DNA of 64,000 nt from Escherichia coli. GTDB taxonomy: Bacteria; Pseudomonadota; Gammaproteobacteria; Enterobacterales; Enterobacteriaceae. The position numbers were made by a program, and so were the translations under genes. Positions within the stretch are counted from its first letter, which is position 1; each line of letters begins with the position of its first letter. Where the stretch lies: assembly GCF_024223415.1 (NCBI RefSeq), contig NZ_CP100500.1; one strand, written 5' to 3'. This document shows positions 1 to 64,000 of the stretch, piece by piece. The notes under the pieces were generated by a model. The model was not told where the DNA came from. It saw only the letters and a program-made list of their open reading frames with translations, and did not search any database.

Positions 1-363
<363 letters not shown>

Positions 364-459
364 GTTATGTGTTCTTTAAAAATAAGGAAATGTTTGAATT
401 TAGTTGGTAGATTGTTGATGTGGAATAAATTTGTTTAAAAACAGATATGTATGCTTAGT
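364..459 (+). promoter_or_regulatory. CRISPR leader (AT-rich, expected to hold the array promoter and integration-host-factor site)
   Basis: 96 bp AT-rich segment between cas2 stop and first repeat; position matches the E. coli type I-E leader. Promoter elements not pinpointed. Confidence 0.7.
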
Positions 460-1342
460 GTGTTCCCCGCGCCAGCGGGGATAAACCGGTCAAATCGGTT
501 ACCTTAACCTGTTGAATGTGGTGTTCCCCGCGCCAGCGGGGATAAACCGAACGGCTACGGCACCGAGGTGACAAACCAGATGTGTTCCCCGCGCCAGCGG
601 GGATAAACCGAACTCCAGGATATTGCAAACCGCATAGTGGATGTGTTCCCCGCGCCAGCGGGGATAAACCGCCGTTGCGCTGGCATCGGGTGTACCTGTT
701 GTGGTGTTCCCCGCGCCAGCGGGGATAAACCGCCGTTGCGCTGGCATCGGGTGTACCTGTTGTGGTGTTCCCCGCGCCAGCGGGGATAAACCGGGCTTAC
801 ACGCCACCATGGCATCAAGAACGATGTGTTCCCCGCGCCAGCGGGGATAAACCGATTACGACTTCCGCACGCACCCACCGTTTGTAGTGTTCCCCGCGCC
901 AGCGGGGATAAACCGTTGGGCTAGGAGGAAGAGCATCATTAACATGGGTGTTCCCCGCGCCAGCGGGGATAAACCTGAGGCGGCTAAACCGTCGCGCACA
1001 CGAGCGACGTGTTCCCCGCGCCAGCGGGGATAAACCGCGTACTGCTTACTCCGTCATCGATGTATGAGTGTGTTCCCCGCGCCAGCGGGGATAAACCGTA
1101 CGTGTCGCCGTTACAGATTTCAGTCTGTTAGTGTTCCCCGCGCCAGCGGGGATAAACCGGGCGTCCAGTGATGCTTTCTGGTGCTCGAATAGTGTTCCCC
1201 GCGCCAGCGGGGATAAACCGCACGATTTTATGTGCCGCGTTGAGGCGTGGGCGTGTTCCCCGCGCCAGCGGGGATAAACCGGGCGCACTGGATGCGATGA
1301 TGGATATCACTTAGAATTCCCCGCCCCTGCGGTAGAACACCC
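460..1342 (+). CRISPR. Type I-E CRISPR array: 14 canonical 29-bp repeats GTGTTCCCCGCGCCAGCGGGGATAAACCG, one degenerate terminal repeat, 14 spacers of 32 bp (13 unique)
   Basis: Repeats start at 460, 521, 582, 643, 704, 765, 826, 887, 948, 1009, 1070, 1131, 1192, 1253 with exact 61-bp period. Terminal degenerate repeat 1314-1342 (GAATTCCCCGCCCCTGCGGTAGAACACCC, about 19/29 identity). Repeat 9 ends in T (976) instead of G. Spacers 672-703 and 733-764 are identical. Confidence 0.98.
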
Positions 1343-1362
1343 AGCTCCCATTTTCCAACCCA

Positions 1363-2400
1363 TCAAGACGCCTTCGCCAGCTCCTTCACCAACGGTAGCA
1401 TTATCCGCATAACATCACGGCAGCGACGTTCTATTCTTCCAGGAAGTGCCTTATCAATATGCTGTTGATTATCCAGTCTTACGTCATGCCAGCTATTTCC
1501 CGCAGGGAATGCGGCTGTTTTTGCGCGTTGCTGATAACCATCCTTATTCCCAAGATTCCAGTTAGTCGCTTCCACCGAAAGTACAGCAATGCCCGCTTTG
1601 TCGAATATTTCTGCGTCATTACAACACCCAGTGCCTTTCGGATAATTTTTATTCAAACCCGGATTGGTCGTTGCGGCTATTCCGTGACTGCGCGCAATTG
1701 CCAGCGCCCTGTCGCGCGTTAATTTCCTTACTGCCTCAGGGGTTTTTACACCGCTGTTGAAATACAATTTATCGCCAACAATTAAGTTATCGAGATTAAT
1801 CACCAGCAGCGTATTTTTCTTTTCGGTGTCACTCATCCGCTTGAGTAAATTCTCAGCGCCTAATTTCCCTTCCTCTTCGCCGCTGGTCGCCACAAATCGA
1901 ATACCATACTCGGTAGGCGTATTTTTCAGGCGTTCTGCCAGTTCCAGCATGACACCTAAACCTGCGGCGTTATCATCCATTCCTTGTAACGTCAGCCCGC
2001 CGAGATTGGCATCGGCGTCAGCATCGCTCAGCGGGGCGTAAGTATCCAGATGCGCCATAATGATGATCTGCTGCGGCGCTTTGCCTTCATGAGCGGCAAT
2101 CACCGTACTTCCCGTCACGTTATGCCAGCTCTTACGATTATCGCGGGCGGTATAAATATACCGACTATTAAATGTCCGAATATCACTGCGATAACCCATT
2201 TGCTGAAACTGTTGGCGAATATAATCGGCAGATAACATTTCTGCAGGAGTTCCGGTCATGCGTCCCGGAAAGAAAGTAGCAATATGTCGTGCCTGAGTAT
2301 TAGCAAAATCGCCAGGTTTAGGTGACGAGGCGTGTACGGGGAGAATAAAGCATACGCCGAGCGCCAGGGCAGCGGTACGGTGGCGCAATGCGGAAAACAT
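1363..2400 (-). CDS. iap: Alkaline phosphatase isozyme conversion aminopeptidase
   Basis: 345 aa ORF, signal-peptide-like N-terminus, matches E. coli Iap; conserved position next to the CRISPR array. Confidence 0.92.
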   Translation of the reverse strand: MFSALRHRTAALALGVCFILPVHASSPKPGDFANTQARHIATFFPGRMTGTPAEMLSADYIRQQFQQMGYRSDIRTFNSRYIYTARDNRKSWHNVTGSTVIAAHEGKAPQQIIIMAHLDTYAPLSDADADANLGGLTLQGMDDNAAGLGVMLELAERLKNTPTEYGIRFVATSGEEEGKLGAENLLKRMSDTEKKNTLLVINLDNLIVGDKLYFNSGVKTPEAVRKLTRDRALAIARSHGIAATTNPGLNKNYPKGTGCCNDAEIFDKAGIAVLSVEATNWNLGNKDGYQQRAKTAAFPAGNSWHDVRLDNQQHIDKALPGRIERRCRDVMRIMLPLVKELAKAS

Positions 2401-2651
2401 AGTGAGTCCTTAAATACCATGCAAATTTTTTTACCGCCATAGTATGAAACTGCCGCTGCGCTAAAACAATTTCAAATCTTCCTAAACGCCCGAAATCCGG
2501 TGCCTTAAGCACTTTTTGATATTAGCTTTGCCAAATCGTTATTCCGTTAAGGAACTACTCATTCTAATTGGTAATTTCATTCGTTCTCTTACGCTCCCTA
2601 TAGTCGAAACATCTGATGGCAAGAAAATAGCGGTATTGCAAAGGAACGGTT

Positions 2652-3560
2652 ATGGATCAAAAACGACTTACCCACCTACGACAGCTGGAGGCGGAAAGCA
2701 TCCACATCATTCGCGAGGTGGCGGCAGAATTCTCAAATCCGGTGATGCTCTACTCTATCGGTAAAGATTCCAGCGTCATGCTGCATCTGGCGCGCAAGGC
2801 GTTTTATCCAGGTACGCTGCCTTTCCCGTTGCTGCATGTCGATACCGGCTGGAAATTCCGCGAGATGTATGAGTTCCGCGATCGTACGGCGAAAGCCTAC
2901 GGCTGCGAGCTGCTGGTGCATAAAAACCCGGAAGGCGTGGCGATGGGGATTAATCCATTCGTGCACGGCAGCGCGAAACATACCGATATTATGAAGACCG
3001 AAGGCCTGAAGCAGGCGCTGAATAAATACGGTTTTGATGCCGCCTTCGGTGGTGCGCGCCGCGACGAAGAGAAATCCCGTGCTAAAGAGCGAATCTATTC
3101 TTTCCGTGATCGCTTCCATCGCTGGGATCCGAAAAATCAGCGCCCGGAGCTGTGGCACAACTACAACGGGCAAATTAATAAAGGCGAAAGCATCCGCGTC
3201 TTCCCGCTCTCTAACTGGACCGAGCAGGATATCTGGCAATACATCTGGCTGGAAAATATCGACATTGTGCCGCTGTATCTCGCTGCGGAACGTCCGGTTC
3301 TGGAACGCGACGGTATGTTGATGATGATTGATGACAACCGTATCGACCTGCAACAGGGCGAAGTGATTAAAAAACGGATGGTGCGTTTCCGTACGCTGGG
3401 CTGCTGGCCGCTGACCGGTGCGGTGGAGTCAAATGCACAAACACTGCCGGAGATCATCGAAGAGATGCTGGTTTCCACCACCAGTGAACGTCAGGGCCGC
3501 GTGATTGACCGCGACCAGGCGGGATCCATGGAGCTGAAAAAACGTCAGGGGTATTTTTAA
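2652..3560 (+). CDS. cysD: Sulfate adenylyltransferase subunit 2
   Basis: 302 aa; PAPS reductase-like fold motifs; cysD-cysN-cysC operon order. Confidence 0.95.
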
Positions 3561-3561
3561 G

Positions 3562-4989
3562 ATGAACACCGCACTTGCACAACAAATCGCCAATGAAGGC
3601 GGCGTCGAAGCCTGGATGATTGCGCAACAACATAAAAGCCTGCTGCGTTTTCTGACCTGTGGTAGCGTCGATGACGGCAAAAGTACCCTGATTGGTCGTC
3701 TGCTGCACGATACCCGCCAAATCTATGAAGATCAGCTCTCATCGCTGCATAACGACAGTAAGCGTCACGGCACCCAGGGCGAAAAGCTGGATCTGGCTCT
3801 GCTGGTGGACGGCCTGCAAGCTGAGCGTGAACAGGGCATCACCATTGACGTGGCCTACCGCTATTTCTCTACCGAGAAGCGTAAATTTATTATCGCCGAC
3901 ACTCCAGGGCACGAGCAGTACACCCGCAATATGGCGACTGGCGCATCGACATGTGAACTGGCGATCTTACTGATCGATGCCCGTAAAGGCGTGTTCGATC
4001 AAACCCGTCGTCACAGTTTTATCTCCACACTGTTGGGGATCAAACATCTGGTCGTGGCGATCAACAAAATGGATCTGGTGGATTACAGTGAAGAGACGTT
4101 CACCCGTATTCGTGAAGATTATTTGACCTTTGCCGGGCAGCTGCCGGGTAATCTGGATATCCGCTTTGTGCCGCTCTCTGCACTGGAAGGCGACAACGTG
4201 GCTTCGCAAAGTGAAAGTATGCCGTGGTACAGCGGTCCGACACTGCTCGAAGTGCTGGAAACCGTGGAGATTCAGCGAGTGGTGGATGCCCAGCCAATGC
4301 GCTTCCCGGTGCAGTACGTTAACCGCCCAAATCTCGATTTTCGTGGCTACGCCGGAACGCTGGCATCCGGTCGCGTGGAAGTCGGGCAACGTGTAAAAGT
4401 GCTGCCCTCTGGTGTGGAATCAAACGTCGCGCGGATCGTGACTTTTGATGGTGATCGCGAAGAAGCCTTTGCCGGAGAAGCGATCACCCTGGTGCTGACG
4501 GATGAGATCGACATCAGCCGTGGCGATCTGCTGCTGGCGGCAGACGAAGCGTTACCAGCTGTGCAGAGCGCGTCGGTGGATGTGGTATGGATGGCGGAAC
4601 AGCCGCTTTCCCCGGGCCAGAGTTATGACATCAAAATTGCCGGTAAGAAGACGCGTGCTCGTGTTGATGGCATTCGTTATCAGGTTGATATTAATAACCT
4701 TACCCAACGCGAAGTTGAAAACCTGCCGCTGAACGGCATCGGCCTGGTGGATCTCACTTTTGACGAGCCACTGGTGTTAGATCGTTATCAGCAAAACCCG
4801 GTTACCGGTGGGCTGATTTTTATCGATCGCCTGAGCAATGTGACCGTAGGTGCCGGTATGGTGCATGAGCCAGTTAGCCAGGCAACTGCTGCGCCATCTG
4901 AATTTAGTGCATTCGAACTGGAATTGAATGCCCTGGTTCGCCGCCACTTTCCACACTGGGGCGCGCGCGATTTGCTGGGGGATAAATAA
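3562..4989 (+). CDS. cysN: Sulfate adenylyltransferase subunit 1 (GTPase)
   Basis: 475 aa; GTP-binding motifs GSVDDGKST and DTPGH; starts 2 bp after cysD stop. Confidence 0.95.
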
Positions 4990-5594
4990 TGGCGCTGCAT
5001 GACGAAAACGTCGTCTGGCATAGCCATCCGGTCACTGTGCAACAACGCGAGCTACACCACGGTCATCGTGGTGTAGTGCTGTGGTTTACCGGCCTCTCCG
5101 GGTCCGGTAAATCAACGGTCGCCGGGGCGCTGGAGGAGGCGTTACATAAACTCGGCGTCAGTACGTATCTGCTGGATGGCGACAATGTTCGCCACGGATT
5201 ATGTAGCGATCTCGGTTTTAGCGATGCCGATCGTAAAGAGAATATCCGTCGCGTCGGTGAAGTGGCGAATTTGATGGTTGAGGCCGGACTGGTGGTGCTG
5301 ACCGCATTTATCTCGCCACACCGCGCCGAACGCCAGATGGTTCGTGAACGCGTAGGAGAAGGGCGCTTTATCGAAGTGTTTGTCGATACGCCGCTGGCGA
5401 TTTGCGAAGCCCGCGATCCAAAAGGCTTATATAAGAAAGCGCGTGCCGGTGAACTGGGCAACTTTACGGGAATAGATTCCGTTTACGAAGCGCCTGAATC
5501 GGCAGAAATTCATCTCAATGGTGAACAATTAGTAACAAATTTGGTACAGCAATTATTAGATCTGTTGAGACAGAACGATATTATCAGATCCTGA
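4989..5594 (+). CDS. cysC: Adenylylsulfate (APS) kinase
   Basis: 201 aa; P-loop GLSGSGKST; start overlaps cysN stop. Confidence 0.95.
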
Positions 5595-5643
5595 GACACC
5601 ACCGGGTTTCCATGCCCGGTTCGTCAAAGTAACAGGATCAAAT

Positions 5644-5967
5644 ATGCGTAATAGCCATAACATTACACTAACAAATAACGACAGCCTTACTGAGGATGAA
5701 GAAACCACATGGTCACTGCCTGGTGCCGTGGTCGGTTTTATCTCCTGGTTATTTGCGCTGGCGATGCCGATGTTGATTTATGGCTCTAACACGCTGTTCT
5801 TCTTTATCTACACCTGGCCTTTCTTTCTGGCGCTGATGCCCGTTGCGGTAGTGGTGGGGATTGCGCTGCATTCATTGATGGACGGAAAGCTACGCTACAG
5901 TATTGTTTTCACCCTGGTGACAGTAGGCATTATGTTTGGCGCACTGTTTATGTGGCTGCTGGGCTAA
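5644..5967 (+). CDS. ygbE: Small inner-membrane protein YgbE (DUF3561)
   Basis: 107 aa hydrophobic protein; same length and synteny as K-12 YgbE. Confidence 0.85.
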   Translation: MRNSHNITLTNNDSLTEDEETTWSLPGAVVGFISWLFALAMPMLIYGSNTLFFFIYTWPFFLALMPVAVVVGIALHSLMDGKLRYSIVFTLVTVGIMFGALFMWLLG

Positions 5968-6160
5968 TTTGTACTTTCCCGTCTCCTCTGTTCATAATTC
6001 AAACCGTAACTAATAATGAGATTATGTTCTGCACGCCCTGGGTATACGTAACAATGGACAAATGTGGTACATTTGCCCGCGTTGTCGCGGTATCCCCAAC
6101 AGAGGATGTAGAGTCGTCTTCGGATGCATGGGATGATGATGCCGTTTTTCAGGGGGCAGG

Positions 6161-6472
6161 ATGGGTAAACTAACGCTGCTGTTGCTGGCTATTCTGGTCT
6201 GGCTACAGTATTCGCTGTGGTTCGGTAAGAACGGTATACATGACTATACCCGCGTCAATGATGATGTGGCGGCACAGCAAGCTACAAACGCGAAACTTAA
6301 AGCGCGAAACGATCAACTTTTTGCCGAAATTGACGATCTCAATGGCGGCCAGGAGGCGCTCGAAGAGCGTGCGCGTAATGAACTCAGCATGACCAGGCCG
6401 GGCGAAACTTTTTATCGTCTGGTGCCTGACGCGTCGAAGCGCGCACAGTCTGCGGGGCAAAACAATCGATAA
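6161..6472 (+). CDS. ftsB: Cell division protein FtsB
   Basis: 103 aa; N-terminal transmembrane segment then coiled coil; upstream of ispD as in K-12. Confidence 0.93.
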
Positions 6473-6490
6473 ATCAGCCCGGGAATTAAC

Positions 6491-7201
6491 ATGGCAACCA
6501 CTCATTTGGATGTTTGCGCCGTGGTTCCGGCGGCCGGATTTGGCCGTCGAATGCAAACGGAATGTCCTAAGCAATATCTCTCAATCGGTAATCAAACCAT
6601 TCTTGAACACTCGGTGCATGCGCTGCTGGCACATCCCCGGGTGACACGTGTCGTCATTGCCATAAGTCCTGGCGATAGCCGTTTTGCACAACTTCCTCTG
6701 GCGAATCATCCGCAAATCACCGTTGTAGATGGCGGTGATGAGCGTGCCGATTCCGTGCTGGCAGGTCTGAAAGCCGCTGGCGACGCGCAGTGGGTATTGG
6801 TGCATGACGCCGCTCGTCCTTGTCTGCATCAGGATGACCTCGCGCGATTGTTGGCGTTGAGCGAAACCAGCCGCACGGGAGGGATCCTCGCCGCACCAGT
6901 GCGCGATACTATGAAACGTGCCGAACCGGGCAAAAATGCCATTGCTCATACCGTTGATCGCAACGGCTTATGGCACGCGCTGACGCCGCAATTTTTCCCT
7001 CGAGAGCTGTTACATGACTGTCTGACGCGCGCTCTAAATGAAGGCGCGACTATTACCGACGAAGCCTCGGCGCTGGAATATTGCGGATTTCATCCGCAGT
7101 TGGTCGAAGGCCGCGCGGATAACATTAAAGTCACGCGCCCGGAAGATTTGGCACTGGCCGAGTTTTACCTCACCCGAACCATCCATCAGGAGAATACATA
7201 A
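6491..7201 (+). CDS. ispD: 2-C-methyl-D-erythritol 4-phosphate cytidylyltransferase
   Basis: 236 aa; [10 protein letters not shown] motif; overlaps ispF start. Confidence 0.95.
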
Positions 7202-7680
7202 TGCGAATTGGACACGGTTTTGACGTACACGCCTTTGGCGGTGAAGGCCCAATTATCATTGGTGGCGTACGCATTCCTTACGAAAAAGGATTGCTGGCGC
7301 ATTCTGATGGCGACGTGGCGCTCCATGCGTTGACCGATGCATTGCTTGGCGCGGCGGCGCTGGGGGATATCGGCAAGCTGTTCCCGGATACCGATCCGGC
7401 ATTTAAAGGTGCCGACAGCCGCGAGCTGCTACGCGAAGCCTGGCGTCGTATTCAGGCGAAGGGTTATACCCTTGGTAACGTCGATGTCACTATCATCGCT
7501 CAGGCACCGAAGATGTTGCCGCACATTCCACAAATGCGCGTGTTTATTGCCGAAGATCTCGGCTGCCATATGGATGATGTTAACGTGAAAGCCACTACTA
7601 CGGAAAAACTTGGATTTACCGGACGTGGGGAAGGGATTGCCTGTGAAGCGGTGGCGCTACTCATTAAGGCAACAAAATGA
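7201..7680 (+). CDS. ispF: 2-C-methyl-D-erythritol 2,4-cyclodiphosphate synthase
   Basis: 159 aa; [12 protein letters not shown] signature. Confidence 0.95.
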
Positions 7681-8706
7681 TTGAGTTTGATAATCTCACT
7701 TACCTCCACGGTAAACCGCAAGGCACCGGGCTGCTGAAAGCCAATCCGGAAGACTTTGTGGTGGTGGAAGATTTGGGCTTTGAGCCTGATGGTGAAGGTG
7801 AGCATATTCTGGTTAGAATCCTCAAAAACGGCTGCAATACCCGTTTTGTGGCGGATGCACTGGCGAAATTCCTGAAAATTCATGCCCGTGAAGTCAGCTT
7901 CGCTGGGCAAAAAGATAAACATGCTGTTACGGAACAGTGGTTATGCGCTCGCGTGCCGGGCAAAGAGATGCCCGATCTGAGTGCCTTTCAACTGGAAGGC
8001 TGCCAGGTGCTGGAGTATGCGCGGCACAAGCGCAAGCTGCGTTTAGGGGCGCTGAAAGGTAACGCCTTTACCCTGGTACTACGCGAAGTGAGCAATCGCG
8101 ATGACGTTGAACAACGTCTGATCGATATTTGCGTAAAAGGTGTACCGAACTACTTCGGTGCCCAACGTTTTGGGATTGGCGGTAGCAACTTGCAGGGCGC
8201 GCTGCGCTGGGCGCAAACCAATACTCCGGTGCGCGATCGCAATAAACGGAGTTTTTGGTTGTCGGCAGCCCGCAGTGCGTTGTTTAATCAGATTGTTGCT
8301 GAGCGCCTCAAAAAAGCAGACGTTAATCAAGTTGTTGACGGCGATGCGCTACAATTAGCCGGACGTGGTAGCTGGTTTGTAGCAACCACCGAAGAACTGG
8401 CGGAATTACAGCGTCGCGTCAACGATAAAGAGCTGATGATAACCGCCGCATTGCCGGGCAGTGGCGAATGGGGAACTCAGCGTGAAGCGCTGGCATTCGA
8501 ACAAGCAGCTGTCGCCGCAGAAACTGAATTACAAGCCTTACTGGTGCGCGAAAAAGTTGAAGCCGCGCGCAGAGCGATGCTGCTGTATCCGCAACAATTA
8601 AGCTGGAACTGGTGGGACGACGTCACTGTCGAAATCCGTTTCTGGCTTCCGGCAGGAAGCTTTGCGACCAGCGTTGTCAGGGAACTTATCAACACAACAG
8701 GTGATT

Positions 8707-8726
<20 letters not shown>
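7677..8726 (+). CDS. truD: tRNA pseudouridine(13) synthase
   Basis: 349 aa; matches TruD; overlaps ispF stop. Confidence 0.93.
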
Positions 8727-10088
<1,362 letters not shown>

Positions 10089-10227
10089 AACGTGAGGAAA
10101 TACCTGGATTTTTCCTGGTTATTTTGCCGCAGGTCAGCGTATCGTGAACATCTTTTCCAGTGTTCAGTATGGTGCCTTGCACGGTAATTATGTCACTGGT
10201 TATTAACCAATTTTTCCTGGGGGATAA

Positions 10228-11367
10228 ATGAGCGCGGGAAGCCCAAAATTCACCGTTCGCCGCATTGCGGCTTTGTCACTGGTTTCGCTATGGCTGGCAG
10301 GCTGTTCTGACACTTCAAATCCACCGGCACCGGTCAGCTCCGTTAATGGCAATGCGCCTGCAAATACCAATTCTGGTATGTTGATTACGCCGCCGCCGAA
10401 AATGGGGACGACGTCTACAGCGCAGCAACCGCAAATTCAGCCGGTACAGCAGCCACAAATTCAGGCCACTCAACAACCGCAAATCCAGCCAGTGCAGCCA
10501 GTAGCTCAGCAGCCGGTACAGATGGAAAACGGACGCATCGTCTATAACCGTCAGTATGGGAACATTCCGAAAGGCAGTTATAGCGGCAGTACCTATACCG
10601 TGAAAAAAGGCGACACGCTTTTCTATATCGCCTGGATTACTGGCAACGATTTCCGTGACCTTGCTCAGCGCAACAATATTCAGGCACCATACGCGCTGAA
10701 CGTCGGTCAGACCTTACAGGTGGGGAATGCTTCCGGTACGCCAATCACTGGCGGAAATGCCATTACCCAGGCCGACGCAGCAGAGCAAGGAGTTGTGATC
10801 AAGCCTGCACAAAATTCCACCGTTGCTGTTGCGTCGCAACCGACAATTACGTATTCTGAGTCTTCGGGTGAACAGAGTGCTAACAAAATGTTGCCGAACA
10901 ACAAGCCAACTGCGACCACGGTCACAGCGCCTGTAACGGTACCAACAGCAAGCACAACCGAGCCGACTGTCAGCAGTACATCAACCAGTACGCCTATCTC
11001 CACCTGGCGCTGGCCGACTGAGGGCAAAGTGATCGAAACCTTTGGCGCTTCTGAGGGGGGCAACAAGGGGATTGATATCGCAGGCAGCAAAGGACAGGCA
11101 ATTATCGCGACCGCAGATGGCCGCGTTGTTTATGCCGGTAACGCGCTGCGCGGCTACGGTAATCTGATTATCATCAAACATAATGATGATTACCTGAGTG
11201 CCTACGCCCATAACGACACAATGCTGGTCCGGGAACAACAAGAAGTGAAGGCGGGGCAAAAAATAGCAACCATGGGTAGCACCGGAACCAGTTCAACACG
11301 CTTGCATTTTGAAATTCGTTACAAGGGGAAATCCGTAAACCCGCTGCGTTATTTGCCGCAGCGATAA
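10228..11367 (+). CDS. nlpD: Murein hydrolase activator lipoprotein NlpD (LysM + M23 peptidase domain)
   Basis: 379 aa; lipobox LAGCS; Gln/Pro-rich linker; LysM and LytM domains; directly upstream of rpoS. Confidence 0.95.
10423..10518 (+). repeat. Imperfect 24-bp tandem repeats (about 4 copies) encoding the Gln/Pro-rich linker of NlpD
   Basis: Units cagcaaccgcaaattcagccggta / cagcagccacaaattcaggccact / caacaaccgcaaatccagccagtg / cagccagtagctcagcagccggta, giving QQPQIQPV-like peptide repeats. Confidence 0.7.
10829..10857 (+). promoter_or_regulatory. Putative major rpoS promoter inside nlpD (-35 TTGCGT, 17-bp spacer, -10 TATTCT)
   Basis: Hexamers sit about 570 bp upstream of the rpoS ATG, consistent with the known long rpoS 5' leader; exact boxes are my assignment from sequence. 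Confidence 0.5.
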
Positions 11368-11429
11368 ATCGGCGGAACCAGGCTTTTGCTTGAATGTTCC
11401 GTCAAGGGATCACGGGTAGGAGCCACCTT

Positions 11430-12422
11430 ATGAGTCAGAATACGCTGAAAGTTCATGATTTAAATGAAGATGCGGAATTTGATGAGAACGGAGTTGAGGT
11501 TTTTGACGAAAAGGCCTTAGTAGAAGAGGAACCCAGTGATAACGATTTGGCCGAAGAGGAACTGTTATCGCAGGGAGCCACACAGCGTGTGTTGGACGCG
11601 ACTCAGCTTTACCTTGGTGAGATTGGTTATTCACCACTGTTAACGGCCGAAGAAGAAGTTTATTTTGCGCGTCGCGCACTGCGTGGAGATGTCGCCTCTC
11701 GCCGCCGGATGATCGAGAGTAACTTGCGTCTGGTGGTAAAAATTGCCCGCCGTTATGGCAATCGTGGTCTGGCGTTGCTGGACCTTATCGAAGAGGGCAA
11801 CCTGGGGCTGATCCGCGCGGTAGAGAAGTTTGACCCGGAACGTGGTTTCCGCTTCTCAACATACGCAACCTGGTGGATTCGCCAGACGATTGAACGGGCG
11901 ATTATGAACCAAACCCGTACTATTCGTTTGCCGATTCACATCGTAAAGGAGCTGAACGTTTACCTGCGAACCGCACGTGAGTTGTCCCATAAGCTGGACC
12001 ATGAACCAAGTGCGGAAGAGATCGCAGAGCAACTGGATAAGCCAGTTGATGACGTCAGCCGTATGCTTCGTCTTAACGAGCGCATTACCTCGGTAGACAC
12101 CCCGCTGGGTGGTGATTCCGAAAAAGCGTTGCTGGACATCCTGGCCGATGAAAAAGAGAACGGTCCGGAAGATACCACGCAAGATGACGATATGAAGCAG
12201 AGCATCGTCAAATGGCTGTTCGAGCTGAACGCCAAACAGCGTGAAGTACTGGCACGTCGATTCGGTTTGCTGGGGTACGAAGCGGCAACACTGGAAGATG
12301 TAGGTCGTGAAATTGGCCTCACCCGTGAACGTGTTCGCCAGATTCAGGTTGAAGGCCTGCGCCGTTTGCGCGAAATCCTGCAAACGCAGGGGCTGAATAT
12401 CGAAGCGCTGTTCCGCGAATAA
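11430..12422 (+). CDS. rpoS: RNA polymerase sigma factor RpoS (sigma-S/sigma-38)
   Basis: Known N-terminus [14 protein letters not shown] starts at ATG 11430 (330 aa); ORF-track frame extends to an upstream ATG at 11394. Codon 33 is GAG (Glu). Confidence 0.97.
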
Positions 12423-12437
12423 GTAAGCATCTGTCAG

Positions 12438-12470
12438 AAAGGCCAGTCTCAAGCGAGGCTGGCCTTTTTC
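12438..12470 (+). terminator. rpoS intrinsic terminator (GC hairpin + T-run)
   Basis: aaaGGCCAGTCTCaagcGAGGCTGGCCttttt directly after the rpoS stop. Confidence 0.75.
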
Positions 12471-12541
12471 TTTTGTTTGGGAAGCTTGTGTTTTTGTCGC
12501 CTGGATAAGACACGTCAGCGTCCTACCCGGCAATTTGCATC

Positions 12542-12949
12542 CTATGTGTTCATCATCTTGCGCACCAGCTGCACAAACAGCTCCTGCTCTTCTGCACTCA
12601 AACGCCCCAAAAATTCCTCATCCACGCTGTCACCAATCGGTATCGCCGCAGCAAGTATCTTTTCTCCTTCGGCAGTCAGCCAGACAAAGCGACGCCGCTT
12701 GTCAGCGGCATCATGTTCACGTCTGACTAAGCCACGATTCTCCATTCTTGCCAACATTTCTGCCAACGTTGCTTTGGTGCTGACTGCTGCTTCTATCAGT
12801 GCCACCTGTTCGATACCAGGCTTATCAGCAATGGCGCGCATCACCGCATACTGTGGTTTGGTCAGGTCAGGTAACTCGTGCTGCCAGCGAGCCGTGTGCT
12901 GCTGAAAAAGCTGTCGTAACTGATGGAACGCTTTATTTCGTAACGCCAT
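12542..12949 (-). CDS. MarR/SlyA-family transcriptional regulator
   Basis: ORF-track frame 12542-12982; Met at 12949 has a GGAG Shine-Dalgarno 7 nt upstream, giving about 135 aa. Winged-helix MarR-like sequence. Divergent from the decarboxylase operon. Confidence 0.8.
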   Translation of the reverse strand: MALRNKAFHQLRQLFQQHTARWQHELPDLTKPQYAVMRAIADKPGIEQVALIEAAVSTKATLAEMLARMENRGLVRREHDAADKRRRFVWLTAEGEKILAAAIPIGDSVDEEFLGRLSAEEQELFVQLVRKMMNT

Positions 12950-13064
12950 GTAAACTCCGGGCAAACTATCTGCCGCTATCATAGCGGTTTTTCAGTGACG
13001 AAGGGGATGTTGTTACTTTTCAGTGCTTGCCGCAATGAGAACAGAGGCGTATTTTAATAATAAT

Positions 13065-13078
13065 GTTCGTATACGAAC
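13065..13078. promoter_or_regulatory. Perfect 14-bp palindrome GTTCGTATACGAAC, candidate MarR-family operator
   Basis: Exact inverted repeat in the 113-bp divergent intergenic region, 18 bp upstream of the ecdB ATG. Confidence 0.5.
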
Positions 13079-13095
13079 AATTAAGAGAGTAAGCA

Positions 13096-13689
13096 ATGAA
13101 ACTGATCGTCGGGATGACAGGGGCTACCGGTGCGCCTCTTGGTGTGGCATTACTGCAAGCGCTGCGGGAGATGCCGAATGTCGAGACTCATCTGGTGATG
13201 TCGAAGTGGGCGAAAACCACCATTGAACTGGAAACGCCTTACAGCGCCCGCGATGTTGCTGCCCTCGCTGACTTCAGCCATAACCCGGCGGATCAGGCGG
13301 CGACCATCTCCTCAGGTTCCTTTCGTACCGACGGCATGATCGTTATTCCGTGCAGTATGAAAACGCTCGCCGGTATCCGCGCTGGTTACGCTGATGGCCT
13401 GGTAGGGCGCGCGGCGGACGTCGTGCTCAAAGAAGGCCGCAAACTGGTGCTGGTGCCGCGTGAAATGCCGCTTAGCACCATCCATCTCGAAAATATGCTC
13501 GCACTTTCACGCATGGGCGTGGCGATGGTGCCGCCGATGCCTGCCTTTTATAACCATCCCGAAACGGTAGATGACATTGTCCACCACGTGGTAGCCCGCG
13601 TGCTGGATCAATTTGGCCTTGAACATCCCTACGCCAGGCGCTGGCAAGGATTGCCGCAGGCCCGGAATTTTTCTCAGGAGAATGAATAA
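13096..13689 (+). CDS. ecdB: UbiX-like flavin prenyltransferase (Pad1 family), decarboxylase subunit B
   Basis: 197 aa; MKLIVGMTGATGA flavoprotein signature; TAATG overlap with the next gene. Confidence 0.85.
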   Translation: MKLIVGMTGATGAPLGVALLQALREMPNVETHLVMSKWAKTTIELETPYSARDVAALADFSHNPADQAATISSGSFRTDGMIVIPCSMKTLAGIRAGYADGLVGRAADVVLKEGRKLVLVPREMPLSTIHLENMLALSRMGVAMVPPMPAFYNHPETVDDIVHHVVARVLDQFGLEHPYARRWQGLPQARNFSQENE

Positions 13690-15116
13690 TGGCATTTGAT
13701 GATTTACGCAGCTTTTTACAGGCGCTTGATGACCACGGCCAGTTACTGAAAATCAGCGAAGAGGTGAACGCGGAACCGGATCTGGCTGCCGCTGCCAACG
13801 CCACCGGGCGTATCGGCGATGGTGCACCGGCGCTGTGGTTTGATAATATTCGCGGTTTTACCGATGCCCGCGTGGCGATGAATACCATCGGTTCCTGGCA
13901 GAACCACGCGATTTCCTTGGGCCTGCCGCCAAACACCCCGGTTAAAAAACAGATTGATGAGTTTATCCGCCGCTGGGATAACTTCCCGATCGCCCCGGAG
14001 CGCCGCGCCAATCCAGCCTGGGCGCAGAACACCGTCGATGGTGACGAGATTAATCTGTTCGATATCCTGCCGCTGTTTCGTTTAAACGACGGTGATGGCG
14101 GTTTCTATCTCGACAAAGCGTGCGTGGTTTCCCGCGATCCGCTCGACCCGGATAACTTCGGCAAGCAGAACGTCGGCATCTACCGCATGGAAGTGAAGGG
14201 CAAGCGTAAGCTCGGCCTGCAACCGGTGCCGATGCACGATATCGCCCTGCATCTGCATAAAGCAGAAGAGCGCGGTGAAGATCTACCGATTGCGATCACG
14301 CTCGGTAACGATCCGATCATCACGCTGATGGGCGCAACGCCACTGAAATACGATCAATCTGAGTACGAAATGGCAGGCGCGCTGCGTGAAAGCTCGTACC
14401 CGATCGCCACCGCCCCGCTGACCGGTTTTGATGTGCCGTGGGGTTCAGAAGTGATCCTCGAAGGGGTCATCGAAAGCCGTAAACGCGAAATCGAAGGGCC
14501 GTTCGGTGAGTTTACCGGACACTACTCCGGCGGGCGTAACATGACCGTGGTGCGCATCGATAAAGTCTCTTACCGCACCAGGCCGATTTTCGAATCGCTG
14601 TACCTCGGCATGCCGTGGACCGAAATCGACTACCTGATGGGGCCAGCCACCTGTGTGCCGCTGTATCAGCAACTGAAAGCCGAGTTCCCGGAAGTGCAGG
14701 CGGTAAACGCCATGTACACCCACGGCCTGCTGGCGATTATCTCCACCAAAAAACGCTACGGCGGCTTTGCCCGCGCGGTGGGCCTGCGTGCGATGACCAC
14801 GCCGCACGGTCTGGGCTACGTAAAGATGGTGATTATGGTCGATGAAGACGTTGACCCGTTCAACCTGCCGCAGGTGATGTGGGCGCTCTCCTCGAAAGTA
14901 AATCCGGCAGGGGATTTGGTGCAGTTGCCGAATATGTCCGTGCTGGAACTCGACCCTGGCTCAAGCCCGGCGGGGATCACCGACAAGCTGATTATCGACG
15001 CCACCACGCCTGTCGCCCCGGACAACTGTGGTCACTACAGCCAGCCGGTGGTGGATTTGCCGGAAACCAAAGCCTGGGCTGAAAAACTGACCGCTATGCT
15101 GGCTGCACGTAAATAA
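13689..15116 (+). CDS. ecdC: UbiD-family (prFMN-dependent) aromatic acid decarboxylase, subunit C
   Basis: 475 aa; UbiD-like; operonic with the UbiX-like gene. Confidence 0.85.
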   Translation: MAFDDLRSFLQALDDHGQLLKISEEVNAEPDLAAAANATGRIGDGAPALWFDNIRGFTDARVAMNTIGSWQNHAISLGLPPNTPVKKQIDEFIRRWDNFPIAPERRANPAWAQNTVDGDEINLFDILPLFRLNDGDGGFYLDKACVVSRDPLDPDNFGKQNVGIYRMEVKGKRKLGLQPVPMHDIALHLHKAEERGEDLPIAITLGNDPIITLMGATPLKYDQSEYEMAGALRESSYPIATAPLTGFDVPWGSEVILEGVIESRKREIEGPFGEFTGHYSGGRNMTVVRIDKVSYRTRPIFESLYLGMPWTEIDYLMGPATCVPLYQQLKAEFPEVQAVNAMYTHGLLAIISTKKRYGGFARAVGLRAMTTPHGLGYVKMVIMVDEDVDPFNLPQVMWALSSKVNPAGDLVQLPNMSVLELDPGSSPAGITDKLIIDATTPVAPDNCGHYSQPVVDLPETKAWAEKLTAMLAARK

Positions 15117-15126
15117 GGAGAACAAG

Positions 15127-15363
15127 ATGATTTGTCCACGTTGTGCCGATGAACAGATTGAAGTGATGGCGAAATCGCCGGTGAAAGATGTCTGGACGGT
15201 ATATCAGTGCCAGCATTGCCTTTATACCTGGCGCGATACCGAACCGCTGCGCCGTACCAGCCGCGAACATTACCCTGAAGCGTTCCGCATGACGCAGAAA
15301 GATATTGATGACGCGCCAATGGTGCCGAGCATCCCGCCGCTGCTGGCGGCAGATAAGCGCTAA
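15127..15363 (+). CDS. ecdD: Small decarboxylase subunit D (Cys-rich, zinc-ribbon-like)
   Basis: 78 aa with CPRC...CQHC motifs; 10 bp after ecdC stop. Confidence 0.75.
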   Translation: MICPRCADEQIEVMAKSPVKDVWTVYQCQHCLYTWRDTEPLRRTSREHYPEAFRMTQKDIDDAPMVPSIPPLLAADKR

Positions 15364-15403
15364 TAAAAAGTGCCGGGTAGTGGCTTTGCTTTACCCGGCC
15401 TCA

Positions 15404-16060
15404 TTACTTTATTTTATAAAATGACAGCCGCCCGCTTTTCGGCGATCCGGTATCAATATAAATCTGGTTAGCGAACGTCTGAATGTTATCAAACATCATA
15501 TGTCCAAATATAAAATAATCAGCGCCGTTTATTTGTTGTAACTCGCCATTAAGCGATTTCTGCACACGATCAACAGGCCAGAGTAATTCGCTCTCCGCTA
15601 TTTCTTTACCAAAGAGATATTCACTCCCCGGATAATCTGCATGTGCGATGACATATTTTATATTGTCGTTAGTGATTTCAATAATATGTGGAAGGTGATG
15701 GAATTTCAGCAACAGATCTGTAGCTTCTTTTTGCTCTGAATCATTTAAATCGAAAAACCAGTCACCACCGCTGGCAAGCCACATATTTCCATCGCCAGTT
15801 TCGAATGCATCAAGCGCCATCGCTTCGTGGTTGCCTTTAACGGAGATAAACCAGGGCTGGTTTAGCAGGCGCAGGACGTTAAGACTCTCCGGCCCACGAT
15901 CAATATTATCGCCGACAGAAATAAGTAAGTCGGTTTCGGGGAAAAAAGAGAGTTGATGTAAGCGGGATTGTAATAACTGATATTCACCATGAATATCACC
16001 AACGACCCATATATGGCGATAGTGATGGGCATTGATTTTTTGATAGCGTGTAGATGGCAT
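15404..16060 (-). CDS. pphB: Serine/threonine protein phosphatase 2
   Basis: 218 aa; metallophosphatase motifs GDIHG and GDNIDRG; next to mutS. Confidence 0.9.
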   Translation of the reverse strand: MPSTRYQKINAHHYRHIWVVGDIHGEYQLLQSRLHQLSFFPETDLLISVGDNIDRGPESLNVLRLLNQPWFISVKGNHEAMALDAFETGDGNMWLASGGDWFFDLNDSEQKEATDLLLKFHHLPHIIEITNDNIKYVIAHADYPGSEYLFGKEIAESELLWPVDRVQKSLNGELQQINGADYFIFGHMMFDNIQTFANQIYIDTGSPKSGRLSFYKIK

Positions 16061-16165
16061 GGTTTTACCCTGTAAAATAAGCTTTCCTATTATACAGGGT
16101 ATTTTTATTTGATTCGTCAGTTATCGTTAATATTCCCGATAGCAAAAGACTATCGGGAATTATTA

Positions 16166-18727
16166 TTACACCAGACTCTTCAGGCGATAAATCCATTCCA
16201 GCGCCTGACGCGGGGTGAGTGAATCTGGATCGAGGTTTTCCAGTGCCTCGACCGCAGGCGAGGTTTCTTCCGGTACGGACAGCAAAGACATTTGTGTACC
16301 ATCCACTTGCGTAGCGGCGGCGTTCGGTGAAATGCTTTCCAGCTCACGCAGTTTCTGCCGCGCGCGTTTGATCACCTCTTTTGGCACGCCGGCCAGAGCT
16401 GCAACCGCCAGGCCGTAGCTTTTGCTCGCCGCGCCATCCTGCACGCTATGCATAAAGGCAATGGTGTCGCCGTGCTCCAGTGCATCGAGATGCACGTTGG
16501 CGACGCCTTCCATTTTCTCCGGTAACTGGGTCAGCTCGAAATAGTGGGTAGCAAACAGCGTCAATGCCTTAATCTTATTCGCCAGATTTTCCGCGCACGC
16601 CCATGCCAGTGACAGACCATCGTAAGTGGACGTTCCACGCCCGATCTCATCCATTAACACCAGACTGTATTCGGTGGCGTTATGTAAAATATTGGCGGTT
16701 TCAGTCATCTCCACCATAAAGGTTGAGCGCCCGGAAGCCAGGTCATCTGCCGCGCCTACGCGGGTAAAGATGCGATCGATAGGTCCAATCTCGACTTTTT
16801 GTGCCGGTACATAGCTGCCGATGTAGGCCATCAGCGCAATCAGTGCGGTCTGGCGCATATAGGTACTTTTACCGCCCATGTTCGGGCCGGTAATAATCAA
16901 CATCCGGCGCTGCGGTGACAGATTCAGCGGGTTGGCGATAAATGGCTCGTTCAGCACCTGTTCAACCACCGGATGGCGGCCTTCGGTAATGCGAATGCCC
17001 GGTTTATCAATAAAGGTCGGGCAGGTGTAGTTCAGGGTATAGGCCCGTTCCGCCAGGTTCACCAGCACGTCGAGTTCCGCCAGCGCGCTCGCGCTCTGTT
17101 GCAACGCTTCCAGATGCGGCAACAGCAGGTCGAACAACTCTTCATAAAGCTGTTTTTCCAGTGCCAGTGCTTTGCCTTTTGAAGTGAGGACTTTATCTTC
17201 GTACTCTTTTAGCTCTGGAATGATGTAGCGCTCGGCGTTTTTCAGCGTCTGGCGACGCATATAGTTGATAGGTGCCAGATGGCTTTGCCCACGGCTGATT
17301 TGAATGTAGTAGCCGTGCACCGCATTAAAGCCAACTTTTAGCGTGTCCAGGCCGGTACGTTCACGCTCGCGGACTTCCAGACGCTCCAGATAATCGGTCG
17401 CGCCGTCAGCCAGCGCGCGCCACTCATCCAGCTCTTCGTTATAGCCTGATGCGATAACACCACCGTCGCGTACCAGCACCGGCGGTGTGTCGATGATTGC
17501 TCGCTCCAGCAGATCGCGCAGCTCGGCAAACTCGCCCATCTTCTCACGTAGCGCCTGTACTGGTGCACTATCAACAGTTTCTAACTGCGCACGCAGCTCC
17601 GGCAGTTGCTGGAAAGCGTGACGCATACGGGCCAGATCGCGTGGGCGAGCGGTACGCAACGCCAGACGCGCCAGAATACGTTCCAGGTCGCCGACCTGAC
17701 GTAGTACCGGCTGCAACTCGGCGGTGAAATCCTGCAATGCGCCAATAGTTTGCTGGCGCTCAAGCAACACGCGGGTATCGCGCACTGGCATATGCAGCCA
17801 GCGTTTCAGCATACGGCTGCCCATCGGCGTGACGGTGCAGTCGAGCACAGAAGCCAGCGTATTTTCCGCACCACCCGCCAGATTCTGGGTGATTTCCAGA
17901 TTACGACGCGTCGCGGCATCCATAATGATGCTGTCCTGCTCACGTTCCATGGTGATGGAACGAATATGCGGCAGAGTCGTACGTTGGGTATCTTTCGCAT
18001 ACTGCAACAGACAACCGGCAGCACAAAGTCCGCGCGGCGCGTTCTCGACGCCAAAACCGACCAGATCGCGAGTGCCAAATTGCAGATTCAACTGCTGGCG
18101 CGCGGTGTCGATTTCAAACTCCCACAGCGGGCGACGGCGCAGGCCGCGACGGCCTTCAATTAACGACATTTCAGCAAAATCTTCTGCATACAGCAGTTCC
18201 GCAGGATTAGTGCGTTGCAGTTCTGCCGCCATCGTTTCCCGGTCAGCCGGTTCGCTCAGGCGAAAACGACCGGAACTGATATCCAGCGTCGCGTAGCCGA
18301 AACCTTTGCTGTCCTGCCAGATAGCCGCCAGCAGGTTGTCCTGACGCTCCTGCAACAGGGCTTCATCGCTGATGGTGCCTGGCGTAACGATACGCACAAC
18401 TTTGCGCTCAACCGGACCTTTGCTGGTCGCCGGATCGCCAATTTGTTCGCAGATGGCAACGGACTCGCCCTGATTCACCAGTTTGGCGAGGTAGTTTTCC
18501 ACCGCATGATAGGGGATCCCCGCCATCGGGATCGGCTCTCCCGCTGAAGCACCGCGTTTGGTCAGTGAAATATCCAGCAGTTGCGATGCGCGTTTTGCGT
18601 CGTCATAAAACAGTTCATAAAAATCACCCATCCGGTAAAACAGCAGGATCTCGGGATGCTGGGCTTTCAGCTTGAGATACTGCTGCATCATGGGCGTATG
18701 GGCGTCGAAATTTTCTATTGCACTCAT
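16166..18727 (-). CDS. mutS: DNA mismatch repair protein MutS
   Basis: 853 aa; Walker [10 protein letters not shown]; full-length match to E. coli MutS. Confidence 0.97.
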
Positions 18728-18971
18728 GGGGTTATGTCCGGTTCCCTGATATTAAATGGGGTGTGATGGTTTTTATTTTCGTTGTAATCACATAAGGCGC
18801 ACATGATACCGGAGTTAATCATTTCAGGGGAAGAAGCGAACGGCGAGTTCTTGATGCTGGTTCCGGGAAAGATGCTGTTTTGCAGCTTTTGCGTGATGCT
18901 TATGAAGCAAGTACGCAAAATTGCGTCGGTTGAATAAACCTCCTCCTTCAGAGCCATAGTCCCCTTTGAAA

Positions 18972-18997
18972 TTAAGTTGTAGTATAAATACACCTTA
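18972..18997 (+). promoter_or_regulatory. Imperfect inverted repeat upstream of ygbA, possible NsrR-type operator
   Basis: AAGTTGTAgtataaaTACACCTT lies 17-40 bp upstream of the ygbA ATG; ygbA is a known NO-responsive gene. Match to the NsrR consensus is only partial. Confidence 0.3.
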
Positions 18998-19013
18998 AGA
19001 GTATGGAGGCAGC

Positions 19014-19358
19014 ATGTCCGGCAAGCGTATCTCTCGTGAAAAACTGACGATTAAAAAAATGATCGATCTTTATCAAGCGAAATGCCCGCAGGCGTCAGCG
19101 GAGCCGGAGCATTACGACGCGCTGTTTGCCTACGCGCAAAAGCGGCTGGATAAATGTGTGTTCGGCGAAGAGAAACCAGCCTGTAAGCAGTGTCCGGTGC
19201 ACTGTTACCAGCCTGCAAAGCGTGAAGAGATGAAACAGATTATGCGTTGGGCCGGGCCGAGAATGCTGTGGCGTCATCCGATCTTAACCGTGCGTCATCT
19301 CATCGATGACAAGCGTCCGGTGCCGGAGTTGCCAGAAAAATATCGTCCAAAGAAATAA
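19014..19358 (+). CDS. ygbA: Uncharacterised Cys-rich protein YgbA (nitric-oxide-inducible)
   Basis: 114 aa; MSGKRISREKLTIKKMIDLYQAKCP matches YgbA. Confidence 0.9.
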   Translation: MSGKRISREKLTIKKMIDLYQAKCPQASAEPEHYDALFAYAQKRLDKCVFGEEKPACKQCPVHCYQPAKREEMKQIMRWAGPRMLWRHPILTVRHLIDDKRPVPELPEKYRPKK

Positions 19359-19362
19359 ATCT

Positions 19363-19385
19363 GCCGGAGAGCCATACTCTCCGGC
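19363..19385. terminator. Bidirectional hairpin terminator between convergent ygbA and the mop gene
   Basis: GCCGGAGAG-ccata-CTCTCCGGC, 9-bp perfect stem, 4 bp after ygbA stop and 12 bp after mop stop. Confidence 0.7.
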
Positions 19386-19396
19386 AAATAAGGCGT

Positions 19397-19825
19397 TTAC
19401 GCTTTGGTGGCAATCAGGATGGCTGATGCTTTGATCAATGCAATAACGCGTGAGCCAGTGGTGAGTTTCATTTCATCCTGACTTTCATTTGTTACCACTG
19501 CCACAATTTCAAAACCCGCATCCGTTTTGATATGGACAGTGGCGTTCACTGCGCCTTCGGTGATTGTCGACACGCTGCCAGCAAACTGGTTGCGAGCAGA
19601 GAATTTCAGTCCACAGTCTTCCGTTGCCAGCGTTACCCACGGGGCTTTAATCAGGGCAATCGCTTCTTTCCCTTTCGCCAGACCCAGAGCCTGCTGGCTG
19701 CTGTGAGTCACAATTGCCACCAGCTTTGCACCACCTGCCAGCGTCAGTTCTAATTCGTCATTCACCGCGCCCATTGCTACTGCGCTAACTGTTCCGGTTA
19801 ATTGATTTCTTGCTGAAACTGCCAT
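19397..19825 (-). CDS. Two-domain Mop/TOBE molybdate-binding protein (molbindin)
   Basis: 142 aa from ATG 19825 with AAAGGAGG Shine-Dalgarno 5 nt upstream. Two tandem ~70-aa halves each beginning SARNQ(L/F)(T/A)G(T/S)VS. 44 bp downstream of fhlA stop, same strand. Confidence 0.85.
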   Translation of the reverse strand: MAVSARNQLTGTVSAVAMGAVNDELELTLAGGAKLVAIVTHSSQQALGLAKGKEAIALIKAPWVTLATEDCGLKFSARNQFAGSVSTITEGAVNATVHIKTDAGFEIVAVVTNESQDEMKLTTGSRVIALIKASAILIATKA

Positions 19826-19869
19826 ACTGCCTCCTTTCATTGAATGTTGATCGAGTATAACCACATCTG

Positions 19870-21948
19870 TTAAATCAATGCCGATTTATCAATTCCCAGT
19901 CGCTTCATCCGTGACAGCAGGGTCGTGCGTTTCAGCCCCAGACGTTGCGCAGCGCCTTTAGGCCCGGCAACCACGCCGTTAGTTTCTTTCAGCACGCGAA
20001 CAATCAACTGATATTCATCTTCGCCCTCCTGAGCGACAACCGTTGCGGCAGGCGGCGTTTCAGGCTCCGGTAAAGCAATATCTGGCAATGACAGCTGCAG
20101 CACGTTGCCGCGTGTTAGCAATACCGCGCGCTCAATGACGTTTTCCAGTTCGCGTACGTTACCCGGCCACTCCATATTGCTCAAGGTGCGCAACGTCTCG
20201 GCAGGAATGCTGTCGATATTGCGCCCCAGACGACGGGCAATTTTGAAGGTAAAGGCTTTCGCCAGCAGCGGAATATCTTCCGGACGCTCGCGTAGTGGCG
20301 GAAGGTGAATCGGGAATACGTTCAGGCGGTAATAGAGATCGCTACGGAACTCACGGTCGGCGACCATTTTTTTCAGATCGCGGTTAGTCGCGGCGATTAG
20401 ACGCACGTCCGTCTGAATGATTTTGTTGCTGCCGAGGCGTTCAAACTCCTGTTCCTGCAATACACGCAGCAACTTCGGCTGTAACTCCAGTGGCATATCG
20501 CCCACTTCGTCGAGGAACAGGGAGCTTTTATCCGCCAGTTCAAAACGACCAATGCGCTGGGCGCTGGCACCAGTAAAAGCCCCACGTTCATGACCAAACA
20601 GATCGCTCTCCAGCAATCCGGCAGGCATCGCCGCGCAGTTCATTTTGACCATGCGGCGATTATTACGCCCACTGAGATTATGGATAGCACGGGCAATCAG
20701 CTCTTTACCCGTGCCAGTTTCACCGAGGATCAGCACGGTACTGTCACTTTGCGCCACCATTTCAACTTGTTTAAGCACGCTGTACATGGCTTCGCTGCGG
20801 CCAATAATCTCGCCAAATTCACTATCAACATTGTTGAGCTGCTCGGTCAGGGCGAGGTTTTCATCAACCAGCCGTTCTTTCAGACGATGGATTTCCTGAT
20901 AGGCGAGGGCGTTATCGACAGCGATTGCCACACGTTCGGCAATCTGGCGCAGTAAATTCAGATTGGTAGTGGTAAACACTTTCTCTTCACATTGCGCCAG
21001 TTTCAGCACGCCCAGCATGGTGTCGCCAGACATCAGCGGTAACAGGCACAAGGTTTGAATCTGGTTGCCCCAGGTGTCGAACAACATGCGTTCGTAGGGG
21101 GCTAAATTATCTCGTTCGTGGAGATTGATCAGCAGCATCTCTTTACTTTTGAACACGCGTTCGGTGAGGGTTCCGGCTTCATCGACTTCGCTCTGTTCGT
21201 GGGCGGGATGTTGTTTATCAAGATAGTGAGTGGAGTAGATGTTGAGTTTGTTTTTACGGTGGCTGCGTAAGACAATGCTGATATCGTCAATGTCGAAATA
21301 GTAATGGATTTCTTTGGCGACTTCGCTGACCAGTTCGTCCATATCCAGGCGGGAAAGCACCGCGTTGGTGATGGCGACCAGGATGCGGAAGTTATCGCGT
21401 TCCCGGCATAACAACTCATAGTCGACATTGTTAACGACGCGACTCTGGATTTGTTCGGTGACGACAGAAACGATCTGCGTAAATGTTTGCAGACGATTGA
21501 ACTCTTTTTCGCTCCAGGGGCGATCGTCATAACGAATAAATTCACAGCCACCAAAAATATGCCCTTCCGCCGCCAGTGGCATCAGGCAATAGTGACCAAA
21601 TTTGGGGTATAGCCCACCTGCGGCCAGCTGCGGCCAGGTTTCACAAAATTCTTCGTAACTGCAATGCAGCGTATCAGGGCGCGACAAAATGCTGCGTACC
21701 GGACCGTGTGCCAGAACAGTTTCGTCTTCATATTTAATGGGGGTGTCTTTTTCACGCGATGCGTAATAAGACGCACGTTGAGTCTGCGCTTGCCACAACA
21801 CAATAGCCGCGTTGTCGGCGAGCGCAGAACGCTTTACCAGTTGCGAAAGAGCCTCACACAGCGAGGCCAGATCGGGCTGCTGCAATAGTGTCCGAGTGAT
21901 GTCGAACAACCCTTGCTGTCCGAGATCACTCATCGGTGTATATGACAT
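19870..21948 (-). CDS. fhlA: Formate hydrogenlyase transcriptional activator FhlA (sigma54-dependent)
   Basis: Known N-terminus MSYTPMSDLGQQ gives 692 aa; ORF-track frame extends to an upstream ATG at 21984. AAA+ GETGTGKE and GAFTGA motifs. Confidence 0.96.
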   Translation of the reverse strand: MSYTPMSDLGQQGLFDITRTLLQQPDLASLCEALSQLVKRSALADNAAIVLWQAQTQRASYYASREKDTPIKYEDETVLAHGPVRSILSRPDTLHCSYEEFCETWPQLAAGGLYPKFGHYCLMPLAAEGHIFGGCEFIRYDDRPWSEKEFNRLQTFTQIVSVVTEQIQSRVVNNVDYELLCRERDNFRILVAITNAVLSRLDMDELVSEVAKEIHYYFDIDDISIVLRSHRKNKLNIYSTHYLDKQHPAHEQSEVDEAGTLTERVFKSKEMLLINLHERDNLAPYERMLFDTWGNQIQTLCLLPLMSGDTMLGVLKLAQCEEKVFTTTNLNLLRQIAERVAIAVDNALAYQEIHRLKERLVDENLALTEQLNNVDSEFGEIIGRSEAMYSVLKQVEMVAQSDSTVLILGETGTGKELIARAIHNLSGRNNRRMVKMNCAAMPAGLLESDLFGHERGAFTGASAQRIGRFELADKSSLFLDEVGDMPLELQPKLLRVLQEQEFERLGSNKIIQTDVRLIAATNRDLKKMVADREFRSDLYYRLNVFPIHLPPLRERPEDIPLLAKAFTFKIARRLGRNIDSIPAETLRTLSNMEWPGNVRELENVIERAVLLTRGNVLQLSLPDIALPEPETPPAATVVAQEGEDEYQLIVRVLKETNGVVAGPKGAAQRLGLKRTTLLSRMKRLGIDKSALI

Positions 21949-22021
21949 TTTGTTCTTCCAGGAAAGCACCGCAAAGCGGTGCAAAAGGTCATTGACTAAC
22001 TATAGGAGATTTAGAATTTTA

Positions 22022-23032
22022 TTAGCATATACGCGGAAGCGGTTCGGCGTGTGGTAAATCGAGGGTTCGTTTCACGCCATACAGACCGGCAAGACGAACA
22101 CCTTTACGTTCCACCACTTCACCAATCAGCGCCGCGTCTTTCCCCAGTGGATGGGAATGTAACGCTACCAGCACTTGCTCTGCCGCGTTGCGTTCAACGG
22201 CGATCACCAGTTTGCCTTCGTTGGCAAAGTTCAGGGCGTCCAGTCCCAGCAGTTCGCAAACGCCGCGCACGGCAGGTTTAACCGGCAGCGCTGATTCAGA
22301 AATTTCAATACCGCAACCGCAGGCTGCCGCGAACTCATGAACCACCGCGTTTACACCACCACGGGTGGCATCACGCAGCGCTTTCACGCCGGGAATGTCA
22401 CGCAGCGTCTGAATAAGCGGCGTCAGCACCGCGCAGTCGCTGACCAGTTCGCCATCCAGCCCCAGCTGCTCACGCAGGTTAAGGATAGTCGCCCCGTGGT
22501 CGCCGAGTGTACCGCTAACCAGCAATACATCGCCTGCGGTTAGCGTCTGTGCGCCCCAGTGAATATTCGCCGGAATTGCGCCCATGCCCGCGGTGTTGAT
22601 AAACAGTTTATCTGCCGCGCCGCGCTGCACCACTTTAGTATCGCCAGTAACGATGGCAATGCCTGCCGTGCGGGCGGTTTCTGCCATGCTGGTCACTACG
22701 GCTTTCAGTGTCTCCATCGGCAATCCTTCTTCGAGGATAAAGCCACAGGAGAGATAGCGCGGAATAGCGCCACTGACCGCAACGTCATTGGCGGTGCCGC
22801 AAATCGCCAGCTTGCCGATATTACCGCCAGGGAAGAACAGCGGGTCAATAACGTAACTGTCGGTGGAGAACGCCAGACGGTCGCCTTCCGCTACCAGTTG
22901 CGCCAGATCAAGACGTGCCTGATCTTCCTGCTCTGCCAGCCACGGGTTGGCAAAGGCTTCCATAAACAGGCTGTTGATTAATTGCTGCATCGCCTGGCCG
23001 CCGCTGCCGTGGGCGAGTTGGATATTATTCAC
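22022..23032 (-). CDS. hypE: Hydrogenase maturation protein HypE
   Basis: 336 aa; overlaps hypD stop. Confidence 0.95.
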   Translation of the reverse strand: MNNIQLAHGSGGQAMQQLINSLFMEAFANPWLAEQEDQARLDLAQLVAEGDRLAFSTDSYVIDPLFFPGGNIGKLAICGTANDVAVSGAIPRYLSCGFILEEGLPMETLKAVVTSMAETARTAGIAIVTGDTKVVQRGAADKLFINTAGMGAIPANIHWGAQTLTAGDVLLVSGTLGDHGATILNLREQLGLDGELVSDCAVLTPLIQTLRDIPGVKALRDATRGGVNAVVHEFAAACGCGIEISESALPVKPAVRGVCELLGLDALNFANEGKLVIAVERNAAEQVLVALHSHPLGKDAALIGEVVERKGVRLAGLYGVKRTLDLPHAEPLPRIC

Positions 23033-24150
23033 GCTTCACTCTCCTGCTGACGATACTGATACCACGCGGCGCACGCTCCTTCGGAGGAAACCATCAGCGC
23101 ACCAAACGCGGTTTGAGGATTACAGGTGTTACCAAACAGCGGGCATTGATGCGGCTTACATTTGCCCGTCAAGACTTCGCCACAACGCGCGCGCGGGTCA
23201 TCGCAGACCTGCTGCGGTGCCGGGCGGAAATGTGCTTCGGCATCGAATCGTTGATAATCCGGCGTCAGGTGCACGCCAGAAGATTCAATCACGCCTAAGC
23301 CGCGCCATTCGCTGTCGCCGTTGACACAGAACACATCGGCAATCGCCTGTTGCGCCAGCAGGTTACCGGCATCCGGTACCACCCGACGATACTGATTCTC
23401 TACCTTGCTGTGGGCCGCTATTTTCTGCTCCACCAGCATCACCACGCCTTGCAGTAGATCAAGGGGTTCGAAACCAGCGACCACCAGCGGACGATGAAAA
23501 TCGCTGGCGATAAAATTATAGGCATCAGTGCCGATAACCATACTAACGTGGCCCGGCGCGAGGAACGCGTCGATACCGTTATCCGGCTGTTCCAGCAAAC
23601 TGCGCAGCGTCGGGATAAGCGTAATGTGCTGGCAGAAGAAGTAAAAATTCTGCACATCACGCGCTTTCGCCTGTTGCAGAGTGATGGCGGTGGTCGGCAT
23701 GGTGGTTTCAAAACCTAAGCCGAAGAACACCACTTTGCGGGTTGGATTCTCCTGCGCCAGTTTCAACGCATCCATCGGCGAATAGACGATGCGCACATCG
23801 GCACCGCGTGCTTTTGCCTGCAACAGCGATCCCTGTTTCCCCGGCACGCGCATGGCGTCGCCAAAGGTACAGAAGATGACTTCCGGATGGCTGGCAATCT
23901 CCACGCAGGTGTCGATTCTGCCCATCGGCAGTACGCACACCGGGCAACCCGGACCGTGGATAAACTCAACGTTTTCAGGCAGTAACTGGTCGAGGCCGAA
24001 TTTAAAAATGGCGTGGGTATGACCACCGCACACTTCCATAATCCGCAGAGGGCGTTCGGCGGTGTAAGAGAGATGTGAAGCACGTTCGCGCAGATGCTCA
24101 ATTAACTGCATCACCTGTTCCGGCGCGCGATATTCATCAACAAAACGCAT
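23029..24150 (-). CDS. hypD: Hydrogenase maturation Fe-S protein HypD
   Basis: 373 aa; CGxH and CPVC motifs. Confidence 0.95.
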   Translation of the reverse strand: MRFVDEYRAPEQVMQLIEHLRERASHLSYTAERPLRIMEVCGGHTHAIFKFGLDQLLPENVEFIHGPGCPVCVLPMGRIDTCVEIASHPEVIFCTFGDAMRVPGKQGSLLQAKARGADVRIVYSPMDALKLAQENPTRKVVFFGLGFETTMPTTAITLQQAKARDVQNFYFFCQHITLIPTLRSLLEQPDNGIDAFLAPGHVSMVIGTDAYNFIASDFHRPLVVAGFEPLDLLQGVVMLVEQKIAAHSKVENQYRRVVPDAGNLLAQQAIADVFCVNGDSEWRGLGVIESSGVHLTPDYQRFDAEAHFRPAPQQVCDDPRARCGEVLTGKCKPHQCPLFGNTCNPQTAFGALMVSSEGACAAWYQYRQQESEA

Positions 24151-24422
24151 TATTTTTCCTCGCCATACAACAGCGCGCCGACATCCGGCTCAACGTCAAA
24201 CATGTTTTGTAAGGCGTCGAGAGTGTCGCGTGCTTCGGCTTCATTAATTACGCTCATGGCAAAGCCAACGTGTACCAGTACCCACTGGCCCACGCGCGGC
24301 TGACCGTTTTCATCGCAGCTGCCGACTAACGTTAAATCGACATCGCGCTGAATGCCGCAGATGTCGACTTTCGCCTGGTTGCCGTCAATGGTGCGGATCT
24401 GGCCGGGAACGCCTATGCACAT
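24150..24422 (-). CDS. hypC: Hydrogenase maturation chaperone HypC
   Basis: Start at conserved MCIGVPGQ (90 aa); ORF-track frame extends to 24449. Confidence 0.93.
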
Positions 24423-25285
24423 CGCTGTGTCTCCAGCCAGTTCAGCCACTGGTCCATCCCTTCGCCGCTGGTGGCGGAAATAAGGATGATTTCAATTTCT
24501 GGATTGACTTCGCGGGCGCAGGCGATGCACTTCTCAACGTCAAAGTTAAGATACGGCAGCAGGTCAACTTTGTTGAGCAGCATTAGCGAGGCGGCGGCAA
24601 ACATATGCGGATATTTCAGCGGTTTGTCTTCACCTTCGGTAACGGAAAGCACCGCCACTTTGTGTTTTTCACCGAGATCGAAGCTGGCCGGGCATACGAG
24701 GTTGCCAACGTTTTCGATAAACAGAATACCGTTATCGTCCAGTGGCAGGCGCGGTGCGGCGTCGGCAATCATCTGTGCGTCAAGATGGCAGCCTTTACCG
24801 GTATTCACCTGAATCGCTGGTGTGCCGGTAGCGCGAATGCGTGCGGCATCGTTCACGGTTTGCTGATCGCCTTCAATAACCGCGCACGGAACGCTGTCTT
24901 TCAGGCGCATTAAGGTTTCCGTCAGCAGGGTGGTTTTACCGGAACCTGGGCTGGAAACCAGGTTGAGCACCAGTTGCTTGCGGGCAGCAAAGCGCGCGCG
25001 GTTGCGTTCAGCCAGACGGTTATTTTTGTCCAGCACGTCAATTTCGACTTCCAGCATCCGACGCTGGCTCATGCCCGGTGCGTGAGTGCCCGCTTCGCCA
25101 TGACCGTAATGCAGGTCGCCTTCTTCAGTCTGGCTGGGGGTAAATTCAGGCGCTTTAATTCCGGTGATTTTCATCTTCGGGCGTGCCGCCGGGGCAAATG
25201 GCGCGCTACGAAACGCGGAATGAGGGTTATGTTCATCACCCTCGATATACAGGTTGCCTTCACCGCAACCGCATGTTGTACACAT
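24413..25285 (-). CDS. hypB: Hydrogenase nickel-incorporation GTPase HypB
   Basis: 290 aa; [10 protein letters not shown] metal-binding N-terminus; GSGKTT P-loop. Confidence 0.95.
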
Positions 25286-25288
25286 CGC

Positions 25289-25639
25289 TCACTCCTGGTC
25301 TATTTCTATCCGCCGAATCTGTAAACCGTCGTCTGCCACAATCTGTAGCATGTCACCATGACACTGTGGACAGCGGCGGACGCGCTGGGTCAGTAGCGTC
25401 ACATACTGTTGGCATGTTTCACACCAGCATTCGGCCTCTTGTTCTTCGAGGTGCAGTTTACAACCTTCCGCCACGCTGCCGCGGCAAACCAGATCAAAAC
25501 AAAAGGCAAGAGAGCTGGTTTCGACACAAGAAAATGCGCCAATTTTGAGCCAGACCCCAGTTACGCGTTTTGCGCCGTGTTTTGCGGCCTGCTGTTCGAT
25601 CAATTCCAGTGCCCGTTGGCAGAGGGTTATTTCGTGCAT
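25289..25639 (-). CDS. hypA: Hydrogenase nickel-insertion protein HypA
   Basis: Start at MHEITLCQ (116 aa); zinc-finger CxxC...CPQC. Confidence 0.94.
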   Translation of the reverse strand: MHEITLCQRALELIEQQAAKHGAKRVTGVWLKIGAFSCVETSSLAFCFDLVCRGSVAEGCKLHLEEQEAECWCETCQQYVTLLTQRVRRCPQCHGDMLQIVADDGLQIRRIEIDQE

Positions 25640-25668
25640 ATCGCCTCCCATTAACTATGGCTAGCCAC

Positions 25669-25686
25669 AAGCAATAATTGTGCCAG
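25669..25686 (-). promoter_or_regulatory. sigma54 (-24/-12) promoter for the hyp operon
   Basis: Minus-strand reading CTGGCACaattaTTGCT, with GG and GC 12 bp apart, about 30 bp upstream of hypA. Confidence 0.7.
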
Positions 25687-25710
25687 TATTGATTATCCCT
25701 GCGGTGAATA

Positions 25711-25740
25711 ATGTCGATGATGTCGAAATGACACGTCGAC
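25711..25740. promoter_or_regulatory. Putative FhlA upstream activating sequence in the hypA-hycA intergenic region
   Basis: atgtcgatgatgtcgaaatgacacgtcgac; a near-identical element recurs at 26354-26378. Confidence 0.5.
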
Positions 25741-25798
25741 ACGGCGACGAAATTCATCTTTAGCTTAAAAATCGTTTTAATAACAATGAATTAAAAGT

Positions 25799-25814
25799 TG
25801 GCACAGAAAATGCT
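25799..25814 (+). promoter_or_regulatory. sigma54 (-24/-12) promoter for the hyc operon
   Basis: TGGCACagaaaaTGCT, with GG and GC 12 bp apart, about 40 bp upstream of the hycA ATG. Confidence 0.7.
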
Positions 25815-25850
25815 TAAAGCTGGCATCTCTGTTAAACGGGTAACCTGACA

Positions 25851-26312
25851 ATGACTATTTGGGAAATAAGCGAGAAAGCCGATTACATCGCACAGCGGCA
25901 TCGTCGCCTACAGGACCAGTGGCACAACTACTGCAATTCGCTGGTTCAGGGGATCACGTTATCGAAAGCGCGCCTGCATCACGCCATGAGCTGCGCGCCG
26001 GACAAAGAACTCTGTTTCGTCCTTTTTGAACATTTTCGTATTTACGTCACCCTGGCGGATGGCTTTAACAGCCACACCATCGAGTATTACGTCGAAACAA
26101 AAGAGGGCGAAGACAAACAGCGGATTGCGCAGGCGCAACTGAGCATTGACGGCATGATTGATGGCAAGGTCAACATCCGCGATCGCGAACAGGTTCTGGA
26201 ACACTATCTCGAAAAAATCGCTGGCGTTTACGACAGCTTATACACCGCCATTGAAAACAATGTGCCGGTGAATTTAAGCCAACTGGTAAAGGGACAAAGC
26301 CCGGCAGCATGA
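25851..26312 (+). CDS. hycA: Formate hydrogenlyase regulatory protein HycA
   Basis: 153 aa; matches HycA; first gene of hyc operon. Confidence 0.94.
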   Translation: MTIWEISEKADYIAQRHRRLQDQWHNYCNSLVQGITLSKARLHHAMSCAPDKELCFVLFEHFRIYVTLADGFNSHTIEYYVETKEGEDKQRIAQAQLSIDGMIDGKVNIRDREQVLEHYLEKIAGVYDSLYTAIENNVPVNLSQLVKGQSPAA

Positions 26313-26353
26313 GCTGAGGCTTTGCCCGTTTTGCAGGCGTTACGCCTGTTTGG

Positions 26354-26408
26354 GGATGGGCGTGTCGATGAGTGTCGAAAATGACATTTCATCGGCATGT
26401 TTTCGTCA
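26354..26408. promoter_or_regulatory. Second putative FhlA upstream activating sequence (hycA-hycB intergenic)
   Basis: gtgtcgatgagtgtcgaaaatgaca (26354-26378) plus gtcaaaaatgaca (26396-26408); shares the GTCGAAA(A)TGACA core with 25711-25733. Confidence 0.5.
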
Positions 26409-26436
26409 AAAATGACAATCACCTGAGGAATGCCTG

Positions 26437-27048
26437 GTGAATCGTTTTGTAATTGCTGACTCCACGCTCTGTATCGGCTGCCACACTTGTGAGGCCGCCT
26501 GTTCAGAGACGCATCGCCAGCACGGCCTGCAATCAATGCCGCGCCTGAGAGTGATGCTGAATGAAAAAGAATCTGCGCCGCAGCTCTGTCACCACTGTGA
26601 AGATGCACCCTGCGCGGTGGTCTGCCCGGTTAACGCCATCACCCGCGTTGATGGGGCCGTGCAGTTGAATGAAAGCCTGTGCGTAAGCTGCAAGCTGTGC
26701 GGCATCGCCTGCCCGTTTGGCGCAATTGAATTTTCCGGCAGCCGTCCGCTGGATATTCCTGCAAATGCCAATACCCCGAAAGCGCCACCGGCACCGCCTG
26801 CTCCGGCGCGTATCAGTACGCTGCTTGACTGGGTGCCGGGTATTCGCGCGATCGCCGTCAAATGTGACCTTTGCAGTTTTGATGAACAAGGTCCGGCCTG
26901 CGTGCGGATGTGCCCGACTAAAGCCCTGCATCTGGTGGATAACACCGATATCGCCCGCGTCAGCAAACGTAAGCGTGAGCTGACCTTTAATACGGACTTT
27001 GGCGATCTCACCTTGTTTCAGCAGGCTCAAAGTGGAGAGGCTAAATGA
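26437..27048 (+). CDS. hycB: Formate hydrogenlyase subunit 2 (4Fe-4S ferredoxin-type)
   Basis: 203 aa; multiple CxxCxxCxxxCP motifs. Confidence 0.95.
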   Translation: MNRFVIADSTLCIGCHTCEAACSETHRQHGLQSMPRLRVMLNEKESAPQLCHHCEDAPCAVVCPVNAITRVDGAVQLNESLCVSCKLCGIACPFGAIEFSGSRPLDIPANANTPKAPPAPPAPARISTLLDWVPGIRAIAVKCDLCSFDEQGPACVRMCPTKALHLVDNTDIARVSKRKRELTFNTDFGDLTLFQQAQSGEAK

Positions 27049-28871
27049 GCGCAATTTCCCTGATCAATAGCGGCGTGGCGTGGTTTGTCGCCGCCGCTGT
27101 TCTGGCATTTCTCTTTTCTTTTCAAAAGGCGCTAAGCGGCTGGATAGCCGGAATTGGCGGCGCGGTTGGTAGCCTGTATACGGCAGCCGCGGGCTTCACT
27201 GTGCTGACTGGCGCGGTTGGCGTGAGCGGTGCGCTGTCGCTGGTAAGCTACGATGTGCAAATCTCTCCGCTTAACGCGATTTGGCTGATTACGCTCGGTC
27301 TGTGCGGTCTGTTTGTCAGCCTCTACAACATTGACTGGCATCGCCACGCGCAGGTGAAGTGCAACGGCTTGCAGATCAATATGTTGATGGCTGCCGCCGT
27401 CTGCGCCGTCATCGCCAGCAACCTCGGCATGTTCGTGGTAATGGCTGAAGTCATGGCCTTGTGTGCGGTGTTCCTTACCAGCAACAGCAAAGAGGGCAAA
27501 CTGTGGTTTGCGCTGGGGCGTCTTGGCACTCTGCTGCTGGCGATTGCTTGCTGGCTGCTGTGGCAACGTTATGGCACGCTGGATCTGCGCCTGCTGGATA
27601 TGCGTATGCAACAGCTGCCGCTCGGTTCCGATATCTGGCTGCTCGGTGTGATTGGCTTTGGCCTGCTGGCCGGGATTATTCCGCTGCACGGCTGGGTGCC
27701 GCAGGCACATGCTAACGCCTCTGCGCCAGCTGCCGCGTTGTTTTCTACGGTAGTCATGAAAATTGGCCTGCTGGGCATTTTAACCCTGTCGCTGCTGGGT
27801 GGTAACGCGCCGCTGTGGTGGGGGATCGCGCTGCTGGTGCTCGGCATGATCACCGCGTTCGTCGGCGGTCTGTATGCGTTGATGGAACACAATATCCAGC
27901 GTCTACTGGCTTACCACACCCTGGAAAATATCGGCATTATCCTGCTGGGGCTGGGCGCTGGCGTAACGGGTATCGCGCTAGAACAACCGGCGCTGATTGC
28001 TCTTGGCCTGGTCGGTGGTCTGTACCATCTGCTTAACCATAGCCTGTTCAAAAGCGTACTGTTCCTCGGGGCGGGGAGCGTCTGGTTCCGTACCGGTCAT
28101 CGCGATATCGAAAAACTCGGTGGTATTGGCAAGAAAATGCCGGTTATCTCCATCGCCATGTTAGTCGGGCTGATGGCAATGGCTGCGCTGCCGCCGCTGA
28201 ACGGGTTTGCCGGGGAATGGGTTATCTATCAATCCTTTTTCAAACTGAGCAATAGTGGCGCGTTTGTTGCCCGTCTGCTGGGGCCGCTGCTCGCTGTGGG
28301 TCTGGCAATTACCGGTGCGCTGGCGGTGATGTGTATGGCGAAAGTCTATGGCGTCACGTTCCTCGGCGCGCCGCGTACCAAAGAAGCCGAAAACGCCACC
28401 TGTGCACCGCTCCTGATGAGCGTAAGCGTAGTGGCACTGGCGATTTGCTGCGTAATTGGCGGTGTTGCTGCGCCGTGGCTACTGCCGATGCTCTCTGCTG
28501 CTGTACCTCTGCCGCTGGAGCCTGCTAACACCACCGTTTCTCAACCGATGATCACGTTGCTGCTGATTGCCTGCCCGCTGCTGCCATTCATCATTATGGC
28601 GATTTGCAAAGGCGATCGTTTGCCATCGCGTTCCCGCGGCGCGGCCTGGGTGTGCGGCTACGACCACGAAAAATCAATGGTGATTACCGCTCACGGTTTT
28701 GCCATGCCGGTGAAACAGGCGTTTGCGCCGGTGCTGAAACTGCGCAAATGGCTGAATCCGGTGTCGCTGGTGCCGGGCTGGCAGTGCGAAGGCAGTGCGT
28801 TGCTGTTCCGCCGGATGGCGCTGGTTGAACTGGCGGTACTGGTGGTGATTATTGTTTCACGAGGAGCCTGA
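27045..28871 (+). CDS. hycC: Formate hydrogenlyase subunit 3 (membrane, NuoL-like)
   Basis: 608 aa polytopic membrane protein. Confidence 0.95.
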   Translation: MSAISLINSGVAWFVAAAVLAFLFSFQKALSGWIAGIGGAVGSLYTAAAGFTVLTGAVGVSGALSLVSYDVQISPLNAIWLITLGLCGLFVSLYNIDWHRHAQVKCNGLQINMLMAAAVCAVIASNLGMFVVMAEVMALCAVFLTSNSKEGKLWFALGRLGTLLLAIACWLLWQRYGTLDLRLLDMRMQQLPLGSDIWLLGVIGFGLLAGIIPLHGWVPQAHANASAPAAALFSTVVMKIGLLGILTLSLLGGNAPLWWGIALLVLGMITAFVGGLYALMEHNIQRLLAYHTLENIGIILLGLGAGVTGIALEQPALIALGLVGGLYHLLNHSLFKSVLFLGAGSVWFRTGHRDIEKLGGIGKKMPVISIAMLVGLMAMAALPPLNGFAGEWVIYQSFFKLSNSGAFVARLLGPLLAVGLAITGALAVMCMAKVYGVTFLGAPRTKEAENATCAPLLMSVSVVALAICCVIGGVAAPWLLPMLSAAVPLPLEPANTTVSQPMITLLLIACPLLPFIIMAICKGDRLPSRSRGAAWVCGYDHEKSMVITAHGFAMPVKQAFAPVLKLRKWLNPVSLVPGWQCEGSALLFRRMALVELAVLVVIIVSRGA

Positions 28872-28873
28872 GA

Positions 28874-29797
28874 ATGAGTGTTTTATATCCGTTAATTCAG
28901 GCGCTGGTGTTATTTGCCGTTGCGCCGCTGCTCTCCGGTATTACCCGCGTGGCGCGCGCCCGTCTGCATAACCGTCGTGGGCCGGGTGTGTTGCAGGAGT
29001 ATCGTGACATTTTCAAACTGCTGGGCCGCCAGAGCGTTGGCCCGGATGCCTCCGGCTGGGTGTTCCGCCTGACGCCGTATGTGATGGTGGGCGTCATGCT
29101 GACTATCGCTACTGCGCTGCCGGTGGTGACCGTCGGTTCTCCGCTGCCGCAGCTGGGTGATTTGATCACCTTACTGTATCTCTTTGCCATAGCGCGTTTC
29201 TTCTTTGCCATTTCTGGTCTGGATACCGGTAGCCCGTTTACCGCTATCGGCGCGAGCCGTGAAGCGATGCTGGGTGTGCTAGTCGAGCCGATGTTGTTGC
29301 TTGGTCTGTGGGTTGCCGCGCAGGTTGCTGGTTCCACCAACATCAGCAACATCACCGACACCGTTTATCACTGGCCGCTGAGCCAGAGTATCCCGCTGGT
29401 GCTGGCGCTTTGTGCCTGTGCGTTCGCCACTTTTATCGAAATGGGCAAACTGCCGTTCGACCTGGCGGAAGCCGAGCAGGAGTTGCAGGAAGGTCCGCTC
29501 TCTGAGTACAGCGGCAGCGGCTTTGGCGTCATGAAATGGGGTATCAGCCTGAAACAGTTGGTGGTGCTGCAGATGTTCGTCGGGGTGTTTATTCCGTGGG
29601 GACAAATGGAAACCTTCACCGTCGGTGGGCTGCTGCTGGCGTTGGTGATTGCCATCGTCAAACTGGTGGTCGGCGTCCTGGTTATCGCGCTGTTCGAAAA
29701 CAGCATGGCCCGTCTGCGTCTTGATATTACTCCGCGCATTACCTGGGCTGGGTTTGGCTTTGCATTTTTAGCGTTCGTCTCCTTGCTGGCGGCGTGA
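28874..29797 (+). CDS. hycD: Formate hydrogenlyase subunit 4 (membrane, NuoH-like)
   Basis: 307 aa membrane protein. Confidence 0.95.
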   Translation: MSVLYPLIQALVLFAVAPLLSGITRVARARLHNRRGPGVLQEYRDIFKLLGRQSVGPDASGWVFRLTPYVMVGVMLTIATALPVVTVGSPLPQLGDLITLLYLFAIARFFFAISGLDTGSPFTAIGASREAMLGVLVEPMLLLGLWVAAQVAGSTNISNITDTVYHWPLSQSIPLVLALCACAFATFIEMGKLPFDLAEAEQELQEGPLSEYSGSGFGVMKWGISLKQLVVLQMFVGVFIPWGQMETFTVGGLLLALVIAIVKLVVGVLVIALFENSMARLRLDITPRITWAGFGFAFLAFVSLLAA

Positions 29798-29814
29798 TTA
29801 AAGAGAGTTTGAGC

Positions 29815-31524
29815 ATGTCTGAAGAAAAATTAGGTCAACATTATCTCGCCGCGCTGAATGAGGCATTTCCGGGCGTCGTGCTGGACCACGCCTGGCAGAC
29901 CAAAGATCAGCTGACTGTCACCGTAAAGGTGAACTACCTGCCGGAAGTGGTGGAGTTTCTTTACTACAAACAGGGTGGCTGGCTGTCGGTGCTGTTTGGT
30001 AACGACGAACGCAAACTGAATGGTCATTACGCCGTTTATTACGTGCTGTCGATGGAGAAGGGCACCAAGTGTTGGGTAACGGTTCGCGTCGAAGTTGATG
30101 CCAACAAACCGGAGTATCCGTCCGTGACGCCGCGCGTTCCGGCGGCGGTGTGGGGCGAGCGCGAAGTGCGCGATATGTACGGTTTGATTCCGGTAGGGCT
30201 GCCGGATGAACGCCGTCTGGTGCTGCCGGATGACTGGCCGGATGAACTTTATCCGCTGCGTAAAGACAGCATGGATTATCGTCAACGTCCGGCACCGACC
30301 ACCGATGCTGAAACCTACGAGTTCATCAACGAACTGGGCGACAAGAAAAACAACGTCGTGCCGATTGGTCCGCTGCACGTTACTTCTGACGAACCGGGTC
30401 ACTTCCGTCTGTTCGTCGATGGCGAAAACATTATCGACGCCGACTACCGTCTGTTCTACGTCCATCGCGGCATGGAAAAACTGGCGGAAACCCGTATGGG
30501 TTACAACGAAGTGACCTTCCTCTCTGACCGTGTGTGCGGGATCTGCGGCTTCGCCCACAGCACCGCCTACACCACGTCGGTGGAAAACGCGATGGGTATT
30601 CAGGTGCCAGAACGTGCGCAGATGATCCGCGCCATTCTGCTGGAGGTGGAACGCCTGCACTCGCATCTGCTCAACCTCGGCCTGGCCTGTCACTTTACCG
30701 GCTTTGACTCCGGCTTTATGCAGTTCTTCCGCGTGCGTGAAACCTCCATGAAAATGGCAGAGATCCTTACCGGTGCGCGTAAAACCTACGGCCTGAACTT
30801 GATCGGCGGGATTCGTCGCGATCTGCTGAAAGACGACATGAACCAGACCCGCCAGCTGGCACAACAGATGCGTCGTGAAGTGCAGGAGCTGGTGGATGTG
30901 CTGTTGAGTACGCCGAACATGGAACAGCGCACTGTCGGCATTGGTCGTCTGGACCCGGAAATCGCCCGCGACTTCAGTAACGTCGGCCCGATGGTCCGCG
31001 CCAGCGGTCACGCCCGCGATACCCGTGCCGATCACCCGTTTGTCGGTTATGGCCTGCTGCCGATGGAAGTGCACAGCGAGCAGGGCTGCGACGTTATTTC
31101 CCGTCTGAAAGTGCGTATCAATGAAGTCTATACCGCGCTGAACATGATCGACTACGGTCTGGATAACCTGCCGGGCGGTCCGCTGATGGTGGAAGGCTTT
31201 ACCTACATTCCGCACCGCTTTGCGCTGGGCTTTGCCGAAGCGCCGCGCGGCGATGATATTCACTGGAGCATGACCGGCGACAACCAGAAGCTGTTCCGCT
31301 GGCGCTGCCGTGCCGCGACCTACGCGAACTGGCCGACCCTGCGCTACATGCTGCGCGGCAACACCGTTTCCGATGCGCCGCTGATTATCGGTAGCCTGGA
31401 CCCTTGCTACTCCTGTACCGACCGCATGACCGTGGTCGATGTGCGTAAGAAGAAGAGCAAAGTGGTGCCGTACAAAGAACTCGAGCGTTACAGCATTGAG
31501 CGTAAAAACTCGCCGCTGAAATAA
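29815..31524 (+). CDS. hycE: Hydrogenase 3 large subunit (NiFe)
   Basis: Start at MSEEKLGQHYL (569 aa); ORF-track frame begins 21 bp upstream. NiFe-binding Cys motifs RVCGICGFAHS and DPCYSCTDR. Confidence 0.95.
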   Translation: MSEEKLGQHYLAALNEAFPGVVLDHAWQTKDQLTVTVKVNYLPEVVEFLYYKQGGWLSVLFGNDERKLNGHYAVYYVLSMEKGTKCWVTVRVEVDANKPEYPSVTPRVPAAVWGEREVRDMYGLIPVGLPDERRLVLPDDWPDELYPLRKDSMDYRQRPAPTTDAETYEFINELGDKKNNVVPIGPLHVTSDEPGHFRLFVDGENIIDADYRLFYVHRGMEKLAETRMGYNEVTFLSDRVCGICGFAHSTAYTTSVENAMGIQVPERAQMIRAILLEVERLHSHLLNLGLACHFTGFDSGFMQFFRVRETSMKMAEILTGARKTYGLNLIGGIRRDLLKDDMNQTRQLAQQMRREVQELVDVLLSTPNMEQRTVGIGRLDPEIARDFSNVGPMVRASGHARDTRADHPFVGYGLLPMEVHSEQGCDVISRLKVRINEVYTALNMIDYGLDNLPGGPLMVEGFTYIPHRFALGFAEAPRGDDIHWSMTGDNQKLFRWRCRAATYANWPTLRYMLRGNTVSDAPLIIGSLDPCYSCTDRMTVVDVRKKKSKVVPYKELERYSIERKNSPLK

Positions 31525-31533
31525 GGAATCGCC

Positions 31534-32076
31534 ATGTTTACCTTTATCAAAAAAGTCATCAAAACCGGCACGGCGACCTCGTCTTATCCGCTGGAGCCGA
31601 TTGCGGTTGATAAAAACTTCCGTGGTAAGCCAGAGCAGAACCCGCAGCAGTGCATCGGCTGCGCGGCCTGCGTCAATGCCTGCCCGTCAAACGCCTTAAC
31701 GGTTGAAACTGACCTCGCCACAGGAGAGCTGGCCTGGGAGTTTAATCTCGGGCGCTGCATCTTCTGTGGACGCTGCGAAGAAGTTTGCCCGACGGCGGCA
31801 ATCAAACTGTCGCAAGAGTACGAACTGGCGGTGTGGAAGAAAGAAGACTTCCTGCAACAGTCCCGCTTCGCGCTGTGCAACTGTCGCGTCTGCAATCGTC
31901 CTTTCGCCGTCCAGAAAGAGATCGACTACGCCATTGCTCTGCTTAAGCACAATGGTGACAGCCGCGCGGAAAACCACCGCGAAAGCTTTGAGACTTGCCC
32001 GGAATGTAAGCGCCAGAAATGCCTGGTGCCGTCCGACCGTATTGAACTGACTCGCCATATGAAAGAGGCCATCTGA
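31534..32076 (+). CDS. hycF: Formate hydrogenlyase subunit 6 (Fe-S)
   Basis: 180 aa; 2x CxxCxxCxxxCP. Confidence 0.95.
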
Positions 32077-32843
32077 TGAGCAATTTATTAGGCCCCCGTG
32101 ACGCCAACGGCATTCCGGTCCCGATGACGGTGGATGAATCCATCGCCAGCATGAAGGCGTCGTTACTGAAAAAAATCAAACGTTCTGCCTACGTTTACCG
32201 CGTGGACTGCGGCGGCTGCAACGGCTGCGAAATCGAAATTTTCGCCACGCTTTCGCCGCTGTTTGATGCAGAACGCTTCGGCATTAAAGTCGTTCCTTCA
32301 CCGCGTCATGCGGATATTTTACTGTTTACCGGCGCGGTCACCCGTGCAATGCGATCCCCTGCGCTGCGTGCGTGGCAGTCCGCGCCGGACCCGAAAATTT
32401 GTATCTCCTACGGTGCCTGCGGTAACAGCGGCGGGATCTTCCACGATCTCTACTGCGTGTGGGGCGGTACGGATAAAATCGTCCCGGTGGATGTTTATAT
32501 CCCTGGCTGCCCGCCAACGCCAGCCGCCACGCTGTACGGCTTTGCAATGGCGCTCGGCCTGCTGGAGCAGAAAATTCACGCCCGTGGGCCGGGTGAGCAG
32601 GATGAACAACCGGCGGAGATCCTGCATGGCGATATGGTGCAGCCGCTGCGTGTGAAAGTGGATCGCGAAGCACGTCGACTGGCGGGTTATCGTTACGGTC
32701 GTCAGATTGCCGATGATTACCTTACACAGTTAGGGCAGGGCGAAGAACAGGTTGCACGCTGGCTGGAAGCGGAAAACGATCCGCGTCTGAACGAGATTGT
32801 CAGCCATCTGAATCATGTTGTTGAAGAGGCGCGTATCCGATGA
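32076..32843 (+). CDS. hycG: Hydrogenase 3 small subunit
   Basis: 255 aa; NuoB-like Cys motifs. Confidence 0.95.
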
Positions 32844-33250
32844 GTGAAAAGGTGGTGTTCAGTCAACTGAGCCGTAAATTTATTGATGAGAACGATGCCA
32901 CGCCCGCCGAGGCGCAGCAGGTGGTCTATTACAGCCTGGCGATTGGTCACCACCTTGGGGTTATCGATTGCCTGGAAGCAGCGCTCACCTGCCCGTGGGA
33001 TGAATATCTGGCATGGATTGCCACTCTGGAGGCGGGCAGCGAAGCCCGCCGCAAAATGGAAGGTGTGCCGAAGTATGGTGAAATCGTCATCGACATTAAC
33101 CATGTGCCGATGCTGGCCAACGCATTCGATAAAGCCCGGGCAGCGCAAACTTCGCAGCAGAAAGAATGGAGTACAATGCTGTTAAGTATGTTGCATGATA
33201 TTCATCAGGAAAACGCCATCTATTTTATGGTGAGGAGACTGCGTGACTGA
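32840..33250 (+). CDS. hycH: Formate hydrogenlyase maturation protein HycH
   Basis: 136 aa; synteny and sequence match. Confidence 0.92.
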
Positions 33251-33713
33251 CGTTTTACTCTGTGTTGGCAATAGCATGATGGGCGATGATGGCGCAGGTC
33301 CGCTGCTGGCGGAAAAGTGCGCTGCCGCGCCGAAAGGTAACTGGGTGGTGATTGACGGCGGTAGTGCACCGGAAAACGACATCGTCGCCATCCGTGAACT
33401 GCGCCCTACGCGGTTACTGATTGTTGACGCTACTGATATGGGGCTAAACCCCGGCGAAATCCGCATCATCGACCCGGATGATATCGCCGAGATGTTTATG
33501 ATGACTACCCATAACATGCCGTTGAACTACCTTATCGATCAGTTGAAAGAAGATATTGGCGAAGTGATTTTCCTCGGCATCCAGCCGGATATCGTCGGCT
33601 TTTACTACCCGATGACCCAGCCGATTAAAGATGCGGTAGAAACCGTTTATCAACGACTGGAAGGCTGGGAAGGGAACGGCGGCTTCGCGCAGTTAGCGGT
33701 GGAAGAAGAGTAG
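33243..33713 (+). CDS. hycI: Hydrogenase 3 maturation endopeptidase HycI
   Basis: 156 aa; matches HycI. Confidence 0.94.
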   Translation: MTDVLLCVGNSMMGDDGAGPLLAEKCAAAPKGNWVVIDGGSAPENDIVAIRELRPTRLLIVDATDMGLNPGEIRIIDPDDIAEMFMMTTHNMPLNYLIDQLKEDIGEVIFLGIQPDIVGFYYPMTQPIKDAVETVYQRLEGWEGNGGFAQLAVEEE

Positions 33714-33784
33714 TTTTTCAATAAGGAATCAGGACAGGGATGTTCTTGATGGGGTGAACCAGCTCTGATGCCAAATGCTAAATT

Positions 33785-33864
33785 GCCCGATGCGCTGCGC
33801 TTATCGGGCCTACATGTCGCACGAACTATGTAGGCCGGATAAGGCGTTCACGCCGCATCCGGCA
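33785..33864. repeat. REP/BIME pair (two inverted REP palindromic units) at the convergent hycI/ascB junction
   Basis: tgcccgatgcgctgcgcttatcgggcctaca and inverted copy tgtaggccggataaggcgttcacgccgcatccggca. Confidence 0.85.
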
Positions 33865-33871
33865 CGGTTAC

Positions 33872-36762
<2,891 letters not shown>

Positions 36763-37021
36763 CGGAGTTTATCCTGTTATCAGTAGGGTAGATGTAGTTG
36801 TTATCAGTCGACGTGACGGAAAAATGCCGATGCTGAAACGGAATTAAGAAACCGGTTTCACAAAATCATGAATAGTTGCCACCAAATAAGCAAGAGAGTT
36901 AATTGTTCATTTTTTATATTTGTGAAACCGGTCACCTGAATATTTTTCCCGCCGATTGCGCAAGGACAATCGGCAAACGGTGCAGTACACTGCGTTGATT
37001 GCGTGTAAAGGGATGAAAATG

Positions 37022-38032
37022 ATGACGACGATGCTGGAAGTGGCGAAGCGCGCCGGGGTTTCAAAAGCGACCGTTTCCCGCGTGCTTTCAGGTAATGGCT
37101 ACGTCAGCCAGGAGACTAAAGATCGCGTGTTTCAGGCGGTAGAAGAGAGCGGTTACCGTCCAAACTTGCTGGCGCGCAATCTGTCGGCGAAGAGTACTCA
37201 GACGCTGGGGCTGGTAGTGACCAACACGCTTTACCACGGCATTTATTTTAGTGAATTACTGTTTCATGCCGCGCGAATGGCGGAAGAGAAAGGGCGGCAG
37301 TTGCTATTGGCAGATGGTAAACACAGCGCCGAAGAAGAGCGCCAGGCGATTCAGTATCTGCTGGATCTGCGCTGCGACGCGATCATGATTTATCCGCGCT
37401 TTTTAAGCGTGGATGAAATTGATGACATCATTGACGCGCACAGTCAGCCGATAATGGTGCTTAATCGCCGCCTGCGCAAAAATAGCAGCCATAGCGTCTG
37501 GTGCGATCATAAACAGACCAGCTTTAACGCCGTGGCAGAGTTGATAAACGCCGGACATCAGGAGATTGCTTTCCTTACCGGCTCGATGGATTCCCCCACC
37601 AGCATTGAACGTCTTGCCGGGTATAAAGACGCGCTGGCGCAGCATGGTATTGCGCTCAATGAAAAACTTATCGCTAACGGTAAATGGACGCCCGCCAGCG
37701 GGGCCGAAGGGGTAGAAACGTTGCTCGAACGTGGGGCTAAATTTAGCGCGTTAGTTGCCAGTAACGACGATATGGCGATAGGTGCGATGAAAGCGTTACA
37801 CGAGCGCGGCGTAGCGGTGCCAGAGCAGGTGTCAGTTATCGGATTCGATGATATCGCAATTGCCCCCTATATCGTTCCGGCGCTCTCCAGCGTAAAAATT
37901 CCGGTGACTGAGATGATTCAGGAAATTATTGGACGGCTGATTTTTATGCTCGATGGCGGGGATTTCTCACCGCCGAAAACCTTCAGCGGAAAACTGATCT
38001 GCCGCGACTCACTCATTGCTCTTTCGCGATAA
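37022..38032 (+). CDS. ascG: LacI-family repressor of the asc operon
   Basis: Start at MTTMLEVAKRAGVSKATVSRVL (336 aa); HTH plus periplasmic-binding-like domain; intact, no insertion sequence. Confidence 0.93.
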   Translation: MTTMLEVAKRAGVSKATVSRVLSGNGYVSQETKDRVFQAVEESGYRPNLLARNLSAKSTQTLGLVVTNTLYHGIYFSELLFHAARMAEEKGRQLLLADGKHSAEEERQAIQYLLDLRCDAIMIYPRFLSVDEIDDIIDAHSQPIMVLNRRLRKNSSHSVWCDHKQTSFNAVAELINAGHQEIAFLTGSMDSPTSIERLAGYKDALAQHGIALNEKLIANGKWTPASGAEGVETLLERGAKFSALVASNDDMAIGAMKALHERGVAVPEQVSVIGFDDIAIAPYIVPALSSVKIPVTEMIQEIIGRLIFMLDGGDFSPPKTFSGKLICRDSLIALSR

Positions 38033-38046
38033 ACATTGTCATCACA

Positions 38047-38083
38047 TGTCATCGTCACTAGTGTCGATGACATCTTTTTTCCT
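38047..38083 (+). terminator. ascG intrinsic terminator
   Basis: ATGTCATCG-tcactagtgt-CGATGACAT followed by cttttttcc, 15 bp after ascG stop. Confidence 0.7.
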
Positions 38084-38180
38084 GCATTATAGAAATTAAT
38101 TTCCTTAAATAACAGTGAATTAAAAACTGGCATGATTTGTGAATGTATCGGCGCATTAACTGTCATTGCTGGAGAATTTG

Positions 38181-38708
38181 ATGAACCGTTTCATCATTGC
38201 TGACGCGAGTAAATGTATTGGTTGCCGTACCTGTGAAGTGGCGTGCGTGGTTTCTCATCAGGAAAATCAGGACTGTGCATCGCTGACCCCGGAAACATTT
38301 TTACCGCGTATCCATGTCATTAAAGGTGTGAACATTTCCACGGCGACAGTTTGCCGTCAGTGTGAAGATGCACCGTGCGCTAACGTCTGCCCGAATGGTG
38401 CTATCAGCCGTGATAAAGGGTTTGTTCATGTGATGCAGGAACGTTGCATTGGTTGCAAAACCTGCGTTGTGGCTTGCCCGTATGGCGCGATGGAAGTGGT
38501 GGTACGTCCGGTGATCCGCAACAGCGGCGCGGGGCTGAATGTGCGGGCTGACAAAGCCGAAGCCAATAAATGCGACCTGTGCAACCATCGTGAAGACGGC
38601 CCGGCGTGTATGGCGGCTTGCCCGACTCATGCGCTAATTTGTGTCGATCGTAATAAACTTGAACAACTGAGCGCAGAAAAACGCCGCCGTACGGCGCTGA
38701 TGTTCTAA
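38181..38708 (+). CDS. hydN: Electron-transport Fe-S protein HydN
   Basis: Start [15 protein letters not shown] (175 aa); four ferredoxin-type Cys clusters. Confidence 0.93.
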
Positions 38709-38860
38709 AAATCTTACAGAACTGTTCTGGCATCAAAGGAATTCCCGGAAATATTCGTAGAATACGGAGCGGGCGGTATCGCCGACCTGAGACTGCCGGA
38801 TACGACGCTGTCGTGTCCGGCAGGGCGGGTTACGCAATTCATGATGGCGGGAATAACTCA

Positions 38861-41113
38861 ATGGCAAAAAACACATCTTGCGGTGTCCAACTGCGTATTC
38901 GTGGCAAAGTGCAGGGCGTCGGTTTTCGTCCGTTTGTCTGGCAGCTGGCACAGCAATTAAATCTTCACGGCGATGTCTGTAATGACGGCGATGGCGTAGA
39001 AGTCCGGCTGCTGGAAGACCCGGAAACGTTTCTTGTTCAATTGCATCAGCACTGCCCGCCGCTGGCGCGTATTGATAGCGTTGAGCGTGAACCGTTTATC
39101 TGGTCACAACTGCCCACTGAGTTCACTATCCGTCAGAGCGCGGGCGGCGCCATGAATACGCAAATTGTTCCCGATGCCGCCACTTGCCCTGCTTGCCTTG
39201 CCGAAATGAATACCCCAGGCGAACGGCGTTATCGTTATCCATTTATCAACTGTACCCACTGCGGCCCGCGCTTCACCATTATTCGCGCCATGCCTTACGA
39301 TCGCCCGTTTACCGTGATGGCGGCGTTTCCGCTGTGTCCAGCCTGTGATAAAGAGTACCGCGACCCGCTCGATCGTCGCTTCCACGCCCAGCCGGTGGCC
39401 TGCCCGGAGTGTGGCCCGCATCTTGAATGGGTAAGTCATGGTGAACATGCAGAACAAGAGGCGGCATTACAGGCGGCTATCGCACAGTTAAAAATGGGCA
39501 ACATTGTCGCCATCAAAGGGATTGGCGGATTTCATCTTGCCTGCGATGCACGTAACAGTAACGCGGTGGCGACACTTCGGGCGCGCAAACATCGCCCGGC
39601 GAAACCGCTGGCAGTCATGTTGCCAGTGGCTGACGGTTTACCAGACGCTGCGCGCCAGTTGCTTACCACGCCCGCTGCGCCGATTGTGCTGGTGGATAAA
39701 AAATACGTACCTGAGATTTGTGATGATATCGCCCCTGGCCTTAACGAAGTCGGGGTGATGTTGCCTGCGAACCCGCTCCAGCATTTGCTGTTACAGGAAC
39801 TGCAATGCCCGCTGGTGATGACCTCCGGCAACCTGAGCGGTAAACCACCGGCTATCAGCAACGAACAGGCGCTGGCGGATTTGCAGGGCATTGCCGACGG
39901 ATTCTTGATACATAACCGCGACATCGTGCAGCGGATGGATGATTCGGTGGTGCGCGAAAGCGGCGAAATGCTGCGCCGTTCGCGGGGGTATGTGCCGGAT
40001 GCGCTGGCTTTGCCTCCGGGCTTTAAAAATGTTCCGCCTGTGCTGTGTCTCGGCGCGGATCTGAAAAATACCTTCTGCCTGGTGCGCGGTGAACAAGCGG
40101 TGTTGAGCCAGCATCTGGGCGATTTAAGTGACGATGGCATCCAGATGCAGTGGCGCGAAGCGTTACGCCTGATGCGAAACATCTACGATTTCACCCCGCA
40201 ATACGTTGTGCATGACGCACATCCTGGCTATGTCTCCAGCCAGTGGGCGCGCGAAATGAATCTGCCGACGCAAACGGTGCTGCATCATCATGCCCATGCA
40301 GCGGCGTGTCTGGCAGAGCATCAGTGGCCGCTGGATGGCGGTGATGTCATTGCTTTGACGCTCGACGGTATCGGTATGGGGGAGAACGGCGCTTTGTGGG
40401 GCGGCGAGTGCCTGCGGGTGAACTATCGCGAATGTGAGCACCTGGGCGGCTTGCCTGCAGTGGTGCTTCCGGGTGGCGATTTGGCGGCGAAGCAGCCGTG
40501 GCGTAACCTGCTGGCGCAGTGCCTGCGCTTTGTGCCGGAGTGGCAGAATTACCCTGAAACGGCAAGTGTGCAACAGCAAAACTGGAGCGTGCTGGCGCGG
40601 GCCATTGAGCGTGGAATTAACGCGCCGCTGGCGTCATCGTGTGGGCGTTTGTTCGATGCTGTGGCGGCGGCACTGGGCTGTGCGCCAGCCACGTTAAGTT
40701 ATGAAGGTGAAGCGGCTTGTGCTCTGGAGGCGCTCGCAGATTCGTGCGACGGAGTGACGCATCCGGTGACGATGCCGCGGGTGGACAATCAACTGGATCT
40801 CGCCACTTTCTGGCAGCAGTGGCTGAACTGGCAGGCACCGGTTAATCAACGCGCGTGGGCGTTTCATGATGCGCTGGCGCAGGGTTTTGCCGCGTTGATG
40901 CGTGAGCAGGCCACGATGCGTGGTATCACTACGCTGGTATTTAGCGGCGGGGTTATTCATAACCGTTTGCTGCGTGCACGTCTGGCGCATTATCTCGCTG
41001 ATTTCACATTGCTCTTCCCGCAGAGTTTACCGGCGGGTGATGGCGGTTTGTCTCTGGGGCAGGGGGTTATTGCTGCGGCGCGTTGGTTAGCGGGTGAACT
41101 CCAGAACGGATAA
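38861..41113 (+). CDS. hypF: [NiFe]-hydrogenase maturation carbamoyltransferase HypF
   Basis: Start [25 protein letters not shown] (750 aa); acylphosphatase, Zn-finger and YrdC/Kae1-like regions. Confidence 0.95.
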
Positions 41114-41135
41114 AGCGTGTTGCATTTGGACACCC

Positions 41136-41220
<85 letters not shown>

Positions 41221-41240
41221 TTTTGGGCACAGTAGCCCGC

Positions 41241-42374
41241 CTACACCGGCAATGTTTTCAACAATCCAAATGCCTCTTTCATCCGATCCTCACTGACCAC
41301 AAAGGCGCGAAGTTGGTCTGCATCGTCAACACCGCGCGCCACCATTCCCTGGCGTTCGGTATTAATTTGCCAGCGTAAATCCTGACGCTGGGTTTCGCCT
41401 GCCAGATGCAGCGGTAATTCCGGCGTTTTGATTTTCACCAGCATCGCCGGTAGTTTCAGTGGCGTGTTATTGCCGAGAAGATTTTTTGCCAGCACCATCG
41501 CGCTAAGTTGAATCGGCTGCAGGAACGGCAGTACCTGACCGTTAATTTCCGCGCAATCGCCCAGCGCGTAAATATCGGCATTACTGGTTTGCAGATAACT
41601 ATCGACGCAAACGCCGCGATTAATCGTCAGCCCGGCGCGTTGTGCCAGGGCTGTTTCCGGGCGCAGTCCGGTGGCGGCAATTACCGCATCCACTTCGATA
41701 CTACGCTGGCGGTCCAGCGTTGCCAGAATGCCAGAATCCGTTTTTTCCAGCCCCTGCAACTGAGATTTCAACAGCAGATGAACGCCCATCTCCGTCAACC
41801 GATGCTGCAAGCGACTGCTTACTTCCGGTGGCATTAACGACGCCAGAATACTGGCAGCGTTGTCGATTAGCGTAACCATTTTGCCTGCACGACAAAAATC
41901 CATCGCCAGTTCGCTACCAATCAAACCACCGCCAACAATCAACACGCGTCGGGCATTCCGCAGTTGCGTTTCACAGGCGCGATACTCTTGCTGACTATTT
42001 AACGTCAGCATTAACTCACGCCCAGGCACTGGCGGGACAAAGGCGCTGGCACCGGTTGCCAGCACCAGCTTGTCGTATTGCCACTGATTATTCTGGCTTT
42101 TCACCACACGGGCTTCGGCATCGATATCCGTCACCCAGGTTTGCGGAAACAGGAGCAGATTAAACTGCTCGGCAAATTCACCCGCCGTCTGGCGGGTAAG
42201 GTCGTCGGCACGTTGCCCCTGACTGATAACATGGCTGAGGTCAGGTTTGTTGTACTCATCCATGCTGTCGGCGGCAATCAGGGTTAATGGAATACTGGCG
42301 TCCTGTTTGCGAATATTTTTCACCAGTTGGCGGGCGGCGAAGCCCGAACCAATGATCACAATGCCGTTGCTCAT
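41241..42374 (-). CDS. norW: NADH:flavorubredoxin reductase
   Basis: 377 aa; FAD/NAD Rossmann motifs; overlaps norV stop. Confidence 0.94.
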
Positions 42375-43810
42375 TTTGCCTCCGATGCCAGTTCGTCAAA
42401 GACGTCTTTGCCGAGGGAGCATTCCGGGCACAGGAAGTTATCCGGGACTTCACTCCACGGCGTTCCTGGCGCAACGTCCTGCATTGGCTCGCCTTTTGCC
42501 GGATCGTAAATCCACTGGCAGACGCTGCACTGCATCCGTGGGCCGAGGTCAGCCGTCGTGGTGGCAGAGGTTTCTTCTTTAACTACCGTATTCACCGTGC
42601 TCTGCGGCAGCGGCGCGAGCGCCCACTGACGGGCGATTTCGCGACCGTGTTCACGGCATAACTCCAGAGCGTCCTGGTCTGGTCGCCATTTCGCTTTCAG
42701 GCTAAGCGACATTTCGAAACCCGCATCCTGCAGGCGCGTGGAAAGACGATCCACCGCACCGCCGCTCCAGCCGTGAGAGCCGAAAGCACTGGCGCGTTTG
42801 TTACGGAAGCGTAATCCGGTCATCTCCTCCACCAGCCCGGCGATTTTCGGCATCATCACGTTATTCATCGTCGAAGTGCCGACCAGCACGCCTTTTGAGC
42901 GGAAGACATTGGTCAGGATTTCGTTTTTATCGCTTCGGGCGACGTTGAAAATTTTCACCGCCACGCGTGGGTCGGTTTCCGCAATCCCCTGGGCGATAGC
43001 GTCAGCCATCATGCGGGTGTTATTCGACATGGTGTCGTAGAAAATGGTGATTCTGTCTTCCTGATAATCAGCGGCCCACTTCAGGTACAGCTCGACAATT
43101 TGCGTCGGGTTATCGCGCCAGACCACGCCGTGGGAGGTCGCTATCATATCGACTGGTAAGTTAAAGCCCAGGATCTCGGTAATTTTCGGCGTTACCAGGC
43201 GGCTGAACGGCGTCAGGATATTGGCGTAGTAACGCTGGCACTGCTCGAAAAGCTCCGTCTGATCCACTTCATCGTTGAACAGATGCTCGTCGCAGTAGTG
43301 CTGACCGAAAGCATCGTTACTGAACAGCACCGCGTCGCCTGTCAGGTAAGTCATCATGCTGTCCGGCCAGTGCAGCATTGGTGTTTCGACAAAAATGAGC
43401 TGTTTGCCGTTGCCGATATCCAGCGTGTCGCCAGTTTTCACCACATTAAAATTCCACTCCGGATGATGGTGATGACCATTTATCGAGTCGATAGCGTTGG
43501 CTGTACAGTAGATCGGCGTATCGGGAATTTGTGCCATCAGTTCGGTTAGCGCCCCGGCGTGGTCCTCTTCTGCATGGTTAATCACGATGTAATCGATATC
43601 CGCCAGATCGATTTCATTACGCAGGTTCTGCACAAATTCGCGGCTGAATTTATGGTCGACGGTGTCGATCAGCACGTTTTTTTCTTCGCGGATGAGGTAG
43701 CTGTTGTAGCTGCTGCCGCGCAGCGTTTTATATTCCGTGCCGTGAAAATCTCGTACTTCCCAGTCACGTTGACCCACCCAATGAATGTTATTTTTCACCA
43801 CAATAGACAT
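42371..43810 (-). CDS. norV: Anaerobic nitric oxide reductase flavorubredoxin
   Basis: 479 aa full length, including C-terminal rubredoxin CxxC...CPEC; no internal deletion. Confidence 0.95.
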
Positions 43811-43857
43811 AGCAACCTCAATTTATTCAGCGTGTTCTAAAAAGATGTCTTGCTAAT

Positions 43858-43873
43858 TGCAGATTGCGTGCCA
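43858..43873 (-). promoter_or_regulatory. sigma54 promoter of norVW
   Basis: Minus-strand CTGGCACgcaatCTGCA, with GG and GC 12 bp apart, about 48 bp upstream of the norV ATG. Confidence 0.75.
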
Positions 43874-43928
43874 GTTTTTTATCTAATTGTTTTTACTCTA
43901 TAAATAAAATTATGCTCATTAGTGAGTA

Positions 43929-43984
43929 GTCAAAATGACTATCAATCAAATGGTCGATATGACAATATCTATAGTCAAATTGAC
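43929..43984. promoter_or_regulatory. Three NorR enhancer sites (GT-N7-AC)
   Basis: gtcaaaatgac (43929-39), gtcgatatgac (43953-63), gtcaaattgac (43974-84) in the norR-norV intergenic region. Confidence 0.8.
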
Positions 43985-43996
43985 AGTGAGGCAAAG

Positions 43997-45511
43997 ATGA
44001 GTTTTTCCGTTGATGTGCTGGCGAATATCGCCATCGAATTGCAGCGTGGGATTGGTCATCAGGATCGTTTTCAGCGTCTGATCACCACGCTGCGTCAGGT
44101 GCTGGAGTGCGATGCGTCTGCGTTGCTACGTTACGACTCGCGGCAGTTTATTCCGCTTGCCATCGACGGGCTGGCGAAGGATGTACTCGGTAGACGCTTT
44201 GCGCTGGAAGGTCATCCACGGCTGGAAGCGATTGCCCGCGCGGGTGATGTGGTGCGCTTTCCCGCAGACAGCGAATTGCCCGATCCCTATGACGGTTTGA
44301 TTCCAGGGCAGGAGAGTCTGAAGGTTCACGCCTGCGTTGGTCTGCCGCTGTTTGCCGGGCAAAACCTGATCGGCGCATTGACGCTCGACGGGATGCAGCC
44401 CGATCAGTTCGATGTTTTCAGCGACGAAGAGTTACGCCTGATTGCCGCGCTGGCGGCGGGAGCGTTAAGCAATGCGTTGCTGATTGAGCAACTGGAAAGC
44501 CAGAATATGCTGCCAGGCGATGCCGCTCCATTTGAAGCGGTGAAACAGACGCAGATGATCGGTCTGTCGCCAGGCATGACGCAACTGAAAAAAGAGATTG
44601 AGATTGTGGCGGCGTCCGATCTCAACGTCCTGATCAGCGGTGAGACGGGAACCGGTAAGGAGCTGGTGGCGAAAGCGATTCATGAAGCCTCGCCACGGGC
44701 GGTGAATCCGCTGGTCTATCTCAACTGTGCCGCACTGCCGGAAAGTGTGGCGGAAAGTGAGTTGTTCGGGCATGTGAAAGGAGCATTTACTGGCGCAATC
44801 AGTAACCGCAGTGGGAAGTTTGAAATGGCGGATAACGGCACGCTGTTTCTCGATGAGATCGGCGAGTTGTCGTTGGCATTGCAGGCCAAGCTGCTGAGGG
44901 TGTTGCAGTATGGCGATATTCAGCGCGTTGGCGATGACCGTAGTTTGCGGGTCGATGTGCGCGTGCTGGCGGCGACTAACCGCGATTTACGCGAAGAGGT
45001 GCTGGCAGGGCGATTTCGCGCTGACTTGTTCCACCGCCTGAGCGTGTTTCCACTTTCGGTGCCGCCGCTGCGTGAGCGGGGCGATGATGTCATTCTGCTG
45101 GCGGGGTATTTCTGCGAGCAGTGTCGTTTGCGGCAGGGGCTCTCCCGCGTGGTATTAAGTGCCGGAGCGCGAAATTTACTGCAACACTACAGTTTTCCGG
45201 GAAACGTGCGCGAACTGGAACATGCTATTCATCGGGCGGTAGTGCTGGCGAGAGCCACCCGCAACGGCGATGAAGTGATTCTTGAGGCGCAACATTTTGC
45301 TTTTCCTGAGGTGACGTTGCCGCCGCCAGAAGTGGCGGCGGTGCCCGTTGTTAAGCAAAACCTGCGTGAAGCGACAGAAGCGTTCCAGCGTGAAACTATT
45401 CGTCAGGCACTGGCACAAAATCATCACAACTGGGCTGCCTGCGCGCGGATGCTGGAAACCGACGTCGCCAACCTGCATCGGCTGGCGAAACGTCTGGGAT
45501 TGAAGGATTAA
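43997..45511 (+). CDS. norR: Nitric-oxide-responsive sigma54-dependent activator NorR
   Basis: Start [15 protein letters not shown] (504 aa); ORF-track frame extends upstream through the NorR sites. GAF domain, AAA+ [14 protein letters not shown]. Confidence 0.95.
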
Positions 45512-46473
45512 ATAATCCCGGCCTGATAGAAATCCTGCAGGTTAATTGCGCCGACGAGTTTGCCGTTTTCATCTACCACCGGTGCGGCAGTGATTTTGCG
45601 CTTCATCAGGATCTCTTTGGCGTCGATGGCGCGGCTTTGTGCCTGTAATGTGGTACCGCCTGTCGTCATCGCTTCATTAACTGGCGTGGTGAGTGCGCCG
45701 CCGCCAACCAGCCAGCGACGTAAATCGCCGTCGGTAAAGACGCCTTGTACCTGTTGTTGAGCGTCACATACCGCCACCAGCCCCAGACCGGTGCGGCTGA
45801 GTTCCAGCATCGCATCCATCACGCTGGCGGTTAACGCTACCTGTGGGATAGCGTCATCACGACGCATCAGATGATGCACTTTATTCAGCAAGCGAGCGCC
45901 CAGTGCCCCGGCTGGGTGGGAGCGGGCAAAATCTTCTTCATTAAATCCGCGCGCCTGCATGACCGCCATCGCCAGCGCGTCACCCATCATCAGGGTATTG
46001 ACGGTGCTGGAGGTCGGCGCAAGGTGCATCGGGCAGGCTTCGCGTTCTACGGAGATATCCAGCACCGCTTTCGCCGCCAGGCCCAGCGGTGACGTCGGTT
46101 TGCCGGTCATCGCCAGCAGCGCGATAGATTTGTCTTCCAGACGCGGAATAATCAGATCCAGTTCCTTCGCCCCACCGGAGTAAGAGATAAACAGCATCAC
46201 ATCGCGGCTTTCGATCATCCCCAGATCGCCGTGCAGCGCTTCTGCCGGATGGACAAAAAAAGCCGGTGTGCCGGTACTGGCAAGCGTTGCGGCGATTTTC
46301 TTACCAATGTGGCCCGATTTGCCAATTCCCGAAACCACCACTTTGCCTTCGCAGTGCAGGATGATATTGGCGGCGCGAACAAAATCATCGCCCAGACGTT
46401 CCGGTAAACGGCTTGCTTCCTGCAATTCCAGCATTAACGTCTGACGTCCCGCGTTCAGTAGTGCTTCACTCAT
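45508..46473 (-). CDS. gutQ: D-arabinose 5-phosphate isomerase GutQ
   Basis: 321 aa; SIS + tandem CBS domains. Confidence 0.94.
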
Positions 46474-47239
46474 TGCTCTCTCCGGTTATGATCACATCGA
46501 TCCCTTTCTCTTCCAGCGCCTGACGAAACGCCGGATCGATACCTGCGTCGGTAATCAGCTTATCGACGCTTTCAAGACTGCAAACTACGTTGGGGCTTTT
46601 ACGGCCAAACTTTGATGAGTCAGCCATCAAAATCACTTCGCGCGCGGCATTACACATCGCCTTACTGACGGTATAGACCTCGTTGAAGGTGGTTACGCCC
46701 GCATTGAGATCGATGCCGTCGGTGCCCATAAACAATTTATCGAAGGTGAAATGCTCGAAGGCATTCTCTGCCAGCTGCCCGTGAAATGAGGCCGATTTTT
46801 TACGAAACGTTCCGCCTGGCATCAGGATAGTTTGTTCGTTATCCAGTTCAGATAGCGCATTGACGATATGCAGACTGTTGGTCATCACCGTGATGTTATT
46901 AAAGCGCGAGAGCAGAGGCACCATCTGCAAAACGGTGCTGCCAGCATCAAGAATGATCGAATCGCCATCATGAATAAAACCAACGGCAGCTTCTGCTATC
47001 AGCTCTTTCTTGTGGGTGTTGATGAGTGTTTTATGATCGATAGGCGGATCGGCTTCCTCTTTATTCAACACCACTCCGCCATAAGTACGAATGACGGTTC
47101 CGGCATGTTCCAGAATGACCAGATCTTTGCGAATGGTTGTGCCTGTGGTGTCAAAGTATTGCGCCAATTCTTCAACCGAGCATTTACCCTGCTTTTGCAG
47201 ATACTCCAGAATGGCGGCCTGACGCTGACGAGGTTTCAT
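46466..47239 (-). CDS. srlR: DeoR-family glucitol operon repressor
   Basis: 257 aa; DeoR HTH. Confidence 0.94.
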
Positions 47240-47305
47240 GGGCGTGATTACCTGATTTAGGTTTCAAAATGATAACTTCGCAAGCAAGTAACATTCACAA
47301 CGAAA

Positions 47306-47665
47306 TTATCCACGTTTCAGTTTAAGCGCCAATGATAGAGCATTCTGTGATAGTGGATCATGGGGAAAGATCACATCGGGCTGTAAATCACCCGCATGCA
47401 TGCCGGTAATTGCGGGAATTTTTTGCGGTCGGGCGAAGACGGTCAGTCCTTTCATAAACAAGGTGTCGGCGATGCGCTGCTGATCGTCCAGGGCGATGGC
47501 GACCACGACCCGCGGTTTAAAGCGCCCGCTGGAACGGCCCACGCCAACCCGCCCTTGCTGGCATAGTGTGTCGAAGGCACGGTTAAAACGAGAAATTTGC
47601 CAGCCGCCTAAGGCCAGTTGCGCACACCAGGCGATAACGGCGACAGTGATGAGTGCGGATACCAT
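47306..47665 (-). CDS. gutM: Glucitol operon activator GutM
   Basis: 119 aa; matches GutM. Confidence 0.92.
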   Translation of the reverse strand: MVSALITVAVIAWCAQLALGGWQISRFNRAFDTLCQQGRVGVGRSSGRFKPRVVVAIALDDQQRIADTLFMKGLTVFARPQKIPAITGMHAGDLQPDVIFPHDPLSQNALSLALKLKRG

Positions 47666-47694
47666 AACTTTTCCTTAATGTAGTGGCGGAAGTC

Positions 47695-47726
47695 CTGTAG
47701 GCCTGATGAGCGTAGCGCATCAGGCA
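47695..47726. repeat. REP palindromic unit between srlD and gutM
   Basis: ctgtaggcctgatgagcgtagcgcatcaggca. Confidence 0.8.
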
Positions 47727-47740
47727 TTCTATTAGTCTCA

Positions 47741-47763
47741 CGGAGATCCTTAACGGATCTCCG
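47741..47763 (-). terminator. Perfect 9-bp-stem hairpin just downstream of srlD (possible terminator/attenuator)
   Basis: CGGAGATCC-ttaac-GGATCTCCG, 8 bp after the srlD stop. Confidence 0.5.
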
Positions 47764-47770
47764 CTGTTGA

Positions 47771-48925
<1,155 letters not shown>

Positions 48926-48935
48926 GTTTCAGCCT

Positions 48936-50473
<1,538 letters not shown>

Positions 50474-50710
50474 TTATTGTTTTATTACCAAACGGCAACC
50501 TAATCTAATCAGATCGAAAGATTTAAAAGTGTTATTTTGATCGCAAAATGAAAGATAAATATTTTAATTTGAAAGTTTGAGTAAAAGGATAGCGAGGAGA
50601 ATGAGTTGAGTTATGTAAAGTCCGTATCGGGCAGTGACTACCGCTTCCTTGTGCGGGGCGTGATGCTTTACCATACTTGCCCCTGGTTGAATCTGTTAAA
50701 TGGACCCCTC

Positions 50711-51796
50711 ATGTTCAAGCGTCGTTATGTAACATTGCTTCCCCTTTTTGTGTTGCTTGCCGCCTGTAGCAGCAAGCCAAAACCTACTGAGACTGAAACG
50801 ACCACCGGAACGCCGTCTGGCGGCTTCCTGCTTGAGCCGCAGCACAATGTGATGCAGATGGGCGGTGACTTCGCCAATAACCCGAATGCCCAGCAGTTCA
50901 TCGACAAAATGGTGAACAAACACGGTTTCGATCGTCAGCAGTTGCAGGAAATTCTGTCCCAGGCGAAGCGTCTGGATTCGGTGCTGCGGCTGATGGATAA
51001 CCAGGCACCAACCACATCGGTGAAACCGCCATCAGGTCCGAACGGCGCATGGCTGCGTTATCGCAAAAAATTTATTACGCCGGACAACGTGCAGAATGGT
51101 GTGGTTTTCTGGAATCAGTATGAAGATGCGTTGAATCGCGCGTGGCAGGTGTATGGCGTACCGCCGGAAATTATCGTCGGGATTATCGGCGTTGAAACCC
51201 GCTGGGGGCGCGTGATGGGGAAAACTCGCATCCTCGATGCGCTGGCAACGCTGTCATTTAACTACCCACGCCGCGCGGAGTATTTCTCTGGCGAGCTGGA
51301 AACCTTCCTGCTGATGGCGCGCGACGAGCAGGACGATCCGCTCAATCTGAAAGGTTCCTTTGCCGGGGCGATGGGCTACGGACAGTTTATGCCGTCGTCT
51401 TACAAACAATATGCGGTAGATTTCAGCGGCGACGGGCATATCAACCTGTGGGATCCGGTTGATGCGATCGGTAGCGTGGCGAACTATTTCAAAGCGCACG
51501 GTTGGGTGAAAGGCGATCAGGTCGCGGTAATGGCAAACGGTCAGGCTCCAGGCTTGCCAAATGGCTTCAAAACCAAGTACAGCATTTCGCAGCTTGCCGC
51601 GGCAGGTTTAACGCCACAGCAGCCGCTGGGCAACCATCAACAAGCCAGCCTGCTGCGTCTGGATGTCGGTACCGGTTACCAGTACTGGTACGGTCTGCCG
51701 AACTTCTACACCATTACCCGTTATAACCACAGCACCCATTACGCAATGGCGGTCTGGCAGTTAGGACAAGCCGTGGCGCTGGCGCGCGTGCAGTAA
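50711..51796 (+). CDS. mltB: Membrane-bound lytic murein transglycosylase B
   Basis: Start MFKRRYVTLLPLFVLLAACSS (lipobox), 361 aa; ORF-track frame extends upstream to 50606. Confidence 0.94.
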   Translation: MFKRRYVTLLPLFVLLAACSSKPKPTETETTTGTPSGGFLLEPQHNVMQMGGDFANNPNAQQFIDKMVNKHGFDRQQLQEILSQAKRLDSVLRLMDNQAPTTSVKPPSGPNGAWLRYRKKFITPDNVQNGVVFWNQYEDALNRAWQVYGVPPEIIVGIIGVETRWGRVMGKTRILDALATLSFNYPRRAEYFSGELETFLLMARDEQDDPLNLKGSFAGAMGYGQFMPSSYKQYAVDFSGDGHINLWDPVDAIGSVANYFKAHGWVKGDQVAVMANGQAPGLPNGFKTKYSISQLAAAGLTPQQPLGNHQQASLLRLDVGTGYQYWYGLPNFYTITRYNHSTHYAMAVWQLGQAVALARVQ

Positions 51797-51940
51797 CTAT
51801 TTGCAAGAGGGGGGCGTGAGCTTCCCTCTGGCTAATCAGCTTTTTTCTGAATCCTCCTCGTAAAATTGCAACGCCAACACCATCTTCCTGACGAAAGTGC
51901 TATCTTGTCCGGCATAAATTTTTGACTGACAGAGGTTGTG

Positions 51941-52434
51941 ATGACTGACAGTGAACTGATGCAGTTAAGCGAACAGGTTGGGCAGGCGCTGAAAGCCCGT
52001 GGCGCAACCGTAACAACTGCTGAGTCTTGTACCGGCGGTTGGGTAGCGAAAGTGATTACCGATATTGCCGGTAGCTCCGCCTGGTTTGAACGCGGATTTG
52101 TCACCTACAGTAACGAAGCCAAAGCGCAGATGATCGGCGTACGTGAAGAGACGCTGGCGCAGCATGGCGCGGTGAGCGAACCCGTCGTGGTGGAAATGGC
52201 GATAGGCGCACTGAAAGCGGCTCGTGCTGATTACGCCGTGTCTATTAGTGGTATCGCCGGGCCGGATGGCGGCAGTGAAGAGAAGCCTGTCGGCACCGTC
52301 TGGTTTGCTTTTGCCACTGCCCGCGGTGAAGGCATTACCCGGCGGGAATGCTTCAGCGGCGACCGTGATGCGGTGCGCCGTCAGGCTACTGCGTATGCAT
52401 TGCAGACCTTGTGGCAACAATTTCTACAAAACAC

Positions 52435-52438
<4 letters not shown>
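51941..52438 (+). CDS. pncC: NMN amidohydrolase PncC (CinA-like)
   Basis: 165 aa from MTDSELMQ; upstream of recA. Confidence 0.93.
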
Positions 52439-53579
<1,141 letters not shown>

Positions 53580-53599
53580 TCGTTCGTTATTGATGATAA

Positions 53600-53770
53600 T
53601 AGATAATGTGTGCACGGACGGTCCCCTCGCCCCTTTGGGGAGAGGGTTAGGGTGAGGGGAACAGGCCAGCACTGGCGTGAAAAATTACTCTCACCTCGAT
53701 CCTCTAACGAATTGGGCCTGCGGGAACATTCTGCACACTCATTGACTATTAAATCTGTTTATCAGCAAAA
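53600..53770. other. Palindrome-rich intergenic insertion between recA and recX (not recalled in K-12), with GC-rich nested inverted repeats at 53620-53660
   Basis: recA-recX gap is 242 bp; I recall about 70 bp in K-12. Core ggtCCCCTCgCCCCtttGGGGagaGGGttaGGGTGAGGGGaa. No ribosome-binding site or credible ORF. Confidence 0.5.
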
Positions 53771-53773
53771 CCT

Positions 53774-53803
53774 GGGTCGCATCTGCGGCCCTTTTGCTTT
53801 TTT
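53774..53803 (+). terminator. Hairpin + T-run terminator/attenuator between recA and recX
   Basis: GGGTCGC-atct-GCGGCCC followed by ttttgctttttt, 19 bp upstream of recX ATG. Confidence 0.75.
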
Positions 53804-53821
53804 AAGTTGTAAGGATATGCC

Positions 53822-54322
53822 ATGACAGAATCAACGTCCCGTCTCCCGGCATATGCTCGCCTGTTGGATCGTGCGGTACGCATTCTGGCGGTGCGCGATC
53901 ACAGTGAGCAAGAACTGCGACGTAAACTCGCGGCACCGATTATGGGCAAAAATGGCCCAGAAGAGATTGATGCTACGGCAGAAGATTACGAGCGCGTTAT
54001 TGCCTGGTGCCATGAACATGGCTATCTCGATGACAGCCGATTTGTTGCGCGCTTTATCGCCAGCCGTAGCCGCAAAGGTTATGGACCTGCGCGTATTCGC
54101 CAGGAACTGAATCAGAAAGGTATTTCCCGCGAAGCGACAGAAAAAGCGATGCGTGAATGTGACATCGACTGGTGCGCACTGGCGCGCGATCAGGCAACGC
54201 GAAAATATGGTGAACCTTTGCCAACTGTCTTTTCAGAAAAAGTTAAGATCCAGCGTTTTCTGCTCTATCGTGGCTATCTGATGGAAGATATCCAGGATAT
54301 TTGGCGAAATTTTGCCGACTGA
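53822..54322 (+). CDS. recX: RecA regulator RecX
   Basis: 166 aa; matches RecX. Confidence 0.95.
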
Positions 54323-54449
54323 ACGCATACGGTATTTTACTTCCCAGTCAAGAAAACTTATCTTATTCCCACTTTTCAGTTACCAGCCCGGCGGTTAAGA
54401 CACGCTGGAGCTGGTGGCGATATTTCGTTAGCTTGATTTCAGGATAATT

Positions 54450-57080
54450 ATGAGCAAGAGCACCGCTGAGATCCGTCAGGCGTTTCTCGACTTTTTCCAT
54501 AGTAAGGGACATCAGGTAGTTGCCAGCAGCTCCCTGGTACCCCATAACGACCCAACTTTGTTGTTTACCAACGCCGGGATGAACCAGTTCAAGGATGTGT
54601 TCCTTGGGCTCGACAAGCGTAATTATTCCCGCGCTACCACTTCCCAACGCTGCGTGCGTGCGGGTGGTAAACACAACGACTTGGAAAACGTCGGTTACAC
54701 CGCGCGTCACCATACCTTCTTCGAAATGCTGGGCAACTTCAGCTTCGGCGACTATTTCAAACACGATGCCATTCAGTTTGCATGGGAACTGCTGACCAGC
54801 GAAAAATGGTTTGCCCTGCCGAAAGAGCGTCTGTGGGTTACCGTCTATGAAAGCGACGACGAAGCCTACGAAATCTGGGAAAAAGAAGTAGGGATCCCGC
54901 GCGAACGTATTATTCGCATCGGCGATAACAAAGGTGCGCCATACGCATCTGACAACTTCTGGCAGATGGGTGACACTGGTCCGTGCGGCCCGTGCACCGA
55001 AATCTTCTACGATCACGGCGACCACATTTGGGGTGGCCCTCCGGGAAGTCCGGAAGAAGACGGCGACCGCTACATTGAGATCTGGAACATCGTCTTCATG
55101 CAGTTCAACCGCCAGGCCGATGGCACGATGGAACCGCTGCCGAAACCGTCTGTAGATACCGGTATGGGTCTGGAGCGTATTGCTGCGGTGCTGCAACACG
55201 TTAACTCTAACTATGACATCGACCTGTTCCGCACGTTGATCCAGGCGGTAGCGAAAGTCACTGGCGCAACCGATCTGAGCAATAAATCGCTGCGCGTAAT
55301 CGCTGACCACATTCGTTCTTGTGCGTTCCTGATCGCGGATGGCGTAATGCCGTCCAATGAAAACCGTGGTTATGTACTGCGTCGTATCATTCGTCGCGCA
55401 GTGCGTCACGGTAATATGCTCGGCGCGAAAGAAACCTTCTTCTACAAACTGGTTGGTCCGCTGATCGACGTTATGGGCTCTGCGGGTGAAGACCTGAAAC
55501 GCCAGCAGGCGCAGGTTGAGCAGGTGCTGAAGACTGAAGAAGAGCAGTTTGCTCGTACTCTGGAGCGCGGTCTGGCGTTGCTGGATGAAGAGCTGGCAAA
55601 ACTTTCTGGTGATACGCTGGATGGTGAAACTGCTTTCCGTCTGTACGACACCTATGGCTTCCCGGTTGACCTGACGGCTGATGTTTGTCGTGAGCGCAAC
55701 ATCAAAGTTGACGAAGCTGGTTTTGAAGCTGCAATGGAAGAGCAGCGTCGTCGCGCGCGCGAAGCCAGCGGCTTTGGTGCCGATTACAACGCAATGATCC
55801 GTGTTGACAGTGCATCTGAATTTAAAGGCTATGACCATCTGGAACTGAACGGCAAAGTGACCGCGCTGTTTGTTGATGGTAAAGCGGTTGATGCCATCAA
55901 TGCAGGCCAGGAAGCTGTGGTCGTGCTGGATCAAACGCCATTCTATGCGGAATCCGGCGGTCAGGTTGGTGATAAAGGCGAACTGAAAGGCGCTAACTTC
56001 TCCTTTGCGGTGGAAGATACGCAGAAATACGGCCAGGCGATTGGTCACATCGGTAAACTTGCTGCGGGTTCTCTGAAAGTGGGCGACGCGGTGCAGGCTG
56101 ATGTTGATGAAGCTCGTCGCGCCCGTATTCGTCTGAATCACTCCGCAACGCACCTGATGCACGCTGCGCTGCGCCAGGTTCTGGGTACTCATGTAACGCA
56201 GAAAGGTTCACTGGTTAACGACAAGGTGCTGCGCTTCGACTTCTCACACAACGAAGCGATGAAACCAGAAGAGATTCGTGCGGTCGAAGACTTGGTGAAC
56301 GCACAGATTCGTCGCAATTTGCCGATCGAAACCAACATCATGGATCTCGAAGCGGCGAAAGCGAAAGGTGCGATGGCGCTGTTCGGCGAGAAGTATGATG
56401 AGCGCGTACGCGTGCTGAGCATGGGCGATTTCTCCACCGAGCTGTGTGGCGGTACTCACGCCAGCCGCACTGGTGATATTGGTCTGTTCCGCATCATCTC
56501 TGAATCGGGTACTGCTGCAGGCGTTCGTCGTATCGAAGCGGTAACCGGAGAAGGTGCTATCGCCACCGTTCATGCAGACAGCGATCGCTTAAGCGAAGTC
56601 GCACATCTGCTGAAAGGCGATAGCAATAATCTGGCTGATAAAGTGCGCTCAGTACTGGAACGTACGCGTCAGTTAGAAAAAGAACTACAACAGCTTAAAG
56701 AACAAGCTGCCGCACAGGAGAGCGCAAATCTTTCCAGTAAGGCAATTGATGTTAATGGTGTTAAGCTGTTGGTTAGCGAGCTTAGCGGTGTTGAGCCGAA
56801 AATGTTGCGTACCATGGTTGACGATTTAAAAAATCAGCTGGGGTCGACAATTATCGTGCTGGCAACGGTAGCCGAAGGTAAGGTTTCTCTGATTGCAGGC
56901 GTATCTAAGGACGTCACAGATCGTGTGAAAGCAGGGGAACTGATTGGTATGGTCGCTCAGCAGGTGGGCGGCAAGGGTGGTGGACGTCCTGACATGGCGC
57001 AAGCCGGTGGTACGGATGCTGCGGCCTTACCTGCAGCGTTAGCCAGTGTGAAAGGCTGGGTCAGCGCGAAATTGCAATAA
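54450..57080 (+). CDS. alaS: Alanine--tRNA ligase
   Basis: 876 aa; class II aaRS motifs. Confidence 0.98.
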
Positions 57081-57094
57081 TATAAGCGTCAGGC

Positions 57095-57121
57095 AATGCC
57101 GTGGACTCGCTTCACGGCATT
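57095..57121 (+). terminator. Hairpin downstream of alaS (probable terminator; weak T-tract)
   Basis: AATGCCGTG-gactcgctt-CACGGCATT, 9-bp perfect stem, 15 bp after alaS stop. Confidence 0.45.
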
Positions 57122-57314
57122 CGCATTAACGCTATCGACAACGATAAAGTCAGGTTGAAGTTGTGTATATCGGCTAAACTTAGGTTTAACAGAATGTAAT
57201 GCCATGACTGCTTAGATGTAATGTGTTTGTCATTGCTTACTTTTTGGCGTTATATGATGGATAATGCCGGGATACAGAGAGACCCGACTCTTTTAATCTT
57301 TCAAGGAGCAAAGA

Positions 57315-57500
57315 ATGCTGATTCTGACTCGTCGAGTTGGTGAGACCCTCATGATTGGGGATGAGGTCACCGTGACAGTTTTAGGGGTAAAGGGCAACCA
57401 GGTACGTATTGGCGTAAATGCCCCGAAGGAAGTTTCTGTTCACCGTGAAGAGATCTACCAGCGTATCCAGGCTGAAAAATCCCAGCAGTCCAGTTACTAA
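57315..57500 (+). CDS. csrA: Carbon storage regulator CsrA
   Basis: 61 aa [48 protein letters not shown]..., exact CsrA signature. Confidence 0.98.
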
Positions 57501-57725
57501 TCTTTCCGCGTCTCATCTTTATCGGTGAGACGCACCCTCAAAATTTCTCCTTCACTCTATAGTCTTTTCGCTTTACTCCCGTTCATTCAACTTAAGTCTC
57601 CATTTTTTTACATTACTGCTATCTGTCAGACCTCCGTTTTTCTGTTGATAAAACACTCTTTTTGACGTTTTTACAGACTAATTGAGCGTGAAGTGTGCAA
57701 ACGATAAAAGTGTGGGAAAAATTGT

Positions 57726-57753
57726 TTGACTTATAAGTCTCAGAAAGTAATAT
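57726..57753 (+). promoter_or_regulatory. Probable tRNA operon promoter (-35 TTGACT, -10 TAATAT, GC-rich discriminator)
   Basis: Hexamers with 16-bp spacing followed by gcgccacgc; AT-rich upstream region; about 60 bp upstream of serV. Confidence 0.55.
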
Positions 57754-57815
57754 GTGCGCCACGCAGCGACGATGAGCGATAAACAAGTTCTTCGAAGCAC
57801 TCGTAAGAGGCGTGT

Positions 57816-57908
57816 GGTGAGGTGGCCGAGAGGCTGAAGGCGCTCCCCTGCTAAGGGAGTATGCGGTCAAAAGCTGCATCCGGGGTTCGAATCCCCGCCT
57901 CACCGCCA
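57816..57908 (+). tRNA. serV: tRNA-Ser (anticodon GCT)
   Basis: 93 nt GGTGAGGTGGCCGAG...CACCGCCA with long variable arm and anticodon loop cuGCUaa. Confidence 0.95.
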
Positions 57909-57911
57909 TTT

Positions 57912-57988
57912 GCATCCGTAGCTCAGCTGGATAGAGTACTCGGCTACGAACCGAGCGGTCGGAGGTTCGAATCCTCCCGGATGCACCA
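57912..57988 (+). tRNA. argV: tRNA-Arg (anticodon ACG), copy 1
   Basis: 77 nt GCATCCGTAGCTCAGCTGGATAGAGTACTCGGCTACGAACCGAGCGGTCGGAGGTTCGAATCCTCCCGGATGCACCA; 3 bp after serV. Confidence 0.95.
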
Positions 57989-58123
57989 TATTCTCCGTAA
58001 CCTTCAGCGATGAAGGTATGGAAGAGGTGGCGGTACTAACCGCAGGCACCAGGGAGGATAACGTTGCTTTAGCAACGGCCCGAAGGGCGAGCCGCAAGGC
58101 GAGTAATCCTCCCGGATGCACCA
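57989..58123 (+). repeat. tRNA-array spacer module X (copy A), ending in an 18-nt tRNA-Arg 3'-end fragment (58106-58123)
   Basis: Has hairpins ACCTTC-agcgat-GAAGGT and CGTTGC-ttta-GCAACG, then ATCCTCCCGGATGCACCA identical to the tRNA-Arg 3' end. Confidence 0.7.
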
Positions 58124-58187
58124 TCTCTTACTTGATACAGCTTTAGTAGCGGTATCAAAAAATCTGCAGTAAAGTAAGTTTCCCGAT

Positions 58188-58264
58188 GCATCCGTAGCTC
58201 AGCTGGATAGAGTACTCGGCTACGAACCGAGCGGTCGGAGGTTCGAATCCTCCCGGATGCACCA
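58188..58264 (+). tRNA. argY: tRNA-Arg (anticodon ACG), copy 2
   Basis: Identical 77-nt sequence; 199-bp spacer after copy 1. Confidence 0.95.
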
Positions 58265-58326
58265 TCTCTTACTTGATATGGCTTTAGTAGCGATATCAAT
58301 ATCAGCAGTAAAATAAATTTCCCAAT

Positions 58327-58403
58327 GCATCCGTAGCTCAGCTGGATAGAGTACTCGGCTACGAACCGAGCGGTCGGAGGTTCGAATCCTCCCGGATGCA
58401 CCA
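58327..58403 (+). tRNA. argZ: tRNA-Arg (anticodon ACG), copy 3
   Basis: Identical 77-nt sequence; 62-bp spacer after copy 2. Symbol assigned by order only; could correspond to argQ. Confidence 0.9.
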
Positions 58404-58536
58404 TATTCTCCGAAATCTTCAGCAATGAAGATATCGAAGAGGTAGCGGAATTAACCGCAGGCACCAGGAAGGATAACGTTGCTTTAGCAACGGCCCGAAG
58501 AGCGAACGCCAGCGAGTCATCCTCCCGGATGCACCA
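58404..58536 (+). repeat. tRNA-array spacer module X (copy B), ending in an 18-nt tRNA-Arg 3'-end fragment (58519-58536); no intact tRNA follows
   Basis: About 85% identical to copy A; first hairpin is ATCTTC-agcaat-GAAGAT, with compensatory changes preserving the stem. Confidence 0.7.
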
Positions 58537-58683
58537 TCTTCTCCAAAAAATTTCCTTCAAAAATATCTCATTTCTAAATAACTACTTTATCCATTTCCTG
58601 AATTTTCTTCTCCTTCGCCATCAGCGACAAAATCAAGCAATTACGCTAAAGTAGCGTCATATTTTTCGACTTGCGAGAAGACC

Positions 58684-59250
58684 ATGTACGAGCGTTATGC
58701 AGGTTTAATTTTTGATATGGATGGCACAATCCTGGATACGGAGCCTACGCACCGTAAAGCGTGGCGCGAAGTATTAGGGCACTACGGTCTTCAGTACGAT
58801 ATTCAGGCGATGATTGCGCTTAATGGCTCGCCCACCTGGCGCATTGCTCAGGCAATTATTGAGCTGAATCAGGCCGATCTCGACCCGCATGCGTTAGCGC
58901 GTGAAAAAACAGAAGCAGTAAGAAGTATGCTACTGGATAGTGTCGAGCCGCTTCCTCTTGTTGAAGTGGTGAAAAGTTGGCATGGTCGTCGCCCAATGGC
59001 TGTAGGAACGGGGAGTGAAAGCGCCATCGCTGAGGCATTGCTGGCGCACCTGGGATTACGTCGTTATTTTGACGCAGTCGTCGCTGCCGATCACGTCCAA
59101 CACCATAAACCTGCGCCAGACACATTTTTGTTGTGCGCGCAGCGTATGGGCGTGCAACCGACACAGTGTGTGGTCTTTGAAGATGCCGATTTCGGTATTC
59201 AGGCGGCCCGTGCAGCAGGCATGGACGCTGTGGATGTTCGCTTGCTGTGA
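58684..59250 (+). CDS. yqaB: HAD-family sugar phosphatase YqaB
   Basis: 188 aa; HAD motif I FDMDGT. Confidence 0.93.
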   Translation: MYERYAGLIFDMDGTILDTEPTHRKAWREVLGHYGLQYDIQAMIALNGSPTWRIAQAIIELNQADLDPHALAREKTEAVRSMLLDSVEPLPLVEVVKSWHGRRPMAVGTGSESAIAEALLAHLGLRRYFDAVVAADHVQHHKPAPDTFLLCAQRMGVQPTQCVVFEDADFGIQAARAAGMDAVDVRLL

Positions 59251-59675
59251 GTGAAGCGTTATCGCTTTTCTCATTGTTTGCCAGTAGTTTTCTCAGCGCT
59301 ACACTATTACCCGGCAACTCCGAAGTCGTGCTGGTGGCAATGTTGCTTTCCGGGATCAGTCATCCCTGGGTTTTAGTTTTAACAGCAACAATGGGTAATA
59401 GCCTTGGAGGGTTAACTAACGTTATCCTTGGGCGTTTCTTTCCACTGCGTAAAACATCGCGCTGGCAAGAGAAAGCTACCGGCTGGCTGAAACGCTATGG
59501 TGCAGTCACACTATTATTAAGCTGGATGCCCGTGGTTGGCGATTTACTGTGTCTCTTAGCGGGGTGGATGCGCATCTCGTGGGGACCGGTAATCTTTTTT
59601 TTGTGCCTTGGTAAAGCGTTACGTTATGTTGCAGTTGCAGCAGCGACCGTTCAGGGCATGATGTGGTGGCACTAA
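59247..59675 (+). CDS. yqaA: DedA/SNARE-associated family inner membrane protein YqaA
   Basis: 142 aa membrane protein; overlaps yqaB stop. Confidence 0.9.
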   Translation: MSEALSLFSLFASSFLSATLLPGNSEVVLVAMLLSGISHPWVLVLTATMGNSLGGLTNVILGRFFPLRKTSRWQEKATGWLKRYGAVTLLLSWMPVVGDLLCLLAGWMRISWGPVIFFLCLGKALRYVAVAAATVQGMMWWH

Positions 59676-59720
59676 TTGTAGGCCTGCACATATGGTCACC
59701 ATTACAGTTATGCTAATTAA

Positions 59721-61304
<1,584 letters not shown>

Positions 61305-61312
61305 CAGAAAAG

Positions 61313-61385
61313 AAAAAGGCCACTCGTGAGTGGCCAAAATTTCATCTCTGAATTCAGGGATGATGATAACAAATGCGCGTCTTTC
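61313..61385 (-). ncRNA. micA: MicA (SraD) small regulatory RNA
   Basis: Minus-strand GAAAGACGCGCATTTGTTATCATCATCCCTGAATTCAGAGATGAAATTTTGGCCACTCACGAGTGGCCTTTTT matches MicA from memory, including its terminator hairpin; conserved gshA-luxS location, divergent from luxS. Confidence 0.92.
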
Positions 61386-61453
61386 ATATACTCAGACTCG
61401 CCTGGGAAGAAAGAGTTCAGAAAATTTTTAAAAAAATTACCGGAGGTGGCTAA

Positions 61454-61969
61454 ATGCCGTTGTTAGATAGCTTCACAGTCGATCATACCCGGATGGAAGC
61501 GCCTGCAGTTCGGGTGGCGAAAACAATGAACACCCCGCATGGCGACGCAATCACCGTGTTCGATCTGCGCTTCTGCGTGCCGAACAAAGAAGTGATGCCA
61601 GAAAGAGGGATCCATACCCTGGAGCACCTGTTTGCTGGTTTTATGCGTAACCATCTTAACGGTAATGGTGTAGAGATTATCGATATCTCGCCAATGGGCT
61701 GCCGCACCGGTTTTTATATGAGTCTGATTGGTACGCCAGATGAGCAGCGTGTTGCTGATGCCTGGAAAGCGGCAATGGAAGACGTGCTGAAAGTGCAGGA
61801 TCAGAATCAGATCCCGGAACTGAACGTCTACCAGTGTGGCACTTACCAGATGCACTCGTTGCAGGAAGCACAGGATATTGCGCGTAGCATTCTGGAACGT
61901 GACGTGCGCATCAACAGCAACGAAGAACTGGCGCTGCCGAAAGAGAAGTTGCAGGAACTGCACATTTAG
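61454..61969 (+). CDS. luxS: S-ribosylhomocysteine lyase (autoinducer-2 synthase)
   Basis: 171 aa; HTLEHL metal-binding motif. Confidence 0.97.
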
Positions 61970-62002
61970 TCAGTAAACTATCTTCACAATTAATTGAAAA
62001 AA

Positions 62003-62032
62003 GCCAGTTCAAATGAACTGGCTTAGTTGTAC
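62003..62032. terminator. Bidirectional terminator between convergent luxS and emrB
   Basis: aaaaaaGCCAGTTcaaatgAACTGGCttagttgt; A-run on one side, T-rich on the other. Confidence 0.75.
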
Positions 62033-63571
62033 TTAGTGCGCACCGCCTCCGCCGCCACCTGCGCCAAAGGGCGGTTTAGCAAACCACACCAGCCCCAGCA
62101 AGACGAGGAATATCCCGGCTGACATCCAGAAGATCTCATTTGCGGAAATAATCAGCCCCTGATTGGTGATCTGCTGGGCAATCCAGCCTGATGCCTGCTG
62201 TTGTGTCATCCCAAGCCCTTCCAGTTGACTGTACATCGCCTGGGCATTCGGGTTGAACGGGTTTACCGACTCAGTCAACTGCGCATGGTGCATCGACTCG
62301 CGGTTGGTCCACATGGTCGTGGTTATCGACGTGCCAATAGACCCCGCCAGCGTTCGCGTAAAGTTGGAGAGGCTCGATGCCGCCGCCAGTCGTTCCGGTG
62401 GCAAACCAGACAGCGTAATGGTGGTCAGCGGCATAAAGAAGCAGGCCACCGCAAACCCCTGGATAAACTGCGGCCAGGCCGACGCGCCAAAATCCATACC
62501 CGGTTCAAAGGTATAGGCACGCCAGTAGAAGCAGACGGCATACATAATAAAGCTGAAGGTTACCAGCCGCCGCATATCCAGTTTATGCGCGAAGCGGCCG
62601 ATAATCGGCGACAGGATCACCGGAATAATCCCTACCGGCGCAGAGGCCAGACCTGCCCACGTTGCCGTGTAACCGTAGACCTCCTGCAACAACTGCGGCA
62701 GCAGAACAATAGCGCCGAAGTAGAGCATATACGCGAGGCTGATACACAAGCAGCCGATGGTGAAGTTGCGCGACTTAAACAACGACAGATCGACTATCGG
62801 GTTATCGTCGGTCAGCTCCCAGACAATCAGGAAGCAGATAGCCACCACCGCCACCACGGTAAGGATGATAATTTCCTGTGATGAAAACCAGTCCAGCTCT
62901 TTACCGCGGTCGAGCATAATCTGCAGGCTGCCGATACCAATAACCAGCAGTGCCAGCCCCACGGCATCAATCCGCCGCCGTTCGGTGCGGGTTTCACGTC
63001 CGCGCAGAGTTTGCAGTGTCATCAACACCACCGCCACGCCAATCGGCACGTTGATGAAGAATATCCAGCCCCAGTGGTAATTATCGCTGATATACCCGCC
63101 GAGGATTGGGCCGCAAATTGGCGCGACAATCACCGTCATCGACCACAACGCCAGCGCGATTGAGCGTTTGGCTGGCGGGTAATTATTCAGCAATAGACTT
63201 TGCGAAAGCGGGATCAACGGCCCGGCGACAATCCCCTGAATCACGCGGAAGAAGATCAGCATATTCAGGCTGCTGGAGACACCACACGCCCACGACGCAA
63301 TAGCAAAGGCGATGGTTGACCAGAGGAACAGTTTCACTTCCCCGACGCGCTTTGCCAGCCAGCCGGTAAGCGGGATCGAGATAGCATTCGCCACCCCGAA
63401 AGAAGTGATTACCCACGTTCCCTGGCTGAGCGATGAGCCCAGATTCCCGGCGATAGTGGGGATCGCCACGTTAGCAATGGTGGAGTCCAGCACCTGCATG
63501 AATGTCGCCAGTGACAGCGCAATCGTCATAATGACCAGTTGCGCGCCTTCCAGCGGTTTTTGCTGTTGCAT
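62033..63571 (-). CDS. emrB: Multidrug efflux MFS transporter EmrB
   Basis: Start MQQQKPLEGAQL (512 aa); ORF-track frame extends 3 codons upstream. 14-TMS MFS; C-terminal Gly-rich tail. Confidence 0.95.
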   Translation of the reverse strand: MQQQKPLEGAQLVIMTIALSLATFMQVLDSTIANVAIPTIAGNLGSSLSQGTWVITSFGVANAISIPLTGWLAKRVGEVKLFLWSTIAFAIASWACGVSSSLNMLIFFRVIQGIVAGPLIPLSQSLLLNNYPPAKRSIALALWSMTVIVAPICGPILGGYISDNYHWGWIFFINVPIGVAVVLMTLQTLRGRETRTERRRIDAVGLALLVIGIGSLQIMLDRGKELDWFSSQEIIILTVVAVVAICFLIVWELTDDNPIVDLSLFKSRNFTIGCLCISLAYMLYFGAIVLLPQLLQEVYGYTATWAGLASAPVGIIPVILSPIIGRFAHKLDMRRLVTFSFIMYAVCFYWRAYTFEPGMDFGASAWPQFIQGFAVACFFMPLTTITLSGLPPERLAAASSLSNFTRTLAGSIGTSITTTMWTNRESMHHAQLTESVNPFNPNAQAMYSQLEGLGMTQQQASGWIAQQITNQGLIISANEIFWMSAGIFLVLLGLVWFAKPPFGAGGGGGGAH

Positions 63572-63587
63572 CACACGCACCTCTGGA

Positions 63588-64000
63588 TTAGCCAGCGTTA
63601 GCTTTTACGATATCGTCGATCAGTTTATTGACAGGTGCCAGGCTGATTTCACGCGCGGTACTTACCGCAACCGGTGTGGAACGTACTTTATTTGCCAGTA
63701 CCTGACCGTCACGGTTAGTGGTATTGACGCTCACCAGCGTGGACAAACCGATACGCAGCGGATATTGCTCCAGCTGTTTCTGGTCCAGTTCGATACGCAC
63801 AGGCAGACGCTGAACGACTTTGATCCAGTTACCGGTCGCATTTTGCGCTGGAAGCAGTGAGAACGCGCTACCTGTGCCCATATCCAGACCAACCACTTTA
63901 CCGGTGTATTTCACATCATCGCCGTAAATATCGGTGGTGATGGTGACCGGCTGACCGATGCGCATATTGGCAATCTGCGTCTCTTTAAAGTTGGCATCCA
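63588..64000 (-). CDS. emrA: Multidrug efflux membrane fusion protein EmrA, C-terminal part (5' end outside window)
   Basis: Translation ends ...LAPVNKLIDDIVKANAG*; HlyD-family; 17 bp upstream of emrB. Confidence 0.9.
   Translation of the reverse strand, partial: DANFKETQIANMRIGQPVTITTDIYGDDVKYTGKVVGLDMGTGSAFSLLPAQNATGNWIKVVQRLPVRIELDQKQLEQYPLRIGLSTLVSVNTTNRDGQVLANKVRSTPVAVSTAREISLAPVNKLIDDIVKANAG

Follow-up and report, generated by a model that had tools for sequence, protein, structure and literature searches.

A full-length norV and a K-12-like regulatory region point to a standard norR–norVW nitric oxide detoxification locus in an Escherichia coli genome

In E. coli K-12, NorR binds three GT-(N7)-AC inverted repeats, and a footprint showed protected G residues between -137 and -84 from the transcript start (PMC2831303). 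All three sites are essential, as a GG-(N7)-CC mutation of any single one abolishes norV expression, and IHF binds in the stretch that separates the NorR sites from the start site, a placement given as a general location only (PMC2831303). The initial annotation of the sequence studied here had noted that some pathogenic lineages are reported to carry an internal norV deletion, and this is borne out by published work, in which the O157:H7 strains EDL933 (clade 3) and Sakai (clade 1) were reported to share an identical 204-bp deletion (PMC8779985, PMC7558590). The deletion is limited to O157:H7 clades 1–3, clades 6–9 being intact (PMC8779985), and norV was intact in all of the non-O157 EHEC tested (PMC7558590).

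Our study compared these systems with a locus in a 64-kb stretch of E. coli DNA (64,000 nucleotides, the window). The sequence of interest comprises the norV coding sequence together with the entire norR–norV intergenic region, and the human commensal strain SCU-316 (NZ_CP054371.1) was among the genomes compared. We judge this to be the standard, intact norR–norVW nitric-oxide (NO) detoxification locus of Escherichia coli, with a probability of about 0.96 given the sequence evidence set out below. It is a textbook locus, present here in the form that is usual for the species. The genes and the segment that bear on this reading are as follows.

41241 to 42374, minus strand: norW, NADH:flavorubredoxin reductase, an open reading frame of 377 aa lying 3' of norV
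42371 to 43810, minus strand: norV, anaerobic NO reductase flavorubredoxin, a full-length open reading frame of 479 aa with an ATG start
42758 to 42961, minus strand: the 204-bp segment (codons 284–351, flavodoxin domain), present, as placed by MAFFT alignment with the norV of O157:H7 RIMD 0509939
43997 to 45511, plus strand: norR, NO-sensing sigma54 enhancer-binding protein, 504 aa, divergent from norV

The interval 42371–43996, which had been singled out at the outset, is exact: the norV stop codon ends at 42371, and 43996 directly precedes the norR ATG at 43997. The norV TGA and the norW ATG overlap as ATGA, with a GGAGG just 5' of the norW ATG, and the norR–norV intergenic region measures 186 bp (43811–43996). 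A megablast search with 1,627 bp covering norV and the intergenic region hit all but one of 5,426 complete E. coli genomes, and the matches in these 5,425 were all annotated as norR/norV/norW. A consensus scan of positions 41000–44100 for sigma70 promoters and terminators returned nothing above shuffle expectation, and so nothing on the norR promoter or a norW terminator. The convergent gap between hypF and norW (41114–41240) is filled by REP/BIME-like palindromic repeats (for example GCCGGATGCGGCGTAAACGCCTTATCCGGCCTACA), and no simple terminator was detected in it.

Across its whole length the window aligns collinearly with SCU-316 (99.84 % identity). By the annotation of that strain, it runs from cas1e/cas2e–CRISPR through iap–cysDNC, rpoS, mutS, fhlA, hyp, hyc, asc, hydN and hypF, and after hypF through norWVR, gutQ, srl, recA, alaS, csrA, gshA and luxS–emrBA. 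Over norV and the intergenic region the two sequences are 100 % identical, whereas elsewhere they differ in CRISPR spacer content and in having three (window) or four (SCU-316) copies of tRNA-Arg(ACG). The type I-E CRISPR array (approximately 580–1280) adjoins cas2e/cas1e, and its spacer content differs from that of SCU-316; besides the collinear alignment, only a gapped secondary one of 82 % identity was found, and at 643–793 a repeat-plus-spacer unit is perfectly duplicated. The tRNA difference is one of copy number in a tandem array, with tRNA-Ser(GCT) followed by the three tRNA-Arg(ACG) genes at 57816–58403. A variable region between mutS and rpoS, whose position (approximately 11400–16000) was estimated through the collinearity with SCU-316, would carry, by the SCU-316 annotation, hydroxyarylic acid decarboxylase subunits B, C and D alongside a MarR-family regulator. 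This insert is not known to occur in K-12 and is a known polymorphic island. The gene for the sRNA MicA (61314–61385, minus strand; Rfam RF00078, 83.9 bits) lies, as is usual, between luxS and gshA.

The protein encoded by norV has every sequence hallmark of flavorubredoxin, a class B flavodiiron protein, that we looked for. It aligns with the NorV equivalog NCBIfam NF003954 over positions 1–479 of 479 with 1047 bits (cut-off 711), and Pfam recovers the three-domain architecture in order: a metallo-beta-lactamase-like domain (Lactamase_B/ODP, 33–228), a flavodoxin domain (Flavodoxin_1, 256–389) and a C-terminal rubredoxin domain (Rubredoxin, 425–471). The description of NorV as a 479-aa protein that retains its rubredoxin domain was thus confirmed. 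The solved E. coli flavorubredoxin (PDB 4d02) aligns with residues 1–479 and the rubredoxin-domain entry 2MS3 with residues 423–479. All seven diiron ligands (H79, E81, D83, H84, H147, D166 and H227) and all four rubredoxin cysteines (C428, C431, C461 and C464) are present; we take this ligand list to be established knowledge from the E. coli FlRd structures.

The partner proteins are equally complete. NorW scores 682 bits with NCBIfam NF003437 (cut-off 392) and carries the rubredoxin-binding C-terminal domain in Pfam, while NorR scores 823 bits with NF003451 (cut-off 476) and has GAF, Sigma54_activat and AAA_lid domains, the Walker A motif GETGTGKE and the GAFTGA motif. Residues R75, D96, D99, C113 and D131, reportedly the iron ligands of the NorR GAF domain, are all present.

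Alignment of the window norV with those of K-12 and O157:H7 revealed neither an in-frame deletion nor a frameshift. The annotated norV of O157:H7 RIMD 0509939 is 1,236 bp long, and its MAFFT alignment with the window contains a single 204-bp gap that removes residues 284–351, giving the EDL933/Sakai-type allele a product of 411 aa. The window lacks this in-frame loss and retains codons 284–351, which make up much of the flavodoxin (FMN) domain missing from the O157 allele. A 6-bp direct repeat, GCGGTG, flanks the segment, and the window keeps both copies. The view that this strain does not carry an EDL933-type allele is borne out directly by the sequence. The O157:H7 deletion itself is consistent with slippage or illegitimate recombination between these short repeats. 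Outside the deletion, the O157 allele and the window norV differ at nine nucleotides and at no amino acid; the NorR sites and the promoter of O157:H7 are the same as those of the window, and O157:H7 strains are approximately 99.2 % identical to it by megablast over the flanking sequence and norV plus the intergenic region.

With the 204-bp segment alone as the query, 5,334 of the 5,426 complete genomes were found to contain it. Deletion carriers were counted as the difference between the 5,425 genomes with norV and the 5,334 with the segment, which leaves about 91 norV-bearing genomes without it (1.7 %) and approximately 98 % with it. A direct count by a 70-bp query over the O157 deletion junction was rejected, since the halves of the query were joined in intact genomes and it was non-discriminating. 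The norV of the window is the common ancestral state. Because an intact gene is normal in E. coli (5,334/5,425), it says little about lineage, and because clades 6–9 are intact (PMC8779985) it is also compatible with an O157:H7 background.

Upstream of norV, the regulatory region contains the following elements, in order from norR towards norV.

43974 to 43984, no strand assigned: NorR enhancer site 3, GTCAATTTGAC, GT-N7-AC, at -137 to -127 relative to the probable start of transcription
43953 to 43963, no strand assigned: NorR enhancer site 2, GTCATATCGAC, GT-N7-AC core consensus, invariant in eight strains
43929 to 43939, no strand assigned: NorR enhancer site 1, GTCATTTTGAC, GT-N7-AC, at -92 to -82
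43874 to 43928, no strand assigned: AT-rich enhancer-to-promoter spacer, nearly identical to that of K-12, where IHF binds this region
43858 to 43873, minus strand: sigma54 promoter TGGCACGCAATCTGCA, with GG at -25/-24 and GC at -13/-12
43847, minus strand: probable norV transcription start, intergenic position 150, giving a 36-nt 5' untranslated leader

The claim of three GT-N7-AC NorR sites stood: the 186-bp intergenic region contains exactly three matches, and each is base-for-base identical to the experimentally defined K-12 site. The 21-bp site-1 oligonucleotide of PMC2831303 (GATAGTCATTTTGACTACTCA) is found verbatim. From the published site geometry we infer that norV transcription starts at 43847, because this is the sole position that places the outermost protected Gs at -137 and -84 (PMC2831303) as well as GG and GC at -24/-12. 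Counted from this base, site 3 has its first G at -137 and site 1 its last G at -84, an exact reproduction of the published geometry; the three repeats span -137 to -82, consistent with PMC2831303, and TGGCACGCAATCTGCA shows the GG-N10-GC arrangement at the -24/-12 spacing. The sigma54 element (TGGCAC-N5-CTGCA) occurs once in the intergenic region and is identical to that of K-12. Its description as canonical was nearly, but not literally, true: the TGGCAC element is present as in K-12, but the -12 part reads CTGCA in place of the textbook TTGCA, again as in K-12.

Elsewhere in the window, TGGCAC-N6-TGCA is matched once more, by TGGCACAACTACTGCA at 25920–25935 (plus strand), within the 5' end of hycA (open reading frame 25851–26312). 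This candidate sigma54 match adjoins the FhlA/sigma54-controlled hyc–hyp divergent region.

Compared with K-12, the locus has the same gene order, the same gene lengths (479, 377 and 504 aa) and an intergenic region of the same size (186 bp). It also shares with K-12 all metal ligands and ATPase motifs, the ATGA overlap of norV and norW, the Shine–Dalgarno sequence, the -24/-12 element and the three NorR sites. The differences amount to two NorV, nine NorW and four NorR substitutions and three bases in the spacer, and they leave every defined functional element unaffected. By megablast over norV and the intergenic region, K-12 derivatives share 98.6 % identity with the window. The two NorV substitutions are K383E and E472D, with no gaps, and the O157:H7 allele has the residues of the window at both positions (E383 and D472). 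Against O157:H7, NorW differs at three residues and NorR at one, and all three proteins, including NorV at 100 %, are identical to their SCU-316 counterparts. The NorW and NorR substitutions are therefore natural alleles, since all are found in SCU-316 and most in O157.

An alignment of eight diverse E. coli strains showed the three NorR sites and the -24/-12 element to be invariant, whereas eight other intergenic positions vary and the enhancer-to-promoter spacer is polymorphic. The three spacer differences from K-12 lie at 43922 (-75, T to C), 43916 (-69, G to A) and 43885 (-38, C to T). The alleles at -69 and -38 are common to other aligned strains (T at -38 in three of the seven others), whereas the C at -75 is unique to the window among the eight; it lies beside NorR site 1, a single base past the end of the 21-bp oligonucleotide. 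Only 41 of the 5,426 complete genomes, SCU-316 and FORC_042 included, contain the exact 51-mer at 43877–43927, which covers all three positions. All three differences are most likely neutral.

The window also contains a fourth perfect GTCA-N3-TGAC palindrome, GTCACGTTGAC (plus strand), at 43763–43773, within norV codons 13–16 at approximately +75 to +85 relative to the norV start. This motif occurs seven times in the window against 0.73 expected, while other spacings give 0–3 matches. Further copies are seen at 25352, 29093, 57366 and 63525, in hypA, hycD, csrA and emrB, respectively, by the SCU-316 annotation. The excess and the norV-internal palindrome are probably due to chance or to a codon effect. 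It seems very unlikely that the -75 allele or this palindrome modulates NorR regulation, either by altering the induction threshold or by acting as a downstream NorR site. Were it so, the NO response of this lineage would differ quantitatively from that of K-12.

A full-length norV could also sit in an impaired module, if the natural substitutions or the rare -75 allele weakened IHF- or NorR-dependent activation. The substitutions in NorV (K383E and E472D), NorW (nine) and NorR (four) relative to K-12 give this idea some footing, as does the rarity of the promoter-spacer haplotype (41/5,426 genomes). However, the substitutions leave every known ligand and motif untouched, E383 and D472 also occur in the O157 NorV, NorR is only one residue away from the O157:H7 protein, and a commensal strain, SCU-316, carries all three proteins unchanged. 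In the DNA, no change affects the enhancer cores, the site-1 oligonucleotide (21 bp) or the -24/-12 element, and the T at -38 is shared with three of the seven other aligned strains. An impaired module is, on this evidence, very unlikely.

That the regulatory motifs are chance matches of no regulatory meaning in an AT-rich intergenic region can be dismissed as next to impossible. The loose GT-N7-AC pattern is indeed frequent, with 210 occurrences across the window, a density that predicts approximately 0.6 per 186 bp. However, the three sites found are all extended GTCA-N3-YGAC palindromes and remain invariant in eight strains that differ at nearby spacer bases, chance alone would give the sigma54 pattern only 0.25 times across the whole 64 kb, and published mutagenesis (GT/AC to GG/CC), which abolishes norV expression, covered the identical sequences (PMC2831303).

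The standard, intact locus is thus the reading we retain, and no sequence feature argues against a functional one. By the mechanism established in K-12, NorR dimers would bind the three GT-N7-AC enhancer sites and assemble into a hexamer. NO would then nitrosylate the mononuclear iron of the NorR GAF domain and relieve repression of the AAA+ ATPase, whose activity, with IHF-assisted DNA looping, would remodel sigma54-RNA polymerase at -24/-12 so that norVW is transcribed. Expression of norVW needs rpoN and IHF, both of which are encoded outside the window. Electrons would pass from NADH to NorW, on to the rubredoxin domain of NorV, to FMN and to the diiron centre, where NO would be reduced to N2O. 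The initial annotation proposed a functional NO-detoxification module, and we regard this as well founded on sequence grounds: the equivalog cut-offs are passed, the residues are present, and the enhancers and promoter match those of K-12. The norR–norVW locus of this strain is accordingly predicted, from its sequence, to be expressed and active.

In summary, the intact state of norV, shared by approximately 98 % of complete E. coli genomes, is unsurprising and does not set this strain apart, and it has little import beyond annotation. Judged from its genes, the strain has most likely retained anaerobic NO detoxification by way of NorVW, a route that in O157:H7 has been linked to macrophage survival, gut persistence and the modulation of Shiga toxin production (PMC7558590, PMC8779985).

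Follow-up and report, generated by a model that had tools for sequence, protein, structure and literature searches.

A paired BoxC repeat in the long form of the recA-recX spacer of Escherichia coli

Analysis of the intergenic region between recA and recX in a 64,000-nucleotide stretch of E. coli DNA (RefSeq assembly GCF_024223415.1, contig NZ_CP100500.1; hereafter the window) showed that the spacer carries a copy of the BoxC repeat in its paired form, upstream of an intact recA terminator. We consider it very probable that the extra DNA is one such paired copy, passively transcribed and carried along as a near-neutral passenger. Its identity, architecture and copy number, the dimorphism and the occurrence in other Escherichia lineages are shown below; we infer the neutrality and the mode of arrival. 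According to this scenario, a BoxC pair made up of an intact A unit, a central spacer, an inverted B unit that has since decayed, and terminal motifs would have settled between the recA stop codon and the terminator, replacing 16 nt of a ~68-nt ancestral spacer in a common ancestor of E. coli and at least two cryptic Escherichia lineages. It now segregates in E. coli as a presence/absence dimorphism. The element is non-coding, with neither promoter nor terminator of its own, and would be carried passively in transcripts, both as part of the recA 3′ UTR and in recA-recX read-through RNA, as a hairpin of about 155 nt, most likely with almost no selective effect.

The recA-recX spacer (53580–53821) was 242 bp long in the window and 68 bp long in K-12 MG1655 (NC_000913.3, 2822640–2822707), in agreement with the value of about 70 bp that a sequence-only reading of this DNA had given for K-12. 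The net excess of 174 bp also fitted the size of the "about 170-bp insertion" proposed in that reading, but the event was not a clean insertion: between TAATCGT and GGGTCGC, 190 nt in the window stand in place of 16 nt in K-12. The flanking genes were nearly identical (999/1000 for the last 1000 nt of recA), the alignment placed all differences within the spacer, and the ribosome-binding region of recX was the same in both sequences. The sequence-only reading had offered to withdraw its proposal if K-12 and other strains had the identical 242-bp spacer; two forms were found instead, and the element is absent from the K-12 recA-recX locus. RefSeq annotates recA and recX at the corresponding locus in other genomes and marks no feature in the spacer. 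Since K-12 differs in the 16 nt by the terminator and therefore offers no clean empty site, the borders of the element were taken from a family alignment of all 18 K-12 TM-ECO loci, TM-ECO being another name of the BoxC motif. The features of the region are as follows:

52518–53579, + strand: recA coding sequence, from the ORF table; its stop codon TAA is 53577–53579.
53580–53589, + strand: what is left of the ancestral spacer after the recA stop codon, TCGTTCGTTA, from the alignment with K-12, which reads TCGTCTTGTT... here.
About 53590–53773, + strand: the whole repeat element (~184 bp), a BoxC pair with terminal motifs; limits from the alignment of K-12 BoxC pairs.
53590–53599, + strand: left terminal motif TTGATGATAA (family consensus cTGATGACAAa), with its inverted-repeat partner at 53759–53768 (90%).
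53606–53616, + strand: left arm of the terminal inverted repeat (TIR) of the sequence-only reading, AATGTGTGCAC, within the family-conserved BoxC flank gtGCaCgGaCgGTC (53606–53623).
53624–53659, + strand: intact BoxC/PIT/TM-ECO motif of type A 'mm', CCCTCGCCCCTTTGGGGAGAGGGTTAGGGTGAGGGG, identical in 36/36 positions to MG1655 TM-ECO nos. 7, 11 and 15 (Table 1 of PMC4666352).
53660–53686, + strand: spacer at the centre of the pair, AACAGGCCAGCACTGGCGTGAAAAATT, which includes a small apical hairpin and lies at the apex of the predicted hairpin.
53687–53724, − strand: decayed inverted type-B BoxC, ACTCTCACCTCGATCCTCTAACGAATTGGGCCTGCGGG on the + strand, aligned column for column with intact inverted type-B copies of K-12 pairs.
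53732–53743, + strand: right arm of the earlier TIR, TGCACACTCATT, forming an inverted-repeat pair with the left arm and lying in the mirror flank.
53759–53773, + strand: right terminal motif TTATCAGCAA (53759–53768) plus AACCT (family consensus TTTGTCAGCAATCTCAG), abutting the terminator stem.
53774–53805, + strand: recA intrinsic terminator, identical to that of K-12, with the stem-loop GGGTCGCATCTGCGGCCC (53774–53791) followed by a T run; from the terminator scan and the alignment.
53822–54322, + strand: recX coding sequence, from the ORF table.

Judged by its sequence, the extra DNA is BoxC, a family already described, and the copy at this locus is already in a published table. The intact motif shows the three-block layout of BoxC, with CCCTCNCCC, a loop, GGGNGNGGG, a loop (TTA or CCG) and GGGNGAGGG within the typical 34–37 nt. 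The TM-ECO motif corresponds to the BoxC repeat of the 1990s and to what Hoyne and Maher called the PIT (potential intrastrand triplex) element, and each of its 23 copies in MG1655 is intergenic (Holder et al., 2015; PMC4666352). The GC-rich string pointed out in the sequence-only reading was found at 53620–53660 as described; its 23-nt core, GGGGAGAGGGTTAGGGTGAGGGG, occurred once in the window and in none of 100 dinucleotide-preserving shuffles (0/100). Like other BoxC repeats, the recA-recX copy is intergenic and belongs to a multi-copy, strain-variable family: its BoxC-containing part (53610–53705) matched other loci at 85–90% identity, and the median number of megablast places in a genome was 7. 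TM-ECO no. 9 is located between fabI (formerly envM) and ycjD; the first account of BoxC is reportedly that of Bergler et al. in 1992, in their paper on envM.

The published copy is TM-ECO no. 423 in Table S8 of PMC4666352 (NC_013364, 3386324–3386289; E. coli O111:H- 11128), whose coordinates fall within the 242-bp recA-recX spacer of that strain. It was placed at this locus by its coordinates; a search of the supplement of Holder et al. for the gene names recA, recX and oraA gave no match. From their position relative to the gcvP copy, TM-ECO nos. 367 (O103:H2) and 395 (O26:H11) probably represent the same locus. For the type A mm oligonucleotide a Tm of about 74 °C has been reported, and DMS footprinting in vivo gave no protection (PMC4666352). 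The open-access literature yielded nothing usable on earlier descriptions of BoxC or BIME. The RSA repeat, also named in the sequence-only reading and listed in a table of PMC5172473 at 150/151 bp with 6 K-12 copies, is of a size class similar to that of the window element.

The element aligned from end to end, flanks and central spacer included, with the K-12 A+B pairs at gcvP-ygfF, fepB-entC, alx-sstT and hrpB-mrcB, and thus has the paired form found at five K-12 loci, in which a conserved central spacer is flanked by a type-A unit and an inverted type-B unit. The central spacer (53660–53686) was homologous to those of the gcvP-ygfF, fepB-entC and alx-sstT pairs. In the type-B unit (53687–53724), about two thirds of the positions match by a hand count on the alignment and the triplex motif is lost, which, in contrast to intact pairs, leaves the window copy with a single intact triplex motif. 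The left terminal motif is kept 25–35 nt upstream of the type-A BoxC at K-12 gcvP, alx, fimH, fepB and yihR, and the left end of the recA-recX element is also the point at which strains cease to be homologous at the gcvP locus; the right terminal motif of Escherichia sp. E1V33 reads CAGCAATCTCT. The imperfect inverted repeats noted earlier near 53606 and 53742 were both present, and both lie within a pair of 30-nt arms (53597–53626/53722–53751; 70% complementary), outside of which the terminal motifs TTGATGATAA and TTATCAGCAA form a further inverted pair. Because the element is a BoxC pair, the earlier TIR arms are the outer parts of its two inverted BoxC units. As proposed in the sequence-only reading, the element lies in the recA 3′ UTR upstream of the terminator hairpin, between the recA stop codon and the intact terminator, and it differs from the other BoxC copies in being placed inside an operon, ahead of the terminator that gates recX.

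The inverted ends raise the question of whether this is a true MITE, that is, a non-autonomous transposon bounded by terminal inverted repeats and mobilised by a transposase that it does not itself encode. A size of about 184 bp, imperfect inverted ends together with the 30-nt inner pair, presence/absence polymorphism, and terminal motifs that are conserved across copies would all suit such an element, as would its likeness to the bacterial MITEs ERIC/IRU, Correia/NEMIS and RUP, which are likewise non-coding, 100–200 bp long, strain-variable, bounded by inverted ends and able to form a long hairpin when transcribed. We nevertheless regard this origin as very improbable. Unlike those elements, the BoxC element has no target-site duplication and no known cognate insertion sequence or transposase: a direct-repeat search found no duplication flanking it with either the earlier or the family-based borders, the short direct repeats at the locus lying only inside the element or inside recA. 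Moreover, removing the element from the long allele does not give the short, "empty" one, and many family members are single or truncated units or fusions with REP sequences. We know of no insertion sequence with such ends, of no enzyme that mobilises BoxC and of no partner transposase. No link of TM-ECO to transposons, phages or plasmids was found by Holder et al. (PMC4666352).

Of the small non-autonomous repeat suggested in the sequence-only reading, the boxC type was borne out by the 36/36 match, whereas 'MITE' serves only as a descriptive label for inverted ends and for presence or absence among genomes. A single-copy element lacking inverted ends or a target duplication had been named there as a refuting finding; the element is multi-copy and has inverted ends, but no target duplication. 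Since the junctions are not clean and 16 nt of the short allele were replaced, the arrival mechanism cannot be read from the sequence. The gcvP-ygfF locus was considered as a second empty site and rejected, as strains without the BoxC pair there are also without ygfF and carry BIME-1 in its place. By reading, the ERIC core CCCCAGGAGCTTAC...GTGACTGGGGTGAGCG was absent from the window spacer; it was present in the recA-recX spacer of Silvania confinis (L019). Additionally, megablast placed BoxC on plasmids at 9 places in total, compared with the lack of a plasmid association in PMC4666352, and a 38-nt BoxC-core stretch with a 100% match was found at positions 1627–1664 of NZ_CP074792.1, a 154.7-kb record of E. 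coli 94_0962.

The long spacer was present in 1634/5426 complete E. coli genomes (about 30%). Short-spacer genomes had 67–68 bp, with zero intermediate lengths in a spread sample of 60 rows. The short form was found in K-12, a BL21(DE3) derivative and O157:H7, and the long form in O111:H- 11128 and O145 RM8988-C1 and probably also in O103:H2 and O26:H11. TM-ECO copies number 25–30 in O103, O26, O111, SE11, IAI1, 55989 and W, 19–24 in K-12, the BL21/REL606 strains, HS and ATCC 8739, 10–11 in O157 and O55, and 1–2 in CFT073, UTI89, S88 and the like (supplement of PMC4666352). The long allele also occurred in BoxC-poor genomes (O145 RM8988-C1 and strain 95-3192, with 2 megablast places each), indicating that its history involves recombination or retained polymorphism. 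In descending order of count, the TM-ECO classes track phylogroups B1, A, E and B2.

A scan of relatives, covering one genome per species with RecX (79 loci), showed that a spacer of ~68 bp is the norm across the Enterobacteriaceae. E. whittamii and another Escherichia representative (L006) share the exact short sequence of K-12, TCGTCTTGTTTGATACACAA, which also occurs at the left of the E. albertii spacer. Both the norm and the occurrence of the K-12 sequence in E. whittamii and the second Escherichia indicate that the short length is ancestral. The long form was present in Escherichia sp. E1V33 (242 bp; 3 differences inside the element by hand count), of which recA and recX were 97.8 and 95.2% identical to those of the window, and, decayed and partly deleted, in Escherichia sp. 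MOD1-EC7003; its presence in these two cryptic lineages indicates that it is old as well. Both spacer alleles thus appear to be old, and the pattern within E. coli fits a retained polymorphism shuffled by recombination.

It could be argued instead that the long spacer is the older state within E. coli and that the 68-bp allele is secondary, regenerated through a deletion or brought back through recombination with a lineage carrying the short form. The long alleles of E1V33 and MOD1-EC7003 diverge to a degree similar to that of the flanking genes, and within E. coli the flanks of long and short alleles are nearly identical with differences in the spacer only, as expected after recombination. 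This order of events is nonetheless rather unlikely in our view: the K-12 short sequence in other Escherichia, including the left part of the E. albertii spacer, and the ~68-bp norm in other genera make the short allele at least as old as the long one.

Folded as RNA, positions 53597–53751 formed one long imperfect hairpin (−94.9 kcal/mol; z = −4.5) next to which the terminator hairpin was retained; the DNA fold of the element had z = −3.6. On the + strand, 53637–53659 is the G-rich BoxC half (GGGG AGA GGG TTA GGG TGA GGGG), which lies on the recA sense strand. The recA transcript is accordingly predicted from sequence to contain a canonical four-tract G-quadruplex motif at 53637–53659, in competition with the hairpin. 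A scan with Rfam covariance models (52000–55000, both strands, E ≤ 1) gave no match, and a promoter/terminator scan returned no sigma-70-like promoter and, as terminator, the known one of recA alone.

The coding potential of the spacer is limited to a 71-aa frame with a GTG start (53610–53825), listed in the ORF table. We give practically no credence to a real small gene here and rejected the frame as the BoxC repeat read as protein: it crosses the BoxC element, its ...PFGERVRVRG... is the translated motif, it overlaps the start of recX with no ribosome-binding site visible, and it is missing in about 70% of E. coli and broken in MOD1-EC7003. The sequence-only reading had likewise seen no credible ORF or ribosome-binding site.

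Lying within the transcribed recA 3′ UTR, touching the terminator stem and having a very stable predicted structure, the element could also play a cis-regulatory role in the recA-recX operon, with its hairpin or an RNA G-quadruplex altering recA mRNA stability or recX read-through, in which case RecX dosage would differ between long- and short-spacer strains. Co-transcription of the two genes runs by read-through of the terminator. In E. coli, recX is reportedly co-transcribed with recA, a report attributed to Pages et al. in DNA Repair 2:273 of 2003 and cited in PMC3062782; in addition, among the records listed, long alleles were at least 99% identical to the window. We nevertheless judge a regulatory role unlikely. 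The terminator and the ribosome-binding region of recX are unaltered, and about 70% of E. coli do without the element. The decay of one arm of the pair and the loss of most of the element in MOD1-EC7003 are what would be expected of neutral sequence. Furthermore, according to the passages of PMC4666352 that summarise them, tests of PIT/BoxC elements detected neither promoter nor terminator activity, and RNA polymerase was unaffected; polymerase arrest in vitro and an association of PIT/BoxC with local genomic variability are also reported in those passages. A near-neutral BoxC passenger thus remains the reading that we favour.

The surroundings of the element were also compared with those of REP-containing elements. 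A pattern scan detected no REP (PU) palindromes (GCCGGATGCGGCG...GCCTAC) in 53580–53821 and found REP sequences elsewhere in the window, at about 33.8, 41.2 and 47.7 kb. These comprise BIME-type pairs at 33766–33880 and 41138–41260 and a single REP at about 47680–47725 on the minus strand; the element at 33766 has a flank, CTGATGCCAAATGCTAAATTGCC, similar to the left terminal motif of BoxC pairs.

In MOD1-EC7003 the recA-recX spacer is 1022 bp long (L005, 479–1500) and contains, at 597–1471 of the same record, the decayed BoxC followed by five tandem BIME-1 units (Tandem Repeats Finder: period 169, 5.1 copies, 94% matches). A copy of the recA terminator stem-loop stands before each unit, and of the six copies only the last is followed by a T run. 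The 238-bp spacer of E. albertii NBRC 107761 (L007, 1263–1500) holds a single BIME-1 (Z2 REP, IHF-like L motif, Y REP) in the orientation opposite to that of the MOD1-EC7003 units, with a degenerate copy of the terminator stem-loop (GGGACGTATCTGCGAC) on one side and an intact one on the other; the sequence at its right junction, TTTGTCAGCAAAACCTGGGTCGC, is nearly identical to TTTATCAGCAAAACCTGGGTCGC of the window. Silvania confinis has an ERIC/IRU-like insert in a 195-bp spacer, two other loci (L061, L066) contain partial ERIC-like sequence, and Salmonella arizonae and several Citrobacter (L008–L015) have about 35–50 extra spacer bases with small hairpins. In the record of Leclercia adecarboxylata NCTC13032 (L078), the recA frame stays open until 1508 and thereby overlaps the recX start at 1501, and the RecX match is 499 bases long, which suggests a frameshift or an assembly error.

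At the gcvP locus of K-12 (L002, 1975–2170), the BoxC pair directly follows the gcvP terminator (TTTTTAG) and precedes ygfF; in O157:H7 FRIK2533 and ATCC 25922 (L099 and L100, 1375–1560), a decayed BIME-1 starts from the same base and ygfF is absent. At K-12 fimH-gntP (L098) and frlR-yhfS (L086), a type-A BoxC unit is fused to a REP, forming BoxC-REP hybrids, and the left flank at fimH-gntP, CAGACTGATGACAAAG, resembles the BIME-1 flank.

Overall, the recA-recX spacer is occupied by BoxC in E. coli and E1V33, by BoxC plus five BIME-1 units in MOD1-EC7003, and by BIME-1 in E. albertii. This distribution suggests that the foot of the recA terminator is a landing site used repeatedly by BoxC, BIME-1 and ERIC-like elements across the Enterobacteriaceae. 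BoxC pairs and BIME-1/RIP elements are alike in that a central spacer separates two inverted palindromic units, the terminal motifs are similar (left CAGACTGATGACAAA, right TTTGTCAGCAATCTCAG), and both land at the foot of terminators: BIME-1 occupies the recA-recX spacer in E. albertii and MOD1-EC7003, and the junction behind the gcvP terminator in O157:H7 and ATCC 25922. The window element differs in having no REP/PU, IHF-type L motif or GTAG tetranucleotide, and duplicated terminator hairpins flank the BIME-1 insertions at the recA-recX spacer but not the BoxC element. Because of the similar ends, the shared sites beside terminators, the mutual replacement at orthologous sites and the BoxC-REP hybrids, for all of which there are few examples, a kinship can be proposed, and we tentatively raise the possibility, doubtful as it still is, that BoxC pairs are a second "cargo" of a BIME-1-type mosaic element rather than a separate repeat family. 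If so, BoxC would have a mobilisation or targeting route in common with REP/BIME, for which a RAYT-type enzyme or template switching at hairpins would be candidates.

The main value of these findings lies in annotation: a known repeat accounts for the 174 additional bases. In about 30% of complete E. coli genomes, the SOS transcript that joins recA with recX, its inhibitor, contains a strongly structured insert, and 174 nt of such structure could alter mRNA decay or read-through. Comparisons of RecX dosage or of the recA 3′ end between strains should thus take the long or short form of the spacer into account.
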